A DNA stretch of 64,000 bases from NCBI GenBank assembly GCA_965205485.1, contig OZ242180.1:2304001-2368000 (forward strand), in the 5' to 3' direction. The notes under the pieces were generated by a model that did no database searches, was not told where the DNA came from, and saw only the letters and a program-made list of their open reading frames with translations. Origin of the DNA: Candidatus Latescibacterota bacterium (lineage in GTDB: Bacteria; Latescibacterota; UBA2968; GCA-2709665). Positions 1-64,000 of the stretch are shown in pieces (within the stretch, counting starts at the first letter, position 1; each line of letters begins with the position of its first letter). The position numbers were made by a program, and so were the translations under genes.

Positions 1-17
1 CGGCCAGGATCGAATCA

Positions 18-1316
18 CTATAGTCGCGGCTGCTTGAAGACCCATACCTTTTCGCGATCGGTTACCAGGTACTCGTCTTGTCCGTCTCCGTCGACGTCTC
101 CGATGGTCGAGTTATGGCACGTCCCGAAATAACGGCCGCCGGCGGGAAATGACTCGAGACCGAATTTCTGAAACCGGTCGTGGAAGTTCTCCCTGGCTTT
201 CAGCTTTGCGAGTTCCCTGCCCGTGGGGTCCACCCACACCACGCGATGTTCGGCGTCGGACCTGGCCGGCCACTCCAGGCGCATCAGGCTGTCCCTGCCC
301 AGATCGGTCGCCCACGAAATGACCGAGTAATAGCCCATCGTCCGGTGACGCGACAGCTCGCGGCCGCCGGCGTTGACGATCGCGGCCTCCCTTTCCTCCG
401 GGCGGCCCAACGCCTTGTCCACGAAGGCCAGTTGAAGCCCCGGTTCGTCCTTGAAGAATCTACCCGGCAGGATGTTCTGGCAATGGTGCATCGGAACGGT
501 GAACCGCACCGTCCCATCCGAATTGTGTACGACCGCGTCGTGTCCGTCGTGGGCGAGGGCGAATTCGAACCGCCCGTCGTCGTCGATGTCGGCAATCACC
601 GAATCGTCCAGGTGGTCGTTATCGGACATCGGCGAGTGGGACCACAGGGGGCTGCCGTCGTGGTCGAACAGGCTGAAGCCGATCAGGAGTTCGTCCAGCC
701 CGTCGCCGTCCACGTCAGCGTAGTTGCCGCCATGCCCGGCGCCTTCGACCTCGATTTCCCAGACGACGTTGAAATTGTGGTCCAGCAGGAGGGAGGGATT
801 CCCGTAGCCATGGGTGGCCGAGGTGGTCACGCTCTTCGTGAAGACGTGGAACCGGCCTGAGCGATCGGTCCGGACCGCGCGGGCGAAATAGAACCCCGAA
901 TGGGGCAGCCTGTGACGCCTGCACAACGCCCCCGTGGCTCCTTTGTACACCATCAGTTCAGACTTGTGGATGAGCATGATCTCGACCTGACCGTCCCCGT
1001 CCAGGTCCACCACCTGGCAGAAGTTGCTGCCGTTCCATGAAAAGGGCCGCTCGAGCGCCCACGGCTCTCCCACCTGCCATAGAACCTGTCCCTCCCCGTC
1101 GGCAAGGGTCAGACAGAAAAGCTCCTGTTCTTCCACGCCGGTCTTGTACCCCTGCACGTCGGGAAATCGCGGATCGAACGCCTCGTTGGCATGCGCTCCC
1201 GCGTTCTGGACGAACAGGACTTCGTTCTTTCCGTCGCCGTTGAAGTCCCGGACGGTGAAAGCCGGGCATCCCCAGGGGCGCACGTCCCAGACGGCGGCGG
1301 GATCGACGGTTTTCAT
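18..1316 (-). CDS. FG-GAP/VCBS-repeat beta-propeller protein, rhamnogalacturonan lyase (PL11)-like
   Basis: Repeated DxDGDG motifs (DFNGDGKNE, DLDGDGQVE, DVDGDGLDE, DIDDDGRFE, DVDGDGQDE); GAGHGGNYADVDGDG resembles PL11. Start moved to ATG 1316 (MKTVDP), which has a GAGGAG RBS. Confidence 0.65.
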   Translation of the reverse strand: MKTVDPAAVWDVRPWGCPAFTVRDFNGDGKNEVLFVQNAGAHANEAFDPRFPDVQGYKTGVEEQELFCLTLADGEGQVLWQVGEPWALERPFSWNGSNFCQVVDLDGDGQVEIMLIHKSELMVYKGATGALCRRHRLPHSGFYFARAVRTDRSGRFHVFTKSVTTSATHGYGNPSLLLDHNFNVVWEIEVEGAGHGGNYADVDGDGLDELLIGFSLFDHDGSPLWSHSPMSDNDHLDDSVIADIDDDGRFEFALAHDGHDAVVHNSDGTVRFTVPMHHCQNILPGRFFKDEPGLQLAFVDKALGRPEEREAAIVNAGGRELSRHRTMGYYSVISWATDLGRDSLMRLEWPARSDAEHRVVWVDPTGRELAKLKARENFHDRFQKFGLESFPAGGRYFGTCHNSTIGDVDGDGQDEYLVTDREKVWVFKQPRL

Positions 1317-1330
1317 TACAGATGTACTCC

Positions 1331-2380
1331 TCAGGACAGGGGAAAGTCGACGCGCGTGTTGCCCGCGTGGTGCGATTTCAGGATGCCCAGGATGACCTCC
1401 AGCGACTTTCTCGCCTCCCTCGCGGGAGACACCGGGTCTCCGCCGTGTTCCAGCAGATGCACAAGTTCCGCCACCAAAGCGCCCTTGGAGTGCATCATGT
1501 AATGCTCCGTGACGATCTCGGAAGTCTCGAAGGAGCCGCCGCGGATCAGTCTCGCGGACGTATCGGTGGCTTCCACCCGCCCGTCCTCGCACGTCATGAC
1601 GAACCGCCAGCCGGAAAACGCGGTCTTGAAGGAGTTGTAAAAGGCCCTTACGCCGTTTTCGAACCGGATGTAAGCCGAGGCGTAGGGATCGCTCGCGGCG
1701 TCCTTCCCTCCGCCGCCCCGATATTCCGTGAAATCTTCGAACCCGTCCTCCAGATCCGCCACCAGCCAGAGCGGGTCACCGTCGGCGAGAAAGCAGACCG
1801 TATCCAGGGCGTGCGTCCCGTTGCGAAACAGCATCGAACGCGGACCGAACATCTCGCACTCGATGGTGCGCAGCGGTCCGATCTCCCCGCCGCGGAGGAT
1901 TTCGCGCGCCTTGAGGTAATGCGGGTACCACCGCCGGGAGTGGTCCACCGAAAGAACGGTCCCGTTCGCTTCGGTCGCCGCGATCATCCTGTCGGCGTCC
2001 TCCAGCGTTGTCGCAAGCGGTTTTTCGCAGAGAATCGCCGCCGTGCCGCGCTCGGCCGCGTCCACCACGATGTCGGCGTGGCGGTGGTCGGACGTCGCGA
2101 CGCTCACCAGATCGGGGTTTTCGGCTTCCAGCATCTCCCGATAATCCACATAGTAGCGCATATCGGGCCACACGTCGTTCCAGCTCTCCCGGAAACCGTC
2201 CAGCGCCTCCTCACGGAGGTCGCAAACAGCGGTCAGCCGCGTCCGAGGAGTACGGTAATAGGCCGAGGCGTGCGACATGGGCATCGCGCCGTACAGCGGC
2301 AATCCCTCCGCCTCTGCCGGACGTCTGGCCCCGATACCCGTCAGCCCCACGATAACCGCGCTGTATTCACGTCCGGACAT
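1331..2380 (-). CDS. Gfo/Idh/MocA family oxidoreductase
   Basis: Rossmann VGLTGIG, ILCEKPLA and NGTHALD motifs; start at MSGREY. Confidence 0.9.
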   Translation of the reverse strand: MSGREYSAVIVGLTGIGARRPAEAEGLPLYGAMPMSHASAYYRTPRTRLTAVCDLREEALDGFRESWNDVWPDMRYYVDYREMLEAENPDLVSVATSDHRHADIVVDAAERGTAAILCEKPLATTLEDADRMIAATEANGTVLSVDHSRRWYPHYLKAREILRGGEIGPLRTIECEMFGPRSMLFRNGTHALDTVCFLADGDPLWLVADLEDGFEDFTEYRGGGGKDAASDPYASAYIRFENGVRAFYNSFKTAFSGWRFVMTCEDGRVEATDTSARLIRGGSFETSEIVTEHYMMHSKGALVAELVHLLEHGGDPVSPAREARKSLEVILGILKSHHAGNTRVDFPLS

Positions 2381-2434
2381 ACGTTTCCCCCCTAACAATT
2401 TGAAATCGTCAGCAACGCGCAGCTCGGCCGGCGC

Positions 2435-4867
2435 TTATATCGTGATGTATTCCGAAGGCGTACTCGGGACGCCGCCGGCATCCACCGCAACGACACGATA
2501 GGACATTCCCTTCTTCCCATCGTTCAGCGGCCAGCGGGTTTCGCCAACGGCGCCGAGCAGATTCTCATCCGTCGCGGAGAATCCACCGGGCTCCCGGCAC
2601 CCGTGAACCCGATAGCGTACCGACGGGTTCCCGTCTGGATTCGCGGACCACACCAATGATCGCTCTCCGCCCCGGCCCTCCACCCTGAGGTCCACCGGCA
2701 GATTCGGACCGTGGGGCACGAAGGACCGCACTTCGCTCCAGTCTCCCCACACGCCCCTTTCGTTCCGGGCCCGCACGCGCCAGTAATAGACTTCATCGGG
2801 ATTCAGGAGATTCGGAAACTCCGCCTGCCATTTCGTCCCTCCCGCGTATGCGGTCCTTCCCACGTAGCGGTCGAACGCGGGGCAGACGCACCATCTGAAA
2901 TCCGCGTACCGGCTGACCTGGACGTGGTAATCGTCAACCTTTCCGGTACCCCCTCGCGGACGCTTCCAGCGGAATTCGAAGTCCAGCCGGTCGACGTCCG
3001 ACTCATTTTCAGGAAATACCAGCCGGGGCGCGCCCGGCGGTCGGATGGATCGCTCTTCCCGCCATCCGTACGTCACCCGCACGTTTCTGTACCCCGGGGT
3101 GTCGTCCCGGTAAGCGATCCTGTTCTCGCCGCAGAACAGCGAAGGAAGGGACCGCGTGGCGCACTGGATATCCGTATCGAAACGGATCGCGTCCAGGCCC
3201 ACCCCGTGAGGCCGCGACCCCGCCCACATGGCCACCTTGATATAGTACTGATAACACGGCCCCATCCGCCATCCGAGGTCCTTCTCGCCGCGCCAGTCGT
3301 TCAGCGCGGGATTCAGGTACCAGTCCAGGTCCACGCTGGCGTCCAGCCGCCGTCCGATGGCGACCCACACGGACCGCCACTCCTCTCCGTCCTTGGAAAG
3401 CAGCACTTCCAGACCGTCTTCCTGCGTGTCGCATCGACACCGGATGCCCACGCGCGCTCCGGCGATCGCGTAGGGCGACGCCACCCGCCACACCACCTCC
3501 GAAACCTGGCCCTGCTTCTCCGGATGCAGCGCAACGCGTCTGCCGGAGGTCTCCTGGATGACATTCCTCGCCGACTCGGTTCCGTTCAGTGCGAGCGGGC
3601 CGCGCAGGTCGGGCCGGTAGGCCAGCTTCCCGTTGGAATAGCGTACGGCCGGATAGAGTCGCCGTCCCCGAATCACGTTCTTTCCAACGTTGTCCCAGAA
3701 GCGGACAAGTTTCTCGCCCGGTCGCAACCGCAACGCCATGGTCTGTGCAGTCGGGAATTCCCCGGGCGTCTGATTTATCTTTCCCGCAGCGTCCATCCAG
3801 GCGCCGCCCTTGTTGGGCGGATAGACGTACTGGCCTTCCCGGAAGGGCGTATAGTAATAGTCCTTCTCGGGCAGGTCTCGCCCGCACAGGCCCAGGTTGC
3901 GGTGGGAGCGGCGCAGCAGGTCGATATCCCGCGCCAGGTCCCCGGAGCCGGCAACCGTGGTGTTGTCGCGATTCAGAAAGAACACCATCAGGTCCGTATC
4001 CAGAAAATGCCAGGCCCCGTCCGCGAACGCCTCGAAGATATCGTGTCCGCAGCTGCGCCCGCGACCGTAACCGTCGATGGTCCCGCCCAGCCAGATTTCC
4101 CGGCTCGTCACGCCCATCTGTTCCGCCAGGCGCCGGCTGGTGATCGCGTTGGCCACGCAGCCTTCGAAGCCGTAGACGTTGAAGAGTCTGACCGGGTCGC
4201 TGGTCTGGTCGAACCATGACATGCCGATCCGGCTGTCGTAGAGTTCGTCGACCACGAATTTCCAGACCGCCATCATCTTGTCCCCGTCGCTCAGGCTGCC
4301 GCCTCCGGCGATGCCTGCGATCTCTTCCGTCATCGTCTCCACGGACCACCAGTCCCGTTTTCCGTTGGCCACCACCCACGGGTTCACCACGTCCGTCTCT
4401 CCACGGTTCTCGATGACGACGTACTGGTTCGGTTCGAAGACCTGGTCGTACGGCGGCATGCTCGAATTCGGACCGGGACAGTAGACTTCCGGGCCCACGG
4501 TCACCGAATTGGATTCATCCAGGTACCCGCCCATCGAAATCGTGAATTCCTCACGGTTTTCCGTCAGCTCGATACGCTTTTCCTTCTGCGCACGGGGCAC
4601 CGCCACGCGAATGGGGGGCCCGCCACTAATGCCGCCGGCATCCGGATACAGGCTGGGCGCTCGCCATTCCGTCGCCAGATAGTAGTAGATCCTGCCAGGC
4701 TCCAGATGTACCGTATCGTCGTACGTCTCCTCGAATGCCACCCCGACCTCTTCATAGGGCCCGGACGCCCGCCGCGACCTGTAAATTCGGGCTCCGGGGA
4801 GACCCGCGAGATCCACCCCCAACCGTACGCGGTTCGCCGCGATCTGCAAAACCTTCAGTTTCGACAT
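2435..4867 (-). CDS. Transglutaminase-like (Cys-His-Asp) domain protein with fibronectin type III domains
   Basis: YGFEGCVANA...GHDIFEAFADGAWHFLDTD core; FnIII signature YYWRVRARNERGVWGDWSE. Confidence 0.65.
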   Translation of the reverse strand: MSKLKVLQIAANRVRLGVDLAGLPGARIYRSRRASGPYEEVGVAFEETYDDTVHLEPGRIYYYLATEWRAPSLYPDAGGISGGPPIRVAVPRAQKEKRIELTENREEFTISMGGYLDESNSVTVGPEVYCPGPNSSMPPYDQVFEPNQYVVIENRGETDVVNPWVVANGKRDWWSVETMTEEIAGIAGGGSLSDGDKMMAVWKFVVDELYDSRIGMSWFDQTSDPVRLFNVYGFEGCVANAITSRRLAEQMGVTSREIWLGGTIDGYGRGRSCGHDIFEAFADGAWHFLDTDLMVFFLNRDNTTVAGSGDLARDIDLLRRSHRNLGLCGRDLPEKDYYYTPFREGQYVYPPNKGGAWMDAAGKINQTPGEFPTAQTMALRLRPGEKLVRFWDNVGKNVIRGRRLYPAVRYSNGKLAYRPDLRGPLALNGTESARNVIQETSGRRVALHPEKQGQVSEVVWRVASPYAIAGARVGIRCRCDTQEDGLEVLLSKDGEEWRSVWVAIGRRLDASVDLDWYLNPALNDWRGEKDLGWRMGPCYQYYIKVAMWAGSRPHGVGLDAIRFDTDIQCATRSLPSLFCGENRIAYRDDTPGYRNVRVTYGWREERSIRPPGAPRLVFPENESDVDRLDFEFRWKRPRGGTGKVDDYHVQVSRYADFRWCVCPAFDRYVGRTAYAGGTKWQAEFPNLLNPDEVYYWRVRARNERGVWGDWSEVRSFVPHGPNLPVDLRVEGRGGERSLVWSANPDGNPSVRYRVHGCREPGGFSATDENLLGAVGETRWPLNDGKKGMSYRVVAVDAGGVPSTPSEYITI

Positions 4868-4899
4868 TGCTGTCCTCCGTGTCATCCGTCATGCGCCAG

Positions 4900-6036
4900 T
4901 CAGGTCGACGCGGGACCGTCGCCGCCCGTGTTCTCCCGCCTGGCGATCCGCTCGATCTGCGGCTGGAGGTAGGACATTACGGCGGCGAACACGACCAGGC
5001 CCCACCCGATGGAAAGGACCAGGTGGCCGGCGACCAGCGCCCGCGCCGCCAGGGACTGAGGGACGATTTCCGAGTAGTCCCTGGCCAGAGAGGTAAAGAA
5101 AGAGAATGCAATCCAGTCGACGACGCCGGACGCGGCGCCGTCGCCCGTGAACGCGTGCTGGCTGAAACGTCCCAGCATGCCGTAGAAGCCGGCGAACAGC
5201 ACAATAAGCGTCAGGTACCCGATGGCAAAGCTCCCGATGGGCACCCACATCACCCTCAGGTACTCGGTGAGTTGCCTGTAAACCCGGAGCCGGGGCTGAA
5301 TCCATACCGCTGCAGCCCGTCCCGCCAGGAACACGGAGACGGGTACGAAAAGCATGCACACGACGATATAGACCGTTGAGATCAAAAACGGGCTGACCGG
5401 GGCGTTATTGATCCGGACAGCGGACCCCTCGAATTCGTGCGCCGCGAGGAGGATCACAGAGGCCCACATCGCCACGGAACCAAGTATCAGCAACACCGGT
5501 GGACGGAAACGCCGCCTGGCGGCGATCTGCCCGTACGAGCCGGCGATCAGGGCGGTGGGCGGCATGACCATGAGTGAGGATATCAATCCGGCCCGACCGA
5601 GGCCGGGCAACAGACCCAATCCGAGCAGGACGGACATCATAAGAGACTCGAGGACGGCGCGTCGGTATCCGTGCCGGACCGCGGGCGAGATGCCGTCGAT
5701 CAGACCCACGGCGAGCGCGACGACCGGCGGAACGATGAAGAGCGTGCCGTCCTGGGGGATGATGCCGGCCAGAAGCGCGGTGATCAGCCCGGCCACGGAA
5801 CCGATCAGGATGCCCGTGGACAGACCGGTGCGCTGTCCCATGCGCAGGCCGATGCCGATGCCGAACGCGAGCCCGGAACCCGCGCCCATGAGGACGTCCT
5901 TGTGTACGCCGGTGATCGCGTAACCGAACGGTACCACGACGCAAGCGACACCGGCCGCGATGCGGATGCTGAGCCACGCCAGCCGGCCGACGGTACGATA
6001 CGAAAGACGCCCATCTGGAAGTTCAAATATCGGCAC
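4900..6036 (-). CDS. Gly-rich polytopic membrane protein with C-terminal ion-channel (TM-pore-TM)-like domain
   Basis: Many Gly-rich hydrophobic helices; C-terminal LFAGFY...WIAFSFFTSLARDYSEIVPQSLAARAL. GTG start is inferred. Confidence 0.6.
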   Translation of the reverse strand: MPIFELPDGRLSYRTVGRLAWLSIRIAAGVACVVVPFGYAITGVHKDVLMGAGSGLAFGIGIGLRMGQRTGLSTGILIGSVAGLITALLAGIIPQDGTLFIVPPVVALAVGLIDGISPAVRHGYRRAVLESLMMSVLLGLGLLPGLGRAGLISSLMVMPPTALIAGSYGQIAARRRFRPPVLLILGSVAMWASVILLAAHEFEGSAVRINNAPVSPFLISTVYIVVCMLFVPVSVFLAGRAAAVWIQPRLRVYRQLTEYLRVMWVPIGSFAIGYLTLIVLFAGFYGMLGRFSQHAFTGDGAASGVVDWIAFSFFTSLARDYSEIVPQSLAARALVAGHLVLSIGWGLVVFAAVMSYLQPQIERIARRENTGGDGPAST

Positions 6037-6120
6037 TACGAATTTCCCCTGAATCGCCGGTTTTTTGGGTCCTGCCCCGAAAAAACCCCCAACACCACCG
6101 GACGGGCTGTGTTTGGATTT

Positions 6121-6144
6121 GCAGGGCAACCCTTGTGGTTGCCC
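6121..6144 (+). repeat. REP-like palindrome GCAGGGCAACCCTTGTGGTTGCCC
   Basis: GGGCAACC/GGTTGCCC stem; intergenic. Confidence 0.6.
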
Positions 6145-6203
6145 ACGTGGCGATGGAGATACCAGCGATTCCCGACGCAATGGCTTAACGGAAACCGCTT
6201 TTG

Positions 6204-6233
6204 GCTGACTGCTGACGGCTGATAGCTGACAGC
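6204..6233. repeat. Heptamer tandem repeat (GCTGACT GCTGACG GCTGATA GCTGACA GC)
   Basis: Four GCTGAnn units, read directly from sequence. Confidence 0.8.
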
Positions 6234-6249
6234 CGAATTGTCATCCTCT

Positions 6250-7839
6250 TCAGGTACCGAATGCCATGGAGAATGCGATAAAGTCCGCGAAGTCGACGTT
6301 TCCGTCGCCGTCCAGATCGTACCTTCCGTCGTACGAAGCGGAATCCGAAGTCAGACCGAAATGACGCGCGAATGCGAGGAAGTCCTGAAAATCCACCTGT
6401 CTGTCGCCGTTGAAGTCCGCCGATCTCACCTCGGGCGGCCCGTCGAGCACGGCCCTGGCGTGAAGGATGTGCGGTATTTCCAGCCCGGGTCTGCCGACGC
6501 GGTCGAACAGCGCCCAATAGATGTCCCAGATCCGCGGATCCCAACGGCACAGCTCGATCCATCCCCGGATAATCTTCGCGTCTCCGTCCTGCCGATCGAC
6601 CCGGGAACCTATTTTCGGATTCGAGAGCGACCCGTTCCACATCTGGTCCGTCAGCGTCCTGGCGAACCGGAGCATGTCCGCCCGCGTGAAGACAACGCCC
6701 CGCCGGTAGGCCTCGACGGCGAACTCCACGTCGATGTGCCCGTGGCTCGTGTCCTCCGTGACGCTCTGGTCCGGCCTGCTCGCCTCCACCCAGTCCCAGT
6801 AAGCCCAGGTGTACGCATCGCCGGTTTCCTTCAAGGCATTCCTGAAGAACGCGGCCATCTGCCCGGCGCGTTCCTCGAACAGCGGCTCGTCCGACACGTC
6901 TTTCAGTACCAGGTAGACGCGGCCGAGCGCGAGGTACTGGTTGTGAGGGAGGATGCGGTTGGGAAATCGTTCGGCCGAGGATTCGGTGAACCGGTAGGCC
7001 CCCATCCCGGGCGCCATCTGCACCCAATGACGCTCCTGCTTTCTCAATACGCGCTCCTCGATCAATGCGAGGTAATCGCGCGCCTTTTCTCCGTATTTCG
7101 CCTCCAGGCTCTCGTCACTCAGGGCCAATTCGATAAACTGCGCGATGGGGTAAAGGATCATCCCCTCGTGAACGGCGTATTCCAGGGGGCGAACCGCCCA
7201 CGTCTCCACGCGAAACCTGTCTCCGATTTCGGGGGTCCTGTCCAGGCGCACTTCGAAACCCGGAATGCCGGGGATGTTCTGACCCAGAGTATATGGACCG
7301 CCATAGACCACTTTCGCGCGGGTGAGGTCCCGCACCACGTACCGGTTCGAAGCGACCCGTTCGATGATGAACTCCGCGTCGATCGCCTCGTGGGCCTGCT
7401 GTATATTCCTGACGGTGGCCTCTAACGGCGTGATGGACGCCGTCCCCCGGTTGTGCAGCGATTCGGCCCGCATCCGCGACACGGAATACCGGTCCGTGTG
7501 CCACCCGGGGATCCCGTCGCCGTCGTGGTCGCTCATATTGGCGACCATCCGGTCGAAGTGGTCCACGATCTTGTCCAGCCACCTCGTGTTCCGGGTTACG
7601 CGGTACATCTTGACGTAGGCGTTCAGCAGATAGCTTTCACCCCACGCCAGCGTGGCCGAACTCGCGCTCTCGGAATATCCCTTTCCCGCGTTTCTGGAGA
7701 CGTCGTAGCCCACGAATTGCTTCGCCAGGGCTTCCGGGTCGAACCCGGTAACCTGCGCCGGCGTTTCCCGTTCTGCGAAAAGCGCAAAGAAGCCAATCGC
7801 CACGAGAAGGGCTGATCCGACACGACGATTCATCTCCAT
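6250..7839 (-). CDS. Secreted helical-barrel-like protein with C-terminal paired EF-hand/dockerin-like tag
   Basis: Signal peptide (MNRRVGSALLVAIGFFALFA); LAWGESYLLNAYVKMY and EDTSHGH segments; C-terminus DFNGDRQVDFQDFLAF...YDLDGDGNVDFADFIAF. Confidence 0.65.
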   Translation of the reverse strand: MEMNRRVGSALLVAIGFFALFAERETPAQVTGFDPEALAKQFVGYDVSRNAGKGYSESASSATLAWGESYLLNAYVKMYRVTRNTRWLDKIVDHFDRMVANMSDHDGDGIPGWHTDRYSVSRMRAESLHNRGTASITPLEATVRNIQQAHEAIDAEFIIERVASNRYVVRDLTRAKVVYGGPYTLGQNIPGIPGFEVRLDRTPEIGDRFRVETWAVRPLEYAVHEGMILYPIAQFIELALSDESLEAKYGEKARDYLALIEERVLRKQERHWVQMAPGMGAYRFTESSAERFPNRILPHNQYLALGRVYLVLKDVSDEPLFEERAGQMAAFFRNALKETGDAYTWAYWDWVEASRPDQSVTEDTSHGHIDVEFAVEAYRRGVVFTRADMLRFARTLTDQMWNGSLSNPKIGSRVDRQDGDAKIIRGWIELCRWDPRIWDIYWALFDRVGRPGLEIPHILHARAVLDGPPEVRSADFNGDRQVDFQDFLAFARHFGLTSDSASYDGRYDLDGDGNVDFADFIAFSMAFGT

Positions 7840-7965
7840 TCCGGGCTCAGAGCGCTTTCGAACAAAGGATGGCAGAAATAAAGGCCACAAAGGACAAAAA
7901 ATGCCGATTCGTATCTCTGGCTCACAGTCATCATCCCCTGGCTCAAGCTGAACGTGACAAGGCCT

Positions 7966-8298
7966 TCAACGATGCGCCGGCACTTCTTCAGGGGCCATGC
8001 TCGGATGGACATCGATCTGCACGTCCACTCGCTGGCCGAGCTTGTTGAGTACGGTCATGAGACGGTCGATCGTGAAGCGATCAAGTTGAACGTTGCGAAT
8101 GCGAGTAAAGTCCGCATGGTTCACACCGGTGCGGCCCTCGGCTTTGCGTGTAGAAAGCCCTTCGTCGTCAAGAATGCCGATGATGCGGGCGGCCAGGAGC
8201 GCCTTGGTCTGCTGTACGTCGGCGTCGGCACGGCCGAAGTCGCGGAAGACGTTGCCGCTGCCATGCACCAACTCCAAATCGTCTTCTGGTTTGCTCAT
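7966..8298 (-). CDS. XRE-family HTH antitoxin (HigA-like)
   Basis: GSGNVFRDFG N-terminus and HTH region ending FTIDRLMTVL, typical of this antitoxin family. Confidence 0.85.
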   Translation of the reverse strand: MSKPEDDLELVHGSGNVFRDFGRADADVQQTKALLAARIIGILDDEGLSTRKAEGRTGVNHADFTRIRNVQLDRFTIDRLMTVLNKLGQRVDVQIDVHPSMAPEEVPAHR

Positions 8299-8387
8299 TG
8301 CTGAAACTCCTTTTTCAATCGCTTTAGTCGCTCGCGGATCAGATCGATATCCTTAACCAGGCAGACGCGGACCGACGCCTTGACCAT
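8295..8387 (-). pseudogene. C-terminal remnant of a RelE/Gp49-like toxin (30-aa ORF)
   Basis: MVKASVRVCLVKDIDLIRERLKRLKKEFQQ*; DLIRERLKRL resembles the C-terminus of such toxins; ATGA overlap with the antitoxin start. Confidence 0.65.
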
Positions 8388-8410
8388 TCCTTTCACGCGC
8401 GGGCGCTCCG

Positions 8411-10873
8411 TCAACCTCCGTACTGAAAGCGGATTTCGCGTTCCTCGCTCTTGCCGCTGACAAGGTCCTTTATTTCGACTTCGAGCACGTTCACGCCGTG
8501 TTTGACCTTGTCGAGGTCGATTTCCAGGTAACTCTGTTCGTTCGGTTCGGTACCGTCATGTTCGTACGAAATCGAGACCGAGGGTCTCTTGCTTCTGAAC
8601 AGCGAGCGGAGACCGGACGCCACCGAACCGAGCGCGCCGCGGATGGGTTTCGAAACGTACCGCACCACGTACTTTACCCTGTAACGCGTCTGCCCGAATC
8701 GGTTCTTCTTCAGGTTGTAGATCTCGTAGTATGCGTATACCTGCTGGGCACCCCGGTAGTTCCGGGTCGGCATCGGCACAACCCATACTTCTCCCTTTTT
8801 GAATCGCTCCTGCAGCTTCGTTTCGCCGATTGTGGCGGCGAGTTGAATATCGCTGATCCGAAGCCGGTCCTCGGAATACGCCTTCACGTCCACCGTCTGC
8901 CGGTAGATGCCGTTGTGGCCGGAAAGCAGGTCCTTGATCTGGACCTGAAGGTCGTATTTTCCGGGCGGGACCTGGAGTTTGAGCAGTTCCGGCATAAACG
9001 CTTTCTGTACGCCGCTGAAATCGGCCGCGACCCTGTAGGCGCGACTGGAAGATGTACGATGGATAACGCTGTAATCCGCCGGGGCCAGAGCAAGCGCGCA
9101 CTTGACCTGGATGTACGACACGTCGCGTCTCTGTCCGATCTTGACCTGTGCGGCCGGTATTCCGTAGTAGACCTCCAGCGTGGTTCGGCCCTCCGGCGCG
9201 CGGAAGCTGGCGAGATCGAAGTAGAAGTCCAGCGGGGGGTGGTGAAACCTGGGGCGGTAGACGTCGGGCATGCGGGAAATCGCATTGCGAAAGACCACGC
9301 GCGGCGCGTATTCCGTAAACCGGGCAAGCCGGGACACGTCCGTGTCGAGCGATGGAGGCGGTATGGGCGCGAAGTCGAACGCCCCCGTTCCCCTTTCGTC
9401 AGTAAACGTAATTTCCATGCCGTTTCCGATACCCGTGTACGTCCAGGTTTCCCAGGGCACCGTGCCGACCTCGTTGTCCAGAGTGATCGGGGCGTACCCG
9501 CCGAAATTGAGCCGGGTATTCAGATCCCCGAACTCGTCGAAACGGCTGTTTTCCCTGATCGCCGCCATGGGATCCTGTTCTTTTTCCGCCAGTGCGGAAA
9601 CCTGGGAGGCGTCAATGCCGACGTCGTCGTCAGCCGTTGTCGCGCCGGCTGCATCGGGGGTAACCCTCTGGTCGAAGAGCGTGGCCTCCAGATGGCTGCG
9701 GTTCGCCTTTACCGGAAACACGGGGCCTGTAAACGTCAACAGCGCGGCTTCGTCGCCGTAGAGCGCCACCGCCATCCGGTCCCGTACGGCCTGGACCTTC
9801 GGATTCTGCACGAATTGCCTGCGCGTGGACCGGGACCGGTAATCCGGCTGTCCGTAGCGTATGTAGACCTCCCCTCGCTTGTCCCAGGGACTGGCGGCGG
9901 CGGCGAAGAAGGTCCGGGCGTACCAGACCCGGCGATAGTGCTCGATGACCCGTTCGTTGATCGCGGTCAGGATATCGGAGTCCCTCTTCAGCCAGAACCT
10001 GTGGAGGAAGGTTGCTTTTTCCTCCTCCGTGGCGGCCCGGTACGCTTCGAGTTCCTCCGCGGAGGCGACCAGTGAGATATCTGTATAGAGTTCGCGCTCC
10101 GGGGGGTCCAGCGTTTGCAGATATCGCTCGAAGAGCTCCAGGGCCCGTCCGAACCGCTCCAGGTAGAAGTGCGCCTGCGCGGCCAGTGGAAGCAGCAGGT
10201 TTTCCGACGGATGCGTTTCGACAAAGGGCGTTATGTATTCGTCGATTTTGTCGTACTGCCCGAGTTGGACCAGCGAGAGTCCGAATTCGTAGCGTCCTTC
10301 GGGGTTGTCGGGTTCCAGTTCGATGTAGGTCGTGTAATAGCCCAGGGCCTTTTCGTGGTCTTCTTCAAACCGTCCGTAAGCCTCCCCCAGGAGCCGGTAT
10401 GCCGGCCCGTAAGCCGCGTTGATCTCAATGGCTGACCTCGCTTCACCCACGGCCTGACGAAAATTGAAAAATGCCTCCAGGCCTCTTCCCGAGTTTCGCA
10501 ATCTGGCGAGTCCGAGCCCCACGTACGTGCCCGGTAGGTCGGAATCGAGCTTTTTCGCCGATTCAAACGCAATGATGGCGGACTCGAAATCTTCCGCTTT
10601 CAACAGGGCGTACCCCTGTCGCGTCAGGAGATTGACGTCGTCCGGAAACACTTCGACAAGCCTGCCGAGAATCTCGGCGGCTTCCTTATGGGCGCCCGAA
10701 TGCGCGTGCTGTTCGGCCGCGGATACCAGCGAGTCTCGCGCCGCGTGCGGAATGGAAGTTCGAGACTGCTCACCCGCGCGTGCTTCGGGCAACACGGCAA
10801 CAGCGAGAACCCACAGCCAGACACACAGTCGGACAGGACGGCAGAAGCTGCAACGACGGATTTGATTTTCCAT
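8411..10873 (-). CDS. TPR-containing GWxTD-domain protein
   Basis: Signal peptide, multiple TPRs, FWLKRD...NERVIEHYRRVWYA...PWDKRGEVYIRYGQPD, PWETWTY, beta-rich C-terminus with YYEIYNL. Confidence 0.85.
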   Translation of the reverse strand: MENQIRRCSFCRPVRLCVWLWVLAVAVLPEARAGEQSRTSIPHAARDSLVSAAEQHAHSGAHKEAAEILGRLVEVFPDDVNLLTRQGYALLKAEDFESAIIAFESAKKLDSDLPGTYVGLGLARLRNSGRGLEAFFNFRQAVGEARSAIEINAAYGPAYRLLGEAYGRFEEDHEKALGYYTTYIELEPDNPEGRYEFGLSLVQLGQYDKIDEYITPFVETHPSENLLLPLAAQAHFYLERFGRALELFERYLQTLDPPERELYTDISLVASAEELEAYRAATEEEKATFLHRFWLKRDSDILTAINERVIEHYRRVWYARTFFAAAASPWDKRGEVYIRYGQPDYRSRSTRRQFVQNPKVQAVRDRMAVALYGDEAALLTFTGPVFPVKANRSHLEATLFDQRVTPDAAGATTADDDVGIDASQVSALAEKEQDPMAAIRENSRFDEFGDLNTRLNFGGYAPITLDNEVGTVPWETWTYTGIGNGMEITFTDERGTGAFDFAPIPPPSLDTDVSRLARFTEYAPRVVFRNAISRMPDVYRPRFHHPPLDFYFDLASFRAPEGRTTLEVYYGIPAAQVKIGQRRDVSYIQVKCALALAPADYSVIHRTSSSRAYRVAADFSGVQKAFMPELLKLQVPPGKYDLQVQIKDLLSGHNGIYRQTVDVKAYSEDRLRISDIQLAATIGETKLQERFKKGEVWVVPMPTRNYRGAQQVYAYYEIYNLKKNRFGQTRYRVKYVVRYVSKPIRGALGSVASGLRSLFRSKRPSVSISYEHDGTEPNEQSYLEIDLDKVKHGVNVLEVEIKDLVSGKSEEREIRFQYGG

Positions 10874-11217
10874 AGCATTACTCCGCGAACCGGTGATCCG
10901 TTTGATTGGACGTCAAGAAAACAGCGTGGACCGTTCTCTGGAAAACTATCCAACCTGCCGTTCCGGGTCAACAGCCCATGATCGCAGAAAGGCCGGGTGA
11001 TCTTCTGAAAAGGGCATCCGCGAATACGGTGCCGCAAACCGGATCCACAGACTTATGCGGTCTATCTTTCGAACTAAACTTTGGGCCGGGCGCGCCGCAT
11101 GTCAAGGGAAAAGCGTTCCCGCCGGCTCCGCTCCCGAAAACCCTTGACCCATGCCGCCGCGCAAGCTATTTAATGGCACAGCAGTCAAAGCGACGACTTA
11201 CGGCGAAGGAGCCCTGC

Positions 11218-12279
11218 ATGCGCATCGACGAACTGGACACGCCCGTCCTTGTCATCAACCTTGACGCACTCGAAGAAAACCTGAAGCGATACCACGGTTA
11301 TTTCGAAGAACACGGCATCGGTTTCCGCCCCCACATCAAGACCCACAAGACCCTGGCCGTCGCCCACATGCAATTGAAGCACGGCGCGATCGGCCTCACC
11401 TGCCAGAAGCTCGGTGAAGCCGAAGTCCTGGCGGCGGGAGGCATCCACACCGATCTGCTCATTCCCTACAACATCATGGGGGCCCGGAAACTCGACCGGC
11501 TTACGGCCCTGGCGAAACAATTGCCGATAACCCTCGCCCCGGACTCCGAATTCACCGTCAGGGGCCTCTCCCGCGCCGCCGCTTCCGCGGGCGTTTCCAT
11601 CGGCATTTTGATCGAAGTGGAAATGGGATTCGAACGCACGGGCGTTCCCACGCCTCGGGATGCCGCTGATCTGGCGAAGCTCGTCCACGACCTTCCCGGA
11701 CTGGAGCTCAGGGGTTTCATGGGCTTTCCCACGCCGCCCGATTCCAGACCGCTCATTCAGGAAACCATCGACCTGTTCGACAGGGCCGGCCTGCCTCGCG
11801 GCGTCGTGAGCGGCGGCGGCACCCCCCATGCGCTGGACGCCCACAAAATCCCCGAACTCACCGAGTACCGCGCCGGTGAATACCCCGTGGGCGGCGCCAT
11901 GCACCTGGCCGAAGGTCGGCACACCGTGGATCAGTGCGCGCTTCGCGTGATCACCACCGTCGTGAGCAGGCCCACCGGGGACCGCATGTTTCTGGATGCC
12001 GGCAGCAAGTCATTGAGCGCATCCATCTTCAAGACGGAACGGGGAGACAGCATGGGACATATCGTCGAATACCCCGACGCGCTCATCGGTGTCGCGTCCG
12101 AAGAGCACGGCCACGTGGACATCTCACAGTGCCCGGTCAAACCTGAGATCGGCGAGCGCGTGCAGGTACTTCCCGTTCACCCGTGTCCGTGCGTCAACGA
12201 ACACGACGTCATGGTCGCCACCCGCAACGGAATGGTCGAAGCGACGTGGCCGGTCCACGCGCGCGGCCGGATCAGGTGA
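11218..12279 (+). CDS. DSD1/D-threonine aldolase family PLP-dependent enzyme
   Basis: LDTPVL, RPHIKTHK (PLP Lys), SGGGTP, DAGSKSLS, SEEHG, PVHPC motifs; AAGGAG RBS. Confidence 0.9.
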   Translation: MRIDELDTPVLVINLDALEENLKRYHGYFEEHGIGFRPHIKTHKTLAVAHMQLKHGAIGLTCQKLGEAEVLAAGGIHTDLLIPYNIMGARKLDRLTALAKQLPITLAPDSEFTVRGLSRAAASAGVSIGILIEVEMGFERTGVPTPRDAADLAKLVHDLPGLELRGFMGFPTPPDSRPLIQETIDLFDRAGLPRGVVSGGGTPHALDAHKIPELTEYRAGEYPVGGAMHLAEGRHTVDQCALRVITTVVSRPTGDRMFLDAGSKSLSASIFKTERGDSMGHIVEYPDALIGVASEEHGHVDISQCPVKPEIGERVQVLPVHPCPCVNEHDVMVATRNGMVEATWPVHARGRIR

Positions 12280-12282
12280 TTA

Positions 12283-12439
12283 GCAGCCTGTTGAAAAAGC
12301 CCATCCGGGCTACGGCCGGCCCTTGCGGTCGAAAACCTGCGTTGCGCTCCCTCGCCGAATCGCTGGATGGGACTGCGCGACTTGTCTTCGGCCACAATGG
12401 CTCGGCTTCGCCTGCAGAGCGACTTTACCAACGGACTGA
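12283..12439. mobile_element. MITE family A, copy 1 (157 bp)
   Basis: Imperfect TIRs GCAGCCTGTTGAAAAAG / CTTTACCAACGGACTGA, flanked by TA on both sides; homologous to 21379-21526. Confidence 0.75.
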
Positions 12440-12455
12440 TAAGGAAGTGCCTGCC

Positions 12456-14969
12456 ATGTTCACGTACAGGTCAAACAGGAAGTTGCTACTTCTCGCCGTT
12501 TTGTTGCTCGTCTTCGCAGCATCGGACTTTGCCGTTCCCAACGCGAGGGGCGTCGTGCCCCTCGATCTGACCCCCGATGACGTAGTGGGGAGTCGTGCCT
12601 GTCCTGGTGATTTTGACAACAATGGCGCCGTTGATTTCGTGGATTTTATATCCTTGGGCGTCGTGTTTGGCGCCTCTTCCGGCGACGCCAATTACAATGC
12701 GCTGATGGATTTGGACGGCAATGGCGTGATCAACTTTGGTGATTTTGTACTCTTCGCCGAAGTGTTTGGCACGACCTGCGAGCCGCCGCCGGCTGTTGCC
12801 CGTGTCACGGTGAGTCCATCGTCCGCGTCAATCGAAGAAGGAGGGACGCAGCAGTTCAGCGCCACCGCCTATGACTCGGTCGACGTGGAGATATCCGGCA
12901 AGACCTTCATCTGGTCGAGCGACAGCGCGTCGGTGGCCACCATCGACTCGTCCGGGTTGGCAACGGGCCTGGACGCCGGTTCCACGACGATCACGGCGAC
13001 CGTGGACGGCGTATCCGGCACGGCGACGTTGACCGTGACCGAGCCGCCGCCGGCTGTGGCCCGGGTGACGGTGAGTCCATCGTCCGTATCAATCGAGGAG
13101 GGCGGGACCCACCAGTTCAGCGCCACCGCCTATACCTCTGAAAACACGATGATATCCGGCAAGACCTTTGTCTGGACGAGCAGCAGCCCCTCGGTGGCCA
13201 CCGTCAACGCCTCCGGGTTGGCAACGGGTGTGGACGCCGGTTCCACGACGATCACGGCGACGGTGGACGGCATATCCGGCACGGCGACGCTGACCGTGAC
13301 CGTGTCGCCACCGGTTGTGGCCCGTGTAACGGTGAGTCCATCGTCCGTATCAATCGAGGAGGGCGGGACCCACCAGTTCAGCGCCACCGCCTATACCTCT
13401 GACAACACGATGATATCCGGCAAGACCTTTGTCTGGGCGAGCAGCAGCCCCTCGGTGGCCACCGTCGACGCGTCCGGGTTGGCAACGGGTGTGGACGCCG
13501 GTTCCACGACGATCACGGCGACCGTGGACGGCGTATCCGGCACGGCGACGTTGACCGTGACCGAGCCGCCGCCGGTTGTGGCCCGTGTAACGGTGAGTCC
13601 ATCGTCCGTATCAATCGAAGAGGGCGGGACCCGGCAGTTCAGCGCCACCGCCTATGACTCGGACAACACGATGATATCCGGCAAGACCTTTGTCTGGACG
13701 AGCAGCAGCCCCTCGGTGGCCACCGTCAACGCGTCCGGGTTGGCAACGGGTGTGGACGCCGGTTCCACGACGATCACGGCGACGGTGGACGGCATATCCG
13801 GCAAGGCGACGTTGACCGTGACCGAGTCGCCGCCGGCTGTTGCCCGTGTCACGGTGAGTCCATCGTCCGTATCAATCGAGGAGGGCGGGACCCGTCAGTT
13901 CAGCGCCACCGCCTTTACCTCGGACAACACGATGATATCCGGCAAGACCTTTGTCTGGACGAGCAGCAGCACCTCGGTGGCCACCATCAACTCATCCGGG
14001 TTGGCAACGGGTGTGGACGCCGGTTCCACGACGATCACGGCGACGGTGGACGGCATATCCGGCACGGCTACGCTGACCGTGACCGAGTCGCCGCCGGCTG
14101 TTGCCCGGGTGACGGTGAGTCCATCGTCCGTATCAATCGAGGAGGGCGGGACCCACCAGTTCAGCGCTACCGCCTTTACCTCGGACAACACGATGATATC
14201 CGGCAAGACCTTTGTCTGGACGAGCAGCAGCGCCTCGGTGGCCACCATCAATGCGTCCGGGCTGGCAACGGGTGTGGACGCCGGTTCCACGACGATCACG
14301 GCGACGGTGGACGGCGTATCCGGCACGGCGACGCTGACCGTGACCGAGCCGCCGCCGGTCGTGGCCCGTGTGACGGTGAGTCCATCGTCCGTATCAATCG
14401 AGGAGGGCGGGACCCACCAGTTCAGCGCCACCGCCTTTACCTCGGACAACACGATGATATCCGGCAAGACCTTCGCCTGGTCGAGCAGCAGCCCCTCGGT
14501 GGCGACCATCAACGCGTCCGGGTTGGCAACGGGGGTGGACGCCGGTTCCACGACGATCACGGCGACCGTGGACGGCATATCCGGCACTGCTTCGCTGACC
14601 GTGACGGATGCGGCGCCACGAAGCCGTACCGGTACGATCGGCGGACGAAACAACTATTCATCAGGCGGGTCGGTGACGCTAAGCGAGACTTCCGACGGGA
14701 AGCTCAGACTCAGCATTACCGGACTGTCAACGCCGGGCGGGGCGCCGGATGTGTTTGTAGCTCTTTACACCAGCGCCAACATTAACTGGCCCAAAGGCGG
14801 TTCTTTACCTGCCGGCGCCGTGGAATTTGGTGAAGTGTCACGGCAGTCGGGGAATAAGTCATGGACGTTTACTCCTGGCAGTGGAAAGAATATCAATTCA
14901 TGGAGCCACCTCATTCTTCATTGCAGGCTGATCAACAGGGAAGTCGGAAGCGCTTCATTGGGCAATTGA
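12456..14969 (+). CDS. Surface protein: signal peptide, paired EF-hand/dockerin-like tag, 7 x Big_2 Ig-like repeats, C-terminal DM13-like domain
   Basis: GDFDNNGAVDFVDF...DLDGNGVINFGDF; 87-aa repeats (VTVSPSS...WTSSSPSVATV..SGLATGVDAGSTTITAT); C-terminal GAPDVFVAL...LILHC...VGSASL. Confidence 0.85.
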   Translation: MFTYRSNRKLLLLAVLLLVFAASDFAVPNARGVVPLDLTPDDVVGSRACPGDFDNNGAVDFVDFISLGVVFGASSGDANYNALMDLDGNGVINFGDFVLFAEVFGTTCEPPPAVARVTVSPSSASIEEGGTQQFSATAYDSVDVEISGKTFIWSSDSASVATIDSSGLATGLDAGSTTITATVDGVSGTATLTVTEPPPAVARVTVSPSSVSIEEGGTHQFSATAYTSENTMISGKTFVWTSSSPSVATVNASGLATGVDAGSTTITATVDGISGTATLTVTVSPPVVARVTVSPSSVSIEEGGTHQFSATAYTSDNTMISGKTFVWASSSPSVATVDASGLATGVDAGSTTITATVDGVSGTATLTVTEPPPVVARVTVSPSSVSIEEGGTRQFSATAYDSDNTMISGKTFVWTSSSPSVATVNASGLATGVDAGSTTITATVDGISGKATLTVTESPPAVARVTVSPSSVSIEEGGTRQFSATAFTSDNTMISGKTFVWTSSSTSVATINSSGLATGVDAGSTTITATVDGISGTATLTVTESPPAVARVTVSPSSVSIEEGGTHQFSATAFTSDNTMISGKTFVWTSSSASVATINASGLATGVDAGSTTITATVDGVSGTATLTVTEPPPVVARVTVSPSSVSIEEGGTHQFSATAFTSDNTMISGKTFAWSSSSPSVATINASGLATGVDAGSTTITATVDGISGTASLTVTDAAPRSRTGTIGGRNNYSSGGSVTLSETSDGKLRLSITGLSTPGGAPDVFVALYTSANINWPKGGSLPAGAVEFGEVSRQSGNKSWTFTPGSGKNINSWSHLILHCRLINREVGSASLGN
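12780..14606 (+). repeat. Seven tandem 261-bp intragenic repeats
   Basis: Near-identical units at 261-nt period (7 x 261 = 1827 nt). Confidence 0.95.
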
Positions 14970-14987
14970 TAAGCAAAGGAGAATTAA

Positions 14988-15812
14988 GTGAAAGGGTTTG
15001 TTCTTGCCGGGTTGCTTACGGGCGTGATGATATTGGATTTCTCCATCGCCTTCGCGGGTGGATGGACGCAGCTGAAGGGTAAGGGGTATTTCAAACTCAG
15101 CCAGCAGGTAATCAGCGCCGAGTCGCTTTTCATCGCGAATGGATCGAAGACCGAGATCCCGACCGTGAGCGGCTATACGACAAGTCTTTACGGTGAATTC
15201 GGCGTGACTGACCGGGTGACGCTGGTGGGCTACATGCCGGTCTATACGCACTTCGGCGTGGACGCCGAAGGGTTGGATTCAACGTCCGGTGTTGGCGATG
15301 GGGACGCAGGTGTCAGGATCGGGATTCTGACAAAAGGACCAACGGCGGTCAGTCTGCAGGCCATGGCAGGATTGCCGCTGGGCGAATCAGGGGGGGATAT
15401 CGTCCTCTGGACAGGCGACGGCGAATTCAATCAGCATGTTTCCCTTCAAGCAGGCCATTCGCTCTTTCCCGCACCTGCCTATCTGATAGGTGAGATCGGA
15501 TACAACAACCGAAAGAGCAGTGACAATCGCGATGAAAACTACGCGGACGAGTTTCGATACAGTCTGCAGGCTGGATATACGTTCGCCGAGCGAATATACG
15601 TCTCGGTCTGGCTCCGCGGGGTCGAAGCCCTCGACAGAGCAGATGATGAGTTTCACCCGCGCAACGATCTCGAGTACCTGTCCTTTGGATCCCAGATCGA
15701 TTTCCATGTTTCTCCCAACGCGGGAATTACCGCCGGCATTTCGAGGTTCGCGCGAAGCCACAACCTGCTCGATGCCCCTGTCTGGGAAGTCGGGTTGTTC
15801 TTGAAACTGTAG
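14988..15812 (+). CDS. Putative outer-membrane beta-barrel protein
   Basis: Signal peptide, GWTQLKGKGYFKL N-terminus, alternating amphipathic strands; AAGGAG RBS. Confidence 0.65.
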   Translation: MKGFVLAGLLTGVMILDFSIAFAGGWTQLKGKGYFKLSQQVISAESLFIANGSKTEIPTVSGYTTSLYGEFGVTDRVTLVGYMPVYTHFGVDAEGLDSTSGVGDGDAGVRIGILTKGPTAVSLQAMAGLPLGESGGDIVLWTGDGEFNQHVSLQAGHSLFPAPAYLIGEIGYNNRKSSDNRDENYADEFRYSLQAGYTFAERIYVSVWLRGVEALDRADDEFHPRNDLEYLSFGSQIDFHVSPNAGITAGISRFARSHNLLDAPVWEVGLFLKL

Positions 15813-15988
15813 ATCGCTGCCGGCCGATCGCGACTTCGACGCGGTGTCGACGTAATCATTAACGCGGCGGCCTGCCCCGCGATGTCAGACCGCTCAATGC
15901 CGCCTGGTATGCTGCGCACGGATGAACGTCTGGCCGGAGCCGTGCATTACGTTCGCCTGAGGATGGCCATCAGTATGTTGTCGTCTCC

Positions 15989-16015
15989 CTCACTGGGAAT
16001 TTTAAAGCAGCTTCT
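15989..16015. mobile_element. Solo terminal inverted repeat of MITE family B
   Basis: CTCACTGGGAATTTTAAAGCAGCTTCT matches the ends of element 49893-50102. Confidence 0.6.
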
Positions 16016-16097
16016 GAGGAACTCGACGACGGAGCGGAAGCACCTGCGCCGAATCCCGTCTACGACCGTTGTTTCGGAGGCGCCGGGCGGATCATGC

Positions 16098-16146
16098 TTG
16101 ACCTTCGGCGGGTGATATCGTATGATGAGAGCATTATGCCATCATA
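16098..16146 (+). promoter_or_regulatory. sigma70 promoter of the vapBC operon with overlapping operator palindrome
   Basis: TTGACC-17 nt-TATGAT; inverted repeat TATGATG (16121-27) / CATCATA (16140-46). Confidence 0.7.
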
Positions 16147-16177
16147 AAATGATTGCATCTTATGGAGGGAATGCGCC

Positions 16178-16450
16178 GTGGCGGATATTCTGAAGAGCAT
16201 GACCCTGCGTGGGATGGACTCCCGGCTTGCGGCCAAATTAAGGGAGGTGGCGAAGCGTGAAGGAAAGAGCATGAACCAGACGGCGCTGGACGCATTGCGA
16301 CAGCAGTTCGGATTGGACAAGCCACGCCGGTTCACCGAGGTCCATAGCGACCTGGACCACCTGTTCGGACGTTGGGACGAGGATGAGTTTGCCCGAATCC
16401 AGGGGAAGATCGACTCCGAGCGACGCATCGATCCGGAACTCTGGCGGTGA
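16178..16450 (+). CDS. FitA/VapB-like ribbon-helix-helix antitoxin
   Basis: MTLRGMD..L...L...A.REGKSMNQ motif; DLDHLFGRW; overlaps the toxin start. Confidence 0.85.
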   Translation: MADILKSMTLRGMDSRLAAKLREVAKREGKSMNQTALDALRQQFGLDKPRRFTEVHSDLDHLFGRWDEDEFARIQGKIDSERRIDPELWR

Positions 16451-16893
16451 ACGAATTCCTGATTGATACCAACGTTTACTCGCACGCCATGCGCGCGGAG
16501 CCGGCGATTGTCTCATTGCTTCGACGAGCTTCGCGAATCGTGATGAGTTCGATCAGTATCGGAGAACTGCTATCGGGCTTCAAGGGCGGCATCCGGGAGC
16601 GCAGGAACCGCGATGAACTGGCCGAATTCCTCGACTCGCCACGCGTGCAGACATGCGCCGTCAGCGAGACTACAGCCGAGTTCTATGCCGAGGTTCTGGA
16701 CGGGTTAAGGCGTGCCGGGACCCCGATCCCTACGAACGACATCTGGATCGCGGCTCAGACCATGGAACACGGTTTGCGGCTGGTCTCGTTGGATCGCCAC
16801 TTTGCATCCGTGCCGGGACTGCTTCTGGTTTCACCGGAGGCGCCGGCGCCGCAAGGGGAACAGGGAGACCGCGACGAACAATCGGCAAGCTGA
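16447..16893 (+). CDS. vapC: VapC PIN-domain toxin
   Basis: LIDTNVY, IGEL, PTNDIWIAA, SLDRHF acidic PIN motifs. Confidence 0.92.
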   Translation: MNEFLIDTNVYSHAMRAEPAIVSLLRRASRIVMSSISIGELLSGFKGGIRERRNRDELAEFLDSPRVQTCAVSETTAEFYAEVLDGLRRAGTPIPTNDIWIAAQTMEHGLRLVSLDRHFASVPGLLLVSPEAPAPQGEQGDRDEQSAS

Positions 16894-16954
16894 TCCGTTC
16901 GTGAAACAAGAGGCGTCGCAGCCCGGACACGCTCTATTTGCCACAGTTTACCCC

Positions 16955-18052
16955 ATGCCCAGGACCGATTTTGGACACATCCGATTCGTCCGCCTCAACG
17001 CCGAGGTCATTGCGGTCAGTCCGACCGAGGCGGCCCTGTACAGGCACTACGGGATCGCGCCTGTCCTGGTGGATGCGTACGAACCGGACGACATTATCGC
17101 GGGTGTTGCGGATTGCGACGCCCTGGCCGTCGTGTCGGCGTCCCTTCCCGAGGAGGTCATCAGGAGCCTCGCCAGGTGCAGGATCATTTCCCGTCTGGGC
17201 AACGGCACGGACAAGATCGACGTGGAGGCCGCCACGCGTGACGGCATCGTCGTCTCCAATGTCCCCACGTTCTGCAACGAAGAAATGGCCGACCACGTCA
17301 TGGCTTTCCTGCTCGGCCTCGCCCGGCGAATTCCCGCAATGTCAAGGCACTTTTACGCCGGCAGGTTCCAGAGAGCGCGGGACGAAGGTCTCATGCTGCA
17401 GCGCATCTCGGCCCTCACGCTCGGTCTGATCGGTTTCGGCGCATCGGCCAAAGCGGTCGTGCGACGGGCAAAGCCCTTCGGCCTGAGGCTGCTGGCCACC
17501 AGGAAAAATATGCGTGCGCCGCGGGACGAAGCCGATGCCCTCGGCGTGAGGATGGTGGACCTCGACACGCTGTTGGCGGAGTCGGACTTCGTCTCTCTGC
17601 ACCTGCCTCTCACGAAGGAGACCTATCGCCTGCTGGACGCGCCCACCCTAAGGAAAATGAAACCGGGATCCTTTTTCATCAATACCTGCCGGGGCGCGAT
17701 AACGGACGAAAGCGCCCTGGCCGACCTTCTGCGAAGCGGACATCTGGGCGGCGCCGCCATTGACACATTCGACGATATCGAGATCTTCGGCGAACAGGAG
17801 GCGCCGCCCGACCACGCGCTCGCCCGGCTCGACAACGTGGTCCTGACCCCGCACGTCTCCGGCCTGTCCGTGCAGGCCAGCCAGGACGTGGCGATTACGG
17901 GTGTGGAGAACCTCGTCTCGGTGCTCAACCGCCGCTGGCCCCATCCGGACAACATCGTCAACACCGGCGTTCGTCCGCGCCTCCCGCTGAAGGAACACGA
18001 TCCCGCGTTGTTCGATCATCGAAAGGACGTCACGCTGCAAGCCCGGAATTGA
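16955..18052 (+). CDS. D-isomer-specific 2-hydroxyacid dehydrogenase (CtBP-like)
   Basis: GLIGFGAS, SDFVSLHLPL, INTCRG, LTPHVS motifs. Confidence 0.9.
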   Translation: MPRTDFGHIRFVRLNAEVIAVSPTEAALYRHYGIAPVLVDAYEPDDIIAGVADCDALAVVSASLPEEVIRSLARCRIISRLGNGTDKIDVEAATRDGIVVSNVPTFCNEEMADHVMAFLLGLARRIPAMSRHFYAGRFQRARDEGLMLQRISALTLGLIGFGASAKAVVRRAKPFGLRLLATRKNMRAPRDEADALGVRMVDLDTLLAESDFVSLHLPLTKETYRLLDAPTLRKMKPGSFFINTCRGAITDESALADLLRSGHLGGAAIDTFDDIEIFGEQEAPPDHALARLDNVVLTPHVSGLSVQASQDVAITGVENLVSVLNRRWPHPDNIVNTGVRPRLPLKEHDPALFDHRKDVTLQARN

Positions 18053-18110
18053 CCGCGCCGCTTCCCGCATCATCGCGGCGCCACATGAATCAATTCAGGA
18101 GAGGATTTCC

Positions 18111-18476
18111 ATGGCAAAACAGGTGAGCCCCGAGCCCTTCTACTCCATGTCCCGCCGCGCCGGCGACCTGCTGTTTCTCTCCGGCTTCGGCCCCGTCGAG
18201 GGCGCCGAGGTCGTCGGGAAGAGTATCGAAGAACAGACCATCTTCACCATGGACAACATGGTGCGGGTGCTGGAAAGCGAAGGCGCCACCTTCGACGACG
18301 TCGTCCGCGTCAACGTCTTCCTCCTGGACATGGCGGACCGCGACGGATTCAATCGCACCTATATGCGGTACTTCAGAAACAAAAGCCGGATGCCCACAAG
18401 ACGCCTGGTCGGCGCCGGCGACATGTTTAAGGGCATCCTCGTCGAAATCGACGCCGTCGCGTATCTGGGTGAATAG
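18111..18476 (+). CDS. RidA/YjgF family protein
   Basis: YS...AGDLLFLSG, VRVNVFL, PTR, LVEIDAVA. Confidence 0.9.
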   Translation: MAKQVSPEPFYSMSRRAGDLLFLSGFGPVEGAEVVGKSIEEQTIFTMDNMVRVLESEGATFDDVVRVNVFLLDMADRDGFNRTYMRYFRNKSRMPTRRLVGAGDMFKGILVEIDAVAYLGE

Positions 18477-18536
18477 CGGGTCCCCGGTCGGCCGATGCTG
18501 GAGGCGCGCTTCCCCTCGCAAACTCGGAGATGGACC

Positions 18537-19349
18537 ATGTCACATCCAATATTCGACATGACGGACCGTGTCGCCCTGGTGACGGGCGCGGCCAGCGGGA
18601 TGGGCAAGGCAATGGCCGTGGGCTTCGCGGAGGCCGGGGCAGATCTCATGCTGGCCGACGTCAACGAACCCGGCGCACAGGAAACCGCGCACGAGATCGA
18701 ATCGCTGGGTCGGCGCGCCGTTCCGGTGCGGTGCGACGTTTCCGACGTCGAACAGGTCCGCGGAATGTTTTCGCGGCTGGACCGCGAATTCGGCCGGATC
18801 GACGTTCTGGGCAACGTCGCCGGCGGAACCATGCTGGGCAAACCCGAGGACCTCTCCCTGGATCGGCTCCAGGAGAGCCTGCAGTCTCTGGTCATCGCAC
18901 GCTTCTGCAGCTGCCAGGAGGGAGGCAGGCGCATGCTCGCCGCGGGCAAGGGCAGCATCATCAACATCGGTTCTCTCGCAAGCCTCACCGCGATCGGGCG
19001 GGGCCACGTCGCCTACAGCATCGGGATGGGCGCCGTCGCCCAGATGACCCGGGAACTCAGCACGGAATGGAGCAGCCGCGGCGTGCGCGTGAATGCGATT
19101 CTGCCCGCCCAGGTTATGAACCCTTTCTTGGAAAAACGACTGCGGGCCGAACCTCGCATGGCCGATACGTGGCTGGGCGGCATTCCGGCCGGCCGGTTCG
19201 GCGAGCCGAAAGACATCGTGGGCGTTGCCATCTTCCTGGCGTCCGACGCGTCGGCGTGGGTCACCGGCGTGATGTTGCCCATGGACGGCGGCAATCTCGC
19301 GATGAACGCCGGCGGCACCTATCCCGGAGGCCCGATCGTCAGCGGGTAA
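18537..19349 (+). CDS. SDR family oxidoreductase
   Basis: TGAASGMG, NVAG, IINIGS, VRVNAILP; YSIGM in place of canonical YxxxK. Confidence 0.88.
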   Translation: MSHPIFDMTDRVALVTGAASGMGKAMAVGFAEAGADLMLADVNEPGAQETAHEIESLGRRAVPVRCDVSDVEQVRGMFSRLDREFGRIDVLGNVAGGTMLGKPEDLSLDRLQESLQSLVIARFCSCQEGGRRMLAAGKGSIINIGSLASLTAIGRGHVAYSIGMGAVAQMTRELSTEWSSRGVRVNAILPAQVMNPFLEKRLRAEPRMADTWLGGIPAGRFGEPKDIVGVAIFLASDASAWVTGVMLPMDGGNLAMNAGGTYPGGPIVSG

Positions 19350-19381
19350 CCACGATTCGAAAAAAGACAACCGTTAATTTA

Positions 19382-19409
19382 CCACAAAAAGCACAAAAGG
19401 CACAGAAGG
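19382..19409. repeat. Nonamer triplet repeat (CCACAAAAA GCACAAAAG GCACAGAAG)
   Basis: An inverted copy occurs at 50604-50630. Confidence 0.7.
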
Positions 19410-19419
19410 TGACGGCATC

Positions 19420-20409
19420 ATGCCGGAAAATCTCGAAAACGAACGCGTCCTGTCCCTCTACCGCCAGATGCTCACGATCCGGCGCACCGAGGAGCAGATT
19501 GCCAGGTCGTACCAGGCCGGACTCATCCCGGGGGCCTGCCACACGTACGTCGGAGAAGAAGCCATCGCGGCGGGCGTCTGCGCGCACCTGCGCGGGGAAG
19601 ACACGATCTTCAGCACCCATCGGGGCCACGGCCATGCGCTCGCCAAGGGCGTACCCATACGCGAACTCATCGCTGAACTCTTCGGCAAGTCCACGGGGTG
19701 CGCGCGGGGGCGGGGCGGCAGCATGCACCTGTTCTCCCCCGAAATCGGGCTGATGGGCACCAGCGGAATCGTGGGCCCTTGCATCCTTCAGGCCGCCGGC
19801 GCCGCCTATACGTTCAAATTGCTCGAATCGGACCGCGTCAGCGTGGCCTTCTTCGGCGACGGAGGCGTCAACAACGGCGCTTTTCACGAGGGCCTGAACA
19901 TGGCCGCGATCTGGCAACTGCCTGTGGTCTTCGTCCTGGAAGACAACCGGTACGCCACCGAAGTGGCCTTCGAGTACGCCACTCGCAATACGGATGTCGC
20001 ACAGCGCGCGGAAGGCTATGGCGTAACCGGCGTTCAGGTGGATGGAAACGACGTCCTCAACGTCTACAAAAAAGCCGGCGACGCCGTCGTTCGCGCCCGC
20101 AAAGGCGGCGGCCCCACGCTGCTGGACTGCAAGACCTACCGCACGCGTCCCCACGCGGAGGGGATGCGGGATACCGGTTACCGGACGCAGGAAGAACTCG
20201 AGACCTGGAAGGCCAGGGACCCCATCGAATTGCTGGCCGGAAAACTGCAGGAAGAGGGCATCGCAGACCGGGAGACCCTCGACCGGATCGAAAACGATGT
20301 CAGGGCCGCCGTCGAAGAGGGCGTCGAGTTCGCCAGGAAGAGCCCGTGGCCGGATCCGGTCTCGGTAGCGGACCACGTCTTCAGCGGACAGGATGCAACC
20401 CATGCGTGA
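19420..20409 (+). CDS. TPP-dependent 2-oxoacid/acetoin dehydrogenase E1 alpha
   Basis: STHRGHGH, GRGGSMH, GDG...EDN TPP-binding motif. Confidence 0.93.
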   Translation: MPENLENERVLSLYRQMLTIRRTEEQIARSYQAGLIPGACHTYVGEEAIAAGVCAHLRGEDTIFSTHRGHGHALAKGVPIRELIAELFGKSTGCARGRGGSMHLFSPEIGLMGTSGIVGPCILQAAGAAYTFKLLESDRVSVAFFGDGGVNNGAFHEGLNMAAIWQLPVVFVLEDNRYATEVAFEYATRNTDVAQRAEGYGVTGVQVDGNDVLNVYKKAGDAVVRARKGGGPTLLDCKTYRTRPHAEGMRDTGYRTQEELETWKARDPIELLAGKLQEEGIADRETLDRIENDVRAAVEEGVEFARKSPWPDPVSVADHVFSGQDATHA

Positions 20410-21379
20410 AATCACGTTTACGGAAGCCGCGCGAGAAGCCCTGTCCGATGCCATGGCGGCGGACCCGACCGTCTTCGTGGTAGGCGAGGGCGTGGGCGAA
20501 CGCGGTGGCAACTTCAACACCACCACCGGGCTTTACGAGCGCTACGGTCCGATGCGCGTATGCGACACCCCGATCTGCGAGCGGGGCTTCATCGGACTCT
20601 GCACCGGCGCGGCCATGGCAGGCGCGCGGCCCGTGGTGGACTTCATGTTCATCGACTTCATCCTGGACGGCTTCGGCGAGATGGTCAACCAGATCGCCAA
20701 GATGCAGTACATGAGCAGCGGCCGCCTGTCCATGCCCGTTGTGCTGCGAGGCTGCGTCGGTATCGGTGGCGCCGCCGCCACCCACCATTCGGGGAATTAC
20801 TATCCCGTTTTCGCGCATCTGCCTGGCTTCCGCGTGGCCCTGCCCGCCACGCCTTACGACGCCAAGGGCCTGTTCAAAACCGCTTTGGAAGGCGATGATC
20901 CCGTTCTCTTCCTCGAACACAAATCCATCCTCAACCATCGTGGTCCGGTACCCGATACGCCGTACGCCATTCCATTCGGGAAGGCCGAGGTCCGCCGCGA
21001 GGGCGACGACGTCACGGTTGTCGCGCTGGCAAATATGGTTCCCCTGACGTGGAAACTCTGCGACGAACTCGCGGGGGACGGCATCTCCGTCGAACTCATC
21101 GACCCGCGCACCGTGGCGCCGCTGGATATGGCTACCATACTGGAATCCGTACACAAGACGGGCCGCCTGCTCATCGTCGACGAGGCCTTCGGCCCGTGCG
21201 GGATCGGCGCTGAAATCGCCGCTCAGGTCCAGAGCCTGGCGTTTGACGATCTGGACGCACCGGTAAGCCGCCTCAACGGCGCGCATGTCCCCACGCCGTA
21301 CAGCGCCCCGCTCGAAGCTGCCTGCCTGCCGCAGCCGGATACCGTTTCACAGGCCATCCGCGACCTGATGGAGGAATAG
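20402..21379 (+). CDS. 2-oxoacid/acetoin dehydrogenase E1 beta
   Basis: DTPICE, GARPVVDFMF, DAKGL, DDPVLFLEHK, IDPRTVAPLD. Confidence 0.93.
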   Translation: MREITFTEAAREALSDAMAADPTVFVVGEGVGERGGNFNTTTGLYERYGPMRVCDTPICERGFIGLCTGAAMAGARPVVDFMFIDFILDGFGEMVNQIAKMQYMSSGRLSMPVVLRGCVGIGGAAATHHSGNYYPVFAHLPGFRVALPATPYDAKGLFKTALEGDDPVLFLEHKSILNHRGPVPDTPYAIPFGKAEVRREGDDVTVVALANMVPLTWKLCDELAGDGISVELIDPRTVAPLDMATILESVHKTGRLLIVDEAFGPCGIGAEIAAQVQSLAFDDLDAPVSRLNGAHVPTPYSAPLEAACLPQPDTVSQAIRDLMEE

Positions 21380-21526
21380 CAGCCCGTTGATAAAGTCCAT
21401 CCGGGCTACGGCCGTCCCTTGCGGTCGATATTCCGCGTTGCGCTCCCTCGCCGAATCGATGGATGGGACTCCGTCGCGCGCCTTGTCTTCGGCCTCGCCT
21501 ACAGAGCGATTTTATCAGCGGACTTA
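21379..21526. mobile_element. MITE family A, copy 2 (148 bp)
   Basis: GCAGCCCGTTGATAAAG...TTTTATCAGCGGACTTA flanked by TA/TA; body shared with 12283-12439. Confidence 0.75.
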
Positions 21527-21556
21527 TAGGCGCGGCGCTTAACGAGGATGATCTCC

Positions 21557-22717
21557 ATGGCCACAGAAATCGTCATGCCCCGCCTGGGATGGACCATGGA
21601 GGAAGGCACCCTGGTCGAATGGCTCAAGCAGAACGGGGATCAGGTTCAGGCCGGGGACATCATCTTCACGGTTGAAAGCGACAAAGCGATCAACGAAGTC
21701 GAATCCTTCGACAGCGGAACCCTGTATATACCGCCCGATGCGCCTCAACCCGGAGACACGCTGCCGATCGGCGCGGTTCTGGGCTTCCTGCTGGGTCCCG
21801 GTGAAGGTCCTCCCGCTGCCACTCCCGCCCCGCCGGCGGTGGATAAGGAAGCGGAATCAAGCCCGCAACGGGCCGCCCCTTCCCGGCCTCCAGCGGATCG
21901 ACCGAAAGGACGAAGGAGCCGGTCCGCGATCAGCCCGCGGGCGCTTCGCCTGGCGACGGAACTGGGTGTCGAATGGAGCACGTTGAAAGGCAGCGGTCGG
22001 AACGGTCGTATTGTCGAACGGGACGTCCGTGAAGCGACGCCGCCCAGTTCCGCTGACAAAGCCGCAAGCGCCACTCGCCGGACCATCGCGCGGCGAATGA
22101 CCGAGAGTCACGCCGAGACCGCGCCCGTAACGCTTACCACGGAAGCCGACGCGACGGATTTCGCGGCATTGCGCGCGGAACTCGACATTTCCCACCTCAC
22201 ATATAACGACCTTTTCCTGAAGCTGACGGCCGTCGCCCTGGTCGAACATCCGGACCTGAACGCCTCGTGGCGGGACGGGTCTGTCCACAGGCACGACGCG
22301 ATCCACGTCGGTATCGCCGTGGATACCCACGGCGGCCTCTTGGTACCAGTCATCAAGAATGCCGGCGCCAGGGACCTGCCCGATCTCGCCATAGAGACCG
22401 CCGACCTGGTTCAGAAAGCCAGGCAGGGAGACCTCGAACCCGAACACCTTCAAGGGGGTACGTTTACGATTACGAACCTCGGCGCGTACGGTATCGACGT
22501 CTTTACGCCCATTGTCAACCTGCCTCAGTGCGCCATTCTGGGCATCGGCCGGATTGTCGCGAAACCGGCGGTATACCAGGGCCGGGTCGTGCCCAGGGAC
22601 ATGGTCTCCCTGAGTCTCACTTTCGACCACCGCATCGTCGACGGCGGTCCTGCCGCCCGGTTCCTGGACACGATCCGCAGATACGTCGAACGTCCCGATC
22701 TCTGGCACGCCCGCTAG
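21557..22717 (+). CDS. Dihydrolipoamide acyltransferase E2
   Basis: Lipoyl domain VESDKA, E3-binding ISPRA...GSGRNGRI, catalytic DHRIVDG. Confidence 0.93.
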   Translation: MATEIVMPRLGWTMEEGTLVEWLKQNGDQVQAGDIIFTVESDKAINEVESFDSGTLYIPPDAPQPGDTLPIGAVLGFLLGPGEGPPAATPAPPAVDKEAESSPQRAAPSRPPADRPKGRRSRSAISPRALRLATELGVEWSTLKGSGRNGRIVERDVREATPPSSADKAASATRRTIARRMTESHAETAPVTLTTEADATDFAALRAELDISHLTYNDLFLKLTAVALVEHPDLNASWRDGSVHRHDAIHVGIAVDTHGGLLVPVIKNAGARDLPDLAIETADLVQKARQGDLEPEHLQGGTFTITNLGAYGIDVFTPIVNLPQCAILGIGRIVAKPAVYQGRVVPRDMVSLSLTFDHRIVDGGPAARFLDTIRRYVERPDLWHAR

Positions 22718-22825
22718 CGACGGACAGCGGCACGGAGAGCCGACCTGTCCGAAAACGCTCGAATCGACCGAGGCTTGTCTCACCCGCTTACAACGTCGTG
22801 GCCCCGCACTTTGATGCCGATTCCA

Positions 22826-23317
22826 ATGCAAACCCTTAGTTTTCCGCGTCAGTACGAATTCGATATCCGCGCCAGCGGCGAACGAAGGACCATTTTCGAT
22901 CCGCTTCGCCGGAAACACGTGCGTCTTACGCCCGAGGAATGGGTCCGCCAGAACCTGATACAGCACCTTATCCAGGACCTGGGTTATCCGGCGGGTCGAA
23001 CCGCGGTCGAATCGGCTTTCGCGTATGGCGGAATGCAGCACCGCGCCGACGTTATCGTCTACAACGGCAGGGGAGAACCCGTTCTCATGGCCGAATGCAA
23101 GGCGCCCGACGTCAAGATCAAACAGCAGGCGTTCGATCAGATCGCGCGCTACAATACGTCCGTCGGTTCGGATTACCTGGTCGTCACCAACGGAATCACC
23201 CACTATTGCTACGCCCTTGACCGCGAGGAACGGAGCTACCGGTTCCTGCACAGTCTGCCGCGATACGAGGAATTAAAGGCATCAGTGAATCCAAACCGAA
23301 GGGGAGAACGAACGTGA
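22826..23317 (+). CDS. Stand-alone type I restriction HsdR N-terminal (PD-(D/E)xK) domain protein
   Basis: LTPEEWVRQ, RADVIVY, ECKAP, FDQIARYN, VTNG. Confidence 0.85.
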   Translation: MQTLSFPRQYEFDIRASGERRTIFDPLRRKHVRLTPEEWVRQNLIQHLIQDLGYPAGRTAVESAFAYGGMQHRADVIVYNGRGEPVLMAECKAPDVKIKQQAFDQIARYNTSVGSDYLVVTNGITHYCYALDREERSYRFLHSLPRYEELKASVNPNRRGERT

Positions 23318-23721
23318 CGACTGACGAGACGATCGATGCATTTCTGCAGACCGGCCCCTATGCCGTCGTCGGCGCGTCGAAGGACCGCGCCAAATACGGC
23401 AACAAGGTCCTTCGATGTTATCTGCAGCACGGTCTGAAAGCGTACCCGATCAATCCGGGTTCGGCGGAAGTCGAAGGTCAAAAGGCCTATCCCGATCTCG
23501 CGGCGCTTCCGGAACCGGTCGAGCGCATTTCCGTGATCACACCGCCCGAGGTTACCGAAGGGATCGTCACGGAAGCAGCGGGCGCAGGAGTCCAATTCAT
23601 CTGGATGCAACCCGGCGCGGAAAGCCGGAAGGCCGTTGAAGATGCTCAGGAGGCCGGCATCGCGGTCGTATCGGGCGGCCCGTGCCTTCTGGTTGTCCTG
23701 GGTTACTCGGAAAGGGATTGA
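23314..23721 (+). CDS. CoA-binding protein (YccU family)
   Basis: AVVGAS...KYG, YPINP, IWMQPGAES. Confidence 0.9.
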   Translation: MTTDETIDAFLQTGPYAVVGASKDRAKYGNKVLRCYLQHGLKAYPINPGSAEVEGQKAYPDLAALPEPVERISVITPPEVTEGIVTEAAGAGVQFIWMQPGAESRKAVEDAQEAGIAVVSGGPCLLVVLGYSERD

Positions 23722-23769
23722 CCTCGGTTTGAAGAAGCAACCATTGAATTGGCCACAAAGAGCTTGAAC

Positions 23770-23893
23770 GAGGGTAGACGGTAGAGGTGAGACGGGAGAA
23801 GAAATCCTTGCCCGGTATTTTTTCTTCTTGCCTTCGGCACGAAAAGAGTCCTCACAAGGCAGGTAATCTCTACCCTCTTCCGTCTCACGTCTC
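23770..23893. repeat. Inverted pair of degenerate heptamer arrays
   Basis: GGTAGAC GGTAGAG GTGAGAC GGGAGA ... TCTCTAC CCTCTTC CGTCTCA CGTCTC. Confidence 0.55.
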
Positions 23894-24039
23894 CCTGCTT
23901 CCGGGTCGCCGGGAGGGAAGTCCCGTTGACGCCCAGTGACCTGGCGTATCCTGGTATTCGGTAGTTTAATCGCCTTTATCAACTTGCACACATTCGATTT
24001 AATGTTGACGAAAAACTACGAATCAAGGATCGAAGCACG

Positions 24040-25050
24040 ATGGAAATGCGCCGGATCCAATTCGACACGATGGTAACGGAACTAAAACGCGTTTTGCACA
24101 ACATCGGCTTTGCGACGGAACGCGCCGAACGTCTGGCGCAGACCTTCGCCGAAACCACGCGCGACGGCGTCTATTCCCACGGCGTCAACCGGTTCCCGTC
24201 GTTCGCCGGGCAGGCCCGTTCGGGAGACGGCATGGACCTCCACGCCGAGCCCGAACGAGCGGGTGCCGTCGGTGTCCTCGAGCAATGGGACGGTAAACTG
24301 GGCCCCGGAATCCTCAATGCATGCGCCAGTATGGACCGCGCGGTCGACATCGCTAAAGAACAGGGAATGGGCTGCGTGGCCCTCAGAAACACCAACCACT
24401 GGATGCGGGCAGGAACCTACGGTCTGAGGGCCGCGGATGCGGGCTGTATCGGTATCTGCTGGACGAATACCACCCAGCTCATCCCCCCGTTCGGTTCGTC
24501 CGACCGGAAGGTGGGCAACAATCCCCTCGTCTTCTGCATACCCCGTCCGGGAGGCCGTCATTTTCTGCTGGATATGGCGATGAGCCAGTACTCCCATGGG
24601 AAACTGGACGTGTACCGCGTCGCCAACCGCCGGCTTCCGGTCCCCGGGGGTTACGACGACCGCGGAAACCTTTCGTACGACGCCGGCGCCATACAGGCCG
24701 CCCGCCGTCCGCTGCCCATCGGCCACTGGAAGGGGATCGGACTCGCGATGTCGCTGGACCTGGTTGCCTCGCTGCTGTCGGGGGGCCGTTCAACGTACCA
24801 GATCGCCCAGGAGGAGGCCGAATACGGCGTTTCCCAGGTCTTCATTGCCATACATGCCGACGCTGTCGCCGGAGACCGGATGCGGGACCTGGTGGACCAG
24901 ACCCTCGCCGACTTTCGCGCCGCCGAAACTCTCGAAGGCTGCGAGCCCGTGTCCTATCCCGGGGAGCGCATGTTCCGGACCCGTGAGGAGAACCTGGCGC
25001 TGGGCATCCCGGTCGAAGCGGACCGCTGGCGGGAAATCCTGGCGTTGTAA
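24040..25050 (+). CDS. yiaK: 3-dehydro-L-gulonate 2-dehydrogenase (2,3-diketo-L-gulonate reductase, Ldh_2 family)
   Basis: DGVYSHGVNRFP, LRNTNHWMR.GTYG, GNNPL, DMAMSQYS, LPIGHWKG. Confidence 0.88.
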   Translation: MEMRRIQFDTMVTELKRVLHNIGFATERAERLAQTFAETTRDGVYSHGVNRFPSFAGQARSGDGMDLHAEPERAGAVGVLEQWDGKLGPGILNACASMDRAVDIAKEQGMGCVALRNTNHWMRAGTYGLRAADAGCIGICWTNTTQLIPPFGSSDRKVGNNPLVFCIPRPGGRHFLLDMAMSQYSHGKLDVYRVANRRLPVPGGYDDRGNLSYDAGAIQAARRPLPIGHWKGIGLAMSLDLVASLLSGGRSTYQIAQEEAEYGVSQVFIAIHADAVAGDRMRDLVDQTLADFRAAETLEGCEPVSYPGERMFRTREENLALGIPVEADRWREILAL

Positions 25051-25079
25051 GTCAAATCCGATAGAGGAAGGGAGAAAAA

Positions 25080-25448
25080 ATGAGCGAGTTGAAGATGAAA
25101 ACCGCCGCAATGCCGGAAAATCTGCCCGACATGCCCATCGATCCCGACTGGATTCAGGAAGGCGAACCCACGGCACGCGGCGCCATCGTTACGCAAAGCG
25201 CGGACAAGAGGGTGTCCGGCGGTTACTGGCAATGCAGCGAAGGCAAATTCGAATGGACTTTCGGATGGGACGAGTTCGCCCACGTCTTCGAGGGTAAGGT
25301 CGCCATCGAAGAGGACGGCGGCGACAGTTACACCCTCGGGCCGGGCGATACGGTTCACTTTCCCGCGGGACTCAAGACCCACTGGCACGTGATGCAACCG
25401 GTAAAGAAGTATTTCGTCATTCGCACCGCCGACCCGTTGGAATTGTAG
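25080..25448 (+). CDS. Cupin_3 (DUF861/EutQ-like) protein
   Basis: GYWQCSEGKFEW, DEFAHVFEG, GPGD..HFPAG. Confidence 0.85.
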   Translation: MSELKMKTAAMPENLPDMPIDPDWIQEGEPTARGAIVTQSADKRVSGGYWQCSEGKFEWTFGWDEFAHVFEGKVAIEEDGGDSYTLGPGDTVHFPAGLKTHWHVMQPVKKYFVIRTADPLEL

Positions 25449-25494
25449 CGCAGGCCGTTCTTTCATCCGCGTTGCGACAGAGAGCCATGGGTTC

Positions 25495-25520
25495 GGGCAG
25501 ACAGGAATGTCCGCCCCACC
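25495..25520 (-). repeat. REP-like palindrome (GTGGGGCGGACATTCCTGTCTGCCC)
   Basis: GGGCAGACA/TGTCCGCCC stem; intergenic. Confidence 0.6.
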
Positions 25521-25577
25521 GCCTCGAGGGATGCGCCAACGGGGGCTTGAGAATATCAAACGAGAGGAATCCCTGTC

Positions 25578-26594
25578 GTGTCAGATGTGATTCGCACCGG
25601 GATCATCCGTTGCGACATGCATGGCATGTGGTTCGGCGCACAGATGGACGAGCACGATCCATTGCGATTGAGGGAACCCATGCCCGTCGAAGACGACATG
25701 TCCTATACCTGGCAGCGCGGCGGAACGCACTATTTCTACTATACGAAATATAGCGAACCGACCCGGATGACCGCGCCCAGCGTGGACGGATTCCGGATCG
25801 TAAAGGTCTGGGACGAACAGCGTCGCAACGCCGAGATGTTCTCAAACGTCTTCTACGGAAGGCCGGAAGTCTGCGACAGCTTCGAGCGGGTGAGCGATGA
25901 CGTGGATCTGGTGCTGATTGCGAACTGCAACTACGACGGCTCCGATCATCTGGAACTGGCGCGTCCGGGCCTTGAGAAAGGCGTGCCCACCTTCATCGAC
26001 AAACCCTTCGCGCATTGCATCGCCGACGTTCGCGCGATCCTGGAACTCGCGAATGGGAACAACGCCCCGGTCATGTCGCTGTCCATGCTGCAGACGAACC
26101 CGGCGGTGGTGCAGCTGGTCCGCCGCCTGGACGAGGTCGGCCGCGTCACGTTCGGCACCATCACCTGCGCCTCCACGCACCTTGCCGCGCTCATCCACGC
26201 GATTTCAATCGCCCACCACGTGTTCGGGACGGGCATCCGGTCCGTGAGCTGTCTGAAGGCGCCCAACCATACGGTCTATCATCTCCATTACGGCGGCGCG
26301 CCCGGCCGGCCGGAGCACGGTGTGGTCATCAATTGCGGCGTGGCCGACTTCCGCTTTACCGAGATGTTCACCCACGTGTTCGGCCCTGAGGGCGCCATCC
26401 AGGGTCTGGTGCTTAACGACTTCAATGCCTGTGAAGGCTCCGCGATTATCCTCGAACACGTCAAGGAAATGGTGCGCACGGGCCGGCCGCATCCTCTGGG
26501 GGACGACATGGTCGCTGCCGTGGCCGTGGCCGACGCCGTCAGGAAGGCGGAACAGACCGGTGAGAACGTGGAGGTTGAACGGGTGCTTCCGTAA
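25578..26594 (+). CDS. Divergent Gfo/Idh/MocA family oxidoreductase
   Basis: DVDLVLI...HLELARPGLEKGVPTFIDKPFA; GTG start. Confidence 0.75.
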   Translation: MSDVIRTGIIRCDMHGMWFGAQMDEHDPLRLREPMPVEDDMSYTWQRGGTHYFYYTKYSEPTRMTAPSVDGFRIVKVWDEQRRNAEMFSNVFYGRPEVCDSFERVSDDVDLVLIANCNYDGSDHLELARPGLEKGVPTFIDKPFAHCIADVRAILELANGNNAPVMSLSMLQTNPAVVQLVRRLDEVGRVTFGTITCASTHLAALIHAISIAHHVFGTGIRSVSCLKAPNHTVYHLHYGGAPGRPEHGVVINCGVADFRFTEMFTHVFGPEGAIQGLVLNDFNACEGSAIILEHVKEMVRTGRPHPLGDDMVAAVAVADAVRKAEQTGENVEVERVLP

Positions 26595-26616
26595 AGTTCC
26601 TGTATAGGACGGAACG

Positions 26617-26661
26617 AAAAAACACCCCCCTCCGATGTCCTTCAGAGGGGGGTTGTCATTT
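26617..26661. terminator. Intrinsic terminator between convergent genes
   Basis: A-run then CCCCCCTC/GAGGGGGG stem; U-tract on the minus strand. Confidence 0.75.
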
Positions 26662-26710
26662 CGGCCGACGGCTTCGCGGATTGGAAGAATCCGGCGTCAC
26701 TCGCTGCGGT

Positions 26711-29700
26711 TTATCCGTCCGTCCGCTCGCGCCGTTCGCGAAGACCGGCTGCCAGCAGGTAGAGCAGGGGCGTCAGGCCGAGCGCGAGTATTACAATGCC
26801 GTTCCACTGAAAAACCGTGTCGGTTGTCCGTTGAATGAACGCGATTCCCGGGCCAAGAATGAGCTTTCCGGACCAGATCGCGACAATATAAGCCATCAGG
26901 TTGAACCGGATCAGCCAGGCGACGAGGAAAACCAGTACGCCAAGAGCGAAGAGTTCCAGGCCGGCCAGCACGGCGAAATGATAGAAACTCCTGGCGGGCG
27001 CGATCGCATCCTCAGACAACAGGGCGACCGCGATTCCGGCCACAATCAGCCACGGGCGTTTCACCCCGGCTTTCCAGACCAGCAGTAGAGCCAGCACGGC
27101 GAATGGATTGATCAACTCCAGGGCAGTGCCGACGGCGGCGCTGAAGAGCGGAACGTAGGTATTGACCCGTGGAAGGTTGAATCCGCCCGCCTCCAGGTAC
27201 TCCGTCAAGCCGTTGTATTTCACGTATATTGCGAGACTGTCGGCGCCGGTCCGAAGAAGCAGAAACGCCGCCGCCAGAACCAGCGTGCCCGCCCAGAAGC
27301 GAAGGCCGCCCTCCCGCATCCGCAGGAGTCCCAGCCATCTGCCGGCTCCCATCTCCTCTGGATAGAGCGACCCTTTCATCGCCATCATCAGCGCGAACAT
27401 CGCCGCTATCGCCAGCCCCGTCATCGGCGTCCCGATCAGCAGGCCGACGCCCTGGATACCCAGATAGGTCATCATCGCCTGGCTCGTATCGTAACCGTGG
27501 AAGAAGGTCGGCAGGGAATTGATCCAGTTCAACAGGGACAACAGGACGACCGCAATGCCGATGCCAATCGGCAGCCTCCAGTGGATTTCCCCTGCCCGGT
27601 ATTGACGGAAGAAATAGACCCCCGCCAATATAAGCGTCGCCAGCATCAGGAGAACCGGCACCATCGAGGCCAATTCCTGCCGGGCACCCCGTTGTTTGAG
27701 GGATCGCAGGAACTCCTCCGGCGCTTTGTAGTGCGCATTGAAGAGGCCCACCTCGTCGCCCTGTACGCGAACCTTCAGCCGGAACTCGCCATCCTCGATC
27801 TTCCGGTCGATCCGCTCCCACACGAAGTGATGGTCCATCCGTTCCTTTTCTTTTTCCGATCGGGCTTCCAGCAGCTTGTATTGCGTGGTATCCGTGACGG
27901 AGCGGGAGAACGTATGCTCGACGAACGCCTCCGCCTTCGCGCGCGCGTCGTCGGACTCCAGCTCCGGCCCCGCGCGCGTCTCGGGTATGATGTGGTTGAA
28001 TCCCGCGACCTGTCCGGACGCGTCCACGCGGACCTGGATCTCCTCCTTCTCCATCGGTTTGAACCATCGCACGTGCCAGTACCACGGCGATGTGTTCTCC
28101 ACCATCAGGGAATCGGCACGCGCGACCCCCGCGTTTCGGATCAGATGCGTGTAGTGGGAAGAGCCGACCCCACTTCGAAACTGGACCGACCTGCGGTAAT
28201 CCGACACGTCCAGTCCCATTTCGGCACAGAAGGCCTCCGCGATGCCTGCGGCCTGGCTCCGGGTCACCTCCAGCTTCAATGAGCGGGCGCCGAACCGGTC
28301 CACGCGGAATCCGATCATCAGCGCGATTCCCGCGACGGCGCAGAGGCCGGCGACAATCCATCTCCTTTTGTCCGGCAGATAGGAATCGGGCTCTCTTTCA
28401 TCCACGTCCGGCCGTACGGGCTCGGGCGCAGGTTCCTCTATTTCGGCAGGTTCGTCCGGCGCCTCCACGTCGTCGTCGTCGGCTTCAGGGGAACGGGCTC
28501 TTCCGGTCAGGACCGCGAACGCCGCCGGGATGGCCGGCACCAGCAGAATCCCGATGACGAGCACGCCGGACACCTGGAAGTAGAGGCTGGTGGACTTCAC
28601 CATCGGCAGCGCTACGATGAAAGCATTAATCGCGTAGTGGGCGATGATGGGCGCCCATATCCCGAATCGCAGGAACAGGATTCCGAAGAGGATACCGATG
28701 ACCGTTATCTCTATTCCACGTATGTATATGGGCTCGTGGGGATAGTTTGAATGCAGGAACGCCCACACAATCGCGGGAAGCAATACCGCCAGCCACGGTC
28801 GTTTCAGCCATCTGATCAGCAGGGGAATCGCCAGCAGACGGAAGAAAAACTCCTCGACCGCCGCGGCTGACAATCCGACCAGCAACGGGTAGATCCAGGG
28901 TATGGCCGTGCTGAATGCATTGTTGTACTCGCTCACGTCCGCGGGCACCCAGACGTCGAAATACCGTCCGCCCAGCAGATAGAACACGGCGACGTAGCCA
29001 AGCACGGCCCCGGCGGCGCCGTAGCCCACAACGGTGGACCGCAGGAAACCGGCCGAAAACACGCCCCTGAGCGACAGCCGGCCGAGCGGGCTCGCCCGCC
29101 GCTCGGACAACACGTCCCTCTCGAGAACGCCGCCAGCCGTCCCGGCCAGGCAAACGATGCCGCCGTTGACCGCCGCGATCAGAACGGCGCTGAAAAGAAG
29201 CGTCACCAGAAAGGCGCCGTAGGAGACCGTTGTTTCGAAATTATACAACGAGAGAGGCAGGGCGTTGACGTTCGCCGCAAACCAGGCGATGGCCACGAGC
29301 GTTCCGACGATCAGTCCGGCCTGCCAGCGCAACCGCTTTCTGCGATAGTTCTTGACCAGAATCACCAGCATGGCGACGCCCAGCGCAAGCCAGAACGGCA
29401 GAAACACCTGCGTCAACAGATTCGCCCGTGAGCGCACCTCGCGGTAACTCCGGGAGAAGCTGTCCGGTACTTTAAGGTACTCGCTGAACTGTCCGATACG
29501 GTCCCCGTGAACCACGACGTCCAGCCGGTAGTGTCCGTCGTCTCCAACCGTGAAGTCCTTCTTCCGAAAGGCGAACCGGTGATCGACCCGGGCTTTGCGT
29601 TCCGTGCTGGACCGGTCGATCAACTCGTAGGCGTCCAGGTTGTACCCCTGGGTTTTCCGCAGGAACTCCGATGCGATGACCAGAGCGTCGTCCTGCGCGA

Positions 29701-30118
29701 TGCTCGCGCCTTCGTCCGATTCCAGGATGCGGTGCGAGAATCCGACGATTCGTCCACCCGGGTCCAGCCCCACCCGAAGTTCCTCCTTCTGCAGCGGCTT
29801 GAACCACCTGACGCTCCAGGACCAGACCGACAGCCAATCCCTCGCCAGCCGGCTGGTCTCCTCCAGGCCCAGCGTCTGCTCCAGGAAAATCTGCTGCATC
29901 TGGCTGCTTGAAAATATCTGGGCGCTCTGGTATTCGGCGAGATCGTACCCCAGATTCTCAAGGTAGCCCTGCGCCTCGCTGTGTACTTCGTCGCGGCTCA
30001 ATTTGAAGTCCAGCGATGCGGACGGAATCGCCTCAGTGTAGTAATTGAGAAATATCGCCAGCCCGCCCACGCCCAGCACCACGAATACCAGCAGCCACAT
30101 CGCATCACGACGATCCAT
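26711..30118 (-). CDS. Large internally duplicated CPBP (Abi/CAAX) intramembrane metalloprotease
   Basis: EEFFFR, WAFLH and HYAIN motifs; two homologous extracytoplasmic domains; start at MDRRDA after GGAGAGGAG. Confidence 0.85.
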   Translation of the reverse strand: MDRRDAMWLLVFVVLGVGGLAIFLNYYTEAIPSASLDFKLSRDEVHSEAQGYLENLGYDLAEYQSAQIFSSSQMQQIFLEQTLGLEETSRLARDWLSVWSWSVRWFKPLQKEELRVGLDPGGRIVGFSHRILESDEGASIAQDDALVIASEFLRKTQGYNLDAYELIDRSSTERKARVDHRFAFRKKDFTVGDDGHYRLDVVVHGDRIGQFSEYLKVPDSFSRSYREVRSRANLLTQVFLPFWLALGVAMLVILVKNYRRKRLRWQAGLIVGTLVAIAWFAANVNALPLSLYNFETTVSYGAFLVTLLFSAVLIAAVNGGIVCLAGTAGGVLERDVLSERRASPLGRLSLRGVFSAGFLRSTVVGYGAAGAVLGYVAVFYLLGGRYFDVWVPADVSEYNNAFSTAIPWIYPLLVGLSAAAVEEFFFRLLAIPLLIRWLKRPWLAVLLPAIVWAFLHSNYPHEPIYIRGIEITVIGILFGILFLRFGIWAPIIAHYAINAFIVALPMVKSTSLYFQVSGVLVIGILLVPAIPAAFAVLTGRARSPEADDDDVEAPDEPAEIEEPAPEPVRPDVDEREPDSYLPDKRRWIVAGLCAVAGIALMIGFRVDRFGARSLKLEVTRSQAAGIAEAFCAEMGLDVSDYRRSVQFRSGVGSSHYTHLIRNAGVARADSLMVENTSPWYWHVRWFKPMEKEEIQVRVDASGQVAGFNHIIPETRAGPELESDDARAKAEAFVEHTFSRSVTDTTQYKLLEARSEKEKERMDHHFVWERIDRKIEDGEFRLKVRVQGDEVGLFNAHYKAPEEFLRSLKQRGARQELASMVPVLLMLATLILAGVYFFRQYRAGEIHWRLPIGIGIAVVLLSLLNWINSLPTFFHGYDTSQAMMTYLGIQGVGLLIGTPMTGLAIAAMFALMMAMKGSLYPEEMGAGRWLGLLRMREGGLRFWAGTLVLAAAFLLLRTGADSLAIYVKYNGLTEYLEAGGFNLPRVNTYVPLFSAAVGTALELINPFAVLALLLVWKAGVKRPWLIVAGIAVALLSEDAIAPARSFYHFAVLAGLELFALGVLVFLVAWLIRFNLMAYIVAIWSGKLILGPGIAFIQRTTDTVFQWNGIVILALGLTPLLYLLAAGLRERRERTDG

Positions 30119-30333
30119 CAACCACTCCTCTCCAGGGAAATTGAAAACTTGGAAATAGACGCCCGCAATGTATATAGACGGTGAGCGCGGACACAAGGAA
30201 AAACCCCGGCGATCAATCCATTCGATTCGGTTGCCATCCGTTTTGTTTCGTCCTATCTTGAGGTCTCCGGCAGGCGCGCGATTGTAACGCATGTACGGAT
30301 TCGACTGTTCAGATGCTACAAAGGAAATCGCCA

Positions 30334-31425
30334 TTGACGACCCATTCCGGACTTCCGGATACCATGGCTGCGGTTGTCTGCCACGGACCCGGGGACTACC
30401 GCCTGGAAGAGCGACCCGCGCCGAAACCGGGACCCGGGGAAGTCGTCATCCGCGTTCATTCCGCGGGCATCTGCGCCAGCGATCTCAAATGCTATCTGGG
30501 CGCACCGCTCTTCTGGGGAGACGAACACCGCGAGGGATACTGCCAGGCGCCTGTAATTCCCGGCCATGAATTCATCGGAGAGGTTGTTCTTCTCGGCCCG
30601 GGCGCCCGCGAGAAATACGGACTCTCCATTGGCGATACGGCGATCTCGGAACAGATCGTCCCGTGTCATGCGTGCCGTTACTGCCGGCGCGGCCAATACT
30701 GGATGTGCATGCGGCACGACATCTACGGCTTCCGTCAGAACACCTTCGGCGCGATGGCAGAATTCATGCGTTTTCCCGCCGACGCCCTCAACTATGAAGT
30801 TCCCGCGAGCATCCCTCCCGATCAGGCCGTGTACATCGAGCCGCTGGCCTGCGCCATCCACGCCGTGCAGCGGGGCGAAATCGAACTGGACCACACCGTG
30901 GTCATCGCCGGCGCGGGACCGCTGGGGCTGGGGATGGTCGCAGCCGCCCGGCTCAAGAATCCCCGGCTGCTGATTGCCCTGGACCTCAACGACGACCGTT
31001 TGGACGTGGCGCGCGCCTGCGGCGCCGACCTGGTCTTGAATCCCGGAAAGACGGACGTCATCCACGAAGTGCGCCACCTCACCGACGGGTATGGCTGCGA
31101 CGTATACATCGAAGCCACCGGGCATCCCGCCGCGGTGGAACAGGGTTTGCACATGATCTGCAAACTGGGCACATTTGTCGAGTTCAGCGTCATGCGAGAG
31201 CCGGTAACAGCAGACTGGACCATCATCGGCGATACCAAGGAACTCAACATCCACGGCGCCCACCTGGGGCCCGGCTGTTACCCGGTAGCGATCGATATGA
31301 TCCGGAAGGGTCTCCTGCCGATGGATCGCATCGTGACCCATCGGCTGCCCCTCGAGAGGTTCCAGGACGGGATCGACCTCGTCGCGGCGGGCGACCGTTC
31401 AATCAAGGTTACGGTTGAGCCGTAG
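30334..31425 (+). CDS. eltD: Zn-dependent polyol dehydrogenase, erythritol/L-threitol dehydrogenase-like
   Basis: AVVCHGPGDYRLEE, GICASDLKCY.GA..FWGD, GHEF, structural Zn Cys cluster, DWTIIGDTKEL; start codon uncertain. Confidence 0.75.
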   Translation: MTTHSGLPDTMAAVVCHGPGDYRLEERPAPKPGPGEVVIRVHSAGICASDLKCYLGAPLFWGDEHREGYCQAPVIPGHEFIGEVVLLGPGAREKYGLSIGDTAISEQIVPCHACRYCRRGQYWMCMRHDIYGFRQNTFGAMAEFMRFPADALNYEVPASIPPDQAVYIEPLACAIHAVQRGEIELDHTVVIAGAGPLGLGMVAAARLKNPRLLIALDLNDDRLDVARACGADLVLNPGKTDVIHEVRHLTDGYGCDVYIEATGHPAAVEQGLHMICKLGTFVEFSVMREPVTADWTIIGDTKELNIHGAHLGPGCYPVAIDMIRKGLLPMDRIVTHRLPLERFQDGIDLVAAGDRSIKVTVEP

Positions 31426-31537
31426 ATGGGACGCGGCGGAAATTCCACAAACGCGGTATCAGGGTCGTTTTAACGGTTGACCTTTCAATTTGCCACAATA
31501 TGCACCGAATGAACAGGCGCAGGTCGATGTCCGGACC

Positions 31538-31566
31538 GTAGGGGCAGGTTTCAAACCTGCCCCTAC
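31538..31566. repeat. GTAG-type REP palindrome
   Basis: Perfect 13-bp stem GTAGGGGCAGGTT-TCA-AACCTGCCCCTAC. Confidence 0.8.
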
Positions 31567-31617
31567 CCGCCCTGTCTGTATTAAGCCGATTTTCAAAATT
31601 GACCAGGAGAGGAAAAA

Positions 31618-33678
31618 ATGAAAGAAACAGGGAAACTGATCCGTCGTAAACTCACGATCAACGTTGCCGGCGTCGCCGAAAGCCTATGTGACTTTCCGCT
31701 TCTCGTGGTCATCCGGGACGACGCGCTGAAATCAACTGAGAATGGCGGCCATGTTCTCGGGGACGACGGGAGCGACATCCACTTCGTCACGGGCGGAGGC
31801 GACGCGCTGGCGTACCGTATCGAGTCCTACTGCCCCGAAAGCGGCGTCCTCAGGGCACGAGTCAGAGTGGCCTCGTTCTCCTCGGAAACGTCGCTATATC
31901 TGTGCTACGGGGAAGCAGCGGTCTCATGCCAGGATCCGGTCTGGGATTCGCACTATGCGCTGGTCCAGAGTAACGGCGACGCGATACGTTCCGAACCGTT
32001 CGACCGCGTTGAAGCCCTGACCGTTGAAGCTTGGGTCGAAACCGACCAGGCCAATACGGACGCCTTCCAGGCGCTGGTCTCCCGGTGGACGCTGCGATCG
32101 ACGATGGATACGTTCGAGTCCTACGACGCCGGGGAAACAAACGGCCTGGACACCAAAGGCTATTTCGGCGCCGTCTCGGACGGGCGCTACGTCTACTTCG
32201 CGCCGCAATGCAATGCTTCCCAGGAGCGCCACGGCCAGGTCCTGCGATACGACTCCCGGGGCGGGTTCAACGATCCTGAAAGCTGGCAGGGGTACGATGC
32301 CGGTTGTACGGACGGCCTCAACACGAAAGGGTATTACGGCGTCGTGCACGCCGGTAACTATATCTACTTTGTCCCGCGCACCGACGGCGAGACCCTGCAC
32401 AGCCGTTTTCTGCGTTATGACCGTCGGGGGGAATTCCGGGATCCCGGCAGCTGGGAGGCGTACGACATCGGGAGAACCATGGCCTGCCAGAGCGCCGCGT
32501 ACGACGGGCGATACATCTACCTCTCACCGGGATACTACGGTGATTCGGGCGAATCGGGGAGAGCCGTACGCTACGATACCCGGGGCGGCTTCATGGATCC
32601 GGACAGCTATGTGATCTTCGATGCCGGAAACACGGACGGGCTGGATGCGAAGAACTACGACGGCGCCACCTTCGACGGGCGTTACGTCTATTACTCGCCG
32701 CTCAATGACCGCGGGATCGTTCTCCGCTACGATACCCGCGCCGGGTTCGACGATCCGGCCGCCTGGCAGGCCCTGGATGCCAGCGTTCATGGAATGGGGA
32801 TGTGCGTGGGCGCCGTATTCGACGGCCGCTACGTCTACTACGTCCCTTACGCCCACAGCAACGCCGTCAGATACGATACACGGGGCGACTTCAGGGACGC
32901 AGAGAGCTGGGAAGCCTGGGATGCAGCCGGTACGTCCGGCCTGCATACAAAGGGCTACGACGGCGCGGCCTTCGACGGCCGGTACGTCTACTACATTCCG
33001 TTCTACGAGGGCGACGAAGACCAACGCGGGTTCCACTGTCGCGTGCTGCGTTACGATACCTGCATGAACTTTAACGACGCGGCCGCGTGGGATGCCGCCG
33101 ACGGGGGCGTCTTTACCTACCCGCCGAACCCCGGCGGATTCAATGGGGGCGCGTTCGACGGACGCTACGTGTACTTCTCCCCGTGGCGCGAAGATCCGGA
33201 CGAAAACGACGATCGCGAATACACTCCGCATGGAAAGGTGCTGCGCTACGACACCGCGGACGACGCTTCGTTCATCCTCAAATACGCGGAATGCGGTCAC
33301 AATGGCGGCCTCTGCGCATCGCTGCCGGGACCGACCTTCACCATTAACACGGACAACGGAACACGCAGCGTACGGGCCAACAGGACGCTACCCCCGGGCC
33401 GGCATCATCTTGCGGGGGTATACAACGGTAAACGGGTAACGCTTTACATTGACGGTACGGCCGTGGCTTCGACCGAAGCAAGCGGTCCCGTTCAGTCAGG
33501 TAATGCACCTGTGGCCATCGGCCGCCTCGCGGGCGGTGGAGCGCATTTTCTGGGCGAAATCGGAGAAGTGCGTATCTCGACTGCCGCCCGGTCGGATCGG
33601 TGGATCGATGCGACCCATCGGAACCTTGCGAATCCGGCGGAATTCGTACGCCTTGGACCGGAAGAAAAAACGGGGTGA
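31618..33678 (+). CDS. DUF2341-like + LamG protein with inserted FDGRYVY-repeat beta-propeller
   Basis: DFPLLV...DGSDIHF N-terminus; seven G..(F)DGRYVY(Y/F).P...LRYD repeats; LamG motifs LTVEAWV and HHLAGVYNG..LYIDG..GEVRIS. Confidence 0.7.
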   Translation: MKETGKLIRRKLTINVAGVAESLCDFPLLVVIRDDALKSTENGGHVLGDDGSDIHFVTGGGDALAYRIESYCPESGVLRARVRVASFSSETSLYLCYGEAAVSCQDPVWDSHYALVQSNGDAIRSEPFDRVEALTVEAWVETDQANTDAFQALVSRWTLRSTMDTFESYDAGETNGLDTKGYFGAVSDGRYVYFAPQCNASQERHGQVLRYDSRGGFNDPESWQGYDAGCTDGLNTKGYYGVVHAGNYIYFVPRTDGETLHSRFLRYDRRGEFRDPGSWEAYDIGRTMACQSAAYDGRYIYLSPGYYGDSGESGRAVRYDTRGGFMDPDSYVIFDAGNTDGLDAKNYDGATFDGRYVYYSPLNDRGIVLRYDTRAGFDDPAAWQALDASVHGMGMCVGAVFDGRYVYYVPYAHSNAVRYDTRGDFRDAESWEAWDAAGTSGLHTKGYDGAAFDGRYVYYIPFYEGDEDQRGFHCRVLRYDTCMNFNDAAAWDAADGGVFTYPPNPGGFNGGAFDGRYVYFSPWREDPDENDDREYTPHGKVLRYDTADDASFILKYAECGHNGGLCASLPGPTFTINTDNGTRSVRANRTLPPGRHHLAGVYNGKRVTLYIDGTAVASTEASGPVQSGNAPVAIGRLAGGGAHFLGEIGEVRISTAARSDRWIDATHRNLANPAEFVRLGPEEKTG

Positions 33679-33721
33679 GGCCGGATTGCGCCTTACCCCG
33701 CTCTGGGATCCTGTCCCAGTA

Positions 33722-34624
33722 TTATTTCACCACTCTCCTGCCGATCCTGTTTCCCGCCCTCACGTGCACTTCGATTCCCCGCCGGGAGTCTTCTTTCAGG
33801 TCATCGTCGAAAACGACCGCTCCCGGCTCGAACAGCAGCACAAGCGTGGACCCGCCGAACTGAAAATAACCCTTCTCCTGACCCCGTTCGACCGGTCCCG
33901 GCGTGTACGTCTCAACGATGCTCCCAACCGCAAAGCCGCCTATTTCCAGATAGGCGATCCTTCCGAACCGGTCCGAATCGAATCCGGTTACCGCGCGTCT
34001 GTTCCGCCAGAATACGCCCGGTACCCTTGCAAGGCCCAGCGGGTTGACGATATAGTACCGCCCGGCGACAACGCGCGCCAGCCCGGCCGTTCCGGAATCC
34101 GGAAAGTGGAAACGGTGATAGTCGTACGGCGCGAGCCGCACCACCAGCGCCGAACCTTGCCGATAGGGGCGCGCCTCCTCCGCTGAATCCAGCAGGCGTT
34201 CCAATGGTACAGGCGCTCCCTTGACCGGGATCCCGGCGCCCTCCAGGAGATGCTGAAAGACCATCACCTTGCCGTCCGCGGGACAGGACAACGCTTCGGG
34301 TTCCGGAGCAAACGGCCTGGCGCCGGGTTTCAGGCGGCGGGTGAAGAACGCGTTGAAGTTCGGATACTGCTCCGGGGGATACTCGATCTCTTCCACGTCG
34401 ATGCCGTAGTCCCGCACGAAACGGGAAATCTTCCGGCGGCTTCCGGGCCGCGCCTGCAACCAGCCATAGAACCGGCAGAAGACCGAATTGTTCAGCAGGA
34501 GGTGGAAGAGTCCAAGGGCGAACGAAGACCGGAATACCCGTTGAAAAAACCCGTAGGACAGCGGCTCCGTTATCGTCCGATCCGTTCTTCGATCCCGGTA
34601 CCTGATCTCGAAATCGTCATCCAT
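33722..34624 (-). CDS. psd: Phosphatidylserine decarboxylase proenzyme
   Basis: FNAFFTRRLKPGARP, PADG, RLAPYDYHRFH, FQFGGST autocleavage motif. Confidence 0.9.
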   Translation of the reverse strand: MDDDFEIRYRDRRTDRTITEPLSYGFFQRVFRSSFALGLFHLLLNNSVFCRFYGWLQARPGSRRKISRFVRDYGIDVEEIEYPPEQYPNFNAFFTRRLKPGARPFAPEPEALSCPADGKVMVFQHLLEGAGIPVKGAPVPLERLLDSAEEARPYRQGSALVVRLAPYDYHRFHFPDSGTAGLARVVAGRYYIVNPLGLARVPGVFWRNRRAVTGFDSDRFGRIAYLEIGGFAVGSIVETYTPGPVERGQEKGYFQFGGSTLVLLFEPGAVVFDDDLKEDSRRGIEVHVRAGNRIGRRVVK

Positions 34625-34628
34625 CTGC

Positions 34629-36452
34629 CTATTGATATCCCGGGATGATGGGAAGGACGATGTGGGAAGGATGTTCCGGATCGTGAAACACCGCGTTTTC
34701 CGCGAGGACAACCCGGCGTTCCCGTCCCAATGGGCCTCCTGTATTCGGATTGATGTCGAATCTGGGGAAATTGCTGCTGGAGACATCCACCCTGATGCGG
34801 TGCCCCGCGCCGAATACGGTGGAGGTCGGATACATCACGATTTCCAGTTCATGGATTTCTCCCGGCGACATCAATTCCGGTGTATCCCGCGAGTTCCGGT
34901 AACGTCCCCTGACGATGCTGTCCGTTATAATCTGGGCGAAGCCATCGGGATAATCCTCGTTCTGGGGATGCGCGTCGATCAGTTTTACCGTAAAGTCCGT
35001 ATCCGTCGCAGAGGAAGACGCCCACAGCTTCATCGTCAGCGGTCCCGTGACTTCCAGGGGCTCCTTCAATTCGGGCGTCTGAAAGACGAGGACGTCGCTC
35101 CGCGCCGACAGCGGCAGGCTGTCCCTGCATCCGTAGAAGCGTGAATCGCCTCGCTGGTCGTACGCGCCGGCAACGAGAATCGGATCCCCCGCGGACAGAT
35201 TGCCGCCGACCGTGGGAACCGGATCCCTTGGATCGAATGTGTACCGGCTCGGATCGGAAGGTTCAGGCAGGTCCTCTCCGATGCTGCCGTCCTGGTGCAG
35301 ATAGTACGGCGTAAACCGCGTCCCGTGAAGCGGCCAGTCCTCCACGTCGCGCCAGACGCCCATGTAATTCAGTCGACCCTCCCGGTTCCTGCGGCCGTCG
35401 CCGCCGCCCATCACGAAGATCCGTACCGGCTTTTCGCGGTCGACGCCGTTGTCAATGCCCTTCAACCACCTGTCGAACCAGCGCAGCCGGTATCCGTCGT
35501 AATCGTCCAGGACGGATTCCTGACCGAAATCCACGTCTCCCGCGAACGAGTTCCCCCAACCGCCGTGAGTCCACGGGCCCATCAGCAGATGCTGCGGGGA
35601 TTCCATCCGTTTGGAAAGCGCCACGTAGTTCGCCGTGGTTCCCCGGGTGTAGGTGTCGTACCACCCGCCCAGATATATCGTGGGCACGTCCGCGTGCTCG
35701 TCGTAGTAGTGGTCGATCGCATATCCCCGCTGCTTCCAATATTCGTTGAAGTCTCCTTCTCCCAGAAGATCCAGCACCCACTGTTCATAGGAGGGCAGAA
35801 ACCGAAGGGCGGAAGACCCCTTCCTGTAGGGCGTCCTCGTCAGCCATTCGCCCACCCTCGCGAAGTCCGCGTCCAGCGCGGCCTTCAGCGTTGCATCGGC
35901 GAGCGCTTCCCTGCTTGTCGTCGCCATCCGGAACGCATAGATCATGAACCGCAATTCCAGGGCGCCGTTCTGCCGCATCGAACTGGTGTGATAGTTCGAC
36001 GTACCCACCGCGACAACCATCGCCTTCAGGTGGGGTGGATTCAGCGTGGCAAGCGCGCTCTGGTCGCTTCCACAGTAGGACCCGCCCATTGTTCCCACGT
36101 TTCCGTCGCACCATGGCTGCGCGGCAACCCATTCTACGGTATCGTACCCGTCCGGCGCTTCCTTTGCGAACGGATGCCACGCGCCTTCCGACCCGAAACG
36201 CCCCCGGACGTCCTGGCGCACGGCCACGTACCCTCTCCGCGCGAGATACCGGCCTTCACTGAATTTGGATTCTTTATCGTACGGCGTGCGCTCGATTACC
36301 GCGGGAAACGCGCCCTGCACAATCTCCCCGTGCTTCGCGGGGAAATACAGGTCCGTCGCCAGCTTCACACCGTCCCGCATGGGGACCATCACGTTTCTTC
36401 GGACGATCACATCGTACTCGATCCACGACCCCCGCGCTTCGGTCTCCGCCAT
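34629..36452 (-). CDS. CocE/NonD family hydrolase
   Basis: MRDGVKLATD, RTPY, QDVRGR, GGSY nucleophile, GPWTH, SSSNFPRFD. Confidence 0.93.
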   Translation of the reverse strand: MAETEARGSWIEYDVIVRRNVMVPMRDGVKLATDLYFPAKHGEIVQGAFPAVIERTPYDKESKFSEGRYLARRGYVAVRQDVRGRFGSEGAWHPFAKEAPDGYDTVEWVAAQPWCDGNVGTMGGSYCGSDQSALATLNPPHLKAMVVAVGTSNYHTSSMRQNGALELRFMIYAFRMATTSREALADATLKAALDADFARVGEWLTRTPYRKGSSALRFLPSYEQWVLDLLGEGDFNEYWKQRGYAIDHYYDEHADVPTIYLGGWYDTYTRGTTANYVALSKRMESPQHLLMGPWTHGGWGNSFAGDVDFGQESVLDDYDGYRLRWFDRWLKGIDNGVDREKPVRIFVMGGGDGRRNREGRLNYMGVWRDVEDWPLHGTRFTPYYLHQDGSIGEDLPEPSDPSRYTFDPRDPVPTVGGNLSAGDPILVAGAYDQRGDSRFYGCRDSLPLSARSDVLVFQTPELKEPLEVTGPLTMKLWASSSATDTDFTVKLIDAHPQNEDYPDGFAQIITDSIVRGRYRNSRDTPELMSPGEIHELEIVMYPTSTVFGAGHRIRVDVSSSNFPRFDINPNTGGPLGRERRVVLAENAVFHDPEHPSHIVLPIIPGYQ

Positions 36453-36479
36453 TGCGATCCTCTTCTTGTCGATTCAAAC

Positions 36480-37580
36480 TTATCGCCGGTCTACAAACTG
36501 TCCCGCATCCCGCAGTGCCGCCACACCCGAGCCGCGCGCTTCGAGCGGGAAATCGACCGGCCGGTTGCCCGTCAACTGGGACTGATAGATCGCCATCACC
36601 ATCTCCAGTGATCGCAGCCCAATCCGTCCGTCGCTCCGCAGTTTCCCGCGGCCTTCCAGCGCATCGACCAGTTCGTTCAGCGCGACAACGTACGTGGACG
36701 CCGGCGCCGGGTGGTCGACGGGCGTGTGCTGCAGGGCATGCCACTGAAATCCGCTGTCCGGTTCGTAGTCGTCCTCTACCGCGCTGTAGAGATGGACCCG
36801 TTCTCCCAGAAAACGGATCACGCCCTCGGTACCGCGCAACTCGAATGCATTGTCCGTATAGGATGTCAACTCGGCGCCGTGGACCAGGCCCGTCGCACCG
36901 CTCCTGAATTTCATGATGGCCGCGCCGAAGTCCTCCACGGCCCAGGGACGCATCCGCTGCTCCGCCATCCCGCACATCCATGCCACCTCCCCGGCGAACA
37001 TATCCATCAGGTCGAAGTAGTGGGTAAAGTCGTGCAGGAACGGGCCCTCGTTCTCGCTTCGCCACGAGGGGTCCGGCTTGCCGCCGTCCATATAGCAATA
37101 GACGTGGTTCAGCTCTCCGATCGCGCCGTCCCGCAGCAGACGCAGTCCCAGGTTCCACTCCGGCGACCATCGACGGTTGTGATTGACCTGCAGCAGGATG
37201 CCCGCGTTGTCGCAGGCGGCGATCATCCGGTCGCATTCCTCCAGGGACAGCGCCATCGGCTTTTCGCAGATGATCGCTTTCGTCGCGGGCGCCGCGGCGC
37301 ATGTTTCCACCATTTCGCAATGCAGTTCCGGATGGGTGGCCACAATGCAGATATCGGGCCTGGCTTCGTCCAGCATTCGCCGGTAGTCTTGATAAAGTGC
37401 GTCGATCCCGTATCGCTGCCCGAAGATCTCCAGCTTTTCACGACCCCGGTTCACACCCGCCACGAGTTCACAATCCGGATGTTGGCTCAGGGCATCGGCG
37501 TGGTTGTCCGGCAGGTCCCCGAAACTGAACTGGTACCCCACCCGGCCCGTTCCGATGATCGCCGTTCTATACTTCGCCAT
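36480..37580 (-). CDS. Gfo/Idh/MocA family oxidoreductase
   Basis: IIGTGRVG, ICEKPMA, HDFTHYFD. Confidence 0.9.
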   Translation of the reverse strand: MAKYRTAIIGTGRVGYQFSFGDLPDNHADALSQHPDCELVAGVNRGREKLEIFGQRYGIDALYQDYRRMLDEARPDICIVATHPELHCEMVETCAAAPATKAIICEKPMALSLEECDRMIAACDNAGILLQVNHNRRWSPEWNLGLRLLRDGAIGELNHVYCYMDGGKPDPSWRSENEGPFLHDFTHYFDLMDMFAGEVAWMCGMAEQRMRPWAVEDFGAAIMKFRSGATGLVHGAELTSYTDNAFELRGTEGVIRFLGERVHLYSAVEDDYEPDSGFQWHALQHTPVDHPAPASTYVVALNELVDALEGRGKLRSDGRIGLRSLEMVMAIYQSQLTGNRPVDFPLEARGSGVAALRDAGQFVDRR

Positions 37581-37618
37581 CACAACCTCCTGCATTTGCG
37601 GGCTTGCTCAGGTCGTGC

Positions 37619-38284
37619 CTATTGTGCGGGGCTTCCGCCGAACTGCCAGCCGATCCCCAGTCCGAATTCGAGTCCGCTGTAGTTGCGCCGGCCGCCGATC
37701 TCGTCTGAAAAATCCGTCATCAGGTTATATCCCAGGTCTGCAATCGCCACGAATGAACGACCCATCGCCAGGTCGAATCCCATTCCCGCCCGGCTTCCGA
37801 ATGTCGTCATCGCGCCGGATTCCTGGACAACCTGTAGACCGACGTCGCTTCTGGATTGAAATCCGGTGACCAGCCCGATGCCCGCGGTCAGAAAGGGCCT
37901 GAACGCGGTGTCGAGCGACCCTCTGCGCGGGTAATATCTCATGCCGATAATCATGGGACAGATGACCGCCGCCTTCTGGGAGACGCCCAATGGCCCGGCG
38001 CGTGAGCTCGCCTCGACCGACAGGGCGCCCAACGTAGCGTGACCGGCGACGTTCTCCCTCAGCCAGCGCGAGTAGCCCAACGAAAAGAATACATTGTCCG
38101 CTCCGGCGGTCGTTTCCACCCCCAGCGGACCGATCTGCGTTGCCGCGCCGGTGGTTCCACCGTGATTCCGCAGTCCCATCCGTAGCTCAATCCGGGACCG
38201 CCTTTCCATCTCGCCGGCACTCATAACCTGCGGCGTTGCCAGCAGCAGGAAACACAACAGTACCGTCACTCTCATTGCTGTCAT
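37619..38284 (-). CDS. Small outer-membrane beta-barrel (OmpW/OMP_b-brl-like)
   Basis: Signal peptide; RYYP..RPFLTAGIG; terminal strand GLEFGLGIGWQF. Confidence 0.7.
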   Translation of the reverse strand: MTAMRVTVLLCFLLLATPQVMSAGEMERRSRIELRMGLRNHGGTTGAATQIGPLGVETTAGADNVFFSLGYSRWLRENVAGHATLGALSVEASSRAGPLGVSQKAAVICPMIIGMRYYPRRGSLDTAFRPFLTAGIGLVTGFQSRSDVGLQVVQESGAMTTFGSRAGMGFDLAMGRSFVAIADLGYNLMTDFSDEIGGRRNYSGLEFGLGIGWQFGGSPAQ

Positions 38285-38439
38285 TTCCGCCTCCCTTTTG
38301 AGGGGATTTATCTACGGGTTTTGTGAAATAGTCGCACCGTTTTACTTGATTCCTGGCTGTTTCGGCGACAGTACCGCAAACTACCAGTTTGCTCTACCAT
38401 ATACAGTATTTTTAACTCTGGATCACTATGCCTCGTATT

Positions 38440-38464
38440 GTAGGGGCGTCCCTTTTGGGCGCCT
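38440..38464 (+). repeat. GTAG-type REP (GTAGGGGCGTCCCTTTTGGGCGCC)
   Basis: Near copy at 62097-62119. Confidence 0.7.
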
Positions 38465-38504
38465 GGCAACCGTCGCCAGTGGTGATCCTGACGATATCTT
38501 CAAG

Positions 38505-39857
38505 TTACGGTTTGTCCGAATCAACCTGCTCCAGCGCGTCGACCAGGCTCTTTCGGACGAGATCGTACAGTTCGTCGATGTCCTCCCGCTGTACGATCAG
38601 CGCCGGGCTCACGGCGAACCACGTGGGGTCGATGCGAATCAGCAGCCCGTTCGCCAGCGAGGTCCGCTTCAGCGCGCGTCCCAGCTCCGGGAACGGGGTC
38701 ATCGACTTCGTATCCCTCACCAGTTCCACGCCCTGCAGCAGCCCTCGCCCGCGCACTTCCCGCACCACGCCCAGGTCCTTCAATCCTTCCAGCTTCGATG
38801 CCAGGTAGCGGCCGAGTTCCCCGGCCTTTCGATCCAGTTCCTGATCCACGATTTCGTCGATCACGGCCATGCCCACGGCACACGCGACGGGATTGGCCGC
38901 GAACGTATGCCCGTGGGCAAAGTTGACATCGGCTTCCACCGGACCGAGAAAGACGTCTCCCATGTCCTCACGCGCCATCATCGCGCCCACCGGATACGCC
39001 CCGCTCGAGATCCCTTTGCCCGCGCAGATGATGTCAGGCGTAACCCCGAACGTCTGGGCGGCGAACATCGAGCCGGTCTTGCCGAACCCCGTAATGATCT
39101 CATCGTAGATCAACATCACGTTGCAGCGGTCGCAGACGTCGCGGATCATCCGGAAGTATTCTTCGGTGGGGGTAATGATGCCTCCGGTATTGCCGATCGG
39201 CTCCAGGATGACGCCTGCCACCGTATCCGGGTCTTCGTTGACGATCACGTCCTCGAACATCTGCGCACTAAAACGGTTGCATTCCTCCCAGGAAGCAAAA
39301 CGGTCCCTGTAGTACGTTGGCGGGAAAACCTTCAGGAATCCGCCCGCCTGCGGTTCGAACGGCGTCTTGCGTTTTCCCGTCCCGCTGGCCGCCATCGCGC
39401 CGAACGTGGCGCCGTGATAGCCGAAGTAACGGCTGACGAACTTGTACTTGCCCGGGTGGCCGCTCTGCCTGAAATACTGCCGGGTGAATTTCAGGGCGGA
39501 TTCGACCGCTTCGGACCCGCCGCTGTAGGACTTGATGAAATTCAGATTCTCCGGCGTCACCTCGCTCAGCTTCTCGACGAAATCCAGCGCCACGTCCGAA
39601 AGCCCGTGCATCGGCGGCGAGAATCCCAGCGTCTCCGCCTGCCTTCGCATCGCCTCCAGCACCCTGGGGTGCCCGTGTCCGAGCGAGGCCACGAAGATGC
39701 CGCCGATCCCGTCGAAATAACGCTTGCCGTCCGTATCCCAATAGTGAAGTCCGTGCGCCCTCTTGACGATAAACGGATGTTGCATGAAGGCCGACGTCTG
39801 CTGATAATCCAGAAATGTCCGCTCAAGCAACCGCCGGCGGCGACCGTCCAGCTTCAT
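38505..39857 (-). CDS. Class III aminotransferase (omega-amino acid transaminase-like)
   Basis: GGSEAVE, YHGAT, DEIITGFGKTG, AGKG (PLP Lys), HGHTF. Confidence 0.9.
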   Translation of the reverse strand: MKLDGRRRRLLERTFLDYQQTSAFMQHPFIVKRAHGLHYWDTDGKRYFDGIGGIFVASLGHGHPRVLEAMRRQAETLGFSPPMHGLSDVALDFVEKLSEVTPENLNFIKSYSGGSEAVESALKFTRQYFRQSGHPGKYKFVSRYFGYHGATFGAMAASGTGKRKTPFEPQAGGFLKVFPPTYYRDRFASWEECNRFSAQMFEDVIVNEDPDTVAGVILEPIGNTGGIITPTEEYFRMIRDVCDRCNVMLIYDEIITGFGKTGSMFAAQTFGVTPDIICAGKGISSGAYPVGAMMAREDMGDVFLGPVEADVNFAHGHTFAANPVACAVGMAVIDEIVDQELDRKAGELGRYLASKLEGLKDLGVVREVRGRGLLQGVELVRDTKSMTPFPELGRALKRTSLANGLLIRIDPTWFAVSPALIVQREDIDELYDLVRKSLVDALEQVDSDKP

Positions 39858-39902
39858 CGATTCATTCCTCCGTACACGTTGCCTCAACGCCATCGCCAGT
39901 TT

Positions 39903-40670
39903 CTACGACAATTTCTTCGGCGCCAGCACGAGCCGCTCCGCGTTCCTCCAGGCGATCTGTTCCCGTTCGTCGTCCGTAATATCCGCCGCCGCCAGCAACG
40001 CGGGGAACGCCATCGGTTCGTACAGAGGCGAATCCGTACCGAACAACACCCGGTCCGCCCCCACTTCGCGCACCACCAGTCCGATCATGCCCGTGCGAAT
40101 CGCCCTTGCCGTACCCATATCCGTGTAGAGGTTGCCCGTTTTGCAGTCCTGGAGCGCATCGATGGCCTCGTACGTCTGGCCCGGCTGTCCCGCGCCGAAA
40201 TGCGCCGTAATCACCGTTATGGACGGAAAGGCTTCGGCCAGCCGCCGCAGCCGGGCCGGCGCCGCGTACGATTCGTTCTCGCCGTGGGAAAGCACCGGAA
40301 GCCCGAGCGGCTCCAGCTTTTCGAAGAGCCGGAAGGTGGGCTTGATGTCCGCCGGATACTTGTGCTGCACCGGGTGGATCTTGAGGCCGGCGACCTTGGG
40401 ATGATCCCTGAAACGGTCCAGCAGCTCCAGCGACTCGCCCATTTTCAATGGATTCAGTACCAGCCAGACGAGCAGATGATCCAGTTTCTCGGCCTGCTGA
40501 ATGGTCCATTCATTGCCATAGATCAATTCTGTAAACAGGGCGGATCCCGAGGTCACCACGGTTCGCTCGATGCCCGCCCGTTCCTGCATGGCCACGAAGC
40601 CCTCGGCCGTAAATGTCGTTATCTCGTCGAACCACGGTCCCAGGTGGGCGTGTGTGTCGATGTATCGCAT
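39903..40670 (-). CDS. Amidohydrolase_2 family metallo-hydrolase
   Basis: IDTHAH, GLKIHP, AHFG, VLFGTDSP. Confidence 0.88.
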   Translation of the reverse strand: MRYIDTHAHLGPWFDEITTFTAEGFVAMQERAGIERTVVTSGSALFTELIYGNEWTIQQAEKLDHLLVWLVLNPLKMGESLELLDRFRDHPKVAGLKIHPVQHKYPADIKPTFRLFEKLEPLGLPVLSHGENESYAAPARLRRLAEAFPSITVITAHFGAGQPGQTYEAIDALQDCKTGNLYTDMGTARAIRTGMIGLVVREVGADRVLFGTDSPLYEPMAFPALLAAADITDDEREQIAWRNAERLVLAPKKLS

Positions 40671-40791
40671 CTGATTGTCCTCCCGAATCAACACCTCTTA
40701 TGCGGCATGCCGCGGACGACCGCGTTTGTCTCAAGCTATCGGGTTGCGGTTCAACAACGTGAAGCCGCTGAAGGGCAGGCAATAAGCGATC

Positions 40792-42117
40792 CTATATCGC
40801 GTCTCCAACGGCATCGATCAATCCGTCCACGTGACCCTCGTCCATCGGCGCGGATACGGCGCACATCAACAGCCCGTTGCCCAGAAAATACCCCTGTTCG
40901 ATCAGTCCTAGCAGCATCCCGTGCGCCGCCGCACCGTCGGTTCGCGCCAGATGGCGGTAATTCAACATCTTTTCGCCCGAAAAGTGAATGCTGAACAACG
41001 ATCCCATGCCTACGGCCGTGGCATCGACTTCACGTTCTGAAAACAGCCGGTTCAACCCGTCCCTGAGACGTTTTCCCAGCCGGTTGATGTACGCGAACAC
41101 GTCCGGCGTCAACTGCTTCAGGGTCGCCAGGCCGGCGGCCATGGCCACGGGATGCCCGCTGAACGTGCCGCTCTGAAAGAAACCTGTCGGTCCCCGGGAC
41201 GAGTCGAAGCGATCCATCAGGTCGGCCCTGCCGCCGAAGGCGCCCACGGGAAATCCGCCGCCGATGACCTTTCCAAACGTCGTCAGATCCGGCTCGATGC
41301 CATAGTGCGCCTGCAGACCCCCGGTGCCGACCCGGAACCCGACGATCTCGTCGAATATGACAATCACATCGTGCCGCCGCGCCATGTCGCATACGAACTG
41401 CGCGAACTCCGCGCGCTGGGACAATATGCCCGCACGGGGGTCGAATATCACGCACGCCAGTTCGCGCCGGTGCCGCGCCAGCAATCGCTCAACGGCGTCT
41501 TCGTCGTCATACGGCAGGATCACCACTTCGCCGGCGGCATTGGGCGAAGCTCCGCCCGCCGTGGAAACCGAATGCGGGGCCGACGCGGGCCCGGCCTTGT
41601 CCAGCGGCGGCGCCACGCTCACCTCCACCACGTCGTGGCTGCCGTGGTATCCGCCCTCGAACTTGGCGATCTTCGTCCTTCCGGTGACGCCTCGCGCCAG
41701 TCGAATGGCGTGCAGGGTGGCTTCCGTGCCGGAATTGCAGAACCGGATCTTCTCAACGGTTTTCACCCGGGCGCATATCTCTTCGGCCAGTGCCGTCTCC
41801 ACGCCGGCGGGTGCGCTCAACGCGATCCCGCGGGATACCTGCTCCTGCACGGCCGCGACGACGGCCGGATGGTTGTGGCCCAGGATCTGCGCCGTGTGGT
41901 GGTTGTTGAAATCCACCAGTCTGCGGCCATCAAGGTCGTACACGTAACAGCCATCGCCGCGCTCGATGGTCAGCGGATAGGGCTGGTAGAAGTACGCCCC
42001 TTTCACGCCGCCGGGCATCACCGCATTGGCCCGATCGAAAGCCGCCCGGGAACGCGGGCTGGCCGTCCGATATCGTTCCTCCACCGAAGGACCGCTACCA
42101 GCCGTTGTCTCATCCAT
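40792..42117 (-). CDS. Glutamate-1-semialdehyde aminomutase-like class III aminotransferase
   Basis: MPGG, NSGTEAT, KFEGGYHG, FDEIVGFR, FGKVIGGGFPVGAFGG, SGTFSG. Confidence 0.88.
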   Translation of the reverse strand: MDETTAGSGPSVEERYRTASPRSRAAFDRANAVMPGGVKGAYFYQPYPLTIERGDGCYVYDLDGRRLVDFNNHHTAQILGHNHPAVVAAVQEQVSRGIALSAPAGVETALAEEICARVKTVEKIRFCNSGTEATLHAIRLARGVTGRTKIAKFEGGYHGSHDVVEVSVAPPLDKAGPASAPHSVSTAGGASPNAAGEVVILPYDDEDAVERLLARHRRELACVIFDPRAGILSQRAEFAQFVCDMARRHDVIVIFDEIVGFRVGTGGLQAHYGIEPDLTTFGKVIGGGFPVGAFGGRADLMDRFDSSRGPTGFFQSGTFSGHPVAMAAGLATLKQLTPDVFAYINRLGKRLRDGLNRLFSEREVDATAVGMGSLFSIHFSGEKMLNYRHLARTDGAAAHGMLLGLIEQGYFLGNGLLMCAVSAPMDEGHVDGLIDAVGDAI

Positions 42118-42126
42118 TGCGTTTTC

Positions 42127-43128
42127 TCAATTCAACCTGAAACGCTCGAAGACGATTTGCTCGTAGGGGGACCCGGCGCCCGATTCGTACAGGCAGCCGA
42201 CCTCGTTCTCCGGAAGCGTCACGAGACAGGAATACGCCGCGGGGCCTTCGTGGAGCGATTTCGCCAGGGGCCACGTCCGTCCTCCGTCGCTGCTCAGTCT
42301 GACGGTCATGTTCGCCCGCTCTCCGCCGCCGGCTCCTGGCGGAGCGGGCGGAGCGGGATTCGAAAACAGCAGGCTGTTGCTCTTGCCGCCGCCCACGAGG
42401 CTGGCCTGGCATTTGGGGCAGGGCAGGTTGCGGTCGTGCCGGAACCCGGACCAGGACCCGCCTCCGTCCCGGCTCAACGCGGTTCCTCGATACCCCTCGC
42501 TGTGCGTCTGCATCCGGGTGGTCATGACGACGGTCCCGTCCGCGAGTTCGCCGAACTGGCACTCGTTCGCCCCCGGCCTGACCGAACCGCCCAACCGCCA
42601 GGACGCTCCACCGTCATCGCTGTAGACGGAATGAGAACCGCAGTCGTACGCTTCCGGGTTCCGGTGATCGCAGGGAATCAGGAGCCGCCCTTTCCGCGCG
42701 CCGTTCCGGAGCTGGACGCCCACCCCGGGGCCCGTCGCATACCAGGTCCACGCATCTTTCTTTACGTTTACCGTAATGTCGGCGGGACGAGACCACGTCA
42801 GGCCGTCGTCGGTACTGTGCGTGACCAGCACGTCGACGTTATCTCTGCAGAACAGCAACCAGACCGTGCCCGTCCCGGCGTCCACCACGGGGCAGGGATT
42901 GCCGATGGTGACCTCACCCGCTTCGCTGTAGACGACCTGCTGCGCCGACCAGGACCGGCCCTCGTCATCCGAACGCTTTACCAGGAGGTCGATGTCTCCA
43001 TGGTCCGACCGATCGTTGCGCCGGCCTTCGCAAAAAGCCAGCAGCGTTCCGTTCGCCGCGGCAAGCACGGCGGGAATCCGGTACGTGTGGTAGCCATCCC
43101 GTCCGCTTGTGAACACGTTCGTCTTCAC
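42127..43128 (-). CDS. Exo-alpha-sialidase (GH33)
   Basis: YRIP motif and multiple Asp boxes (SDDEGRSW, STDDGLTW, SDDGGASW, SRDGGGSW, SSDGGRTW); no signal peptide. Confidence 0.9.
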   Translation of the reverse strand: MKTNVFTSGRDGYHTYRIPAVLAAANGTLLAFCEGRRNDRSDHGDIDLLVKRSDDEGRSWSAQQVVYSEAGEVTIGNPCPVVDAGTGTVWLLFCRDNVDVLVTHSTDDGLTWSRPADITVNVKKDAWTWYATGPGVGVQLRNGARKGRLLIPCDHRNPEAYDCGSHSVYSDDGGASWRLGGSVRPGANECQFGELADGTVVMTTRMQTHSEGYRGTALSRDGGGSWSGFRHDRNLPCPKCQASLVGGGKSNSLLFSNPAPPAPPGAGGGERANMTVRLSSDGGRTWPLAKSLHEGPAAYSCLVTLPENEVGCLYESGAGSPYEQIVFERFRLN

Positions 43129-43144
43129 GGATGCGCCTTTTCGT

Positions 43145-43960
43145 CTATTCGTGTTGGTCGCGGCGGTCCATGATTTCCGTTGCCCTGAGTTCCCGAACCA
43201 GTTCGATCAGCCCCTCGATGCCCGCCTCGAGGAATTTCTCCCCCTTCTCCCGGCTGGCCTTCGTCGCGTCTCCCATCACGCCGCTGGCGGTTTTCGTGCT
43301 CCAGTACGGCGTGAAATTCGCGCTGGACCCTTCGGGATGGCCTCCCGCCAGCAGATCGGACTGGAAGCTGTTCGACAGGGGCGACCGTTCGTCGACCGCT
43401 TTGCTCATGTCCACCAGGTCCGGCTTCAACGCCAGATACAGCGACGTCTCGAACTCGCCGCCGTGGGAGGTCCCGCCGTAGTCCGACTCCCTCAGTTCGC
43501 GTCCCACCTCTTTCACCTTCCGGAGCCCCCAGTGGTTCACCGAGCCGCACAGAACCCTGCCCTCGGTTTCGATCACCGTCAGGCGGGTTGCCAGGTCCAG
43601 CGGGGGCGTATTGCTGCCGTGGCCGTTCACGACCAGGATCCGCTTGAAGCCGTGGTGGGCGAGGCTGCAGCAGACGTCCTTGACGTATCGGATGAAGGTA
43701 TCCCAGGTTATCGTCAGCGTCCCGTGAAAATCCATGTGATGGGGGCTGTACCCGTGCGGGACCGGCGGAGCCAGAACGGCCTCCGACGGGATCCGCGCCA
43801 CCGCCCTTTCACAGATCTCCGTGCAGAGGACGACGTCGGTATCCACGGGAAGGTGCGGTCCGTGATCCTCGTACGTCGCGACCGGCAGGACGGCAACACG
43901 GTCCTGCTCCGCGGCCTCCTTGATTTCATACCAGATCATTTCGGCAAAGCGGTATTTCAT
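43145..43960 (-). CDS. Creatininase family amidohydrolase
   Basis: EDHGPHLP.D.D, NGHGSN, HGGEFETS. Confidence 0.92.
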   Translation of the reverse strand: MKYRFAEMIWYEIKEAAEQDRVAVLPVATYEDHGPHLPVDTDVVLCTEICERAVARIPSEAVLAPPVPHGYSPHHMDFHGTLTITWDTFIRYVKDVCCSLAHHGFKRILVVNGHGSNTPPLDLATRLTVIETEGRVLCGSVNHWGLRKVKEVGRELRESDYGGTSHGGEFETSLYLALKPDLVDMSKAVDERSPLSNSFQSDLLAGGHPEGSSANFTPYWSTKTASGVMGDATKASREKGEKFLEAGIEGLIELVRELRATEIMDRRDQHE

Positions 43961-44003
43961 TCTCGACTCCTTGAAGCATAAATCCAGAAACCCATAGCGC
44001 CGA

Positions 44004-44465
44004 TCAGTGAATTGGGAAGAAGATGTCGGTGCGCCATTTCGACGGGTCGGGCTCCTCACCGGGATCCGTCACGTAAACCTCCCAGGGCGCGCCCGCCGCC
44101 TGCAGGCTCTCTTCTTCCATCCATTGCATCAGTGCCGACCACGTCTGTCCCAACTGCTCGTAGGGACCCATGTGGGTAACGGTCGCGACCTTCCCGGCGG
44201 GCAGTTCTCCAGGTCGAACGCGCTCGGTGCCCTCAACGGGCGAAGCCACCGGCATCCCGCATTCCATTTCCAGCCGTTCGGCGTCCATGTCGTGGTAAAT
44301 GGTAAACGGCATCCCCGCCGGCGCAAGTCCGTTCCCGGTGAGATATGCCATAACCTCGCCGAAAAGGGCGCCGATGACCTGTTTGATCTCCTCCATCGTG
44401 GTTGTGGCGCGGATGCCCACGATCGGCTGCGAATCGATTTCCCGGGTGGCGAAATTCAAACTCAT
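44004..44465 (-). CDS. GyrI-like small-molecule-binding protein
   Basis: HMGPYEQL, PWEVYVTDP..EPDPSKWRTDIFFP. Confidence 0.88.
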   Translation of the reverse strand: MSLNFATREIDSQPIVGIRATTTMEEIKQVIGALFGEVMAYLTGNGLAPAGMPFTIYHDMDAERLEMECGMPVASPVEGTERVRPGELPAGKVATVTHMGPYEQLGQTWSALMQWMEEESLQAAGAPWEVYVTDPGEEPDPSKWRTDIFFPIH

Positions 44466-44545
44466 CGGCGTCTCCTCAATTGATGGGGTGACTTCGAAAT
44501 GGAATTCAGATCGTCCGGATGCACCCCTGCCTCGCGTACGGTCGT

Positions 44546-44971
44546 TCAATCCTTCTCTTCTGTATCCTTCTCCACAAAATCCAGGGCCGCGGAATTCATG
44601 CAGTACCTCAGTCCCGTGGGCCGGGGACCGTCGTCGAAAACATGCCCGAGATGCGCGTCGCACCGGCTGCACTTCACCTCCGTGCGCACCATGCCGTACG
44701 ACACATCCGCTTCCGTTTCCACGTTCGCGTCATCCGACGGCGCCCAGAAACTCGGCCAGCCCGTGCAGGAATCGTACTTGGTATCCGACTGAAACAGCTC
44801 GTTTCCGCAGCACACACACAGATAGATCCCTTTTCCTTTGAAGTCGTGGTACTCGCCGGTAAACGCCCGTTCCGTTCCGCTTCTTCTTGTCACGTGGTAC
44901 TGTTCCGGCGTGAGCAACTCCCGCCATTCCTCCTCGGTCTTCCGGATTTTATCTCCCACAGCACCCTCCAA
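44546..44971 (-). CDS. msrB: Peptide-methionine (R)-S-oxide reductase
   Basis: GTERAFTG, CxxC pairs, GWPSF, HLGHVF.DGP, RYCMNS. Confidence 0.95.
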
Positions 44972-45055
44972 TATGAACGAGTGTACAGCCGAAATTGGGG
45001 CCGGAATCCGTCATGCGGGGTCCGCAGTCGTCGTCGCCGTGCGTTTTCTCGATCC

Positions 45056-46724
45056 TCATTCCTGAAGAATGTCCAGGCTCAGTTCGTACCGGCTCCTGTC
45101 TTCGCCGAACGGCAGCGCGAGCACCAGCCGGGCTTGCCCGACGCCGGCCTCTCCTCCCTTTGTATACGCGTTGTGGGGCAACGCCGGCCACACAAGCCGC
45201 GCGCCGGCGGGGAGCGACAGCCGCCATCCCGCGTGTTCGAACCAGGCGCCGTCGGCCCCCGTCCATTCCACGACGTCCGTCTGCAGTTCAGCACGCTCGC
45301 CGGTCGACGAACGCAGCGCCTCCCTCAAATGCGGGATCAACGTCACGTGTGCTTCCATTCCGCTTTCGGAAATGCCGGACGACTCAAGAATCAGGAGCAA
45401 TTGCGAGTCTCCGCGTGGAACGAGCGTAACGCGTCCCACGTCCGCGCCATAATGCAAATCAATGCCGGGACATGCTTCATCCGCCCTGATTTCCGCCCTG
45501 TCGGGAATATGCGCCAGCCCTTCGAACGGACCGAAGTCAGGATCGGCGTCCCCGGGCGTATGCCGCATCAGGGACGTATCGCCCACGCTGAACGTGCTCC
45601 ATTGCGGCTGCAGCTTGGTATTGCCGCCGCCAACGATTAAACCGGTCGACTCGTGAAAGACACTCACGAAATTCTGCCGGTCCTGCCGGAACCGGTTCTC
45701 GTCCAAAGGACAGCAATAGGCCGACAGGCTCAGAAACCAGGGCTTGCGTGAGACGATCAGCGCATCGCCGCCCATCGCATAGGTACGCCCGTCCCGGTCG
45801 GCCTCCATCTCCTCGATTTCGCCGTCGCCTGCATAGAGCAGCATGTGCGCGGCGTAATCCACATCGAATTTCCCGCCGGCTTCCAGGAAGAGGCGATGCT
45901 GCCGTGCCAGATAGCCTCTGCCCGTTGCTGTGTGGCTGAATCCGGGATTCCCCGGCCGCACCTCGCTGTTGTACGCATTTCGCTCATCCACCGTCTCCAC
46001 GGCGCTTCCATCCGGATACGTATAGTTCCTGTGGAATCGGGCCGCCCGTTCCAGCGCTTCGAGTACGCGTCCGTCCCCGGACAGCTTGTAATACACGCCC
46101 ATCGCGTCCGAATACACGTAGTTATAGGAAACGACCGGGCCCACGTTCTCGGTCCACCACCCGTACGGAGACTGCGCCGCCACAACCTCGTGGATGAATT
46201 CCCGCGCCTGCGTCTTCCAGTCTTCGCGCTCAAACACCATCCCGGCGCAATAAAGGGACATCGCGTGATGGGTCGGAATGTTGTGAACGTGCGACAGGCA
46301 CGTTTTTGAAATCCCCTCGAAACCCTGTTCCAATGCGGCGTCCCACCGTGCTCGCGCCTCGCCGTCCATCCCGGATCGCGCCAGCATATACGCGCGAATC
46401 CAGCGGCTGTACGTCCAGGGCATGTAGATCTGCCCCCACTCCGAGTAGTCCTTTTTCAGAAAGGTCCACATCCCCTCCTCGTCTTGAGCTTCGATCAGCG
46501 CGTCGCCGCCACGCACAATAGCCGCCAGCACTTCGTCGTTATGAGACCAGGGACTGTTCTCGAGGCTCCAGGCGGCGGACAGGTGGAAGATCCGATGCTG
46601 GTCCAGACAGGTCCAGGGCGTCGGTGCCGAACCGTCCGTCTTCCCGCTGATCCGCGAGGATCCCGGGTACGGCCTCCCGCAATGTGTCCCACATTTCAGG
46701 CTCGGGTCTCCACAAGGTAGCCAT
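45056..46724 (-). pseudogene. Heparinase/lyase-like helical-toroid protein with +1 frameshift at ~46619 (real lesion or assembly error)
   Basis: MATLW...DGRFGTD continues after one extra base as PWTCLDQHRIFHLSAAWSLENSPWSHNDEVLAAIVRGG into the 491-aa ORF. Confidence 0.65.
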
Positions 46725-46776
46725 TTTCCGCTTTCCTTTCACCGTCCTTCACAGCGCATTTTCGGTTTTGGCTCGG

Positions 46777-48577
46777 CTATAATATCTCCGCCGCGAACAG
46801 CCGGTGTCCCGAAGACAGATACAGCTCGTTCCCCAGGATCGGCCCGCCCGCCGCGTGGCCGGTCAACCGTCTCGTCGAATTCGACGATCACGTCAAATTT
46901 CAGGGAACCGGGATCCAGCCGATAGATGAGGGTGTGGGTGAGGCCATAGATCATCCCGTCCGGTCCCAACAGCAGTCCGTTGTCCACCGGACCGCCCTCA
47001 GGCGCGGCGATCCGTTCCGTAAACGCCCGCGCCCCGGGGTCGAACACGAAGAGTTCGGGTCCGCGTTCGCTGCCGGCGAACGTGCCGATAAGCCTGCCAT
47101 CCGGTACGGCTGCAAGGGCATTGAATATCGTCACGGGCGGGTCGGGCGCGCCTTCCCAGACTTTCTCTTCCTTCCCGTAGTCGAAGAGGAAGAGCACGGC
47201 CTCGTCCACCCTCGGCTGGGTCCCGCTGCCCGCGGCTATGGTTGTGCCGACGGCGATCAGCGATTCCGCCTCCAGGTGCGCCAGCGTATAGCAGCTCCCG
47301 TCTCCCACGATGCGGTAAAACGCCTTTTTCTCCTCCGTGCGCGGGTCGTAATACGAGAGCGGCCCGCCCCACATTCCGTAGTCCGGAATGGATGCCAGCC
47401 AGACCTTTCCGCCGGGACCCGCCAGCGTGGAACGCGGCCGGTACGAAATGTCGTCCACCCGCCCGATGTCCCAGGGATTGCTGCCCCGGCTCTCGCCGAA
47501 GTTGTACGGCTGCGAAGGATCGTAAATGGAGATTCTCGCACCCGGGTATGACGAGATGTAGACTTTACCGTCCAGGTTCGCCATGGAATACGCCTCGCCG
47601 GTCGCGGTCGAACAGATGCCCAGGTCCGCCAGGTCATCGTTTCCGGGGTCGTATCGAAACAGCCGCTCCGGTAATACGCTGGATCCGTACACACACCCGT
47701 CGGGACCGCCGTGCAGGCAGAAGATATCGGTCCCCGCGGCTTCGAATTCGATGTCGAAGGTCTTCGCGGCGCCGTCCGGGCCCGTTACCTCCAGAATCCT
47801 GCATGTCTGCTCCACGGCATCCACGAACCGGAAGGTGCTGCCGTCCGGCAGGGTGGGCGCCGCAGCTTTCGCCGCGACGGTTTCTTCCACGGGAACGGCG
47901 TTCATGCCCTCCAGGCGGAAATTCCCCTCGCTCGATTCAATATAGAGGTTCCCGTCCGCCCCCCGGTGAAGGTTCAATGTTCCTTCGCCGCGCGTAACGA
48001 CGGGTCCTACCGTCCTTTTTTCACCGGTCTTCGGGTCCAGGACCACCACGTGCGGTTGGGTCTGCATGATCAGCGACGCGATCGTATCGTCGGTATTCAC
48101 GTGGCAATAGGCGTACATATCGACTTCATCCAGCCGTCCGTACCGGGTAAACTCACCGGTTTCCGGATTAAAGCTCGTCAGATCCGCGGTGCCGTAGCTG
48201 GAAATCCAGATCACGCCCTGTGAATCCTCGTCGATACTGCAGGGAAAAATAGCCGCCGTGCCGTTGATGGTGCCGAAATTCACCAGGTCGTCCTGCTCGG
48301 GATCGAAACAGTATAGTTGTCCCGAGTGCGCCGCCCCGATATAGAGGCGTCCGTTCCGCGCCTGATACACCGCCGTGGTATAGTTCGAATCGGGAACGTC
48401 CGGCCAGAATTGACGCAACCTGCCCGTCTGCGGATCGATCTGCAATACGAAGAGATTCGCGGCCTGCTGCGACATGGTCGCATACAGACACGGCTCCCCG
48501 GCGCCGTTTCGTCCCGCGTACAACGCCGCGCGATTCACCGCGCGAACCGGTATGCCAACTTCCCTCACCTGCGACAT
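46777..48577 (-). CDS. Beta-propeller protein (PQQ/streptogramin-lyase-like) with +1 frameshift near the C-terminus (~46867)
   Basis: Repeated blades (GRLYIG, DGKVYISSYP, GKVWLAS, DGMIYGL); the shifted frame gives a plausible terminus LTGHAAGGPILGNELYLSSGHRLFAAEIL*. Confidence 0.7.
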
Positions 48578-49019
48578 GTCAACCTCCTCCGAAAAACCGA
48601 CAATGCGAGCCCGTGTCGAACGATCAAGATGTACGAACCCTGCGCCCCGCGCGCGGCGTCTCAGGCCGCGAAAACTCCGGTATCGCGCGGGACGTCAACA
48701 AGTATCCAAAAACTGCAAAATCCCCGTACAAGACCGGGCATTCCCGTCTGTTCCTGAATTCCGCCAATATTGATTTTTCGCCTGTAAGTGTCAAGACCCT
48801 TCTAAACCGCTGACCCTGCCCGCACTTCAGCCCGGTCACTGCGTCCTTGTATGAATCCCACTTTCACCGTACCTTCGCAGGACGTATTGTTCTGTCCGGG
48901 AAACAGGTTGACGAATGGTCAGAATTCTTCGGTACAAGATACCGGAGTACCAGCCATGCGCTGGATGCCGGGTCTTCGTTAAGCGCCCGGGCGACGTGAA
49001 CGATTTGAGGGGAACCGCA

Positions 49020-49892
49020 ATGAAAAAACTCAGAGGCATCTGCGCGGCTTTATGCACGCCGTTTACAGATGACGGCGAACGGGTCGACGAAACCGCGCTG
49101 AGGAATCATATCGACTCCATGCTCGAAGCGGGTGTCCACAGCATCCTCATCAACGGCGGCACGGGTGAGTTCGCCTGTCTGCGACCGGATGAACGCAGAC
49201 GGCTTTCCGAACTCGCTGCCGGGCACATCGACGGCAGGGCCGACTTTGTCGCCATGGCCTCCGCGGTGAGTACGTCTGAGACGATTGAATACGCCCGGCA
49301 CGCGGAGGGCGTGGGCGCCGACTGCCTGCTCGTGCTGCCGCCCTACTTCGAAGGTCCTGACATGGAAGGCGTGTACGACCACTACGCGGAAATCTCCGAT
49401 GCCGTCAGCACGCCCATTATGGTCTACAACATCCCCGTCCACACGGGAATCGATATCACGCCCGCGTTCTTCAAGCGCCTGTTGGAGGTGGAGAACATCC
49501 ATTATATCAAGGACAGCATGGCGGATATTCTGCGAATACAGGAACTCCTGGCTATCGGCGCCGAGGTCTTCAACGGCGGCGACCCCATCGCTTTCTTCAG
49601 CCTGGTTGCAGGATGTCCGGGCTGCGTGTGGGGCGCGGTCAACGCCATGCCCAAGGAAGCCGTCGATCTCTACAATCTGGTGGACGCCGGGCGGCTTTCC
49701 GAGGCCCGCGACCTCTGGCGCCGCATGTTTCCCGCAAACCGTTTCTTCTGGAAGCACGTCTATAACGCTTCCGTCAAGGCTGCCACCAATCTCTCCGGTA
49801 GACCCGTGGGACCGTGCCGCAAACCCGTAAAGCCCCTTACGGAACGCGAAATGGCCGAACTCAAAGAGGCCATGAGACCCCTGCTGACATAA
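49020..49892 (+). CDS. DapA/NAL family aldolase/deaminase
   Basis: TPF, NGGTGEF, PPYF, YNIP, YIKDS (Schiff-base Lys). Confidence 0.9.
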   Translation: MKKLRGICAALCTPFTDDGERVDETALRNHIDSMLEAGVHSILINGGTGEFACLRPDERRRLSELAAGHIDGRADFVAMASAVSTSETIEYARHAEGVGADCLLVLPPYFEGPDMEGVYDHYAEISDAVSTPIMVYNIPVHTGIDITPAFFKRLLEVENIHYIKDSMADILRIQELLAIGAEVFNGGDPIAFFSLVAGCPGCVWGAVNAMPKEAVDLYNLVDAGRLSEARDLWRRMFPANRFFWKHVYNASVKAATNLSGRPVGPCRKPVKPLTEREMAELKEAMRPLLT

Positions 49893-50102
49893 GAAGCTGT
49901 CTTAAAATTCCCAGCGGTCTTCGCGCGGCTGCAAAAGCGCCGGTCGGCGTTGGTCAAACCCACCCGTCCTACGAGATCGAGGCTGCGCTTGCTCGCCTCT
50001 CATAGGCGGATTTTCCCGTCGGCGCTGCGCGCCCCTCGCGCCTCATAACCGCCACTTTTTCGCTCGCGCTCGGGAACTCACCGGTAATTTTAAAACAGCT
50101 TC
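49893..50102. mobile_element. MITE family B (210 bp) with TAA target duplication
   Basis: TIR GAAGCTGTCTTAAAATT / AATTTTAAAACAGCTTC (16/17 match); TAA at 49890-92 and 50103-05. Confidence 0.85.
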
Positions 50103-50182
50103 TAAAAACAGGGCGCATACCAAGGCACCCTGTTTGCTGCGAAAAACACCTGGACTCCGGATATCCTCAACTGGCAGACTCC

Positions 50183-50581
50183 CTAACTGAGATTGATCGT
50201 TCCGCCAGGCGGCGTCGCGCCCGGCAGCCCTCCCGCGCCCGGCACCACAATCCGGGAGGACTCCTGTCGCCGCCTTTCCTTGGCATCCTCCATCATATCC
50301 TCGACGGCTTTCGCGATGGCCTGCGGAAACTTCCGAAGCGCCTCTTCAAGATCCGCGGCTTCGATGTCGCACTGCACGGGGAGCGGGCCGACCTGGGACA
50401 TCAGATTGGTCTGTCCAATGAACCTCTGGCGACGGGTCCCGTCAGGCGATCCATCGGGATTGACCGGCACCAGCCGGCGAATGGACGCCACCTTCAGGTC
50501 CGTATAGTTTTCCTCACGGTACAGGTTGGTCCGATCGACCTGTATATCGCTCAGCTGCTGCTCGTTCCTGTTCACGGACAT
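50183..50581 (-). CDS. Conserved hypothetical cytoplasmic protein
   Basis: NLYREENYTDLKVASIRRLVPV..DGSPD...SRIVVPG; AAGGAG RBS. Confidence 0.75.
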   Translation of the reverse strand: MSVNRNEQQLSDIQVDRTNLYREENYTDLKVASIRRLVPVNPDGSPDGTRRQRFIGQTNLMSQVGPLPVQCDIEAADLEEALRKFPQAIAKAVEDMMEDAKERRRQESSRIVVPGAGGLPGATPPGGTINLS

Positions 50582-50603
50582 TCTCCTTTCAACGTCCAAT
50601 AGG

Positions 50604-50630
50604 TTTTGTGCCTTTTGTGCCTTCTGTGGC
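50604..50630. repeat. Nonamer triplet repeat (inverted copy of 19382-19409)
   Basis: TTTTGTGCC TTTTGTGCC TTCTGTGGC. Confidence 0.7.
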
Positions 50631-50650
50631 TATTGTCCGATTGGCTTGTG

Positions 50651-51310
50651 TTACCTGAATCTCGACGGCCAGAACGCCTCAAGCGCCGCCTCGAACGTCA
50701 TCTCTTCCCTGCGGGTGGGATGCGACAGCGTGAGGGCCCGCGCATGGAGCGCAAGGCTCTTTTCCGGAAATCCGATTCTCGCTCCGTACCGAAGATCGCC
50801 CAGAACGGGATGCCCCCGGTGCGCGAACTGTACCCGGATCTGATGATGCCGCCCTGTTTTCGGCCTGATCTCCACCCACGAGATCCCCTGCTCGAACCGC
50901 AATCGACGGAACCCGAGCACCGCCTCCCGGCCGTTGTCGGAGATCTTACTGGATGGTCCCGCCCGCAACAGCCTGTCCGCCATCCGGCCTTCCCGGGGCG
51001 TTTTCCCTTCCACCAGCGCCCAGTATATCTTTCCGACTCTTTGAGTGCGGAACTGTTCCGACAGTCTTGCCGCCGCCTTGGACGTCCTGGCAAAAACCAC
51101 GACGCCGGACGTCGGCCGGTCCAGCCGATGCACCAGCCCCAAGAACGCGTCGCCAGGCTTGTTGAACGCCGCCTTCACGTACGCCTTGCCATAATCCAGA
51201 AGTGAAATGTTTCCCGTGCGGTCTCCCTGGACAAGCATCCCCGCGGGTTTCCGGACCACCAGCAGATGGTTGTCCATATAAATGACTTCCAGATTCACGG
51301 GGTCTTGCAT
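50651..51310 (-). CDS. RluA family pseudouridine synthase
   Basis: KPAG, VHRLDRPTSG (catalytic Asp), TGRHHQIR, GDLRYG, LHA. Confidence 0.93.
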   Translation of the reverse strand: MQDPVNLEVIYMDNHLLVVRKPAGMLVQGDRTGNISLLDYGKAYVKAAFNKPGDAFLGLVHRLDRPTSGVVVFARTSKAAARLSEQFRTQRVGKIYWALVEGKTPREGRMADRLLRAGPSSKISDNGREAVLGFRRLRFEQGISWVEIRPKTGRHHQIRVQFAHRGHPVLGDLRYGARIGFPEKSLALHARALTLSHPTRREEMTFEAALEAFWPSRFR

Positions 51311-51334
51311 TGGTGTGGCCTTCAGATGTCCGCG

Positions 51335-52702
51335 CTATCTCACCCGGTTCAGCCCGTTGAGCGCCGCCACGCGATAGGCTTCGGCCATCGTGGGATAGTT
51401 AAATGTCGTGTTGATGAAGTACATCAGGGTATTGCCGCCGCCCTTCTGCGACATAATCGCCTGGCCGATGTGGACGATTTCAGATGCCTCGGACCCGAAA
51501 CAGTGGATACCCAGAATCTCCAGCGTCTCCCGATGAAACAGGATTTTCAGCATCCCCGTGGTCCGGCCCGTGATCTGTGCCCGCGCGAGGTGCCTGAATG
51601 ACGCGTGTCCAACCTCGTAAGGAATCCTGTCGGAGGTCAACTCGCGCTCCGTCATCCCCACCGAACTGATTTCGGGCAGCGTGTAGATCCCCGTGGGGAT
51701 GTCCTTGACAAGGTGGTCCTCGCACTCACCGAATATCAGATGGGTGGCCGCGAAACGCCCCTGGTCGTATGCCGCGCTGGCCAGGTTGGGATACCCCACC
51801 ACGTCGCCCACGGCGTAGATGTGGCTCTGCGCCGTCTGGTAGCAGTCGTTTACGCCGACGACGCCCCTGTGGTCCGTCTGAATGCCGATCTCCTCGAGTC
51901 CCATTCCGTCTGAATTCCCGGTCCGCCCCTGCGCCCAGAAAAGACAGTCGCTGAGAATCTCCTTCTGGGACTTGAGGTGGAGGCGTACGCCGTGATCGAC
52001 CGCCTCCACGCTATCGTATTCCTCGTTGTGCCTGATCAGTACGCCCTGTTCACGCAGGTGATAGCTCAGGGCATCCACAATCTCGTCGTCAAGGAACGCC
52101 AGCAGACGGTCGAGACTGTTGATCAGATTCACCTTGATCTGCAAGCCTCTGAAAATGGACGCATACTCGCAACCGACGATCCCCGCCCCGTAAATCGTGA
52201 CGGACCTTGGATGATCCTGGAACGCCAGAATCGAATCGCTGTCCACAATTCGGGGATGCGAAAAATCCACGTCCGGCGGGTGGTACGGCCTTGCGCCGGT
52301 GGCAATGACGAATCCGTCCGCACGATAACTCCGCACGCCTCCGTTCTGCATCCGGACCTGAATCCCGTGGCTGTCCTCGAACGCGGCGCGGCCGTGGATG
52401 ACCTCCACGAAATTCCTGGCGTAGAACCCTTCTCGCAGGTCGACCTGCTGGCGGATCACGCCTTCGGCTGCCCGCAGAAGATCGGGAAACCGGGAATCGC
52501 CGTACCTGCCAGTATCGACGAGATTCTGGATGGCGTGACGGAGCGCTTTGCTCGGAATTGTGGTCTGGTGGGTACAGCTTCCGCCCACCGAGGCCCGGTC
52601 ATCCACCATGGCGACCCGCTTCCCCTCCTTGGTCGCCTTCATCGCCGCCCCCTCACCACCCGGTCCGCTGCCGATTACGATCACGTCGAAGTGGTTTTCC
52701 AT
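51335..52702 (-). CDS. sthA: Soluble pyridine nucleotide transhydrogenase
   Basis: [27 protein letters not shown] (single Cys), [26 protein letters not shown]. Confidence 0.93.
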
Positions 52703-52724
52703 AGGCGCGAGTCTGTTTGTGGTT

Positions 52725-52755
52725 AAAAAAAGGCGCCGATTCTTGAATCGACGCC
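52725..52755 (-). terminator. Intrinsic terminator of the cold-shock gene
   Basis: Minus strand GGCGTCGATTC-AA-GAATCGGCGCC followed by a T run. Confidence 0.8.
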
Positions 52756-52810
52756 CTCCGGTTGGATCTGTTGAGGATTTACAAGGAAAAAAACGAACCG
52801 CGGCTACAGG

Positions 52811-53020
52811 TCAGACCTGACCTATCTTGACAACGTCCGCGGCCTGGTAACCCTTGGGCCCCTGCACGACTTCAAAGGAAACCACTTCACCTTCCGTCAA
52901 CGACTTGAATCCCTCACCCTGAATAGCCGAAAAATGCACAAAGACATCTTCGCCTTCATCCCTCTCAATAAAGCCGTAACCTTTGGCGTCGTTGAACCAC
53001 TTCACGCGACCTTCTGGCAC
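52811..53020 (-). CDS. cspA: Cold-shock protein
   Basis: [24 protein letters not shown] (RNP1/RNP2). Confidence 0.95.
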
Positions 53021-53150
53021 AGTGCTTCACCACCTTTCAACGTTAGAAACCGACAAAAAACCAAAAACGGCAAGGACCGGGACTTCTGATCCTTGCCAGA
53101 CAAACTTCAGGACTGCAAAGGAGACAGAAACTTCATCCTTCTTCAGATGC

Positions 53151-53179
53151 ATAATAATTCATTTTTGTTCAATTGTCAA
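53151..53179 (-). promoter_or_regulatory. sigma70 promoter of csp gene, implying a ~125-nt 5' UTR
   Basis: Minus strand TTGACA-17 nt-TATTAT. Confidence 0.8.
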
Positions 53180-53386
53180 CCTTTTTTGAATCATTTTTCC
53201 GTACGAGTTTTTGATTCCGGGAAGGGAAAGCCCGTATGTGTCGTCCGGTTATGCGCCGCGCTTCGAAGAATCCATTCAGATTATTTATTTTCAACAAGAT
53301 ATGACTCATCGCTTCGAGATTTCTGTATCGGAATCCAGACCGGACACGGCCGGCTGTCCCGTATTCGCGGATATCGTCCTTTTCCC

Positions 53387-53513
53387 TTGACAGGCGCGCG
53401 GGCCTTCTCCATTTTGGTTTTTTCGAGCGGTGGAGGTGTTTCGGCCCGGGTACACGCGGACTTTCAGGACGCCGCAGATGTCCGTTAATTCACCCCATCG
53501 GGAAGCCCGCTCG
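53387..53513 (+). promoter_or_regulatory. Possible promoter plus structured leader upstream of the heparinase-like gene
   Basis: TTGACA-17 nt-CATTTT followed by nested stems CGAGCGG/CCGCTCG, GGTG/CACC, CGGAC/GTCCG. Confidence 0.4.
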
Positions 53514-53571
53514 TCGGGTCCCCGCGAACAGGGCGGGATCCGCGCAAGGTCATTCCTGAAATGGAGGTCCC

Positions 53572-56500
53572 ATGCCGGCCTGGAACAGCAGCGAAGAGCA
53601 GGAATGCAGGCGTCGCCTCGAAGAAACGAAGGTGATCTGGTGTCGGAGCGCCGGAGAGGTTGAACACCCGTGCCTGACGGTAAAGGACGACAACCTCGAT
53701 ATCGCCCGCGAGAACTTGCGCCGCCACGATTGGGCAAAAGAGCATTACGAGGAACTGCTGAAACTGGGTGCATACTATACGGATCGCTCCGATGCCTGGA
53801 TCGCCAGGATGGTCCCCGATCAGAGTCCCGCACAGATCTACGGGACATTCTGTCCGGTCTGCGCCGCGGACAACACCTATAACATGCGATGGATCGACCG
53901 CGACCCCGACAAACTGGTCTGTTTCCACTGCGGCGCCATCATGACCGACGAGGCCCATCCCGAAGAGGGGCGCCTCGAACTGCCGCGCTCCGGCCAGACC
54001 CTCACCTATTACATTCGTCCGGAAGAAAAAAACGACCCGGAATTCACCACCGGCCGAAACGCATTCAGTTGGGCGGGGCGCCGGGTCCACTCTTCGTACA
54101 GCGGCGCCATCCGGCAGCAGAAAGCCCATCGCATGCCCGCGGTCGCGCGCAATCTGGCCATCCTGTATCGCATGGAAGGCGAGGATCGATATGCCCGTGC
54201 CGCGGCGGCCATCCTGAAACGCTTTGCCGCCGTATACCCCACCTATCTCTTCCGCGACTATTGGAACACCTACATGGACTGCGATCCGCTCTACGCCTGC
54301 GAACTGATGGCGCAGGACAGAGGAATCGCCAGGTACGAAGTCAACCCGTGTCCGGACCAGAACGCCCGATCCCCGATGAAGAGTGGAAGACTCATACAGA
54401 CGTTCTGGGGCTGCGGACGCCTGTCGGGCGGCGGCGTTCAGGCCGAAGCGCATTACATCTGCATGCTGGCCGAAGCCCTGGATCTGCTCTGGGACGAAAA
54501 GGACGCCGACGGACGTTTCCATCTGGCTGAAAAGGAACGCGACCGCGTCGTCAAAGACCTGCTCGTGGAGGGTCTCTTCACGTTCACGCACTGGGAGGGC
54601 ATCAACAACAAAGTGGCGGGCTGCCGCGAGGGCGAAGTCGCCCTCGGGCGCTTCCTGGGCGTGCCGGAGTACGTGCACCGGGGAGTCGAGGGTTTTGAAC
54701 CGTACCTGAAGGGGTTCTTCAAATTCGACGGCAGCACCGCCGAGGGCTCCAGCTATTACCTCTACGCGGTTTCCAACGTGCGAAATCTGCCCGAACTCGC
54801 CCACGGGTATTCCGATCCGCCGTCGTATCGCGACGAGGACCGTTATGACAACCTCGACCTCTACGAGCCGGGCGGCCCGTACCACACCGTCCTTCGCGCA
54901 CGGACCCTGATGACGCTGCCCGACGGCCGACTGCCCCACACCGCCGACGCGCGCGAAGGACCGTCCGACTGGCCCTATCCCGCCTGGATTCACAACGTGG
55001 GTCTCGTACGTATGGGACAGGATTTCGCCCCGTTCGTGCGATTGGACACCGGGGACGCGTTCACCCTCTTCAACCGGCCCGCGGAACTCGAATGCGCGCC
55101 GCCGCCGCGCGTGCGGGACCGGTTCTTCCCGGGATGGCTGCTGGCAATCTTCAATACGGGCTACAGCGGCATGTTCCGGACCGATCTCACGGGTTCGGCC
55201 ACCTTCCTGATGAACTTCTATCAGCCGGAGGGCCACGACCACCCGGACGCCCTCAACATCGCCATGAACGTGGAGGGGGTGGAGGTCCTTTCCGACCTGG
55301 GATACATCGGCGACCATCCGCTCAACGCGAGCATCCGGAGCACGCTCAAACACAACCTGGTGGTTCTGGACGAAGCGAACCAGCTCCCCCGGGACCGGAG
55401 ACCTCCGGGAAACCTGCGCTTGCTTGCGACGTCGCCCGCCACGAAGATCATCGAAGCGGACTGCAGGGCGTACGAACAGGCTGAAACGTACAGACGCTCT
55501 TGCGCGATGATCCGCAGGAGTTCGGGACCCGCGTATCTGGTCGACGTCTTTCGCGTCCGGGGCGGCAGGGTCCACGACTACGCCGTCCATGGGGAAGGGA
55601 GAATCAGCGCGCCGCCCGCCCAGGACCGGCCGATCCCAATGAAGGAACGTCCGGGCGTGCTCGGCGAAGATATCGAGCGGCTCCGCTCGGGAGAAACCTC
55701 GGACCGGTGGAGCGCATCCTGGACCGATGAAGGGATGACCATGCGGGTACACATGGTATCGCCCGTGGACGAGATTATCGTGGGTGAAGGACCAGGGCAG
55801 CGGAGTCATTCTGAAATCGGTGCGCGCAACGACTATCTCTTCGCCCGCAAAGCCGAATCCGGGAACGGAAACACATTTGTCGCCGTCATCGACCATTACC
55901 GGGAAGACCCGGATATCCGCGACGTTCAACCGCTTTGTCTACCCGACGACGCTGGCGGACCCATGGCGCTTCGCGTCGGCCGCCGGACGGGCGGCGACAC
56001 CGTCATCCTGACTCCGGATCAGAACGAACGTGCGTTCGGTGACATCTCCTTCGCCGGTCGAGCCGCCGTGTACACGCGGCGCCGGGACGCCCGGCAGTCG
56101 CTCTTTCTGACCCAATCGACCCGCTTCGCCTCGCCCGACCTGACCGTCGCCCTCGAAGTCGCCTCGTTCGGCGGTGATATCGCAGATCATGACCGCGAGG
56201 GATTCCGGACCCGCGAAACCCTCCTGTTTCCGGACGCACTCGTGGATCATTTCGTCCGGGTGCAGGACCCCGATCAGGGCTGCTGGACGTCGTACCGCAT
56301 CGGCTCCGCGGCCGCCAACCGGATCGACGTGGACGAATTCCCCTTCAACGCCGGCACGACCTGGCAGATTCCCTCGCTGTTCTCAATCGAACAGGCTTCG
56401 GCGGACACCTTTCAGGTCAGAACTACAACCCCCGCCCGGCTCTCGATCCGGACACCGCACCGCCGCGCCTTCATCGAACACGAAGAAGGCCCGCGGACCG

Positions 56501-56592
56501 AACTCGAAACGGACAAAGCAGCCGGCATGCTGTCCCTCACCATCGACCCCGCCACGACCCGACCTCACGGAACTCTGCTGCGTCTGGTATAG
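53572..56592 (+). CDS. Heparinase II/III-like polysaccharide lyase-fold protein
   Basis: DGSTAEGSSYY, GHDHPDALNI, LSDLGY, STLKHNLVVLD, YLVDVFRVRGG; GGAGG RBS; no signal peptide. Confidence 0.8.
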   Translation: MPAWNSSEEQECRRRLEETKVIWCRSAGEVEHPCLTVKDDNLDIARENLRRHDWAKEHYEELLKLGAYYTDRSDAWIARMVPDQSPAQIYGTFCPVCAADNTYNMRWIDRDPDKLVCFHCGAIMTDEAHPEEGRLELPRSGQTLTYYIRPEEKNDPEFTTGRNAFSWAGRRVHSSYSGAIRQQKAHRMPAVARNLAILYRMEGEDRYARAAAAILKRFAAVYPTYLFRDYWNTYMDCDPLYACELMAQDRGIARYEVNPCPDQNARSPMKSGRLIQTFWGCGRLSGGGVQAEAHYICMLAEALDLLWDEKDADGRFHLAEKERDRVVKDLLVEGLFTFTHWEGINNKVAGCREGEVALGRFLGVPEYVHRGVEGFEPYLKGFFKFDGSTAEGSSYYLYAVSNVRNLPELAHGYSDPPSYRDEDRYDNLDLYEPGGPYHTVLRARTLMTLPDGRLPHTADAREGPSDWPYPAWIHNVGLVRMGQDFAPFVRLDTGDAFTLFNRPAELECAPPPRVRDRFFPGWLLAIFNTGYSGMFRTDLTGSATFLMNFYQPEGHDHPDALNIAMNVEGVEVLSDLGYIGDHPLNASIRSTLKHNLVVLDEANQLPRDRRPPGNLRLLATSPATKIIEADCRAYEQAETYRRSCAMIRRSSGPAYLVDVFRVRGGRVHDYAVHGEGRISAPPAQDRPIPMKERPGVLGEDIERLRSGETSDRWSASWTDEGMTMRVHMVSPVDEIIVGEGPGQRSHSEIGARNDYLFARKAESGNGNTFVAVIDHYREDPDIRDVQPLCLPDDAGGPMALRVGRRTGGDTVILTPDQNERAFGDISFAGRAAVYTRRRDARQSLFLTQSTRFASPDLTVALEVASFGGDIADHDREGFRTRETLLFPDALVDHFVRVQDPDQGCWTSYRIGSAAANRIDVDEFPFNAGTTWQIPSLFSIEQASADTFQVRTTTPARLSIRTPHRRAFIEHEEGPRTELETDKAAGMLSLTIDPATTRPHGTLLRLV

Positions 56593-56944
56593 CGTCAGCG
56601 GAAAACCTATACTTTGCCTGTGGCGATCAGTGTCACACGATCGCATCGCAAACGCCGGTGCGTCGCTGCGGTTAAGTCTGTCGCTTCCCTGTTTGGAAAC
56701 CTTCAGACCGCATGCACGGTTCGTGAGGGTCGTTTTCAGATTCCCATGACGTGACATTGGACGATTCCCGGCGATACGTCTTCGCACTGGGGGACGGATC
56801 GCAGTTGCACGTCGATCCGTCCCTTCGCATTTGACCCCGGCAAGCGTGTTTGCCGGCGATTTCGTTCAACCTGCCTGAAAACGCATGGTCCGCGCCACGG
56901 ATCCTTTCGTCAGGGCGCAGGGGACCTCTTGAACCCGGGGTTCC

Positions 56945-57437
56945 GTGGATGTCGATGCCTGCGCCGTTCGTGGTGTCGGTGCGGGACCAGAACGGGGACC
57001 CGTTCCCGGGCATGCCCGTGATCTTCAACGTCACAGGTGGCGGCGGCACGTTGTCTGCGACGGCGGCCAGGACCGATACGAGCGGGAACGCGTCCACGAC
57101 GCTCACGCTGGGTCCCGCGGCGGGGATGAACACCGTGACGGCGCGTGCGGCGGGCCTTTCGCTGGCGGTGTTTAGCGCCACGGCTTGGGGCAGCCCGGAC
57201 GTGAACGCCGACGGTACGGTGGATTTCGGGGATTTCGTGCTGTTCGCCCAGGGCTTCGGAACAGGCTGCGGCGAGGAGGGGTATGATGTCCGCTACGACC
57301 TTGACGGCGACGGGGCGATAGGCTTCGGCGACTTCGTCATCTTTGCCGGCGCATTCGGACAAATGCGAATCCCAATTGGACCGTGTGATACAATAGTCAC
57401 GATAAATTCATATATTATACCTACAATAAAGCATTAA
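56945..57437 (+). pseudogene. 5'-truncated remnant: Big_1 Ig-like domain + paired EF-hand/dockerin-like tag
   Basis: PFVVSVRDQNG...GGGGTLS...TDTSGNASTTLTLG, then DVNADGTVDFGDF...YDLDGDGAIGFGDF; no signal peptide or clear RBS. Confidence 0.65.
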
Positions 57438-57449
57438 ATCATAATTAAG

Positions 57450-57478
57450 TTGTGAAAATATCATTTCTATGTTATACT
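57450..57478 (+). promoter_or_regulatory. sigma70 promoter with extended -10 in an AT-rich patch
   Basis: TTGTGA-17 nt-TATACT with TGn immediately upstream of the -10. Confidence 0.7.
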
Positions 57479-57513
57479 ATGAACTTTAATATCATATAAA
57501 CGCAAACATGTTG

Positions 57514-57889
57514 GTCCGGCATCGTCTGACGATTTGAGGCGACGGCACAAGAAATTCTGTGGGGTCTTCCAGGTTCAGCGACGCGTTCGACACGTGATCC
57601 ACAACTCTGACGATAGTGAAAGCCGCGCGCCGGGTCTGGATTCGTTCCATTCCGGGAAGCTCGAATTCGGCCTCAGGACGAGTGGCGACGGAAATGGATT
57701 GGCATTTCAATGCACGGGACGGGAGCGGTCCAACAGCAGCCTGGCATGTGGGCGTCAGCCGCCTTAAGGGCAACGACGTGCCGACAGAGGTGGCAACCGG
57801 GATGCCGGCCTTGCCCTGCCGCTCCCAAACGTACCCCGGTGGCTTCTGATGGCCCGCTTCGCCGCTCTCGGATTGAACGATGCGTCGAC
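57514..57889 (+). ncRNA. Candidate large structured RNA of unknown family
   Basis: Many mutually compatible nested helices found by eye (see findings); G-U pairs favour the plus strand; lies downstream of the promoter. Confidence 0.5.
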
Positions 57890-58176
57890 GTATTACCCGG
57901 CGCGGCGGTACCGGAGCCCAATTAACAACGAAAGGATTTCTGCAATGAGGAAGACGGCTCGTATTGGGAAACGTATCCATCACACGCCGGCTGACGAAGG
58001 ATCTACTGCGGCATGGAATCGACCGCACGCGAATTTTACGTGTCGATACCTGAAGGGCGGCACGTTGGGCACCGCTCCCCTTCCCGTGTCGGGGAGGGGC
58101 CGGTTGAGGGGTCTCGATACCTGGCATCGTCAGCTAAACCCGGGTCTCGTAATTCGGTCTGAAAGAGGATGATGAC

Positions 58177-61100
58177 ATGAGGCGACGTGGACAATTGTTG
58201 GGTATGAATCAGAGGGCATTGATCCTCCTTTCTGCCGTGACGATTTTCACGTCCTTTCCTCTTGAGGGTCTCAATGCACAGATTCGTCAAACTGCGATGT
58301 CGGCCTCAAGCGGTGGCCATACCGCATGGGCGATTGGGCTTGAAACCGGGCCGTCCGCCATTACCGAGATCTGGGTCGAAGTACAACAAGCAAGCCCCCC
58401 TCGCCATCTCGGCACCTTTCCCGGCCGACCCGGACGACTGGAATGGATTGCAGGCGGGAAACGACTTCGCTACAGGGAGACGCCCTTACGGGTCCCCCTG
58501 CATACGCTTACCATGCTCCCGAAGCGGTCCGTACCCATTGTCCGGTCCAGTGTCTGGGAAATCGCCATCCGGGATGGTTCCATTTCGCGGGTGAACGATG
58601 CGGCAGACACGGATCCGGGAACAACGTCGGATGCGGCGCCCGCCGCCCCGCCGGACCCGAGTCCCGCCGCAAAGGCGGTGTTGTGGGGCGTGGCGACCGC
58701 ATTCAATGCCTCGGCCCTGGCCTACACCACCGTACACCGCTGGGAATTTCATTGGGCGGTGGACCGGTACCATAGAGCCTCCCGGGCGTGGAAGGCCCTG
58801 GCTGCGCGATTCGACAAGTACGGGCTCTACACGGAGCCAGTCCTGTCCTACGCGAAGTCGCTGGCCTTAACCTCGAGGAGTGCCTACGTGGCGCCCGGGG
58901 CACGCTGGGTGTGCAGGGACCACCTGACCGTCATCAGTGACGCCCTTGATGCCTATGAACATGCACACGAAAACCAGCGGCCGCCCACCCTCTTGACGCT
59001 CAAGAACTGGATTGAAACCCATACGTTGACGCACGCGGACTCTATCGTCATGAAAACGCTGTTCCGCTCCGCGATGGATCCCAAAAAAGGCCGCCGGATC
59101 AGTTACACACACGGATACCGGCCTGCCGCAGCGGACGGCGAGGCCGTTGTCACGAGCTTCTTTCACGACGGTTACCTGGTTGAATCCGTCCGCAGCGGCG
59201 CGGGTTACCGCACCGTCGACCGGCGTGCGGGCAAAACGCAGATCGACTCCCTCCTCAATCTCGGCACTGAACTAACCCGGCGAGAGCCGCTCAGGGCGAT
59301 CTCAACCCTCGAAATCCTGGCCGGCGTAGCTCAGGATTACGCCCCCGGGCACAGCAGGCTCGGGTTCGCCTATCTGGAAGTCGAGAAGCTGGTGCGGGCG
59401 GTCAATGCGTTCGAACGCGCGATCGAATGCGACCACACGCTGGCCGAGGCCTACTACGGCCTGGGTCTCACCTTCCGCAAGTGGCCCCGAGGATCGTACG
59501 ATGCCATCCGCTATTTTCAGAAAGCACTCCAATACGACCGGGACCACGTGGAAGCCCGGTTCAATATTGCCGATATACGGCACGAACTGAAAGAACACGA
59601 CGTGCGGCGAGAAATAAAGAAAGTGCTTGCAATAGACCCCAGGTTTCCCCCGGCCTATCTGCTGATGGGGAAATGGGTGGAGGAGTTCGAGAAGGACTAC
59701 GAGGAAGCCGCGCTCTACTATGCGCAATACATGGGCTTGCGGCCCGATGATCCTGAGGGGCGGAAGCGACTGGGAAGGATCTACCTGAGAACGAAGGACT
59801 ACGGCCGCATCCTGGAGGTATTGGAGGAATACGCCGTTCAGAATCCGGATGACGACGAGGTACTGCCCATTCTAGCTCAGGCCTGCATGAAGCTGGAAGC
59901 GTATGACAGGGCTCACGCCTTTTTCACGGACTACCTTGACGGCGCCGGCGATCAGGTGCGGGCGCACTATGAAGATATCCGGCTGGTCGCCTCCGCGGGG
60001 GCTCTCGCGGCACTTGACGAAACCCCGGCGGCCGACAGAGCCGCGTTCGTGGAGAAATTCTGGTCGGAACAGGACCCGGACCTGACCACGGCGGCCAACG
60101 AACGCCGCCTGGAACACTATCGGCGCGTCTGGTACGCACAGCAGAGTTTTTCGGAGGGAAAGCAGCCGTGGGACCAGCGCGGCGAGGTCTACGTCCGGTT
60201 TGGCGAGCCCGATCACAGGGCCCGCTCTGACGACATGAATTTCCAGCAATCCCTCGCGGTCCAGCGGGTCAAGGAACGGCTTTCCACGGCGCTGTACGGG
60301 GTTGCCGTGCCGCCGCACATGTTGATGAAGCCCACAACCAACGCCGACGGGGTGGGGCACCTCTGGGGCGACCTGCCGATTCAGTCCTCCGGCCCGGGTG
60401 CAAGTTACGTTGGTCCGGTCTACCCGGTGCGCAGCATGCGCGGCGGCGTGGGTGAGGCGCCGGGCTTTCGGGCACAGGTATATGACGGGGAACCGGGCGG
60501 GCAAGAAGATCAATCAGAATCCACGGGCATCGCACAGGATGAGTTTTCATCCGGCGCGGGCAGGGGCAGCGGGATCTTATCGGACTTCAAGCCGGTGACT
60601 TCCGGGGAAGACGCCTCGATGGTCCCGTGGGAGACGTGGACGTACGTCAACGTGGGCAGCGGAATCGAGATTACCTTCACCGACGAGTTCCACAACGGAA
60701 CCTATAACTACGCCCCTGCACCGCTGGATGCCCGCATTCCCGCGCGCCAGCAGGCGATGCTGAACCGCTACAATCCCCGCAACGTCTATCGCATGGCCGC
60801 CGCGGCGCAGCCGAACTACTTCGTGCCGCCGAAAAACACGATGCCGATGGAATTCTATTTCAATTCGGCGGATTTCAGGAGTGAAAGGGATTTCCGGACC
60901 GCCCTGGAAGTCTACGTGGGGATACCGCGACACCAGGGGCGCTACATGGTCGATGACGACCGGACGGAAATATGGGTCGACCGGACCGTGGCGCTGCGGA
61001 ATCCGACAACCGGCGCCGTCTACCGGAGCGAGGACAAGGTACACTTCGCGGCGAAGGGGAACGTGACCGGAGAAAGGAGCGCGTTCGTTCCGGACCTCGC

Positions 61101-61662
61101 GCGCATGGACGTGCCCCCCGGGCGCTACCGGATGGAAGTTAAAATAAAGGACAACCTGTCCGTACAGCACGGGCGGTATCGTCAGGACATTGAAATCGAG
61201 TCCTATGAACGGGACAGCCTCCAGGTGAGCGACCTGGAACTGGCCTGGCGGATTTCCGGCCGCAAGCACGAGGACAAATTCAACAAAGGCGCGCTGTGGG
61301 TCATTCCGATGCCAACGCGGACCTACAGGGTGGGCCAGAATGTATTCGTCTACTACGAAATATACAACCTGACGCAGGATGAATTCGGTCTGACGAACTA
61401 CCGGGTTTCCTACACGGTCACGAAGGAGGACGGCTTCAGCCCCCGGGGTATCATCACCAGCCTTATACGGTGGAAGAAAGGCAAACGTGAGGAACTGGAA
61501 GTCACGTACGAAATGGAGGGTGAGGATACCATGGAAGTCGAATACGTGGAACTCAAGCTGGAAAACCGCCCCGCGGGCAAGTATTTCCTGAACGTCTCAG
61601 TTGTCGATTTGAAGAGCGGTGAAACAGCTTGGAAAAAGGCCAGCTTCATTCTCGCCCGATAG
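58177..61662 (+). CDS. TPR-containing GWxTD-domain protein with long N-terminal extension
   Basis: Signal peptide, TPRs, FWSEQDPD..TAANERRLEHYRRVWYA..PWDQRGEVYVRFGEPD, PWETWTY, YYEIYNL. Confidence 0.85.
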   Translation: MRRRGQLLGMNQRALILLSAVTIFTSFPLEGLNAQIRQTAMSASSGGHTAWAIGLETGPSAITEIWVEVQQASPPRHLGTFPGRPGRLEWIAGGKRLRYRETPLRVPLHTLTMLPKRSVPIVRSSVWEIAIRDGSISRVNDAADTDPGTTSDAAPAAPPDPSPAAKAVLWGVATAFNASALAYTTVHRWEFHWAVDRYHRASRAWKALAARFDKYGLYTEPVLSYAKSLALTSRSAYVAPGARWVCRDHLTVISDALDAYEHAHENQRPPTLLTLKNWIETHTLTHADSIVMKTLFRSAMDPKKGRRISYTHGYRPAAADGEAVVTSFFHDGYLVESVRSGAGYRTVDRRAGKTQIDSLLNLGTELTRREPLRAISTLEILAGVAQDYAPGHSRLGFAYLEVEKLVRAVNAFERAIECDHTLAEAYYGLGLTFRKWPRGSYDAIRYFQKALQYDRDHVEARFNIADIRHELKEHDVRREIKKVLAIDPRFPPAYLLMGKWVEEFEKDYEEAALYYAQYMGLRPDDPEGRKRLGRIYLRTKDYGRILEVLEEYAVQNPDDDEVLPILAQACMKLEAYDRAHAFFTDYLDGAGDQVRAHYEDIRLVASAGALAALDETPAADRAAFVEKFWSEQDPDLTTAANERRLEHYRRVWYAQQSFSEGKQPWDQRGEVYVRFGEPDHRARSDDMNFQQSLAVQRVKERLSTALYGVAVPPHMLMKPTTNADGVGHLWGDLPIQSSGPGASYVGPVYPVRSMRGGVGEAPGFRAQVYDGEPGGQEDQSESTGIAQDEFSSGAGRGSGILSDFKPVTSGEDASMVPWETWTYVNVGSGIEITFTDEFHNGTYNYAPAPLDARIPARQQAMLNRYNPRNVYRMAAAAQPNYFVPPKNTMPMEFYFNSADFRSERDFRTALEVYVGIPRHQGRYMVDDDRTEIWVDRTVALRNPTTGAVYRSEDKVHFAAKGNVTGERSAFVPDLARMDVPPGRYRMEVKIKDNLSVQHGRYRQDIEIESYERDSLQVSDLELAWRISGRKHEDKFNKGALWVIPMPTRTYRVGQNVFVYYEIYNLTQDEFGLTNYRVSYTVTKEDGFSPRGIITSLIRWKKGKREELEVTYEMEGEDTMEVEYVELKLENRPAGKYFLNVSVVDLKSGETAWKKASFILAR

Positions 61663-61823
61663 AGATTTCCCCATGCCCAACACGGTCTAGTAAAGCGATT
61701 TCCCGGTCTCTTCCGGGCGCGCGGATTGGAGAGCTACATCGTCTTGACATCGCTGGTCCGTATCCGGTATGGCTCCTCAGCGTCCGGCGCGAATGAGGCG
61801 CCCCCATTTTCCCGGGCGTTCTC

Positions 61824-61984
61824 GGCGGCGGGGTGGATTCTGGCAGCTTCGTGAGAATCGCCGCGAAATTGCGGTTCAGCCGCGGCAACGCTGGTTTGAA
61901 TCGCGCTACGACCGGGACTGAAACGGCAGTGTCAAATTCCCCGATTTTCTCATCTTCGCCGGTGCGTTCGGGCAGACCGCGTAA
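61824..61984 (+). pseudogene. Decayed paired EF-hand/dockerin-like tag
   Basis: GGGVDSGSFVRIAAKLRFSRGNAG, frameshift, then RYDRD*NGSVKFPDFLIFAGAFGQTA*. Confidence 0.7.
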
Positions 61985-62096
61985 TCTGGCCCTCCCACTG
62001 TCGCAAAATGCGACATCAGTGACACAATTCGCGTCACATCTGCCTGCGCCGCGAAACCCCAATTCGCAGTACCCATTCGCCCGACACGTTGCACGT

Positions 62097-62119
62097 GTAG
62101 GGGCGTCCCTCGTGGGCGC
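62097..62119 (+). repeat. GTAG-type REP (GTAGGGGCGTCCCTCGTGGGCGC)
   Basis: Near copy of 38440-38464. Confidence 0.7.
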
Positions 62120-62315
62120 ACGCATTGCTCCCCACCCAGCGTTGCCAAGGTGCCGATCCGCCCTTTCCAACGTCCCCGCCGGCTCCAGGCCACATCGGAC
62201 TTGCAATCCCTACGTCCATGTTGTAGACTCTTGATATCGGCTGCCAGGCCCGTCCGTGCTGGGGTCCGGTCAAATAACGTTCACTCCCGATATGGTCTTT
62301 CCACGGGATACTTAC

Positions 62316-63431
62316 ATGTCCATGTCCTCCGCGTCCCACCCTACGTACGAATCCATCGGGGTACGTCCCCTGATCAATTGTATGGGGACCTACACCATCA
62401 TCTCCGGCTCCCTGATGCTGCCGGAGGTCCGGCGGGCAATCCATGAAGCCTCGAAGGCGTACGTGCATCTGGACGAGCTGATGGATAAAGTGGGCGCCCG
62501 GATCGCGGATCTCATGCAATGCGAATCGGGCATGGTCACCAGCGGCTGCGCCGCGGCGCTGTGCCAGGTCACGGCCGCCTGCGTGGCCGGGCTGGATCCG
62601 GACAAGATGAAACGCCTGCCCGATACGTCCGGGATGAAGAACCGGGTCATCACGCAGCCCTCCCACAGGCACGTCTACGACCACGCCATCCGCATGGTGG
62701 GCGTTCAAATCGTCGAGGTCGAGACCGCTGGCGAACTGGAGGCCGCCGTTGACGAATCCACCGCCATGATCGCCATCTTCGGCGACGCCGCCGACCGGGG
62801 GACCATCACCGTTTCCGAGATCGTCGATATCGCCCGCAAATACAAGGTACCGACGTTCGTCGACGCCGCCGCCGAGAGGCCGGACGTCCCGAATCCCTAT
62901 CTGTCGGAAGGGGTGGACGTGGTCGCCTACAGCGGCGGCAAGTGCCTTCGGGGCCCTCAGGCTTCCGGCCTGGTTCTGGGCAGAAAGGACGTCCTGCACG
63001 CCGCATTCATGAACGGCGCACCCCATCACGCGCTCGCGCGTCCCATGAAGGCCGGGAAGGAGGAGGTGATGGGACTGCTCGCCGCCGTGGAACAGTGGGT
63101 GCGGCGGGACCACGACGCGGAATGGAAGGAATGGGAGCGCCGGCTGGAAGTCATTGCGGGCGCAATAGCGCATATTCCCACGCTGACGACGGGCATCCTT
63201 CAACCCGGCCGGTCGAACGTCGCCCCGGTCCTGTCCATCGAATGGGACCCGGAAACCGTCCGCATCACGCCGGAAGAAGCCAGGCGGCAACTCTCCGATT
63301 CGGATCCTCGCATCGAGCTCTTCCACACCGGGACGGGCGTGGAAGTCATGCCCTACATGATGGAAGACGGTGAAGATGAAATCGTCGCCCGGCGCCTGAG
63401 ACAGGTTTTCGACGGGGCGCTGCCGGTCTGA
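62316..63431 (+). CDS. SelA-like/DgaE-family PLP-dependent enzyme (short type, probably not true SelA)
   Basis: YESIGVRPLINCMGTYT..SGS, TSGCAAAL, VDAAAE, YSGGKCLRGPQ, RPMKAGKEE. Confidence 0.82.
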   Translation: MSMSSASHPTYESIGVRPLINCMGTYTIISGSLMLPEVRRAIHEASKAYVHLDELMDKVGARIADLMQCESGMVTSGCAAALCQVTAACVAGLDPDKMKRLPDTSGMKNRVITQPSHRHVYDHAIRMVGVQIVEVETAGELEAAVDESTAMIAIFGDAADRGTITVSEIVDIARKYKVPTFVDAAAERPDVPNPYLSEGVDVVAYSGGKCLRGPQASGLVLGRKDVLHAAFMNGAPHHALARPMKAGKEEVMGLLAAVEQWVRRDHDAEWKEWERRLEVIAGAIAHIPTLTTGILQPGRSNVAPVLSIEWDPETVRITPEEARRQLSDSDPRIELFHTGTGVEVMPYMMEDGEDEIVARRLRQVFDGALPV

Positions 63432-63503
63432 GATCTCATTGCTGTTCAGCATAGACCCGGGACGGGTTGTCTCACCGGGTCAGAGGCCCGACGGAACCGC
63501 CCG

Positions 63504-64000
63504 ATGCGCGTTGAAATCGCCCGCCACGCCCTGGACCGCGTCCCCCTCTCGATCATCTTCGATGACTCCACGCTGCTGGTCAACCTGAACTACTTCTTCA
63601 TGCGGGACCGAAATCCCATCGACGGTGAGCGACGCAGGTGGGAGGACGTACCCGTGGTCCACCCCGAGTCCTTTACGCGGGAATTCGCCGAATACTGCCT
63701 TGACGAGGGCGTCAAGGGGAAATTCAGCGTCGTACCCTGCCCGGCGGCGCTTGGGCGGATCGACCACGGACTCCCTCTCTTCAGCAGGGCCCAGCAGGAG
63801 AGCTGGCTGGATATGTGCAGGGAGCTCATCGTTCCCAATTACGACATCACCCCCGAGATGATCACCCATACGTTCGTCGTGGACCTGAAGACGCTCAAGC
63901 CGGTGGACCCCAACCTCTGGGAACAATGGGGATGGAATCAGCTGCCCACCGACAGGGAGGAGCTGGTAACGGACTACATCGCGCTTGCCTGCGAGATTCT
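63504..64000 (+). CDS. Hypothetical protein, possibly deacetylase-like fold (runs off window end)
   Basis: Open frame MRVEIARHALDRVPLSIIFDDSTLLVNLNYF...GVKGKFSVVPCPA...DITPEMITH. Confidence 0.7.
   Translation, partial: MRVEIARHALDRVPLSIIFDDSTLLVNLNYFFMRDRNPIDGERRRWEDVPVVHPESFTREFAEYCLDEGVKGKFSVVPCPAALGRIDHGLPLFSRAQQESWLDMCRELIVPNYDITPEMITHTFVVDLKTLKPVDPNLWEQWGWNQLPTDREELVTDYIALACEI

What the first reader, a model, noticed from the sequence alone, without database searches (positions are those of the whole stretch)
57514..57889. Candidate novel ~370-nt highly structured RNA upstream of a small ORF and a GWxTD gene
Seen, all nested: closing helix GCATCGT(57519-25)/ACGATGC(57877-83). Arm 1: TTTGAGGC(57533-40)/GCCTCAGG(57670-77), enclosing CGGC/GCCG, TGTGGG.TC(57558-66)/GATCCACA(57596-603) and hairpin CCGGG..TGGA/TCCA.TCCGG(57630-55). 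Arm 2, a ~190-nt rod: GAGTGGCGA(57680-88)/TCGCCGCTC(57859-67), side hairpin GAAATG/CATTTC, GGGAGCGG(57721-28)/CCGCTCCC(57819-26), CTGGCAT(57741-47)/ATGCCGG(57802-08), GCCGCCT(57758-64)/AGGTGGC(57788-94), tip GGCA/TGCC. G-U pairs point to the plus strand. It begins ~30 nt after the predicted TSS and ends ~55 nt before an AAGGA-ATG (57945). It lacks RNase P, tmRNA, group II intron, T-box and cobalamin signatures. Inference: an undescribed large ncRNA or leader, possibly the RNA part of an RNA-protein system whose ORF has decayed; arm 2 alone is 6S-sized.
Basis: partly seen in the sequence, partly recalled or inferred. Interest (0 to 1): 0.8.

Follow-up and report, generated by a model that had tools for sequence, protein, structure and literature searches.

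The report
New three-armed leader RNA, atypical copy
Inside the flagged stretch sits one unusual copy of a small, previously uncatalogued three-armed RNA fold that one genus of sponge-associated bacteria places in front of genes for secreted and surface proteins, so it is probably a new gene-control element, though much smaller than the 370-base structure first proposed.

Summary
The 376-nt fold as drawn is not better than chance: MFE z = +0.16 on the plus strand and +0.41 on the minus strand. Its outer helices and arm 1 are missing from the closest paralogue.

The inner part, window 57721-57826, is real. It is one copy of a 105-128-nt three-way-junction RNA (P1, P2, P3-P4).
- There are 42 matches, in 13 of 14 genomes of one genus. 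None were found in 117 other genomes of the class or 136 of a phylum sample.
- 24 of 27 base pairs show compensatory changes.
- Rfam 15 has no match, even at E<=10.
- No protein homologue covers the region.

Copies lie co-directionally upstream of genes that mostly carry signal peptides: M60 and M12-like peptidases, LRR, cohesin, dockerin-like and GWxTD proteins. Some copies are in tandem.

Best reading: a new cis-acting leader RNA bound by an unknown ligand or protein. The mechanism is not shown.

The window copy is atypical. A near-identical strain lacks the core at this locus.

This scan had not noted the motif before.

The parts
57450..57478 (+). Sigma-70-like promoter match (TTGTGA, 17 nt, TATACT) in the AT-rich spacer; the presumed start of the leader transcript.
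   Evidence: 1 site found against 1.1 expected in shuffles, so this is only a consensus match. GC falls to 0.37 here.
57495..57712 (+). Subtype-specific upstream part of the leader. It is shared at 75-84% identity with other 'type A' copies.
   Evidence: The consensus fold of 8 copies is weak: -5.2 kcal/mol, with 5 of 24 pairs showing double changes.
57721..57728 (+). P1, 5' strand (GGGAGCGG).
   Evidence: Pairs with 57819-57826. 7 of 8 P1 pairs covary across 41 distinct copies. P1 is also recovered from a MAFFT-only alignment.
57729..57734 (+). J1/2 (UCCAAC; family consensus U-Y-A-A-A-C), with near-invariant unpaired U and A.
   Evidence: Column counts: U in 40 of 41, A in 36 of 41.
57735..57763 (+). 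P2 hairpin: AGCAGC 57735-40 pairs with GCCGCC 57758-63. This copy has two A-C mismatches where relatives have GGCGGC.
   Evidence: pairs 24-52 and 27-49 broken only in the window row. All 8 P2 pairs covary in the family.
57764..57767 (+). J2/3 (UUAA), ending in the near-invariant AA.
   Evidence: A in 39 of 41 and A in 40 of 41.
57768..57773 (+). P3, 5' strand (GGGCAA); pairs with 57811-57816.
   Evidence: P3 is recovered without the model; AU and GC alternate at its inner pairs.
57774..57779 (+). 5' bulge between P3 and P4 (CGACGU; family consensus C-A-n-n-U).
57780..57809 (+). P4: GCCGAC 57780-85 pairs with GCCGGC 57804-09, with one A-C mismatch at 57784/57805. The type-A apical part is AGAG, then the mini-hairpin UGG-CAA-CCG (57791-99), then GGAU.
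   Evidence: The mini-hairpin keeps its pairing in the divergent copies L156 and L157 (my reading of the sequences).
57811..57816 (+). P3, 3' strand (UUGCCC).
57817..57818 (+). J3/1 (UG), near-invariant.
   Evidence: U in 40 of 41, G in 40 of 41.
57819..57826 (+). P1, 3' strand (CCGCUCCC).
57934..58172 (+). RBS-like AAGGA and ATG (57945) opening a 75-codon frame. Probably the stub of the gene this leader cassette once preceded.
   Evidence: It aligns with the RBS and ATG of the paralogue's metalloprotease gene only for about the first dozen bases. No Pfam family. It overlaps a repeat element.
57983..58116 (+). Multi-copy repeat element, REP-like, lying between the leader and the gene.
   Evidence: One search lists 22 further partial matches in the genome.
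58177..61662 (+). Downstream gene: a 1161-aa signal-peptide protein with TPR repeats and a GWxTD domain.
   Evidence: GWxTD_dom scores 24.1 bits, just under the 26.9-bit cut-off; TPR families pass.

Best explanation
Window 57721-57826 is one copy of a previously uncatalogued structured RNA, 105-128 nt long.

The fold is a three-way junction:
- P1, 8 bp.
- P2, a variable hairpin.
- P3, 6-7 bp, stacked through a 5' bulge on P4.
- Near-invariant unpaired bases at the junctions: U-Y-A-A-A-C, A-A and U-G.

The motif is transcribed on the plus strand as part of long 5' leaders. It most likely acts in cis on the downstream gene, with the invariant junction recognised by an unknown small ligand or RNA-binding protein.

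The genes it marks are mainly secreted and surface proteins of a sponge-associated Latescibacterota genus.

Shown: the fold, its covariation, its strand, its narrow distribution, its absence from Rfam and its gene neighbourhood.

Inferred: that it is regulatory, what binds it, and how the signal reaches expression. In 17 of 28 'type B' copies the P4 loop mimics the 16S rRNA tail and could mask the ribosome-binding site.

The window copy is of 'type A' and is atypical. It now sits about 350 nt ahead of a GWxTD gene whose orthologues do without it.
For: Homologues
- A paralogue with 79% identity lies elsewhere in the same genome.
- Model R2 finds 5 copies in this genome.
- R2 finds 42 matches at E<=0.001, in 13 of 14 genomes of the genus.

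Covariation
- On 41 distinct copies, 91.0% of cells pair, against 74.9% in shuffles.
- 24 of 27 pairs have double changes, and 0 of 500 shuffles reach any measure.
- Slid controls pair only 37-60% of cells.
- A MAFFT-only alignment of 39 of the 41 distinct copies (I left out L167:1641-1757 and L172:1501-1619 as near-duplicates of copies kept) recovers P1 and P3 independently: 12 of 17 predicted pairs have double changes.

Single-sequence folds
- 10 of 12 copies give the same three-way junction. z runs from -1.2 to -5.7, and 11 of 12 are at or below -2.2.

Not protein-coding
- Indels between copies are not multiples of three.
- No Pfam or protein hit.

Strand
- Reverse-strand hits score 23 bits or less.

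Gene context
- 34 of 41 copies have a co-directional ORF of at least 100 aa starting within 520 nt.
- 21 of those 34 look like signal-peptide proteins by a simple heuristic, against 766 of 2734 long ORFs genome-wide (28%).
- Pfam names among them: M60 peptidase (4), M12/M66-like plus Big_1 (2), LRR (3), LDL-receptor-B propeller, EPTP/PKD, lipocalin, cohesin, GWxTD.
- One copy (L159) starts a few bases after a TTGACA, 17 nt, TAAATA promoter match (read).

16S mimicry
- The organism's 16S rRNA ends ...GGAUCACCUCCUUUCU.
- 17 of 28 type-B P4 loops hold CCUCC or CUCCU.
- The 20 downstream starts I inspected mostly have purine-rich (GGAG/GAGG-type) Shine-Dalgarno sequences just upstream.

Constraint on the window leader
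- G000 against G014: 1 difference in 57495-57908, 8 in 57377-57494, 6 in 57909-58176, and 15 in the first 600 nt of the gene.
Against: - No RNA data exist for this organism in what I could reach, so transcription and transcript ends are unknown.
- I found no expression platform:
  - no consistent terminator after the motif;
  - no excess pairing between the P4 loop and downstream sequence over shuffled loops, z near 0;
  - no specific pairing of the P1 3' strand with ribosome-binding sites.
- Restriction to one genus, 1-8 copies per genome, tandem copies and varied downstream genes also fit a mobile or selfish RNA.
- About 7 copies have no convincing co-directional gene nearby, and a few face the 3' end of a convergent ORF.
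- Copies in related species are not independent, so the shuffle test overstates the covariation and the signal-peptide enrichment is rough.
- Alignment A6 is fitted to the model's structure.
- For the window copy specifically:
  - the family fold is about 10 kcal/mol worse than the rod;
  - the core is replaced by 496 other bases in a strain whose gene is 99% identical;
  - orthologues at 81% identity have unrelated 5' regions.
  This copy may therefore be a relic.
Confidence: 0.6

Rival explanations
1. The motif is a self-contained RNA: a small trans-acting RNA, a self-cleaving ribozyme, or a selfish mobile structured element. On this reading it merely lands in intergenic DNA and does not regulate the gene behind it.
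For: - Multi-copy, at 1-8 per genome.
- Tandem pairs or arrays in G000, G006, G007, G009, G010 and G014.
- Restricted to one genus.
- Heterogeneous neighbours, including two copies next to transposase genes (L161, L240).
- The core is present or absent between near-identical strains.
- A three-way junction with short invariant junctions is also the layout of some ribozymes (recalled).
- The CU-rich anti-Shine-Dalgarno loops resemble the seed loops of some Gram-positive small RNAs (recalled).
Against: - Orientation is biased towards the downstream gene: 34 of 41 copies have a co-directional ORF within 520 nt.
- No terminator follows the motif.
- No terminal repeats or target duplications were noticed, though I did not search for them systematically.
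- Orthologous M60, M12-like and LRR genes of different species keep the motif in the same upstream place.
- No match to any ribozyme family in Rfam.
Confidence: 0.17
2. The conservation acts on DNA, not RNA. The element would be a REP- or MITE-like palindromic repeat, or a promoter region. The type-A P4 loop reads TGGCA, 7 nt, TGC, like a sigma-54 -24/-12 site, and inverted repeats could serve as activator sites.
For: - The type-A loop matches the recalled sigma-54 core spacing (GG, 10 nt, GC) in 10 of 13 type-A copies (read).
- Sigma-54 activator genes lie next to two copies.
- The same intergenic region holds true REP-like repeats.
Against: - 24 of 27 pairs change on both sides while keeping Watson-Crick or G-U pairing. 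G-U pairs are frequent on one strand only, which points to RNA. Protein-binding palindromes conserve sequence, not pairing.
- Type-B copies lack the sigma-54-like string.
- TGGCA, 7 nt, TGC occurs 158 times in the genome, so the match is weak.
- The copy number is far below that of REP families.
Confidence: 0.08
3. One reading: the whole of 57514-57889 is one large (~370-nt) structured ncRNA or leader with a closing helix and two arms, and arm 2 is a 6S-sized rod.
For: - All listed helices exist in the sequence.
- The rod is the MFE of the window core, with z -2.64.
- The whole of 57495-57908 differs at only one base between G000 and G014, while the flanks differ more.
Against: - z = +0.16 for the full region.
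- The outer helices and arm 1 are absent from the paralogue.
- The rod shows no covariation: 65 of 500 shuffles are as high.
- The rod is less stable than the three-way junction in 10 of the 11 type-A copies tested. The window is the only exception.
- No 6S or other Rfam hit.
- The low divergence lies inside a 2-kb near-identical tract, 56777-58776, which also covers the neighbouring genes.
Confidence: 0.05

Closest known systems
Orphan riboswitch candidates and second-messenger riboswitches (c-di-GMP-I/II; Rfam RF01051, RF01786 - accession numbers recalled)
   Same: - A compact aptamer-sized fold in 5' leaders, with invariant unpaired junction bases and covarying stems.
- Sometimes found in tandem.
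- Placed before a mixed set of genes for secreted, surface and signalling proteins rather than one metabolic pathway.
   Different: - No sequence or structure match to any Rfam family.
- No ligand is known.
- No recognisable expression platform.
- Found in one genus only, whereas validated riboswitch classes are usually far wider.
Protein-bound leader RNAs that tag a regulon, for example leaders recognised by specialised NusG-type antiterminators or by translational repressors (recalled, not searched here)
   Same: - One lineage-specific structured leader is shared by many otherwise unrelated genes for surface or secreted products.
- The sequence-invariant single-stranded bases are suited to protein recognition.
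   Different: - No partner protein has been identified.
- The motif is not confined to long operons.
- Nothing was tested here beyond position and conservation.
6S RNA
   Different: - No hit to 6S models in Rfam.
- The rod is not conserved.
- The family fold is a three-way junction of about 110 nt, present in 1-8 copies per genome and adjacent to genes.
REP / MITE-like intergenic repeats
   Same: - Multi-copy, GC-rich, self-complementary and intergenic.
- Presence or absence varies between strains.
   Different: - Strand-specific G-U pairs and a three-way junction with compensatory changes.
- Low copy number.
- Orientation tied to the downstream gene.
- A true REP-like family sits next to it and looks quite different.

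Membership tests
Any Rfam 15 family (including 6S, RNase P, tmRNA, group II intron, T-box, cobalamin, c-di-GMP, and the twister and hammerhead ribozymes) | A covariance-model match at or near the family's gathering score. | tested here: not met
   - 0 matches at gathering score in the 64-kb window.
- Nothing within 57500-57900 at E<=10.
- 0 matches at E<=1 in 13 loci holding divergent copies.
- 0 matches at E<=10 on a tandem pair.
Riboswitch (as a functional class) | A conserved, covarying aptamer fold with invariant unpaired bases, located in a 5' leader. | tested here: met
Riboswitch (as a functional class) | An expression platform: a terminator/antiterminator pair, or an alternative helix that sequesters the Shine-Dalgarno sequence. 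| tested here: inconclusive
   - No consistent terminator.
- No pairing signal above controls.
- Anti-Shine-Dalgarno-like P4 loops occur in 17 of 28 type-B copies.
Riboswitch (as a functional class) | Direct binding of a small ligand that changes the fold or the expression. | not testable with these tools
   This needs in-line probing or reporter assays.
6S RNA | A roughly 180-nt rod with a central bubble, conserved across relatives, as a single housekeeping gene. | tested here: not met
   - The rod is not conserved.
- The rod is favoured only in the window copy.
- Multi-copy.
- No Rfam 6S hit.
REP / MITE repeat | High copy number, no strand or gene-orientation preference, and conservation of the palindrome at DNA level. 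| tested here: not met
   - 1-8 copies per genome.
- 34 of 41 copies are co-directional with a nearby downstream ORF.
- G-U pairs are common on one strand.
Sigma-54 promoter (type-A loop) | A -24 GG and a -12 GC at fixed spacing, with the flanking consensus (recalled), present wherever the element occurs. | tested here: inconclusive
   - Present in 10 of 13 type-A copies and in 0 of 28 type-B copies (read).
- 158 loose matches genome-wide.
Decayed protein-coding gene | Residual similarity to a protein family, or a conserved reading frame. | tested here: not met
   - 0 Pfam families at E<=1 for 6 frames.
- No protein at E<=0.001 for the 211-aa frame. Only proteins of 116-370 aa were searched.
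- Indels of 10, 4, 2 and 1 nt between copies.

The most novel reading that the evidence does not exclude
The three-way junction is the aptamer of a new riboswitch class, or a new ribozyme. It would sense a symbiosis-related signal, either a host-derived metabolite or a bacterial second messenger. Through it, a sponge symbiont would switch a whole set of host-interaction genes on or off together: mucin-type M60 peptidases, LRR, WD40 and LDL-repeat 'eukaryote-like' proteins, and cohesin/dockerin surface proteins. In type-B copies the 16S-tail-mimicking P4 loop would serve as the built-in ribosome-binding-site mask.
Probability: 0.15. Interest if true: 0.85.

Novelty: new member of a known kind. 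Interest (0 to 1): 0.55.

Why it matters
Sponge symbionts such as this one cannot be grown, and how they control the secreted and 'eukaryote-like' proteins thought to mediate host contact is unknown.

A single RNA tag shared by the leaders of such genes gives a concrete, testable handle on that regulation:
- It defines a candidate regulon from sequence alone.
- It provides a roughly 110-nt RNA that can be made and probed in vitro for ligands, proteins or self-cleavage.

It also adds a well-supported new family, with 41 distinct copies and 24 of 27 pairs covarying, from a phylum with essentially no described regulatory RNAs. My two literature searches found none (listings only).

For the scan, it shows that a hand-drawn large fold in GC-rich DNA can be chance overall and still enclose a real, smaller motif.

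Tried and rejected
- **Genome contigs pattern scan.** My pattern was too loose. Of the more than 120 matching stretches, none of the 80 fetched loci (L021-L100) carries the P1 strands.
- **Metagenome pattern scan.** 62 loci were returned. Only 1 (L189, identical to the G007 copy) matches model R2 strongly, and 1 more only weakly. The rest are chance matches inside coding sequence.
- **Viral contigs.** 0 matches.
- **RNA evidence.** No RNA holder is listed for this stretch. The runs laid were contigs only, so nothing can be said about expression.
- **Expression-platform tests.**
  - P4 loop against 400 nt downstream: no excess over shuffled loops (after a time-out).
  - P1 3' strand against downstream sites: own strands pair no better than other copies' strands.
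  - T-run and hairpin scan: no consistent terminator.
Tested as a family structure and rejected.
- **Upstream domain 57590-57722.** Only a weak consensus fold.
- **Sigma-54 reading of the type-A loop.** Kept only as a minor rival.
- **Coding potential.** Rejected.
- **Earlier notes of this scan.** Nothing on this place or sequence. The word search returned only unrelated phage and archaeal leaders.
- **Literature.** 'Latescibacter' plus 'riboswitch' gave 3 papers, none about such a motif by title or abstract. A broader search gave general motif-discovery papers. I read listings only, no full texts.

Full report
**1. The observation**

As a whole they are not more than chance.
- The 376-nt stretch 57514-57889 folds to -148.4 kcal/mol. 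Dinucleotide shuffles average -149.4 (sd 6.4), so z = +0.16, and 56 of 100 shuffles fold at least as well.
- The minus strand gives z = +0.41.
- The region is GC-rich (0.57-0.65) and follows an AT-rich spacer (0.37). Many helices are therefore expected.
- Rfam 15 gives no match at gathering score in the whole window. At E<=10 it gives nothing inside 57500-57900.

**2. A smaller conserved element**

A blastn search of the window's own genome found a paralogue.
- It lies at G000 C1:1223844-1224133, on the minus strand, with 79% identity to window 57545-57835.
- The pairwise alignment shows homology ending just after CCGCTCCC.
- The closing helix and arm 1 are also not kept.

Blastn in relatives found matches in 8 of 14 genomes of the same genus and in 0 of 46 others. 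Aligning these copies showed a sharply bounded core of about 106 nt, window 57721-57826. The flanks diverge, and indels of 10, 4, 2 and 1 nt rule out a reading frame.

**3. The family**

I built a covariance model from 11 copies with a hand-drawn structure (R1) and a second from 27 copies (R2).

| Search | With a match | Without a match |
|---|---|---|
| Own genome | 5 copies | |
| Same genus | 13 of 14 genomes | 1 |
| Rest of the class | 0 | 117 |
| Rest of a phylum sample | 0 | 136 |

- One search lists 42 matches, at 1-8 per genome.
- A metagenome pattern scan added only one true copy, identical to one already held.
- Viral contigs gave none.
- My genome-contig scan was too loose and gave only chance hits.
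- None of 13 loci with divergent copies matches Rfam at E<=1. A tandem pair does not match at E<=10.

**4. The fold**

The consensus reads, 5' to 3':
- P1, 8 bp
- U-Y-A-A-A-C
- P2, a variable hairpin
- A-A
- P3, GGGCRRC paired with GYYGYCC
- a 5' bulge, C-A-n-n-U
- P4, GCCGG... paired with ...CCGGC, with a variable tip
- U-G
- P1, 3' strand

Support for this fold:
- On the 41 distinct copies aligned to the model, 91.0% of cells pair, against 74.9% after shuffling.
- 24 of 27 pairs show changes on both sides. None of 500 shuffles reaches the observed values. Sliding the partners by 1-3 columns drops pairing to 37-60%.
- That alignment is fitted to the model, and the copies are related, so I also aligned 39 of the 41 distinct copies with MAFFT alone, leaving out L167:1641-1757 and L172:1501-1619 as near-duplicates of copies kept. 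RNAalifold on that alignment recovers P1 and P3, and 12 of its 17 predicted pairs have double changes.
- Folded singly, 10 of 12 copies give the same three-way junction as their MFE. z runs from -1.2 to -5.7.
- Reverse-strand hits score 23 bits or less, and G-U pairs are common. The plus strand, the strand of the downstream gene, is therefore the RNA.

**5. Two subtypes**

| | Type A | Type B |
|---|---|---|
| Copies | 13, including the window | 28 |
| P2 | long | variable |
| P4 tip | nearly invariant: AGAG, then the mini-hairpin UGG-CAA-CCG | pyrimidine-rich |
| CCUCC or CUCCU in the tip | none | 17 of 28 |

- The genome's 16S rRNA ends ...GGAUCACCUCCUUUCU. Several type-B tips repeat ACCUCCUU exactly.
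- The 20 downstream starts I inspected mostly have purine-rich (GGAG/GAGG-type) Shine-Dalgarno sequences, so masking is conceivable.
- I could not show it. Duplex energies between loops and downstream sequence do not exceed shuffled loops. P1 3' strands do not pair specifically with ribosome-binding sites. No consistent terminator follows the motif.

**6. Gene context**

- 34 of 41 copies have a co-directional ORF of at least 100 aa starting within 520 nt.
- 21 of those 34 look like signal-peptide proteins by a simple heuristic. The same heuristic flags 766 of 2734 long ORFs genome-wide, or 28%.
- These counts are rough. Tandem copies share a gene, and orthologous loci are not independent.

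Pfam names for the downstream genes:
- M60 peptidase (4)
- M12/M66-like peptidase with Big_1 (2)
- LRR proteins (3)
- an LDL-receptor-B propeller
- an EPTP/PKD protein
- a lipocalin lipoprotein
- a cohesin protein of more than 1585 aa
- the GWxTD/TPR protein of the window
- a receiver-PAS-kinase gene followed by a sigma-54 activator, behind a tandem pair (two genomes)

A few copies precede small ORFs of unknown standing or lie near transposase genes. Tandem copies occur in six genomes.

Earlier notes of this scan call the genome an uncultured Latescibacterota sponge symbiont with cohesin/dockerin surface proteins (unchecked). The Pfam hits here, and a run labelled 'sponge metagenome' that holds the locus, are in line with that.

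**7. The window copy**

It scores lowest among the ten full-length (122-nt) type-A hits: 124.7 bits with R1, against 126-137 for eight of the others.

Its pairing is weakened at three places.
- P2 reads AGCAGC where relatives read GGCGGC, which gives two A-C mismatches.
- P4 reads GCCGAC where relatives read GCCGGC, which gives one more.

The consequences for the fold:
- With the family fold enforced it reaches -46.6 to -48.3 kcal/mol.
- In the other ten type-A copies the three-way junction is at least as stable as the rod, by 0.5 to 12 kcal/mol.
- The rod uses GCCGCC, the P2 3' strand, against GGUGGC in the P4 tip. This pairing is possible in all type-A copies (88% of cells), but it shows only one-sided changes. 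It could be an alternative state or a coincidence.

The locus history:
- The gene's orthologues in G003 and G013 (81% identity) have unrelated 5' regions without the motif.
- In G004 (99% identity) and in run X5, window 57685-57963 is replaced by 496 other bases that include REP-like modules.
- The leader cassette therefore arrived recently in front of this GWxTD gene. It consists of the AT-rich promoter region, the type-A leader, an RBS and an ATG.
- Its own ORF is now a 75-codon stub that runs into a repeat.
- Against simple decay: G000 and G014 differ at only 1 base in 57495-57908, against 8 in 57377-57494, 6 in 57909-58176, and 15 in the first 600 nt of the gene. This is one comparison inside a 2-kb near-identical tract.

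**8. What it most likely is**

I rate the reality of the RNA family at about 0.9.
- The most likely reading is a cis-acting leader element whose invariant junction is bound by a ligand or a protein (about 0.6).
- The main rival is a self-contained or mobile RNA (about 0.17).
- A DNA-level reading comes next (about 0.08). The type-A tip resembles a sigma-54 -24/-12 site, but 158 such strings occur in the genome, type B lacks it, and G-U-rich covariation argues for RNA.

**9. Comparison with known systems and novelty**

The element behaves like an orphan riboswitch candidate or a protein-bound regulon leader. It is a member of no catalogued family, and the 6S, REP and protein-gene tests fail (see the membership table).

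It is a new member of a known kind, a structured 5' leader RNA. It stands out for its link to secreted, host-interaction-type genes in an uncultured symbiont, and it is limited by its one-genus range and by the lack of any RNA or binding data.

Noticed in passing
window 57983-58116 (core about 57989-58066): A repeat of about 80 nt, with a further module of about 40 nt, lies between the leader and the GWxTD gene. The genome holds about 20 partial copies at 73-82% identity. Two blocks are well conserved (GACGAAGGATCTACTGCRGCAT and GTGTCGATACCTGAGAGGCAGCACGT). There is no Rfam match, and the copies are not consistently upstream of genes. It looks like a REP- or MITE-like family.
   Followed up: partly
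window 57685-57963, against L011 1672-2167 (G004) and run X5: A strain whose GWxTD gene is 99% identical carries 496 unrelated bases in place of these 279 nt, which include the motif core. The last ~170 nt of that segment consist of short modules repeated at many places in G000.
   Followed up: partly
window 58177-61662 and the genus genomes: The GWxTD/TPR protein family is greatly expanded. Each of the 15 genomes of the genus gave 13-23 matches at E<=1e-50. Only this lineage's copy has the motif upstream.
   Followed up: no
window 57790-57806 (type-A P4 tip): The string TGGCAACCGGGATGC fits the recalled sigma-54 -24/-12 spacing (GG, 10 nt, GC). Sigma-54 activator genes lie next to two other copies (L158; G000 C1:769203-771146).
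   Followed up: partly
L141, L150 (M12-like peptidase genes) against L151 (M60 peptidase gene): Genes for different enzymes share the same 3' leader, RBS and first signal-peptide codons (MRTRLS, MRARLS, MSARLS). Promoter-leader-signal-peptide cassettes therefore seem to have been shuffled between secreted-protein genes.
   Followed up: no
L155 1501-1621 (G007 C31:21545-21665): One type-B-like copy has a purine-rich P4 tip (CUGGGGGAGGAUG). This is the complement of the CU-rich tips, and it lies about 700 nt downstream of a copy whose tip ends UCUUCCUCCCC.
   Followed up: no
window 56777-58776 against G014: G000 and G014 are nearly identical over this 2-kb tract (0-6 differences per 100 nt). They differ by about 20 per 100 nt from 58777 to 59076. 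This suggests a recent recombination tract spanning the leader and both gene ends.
   Followed up: no
L166 (G012 C2:4298772-4298898): A truncated copy. The 5' half of a type-A motif (P1 5' strand, P2, start of P3) is followed by unrelated sequence, 8 kb from a complete copy.
   Followed up: no
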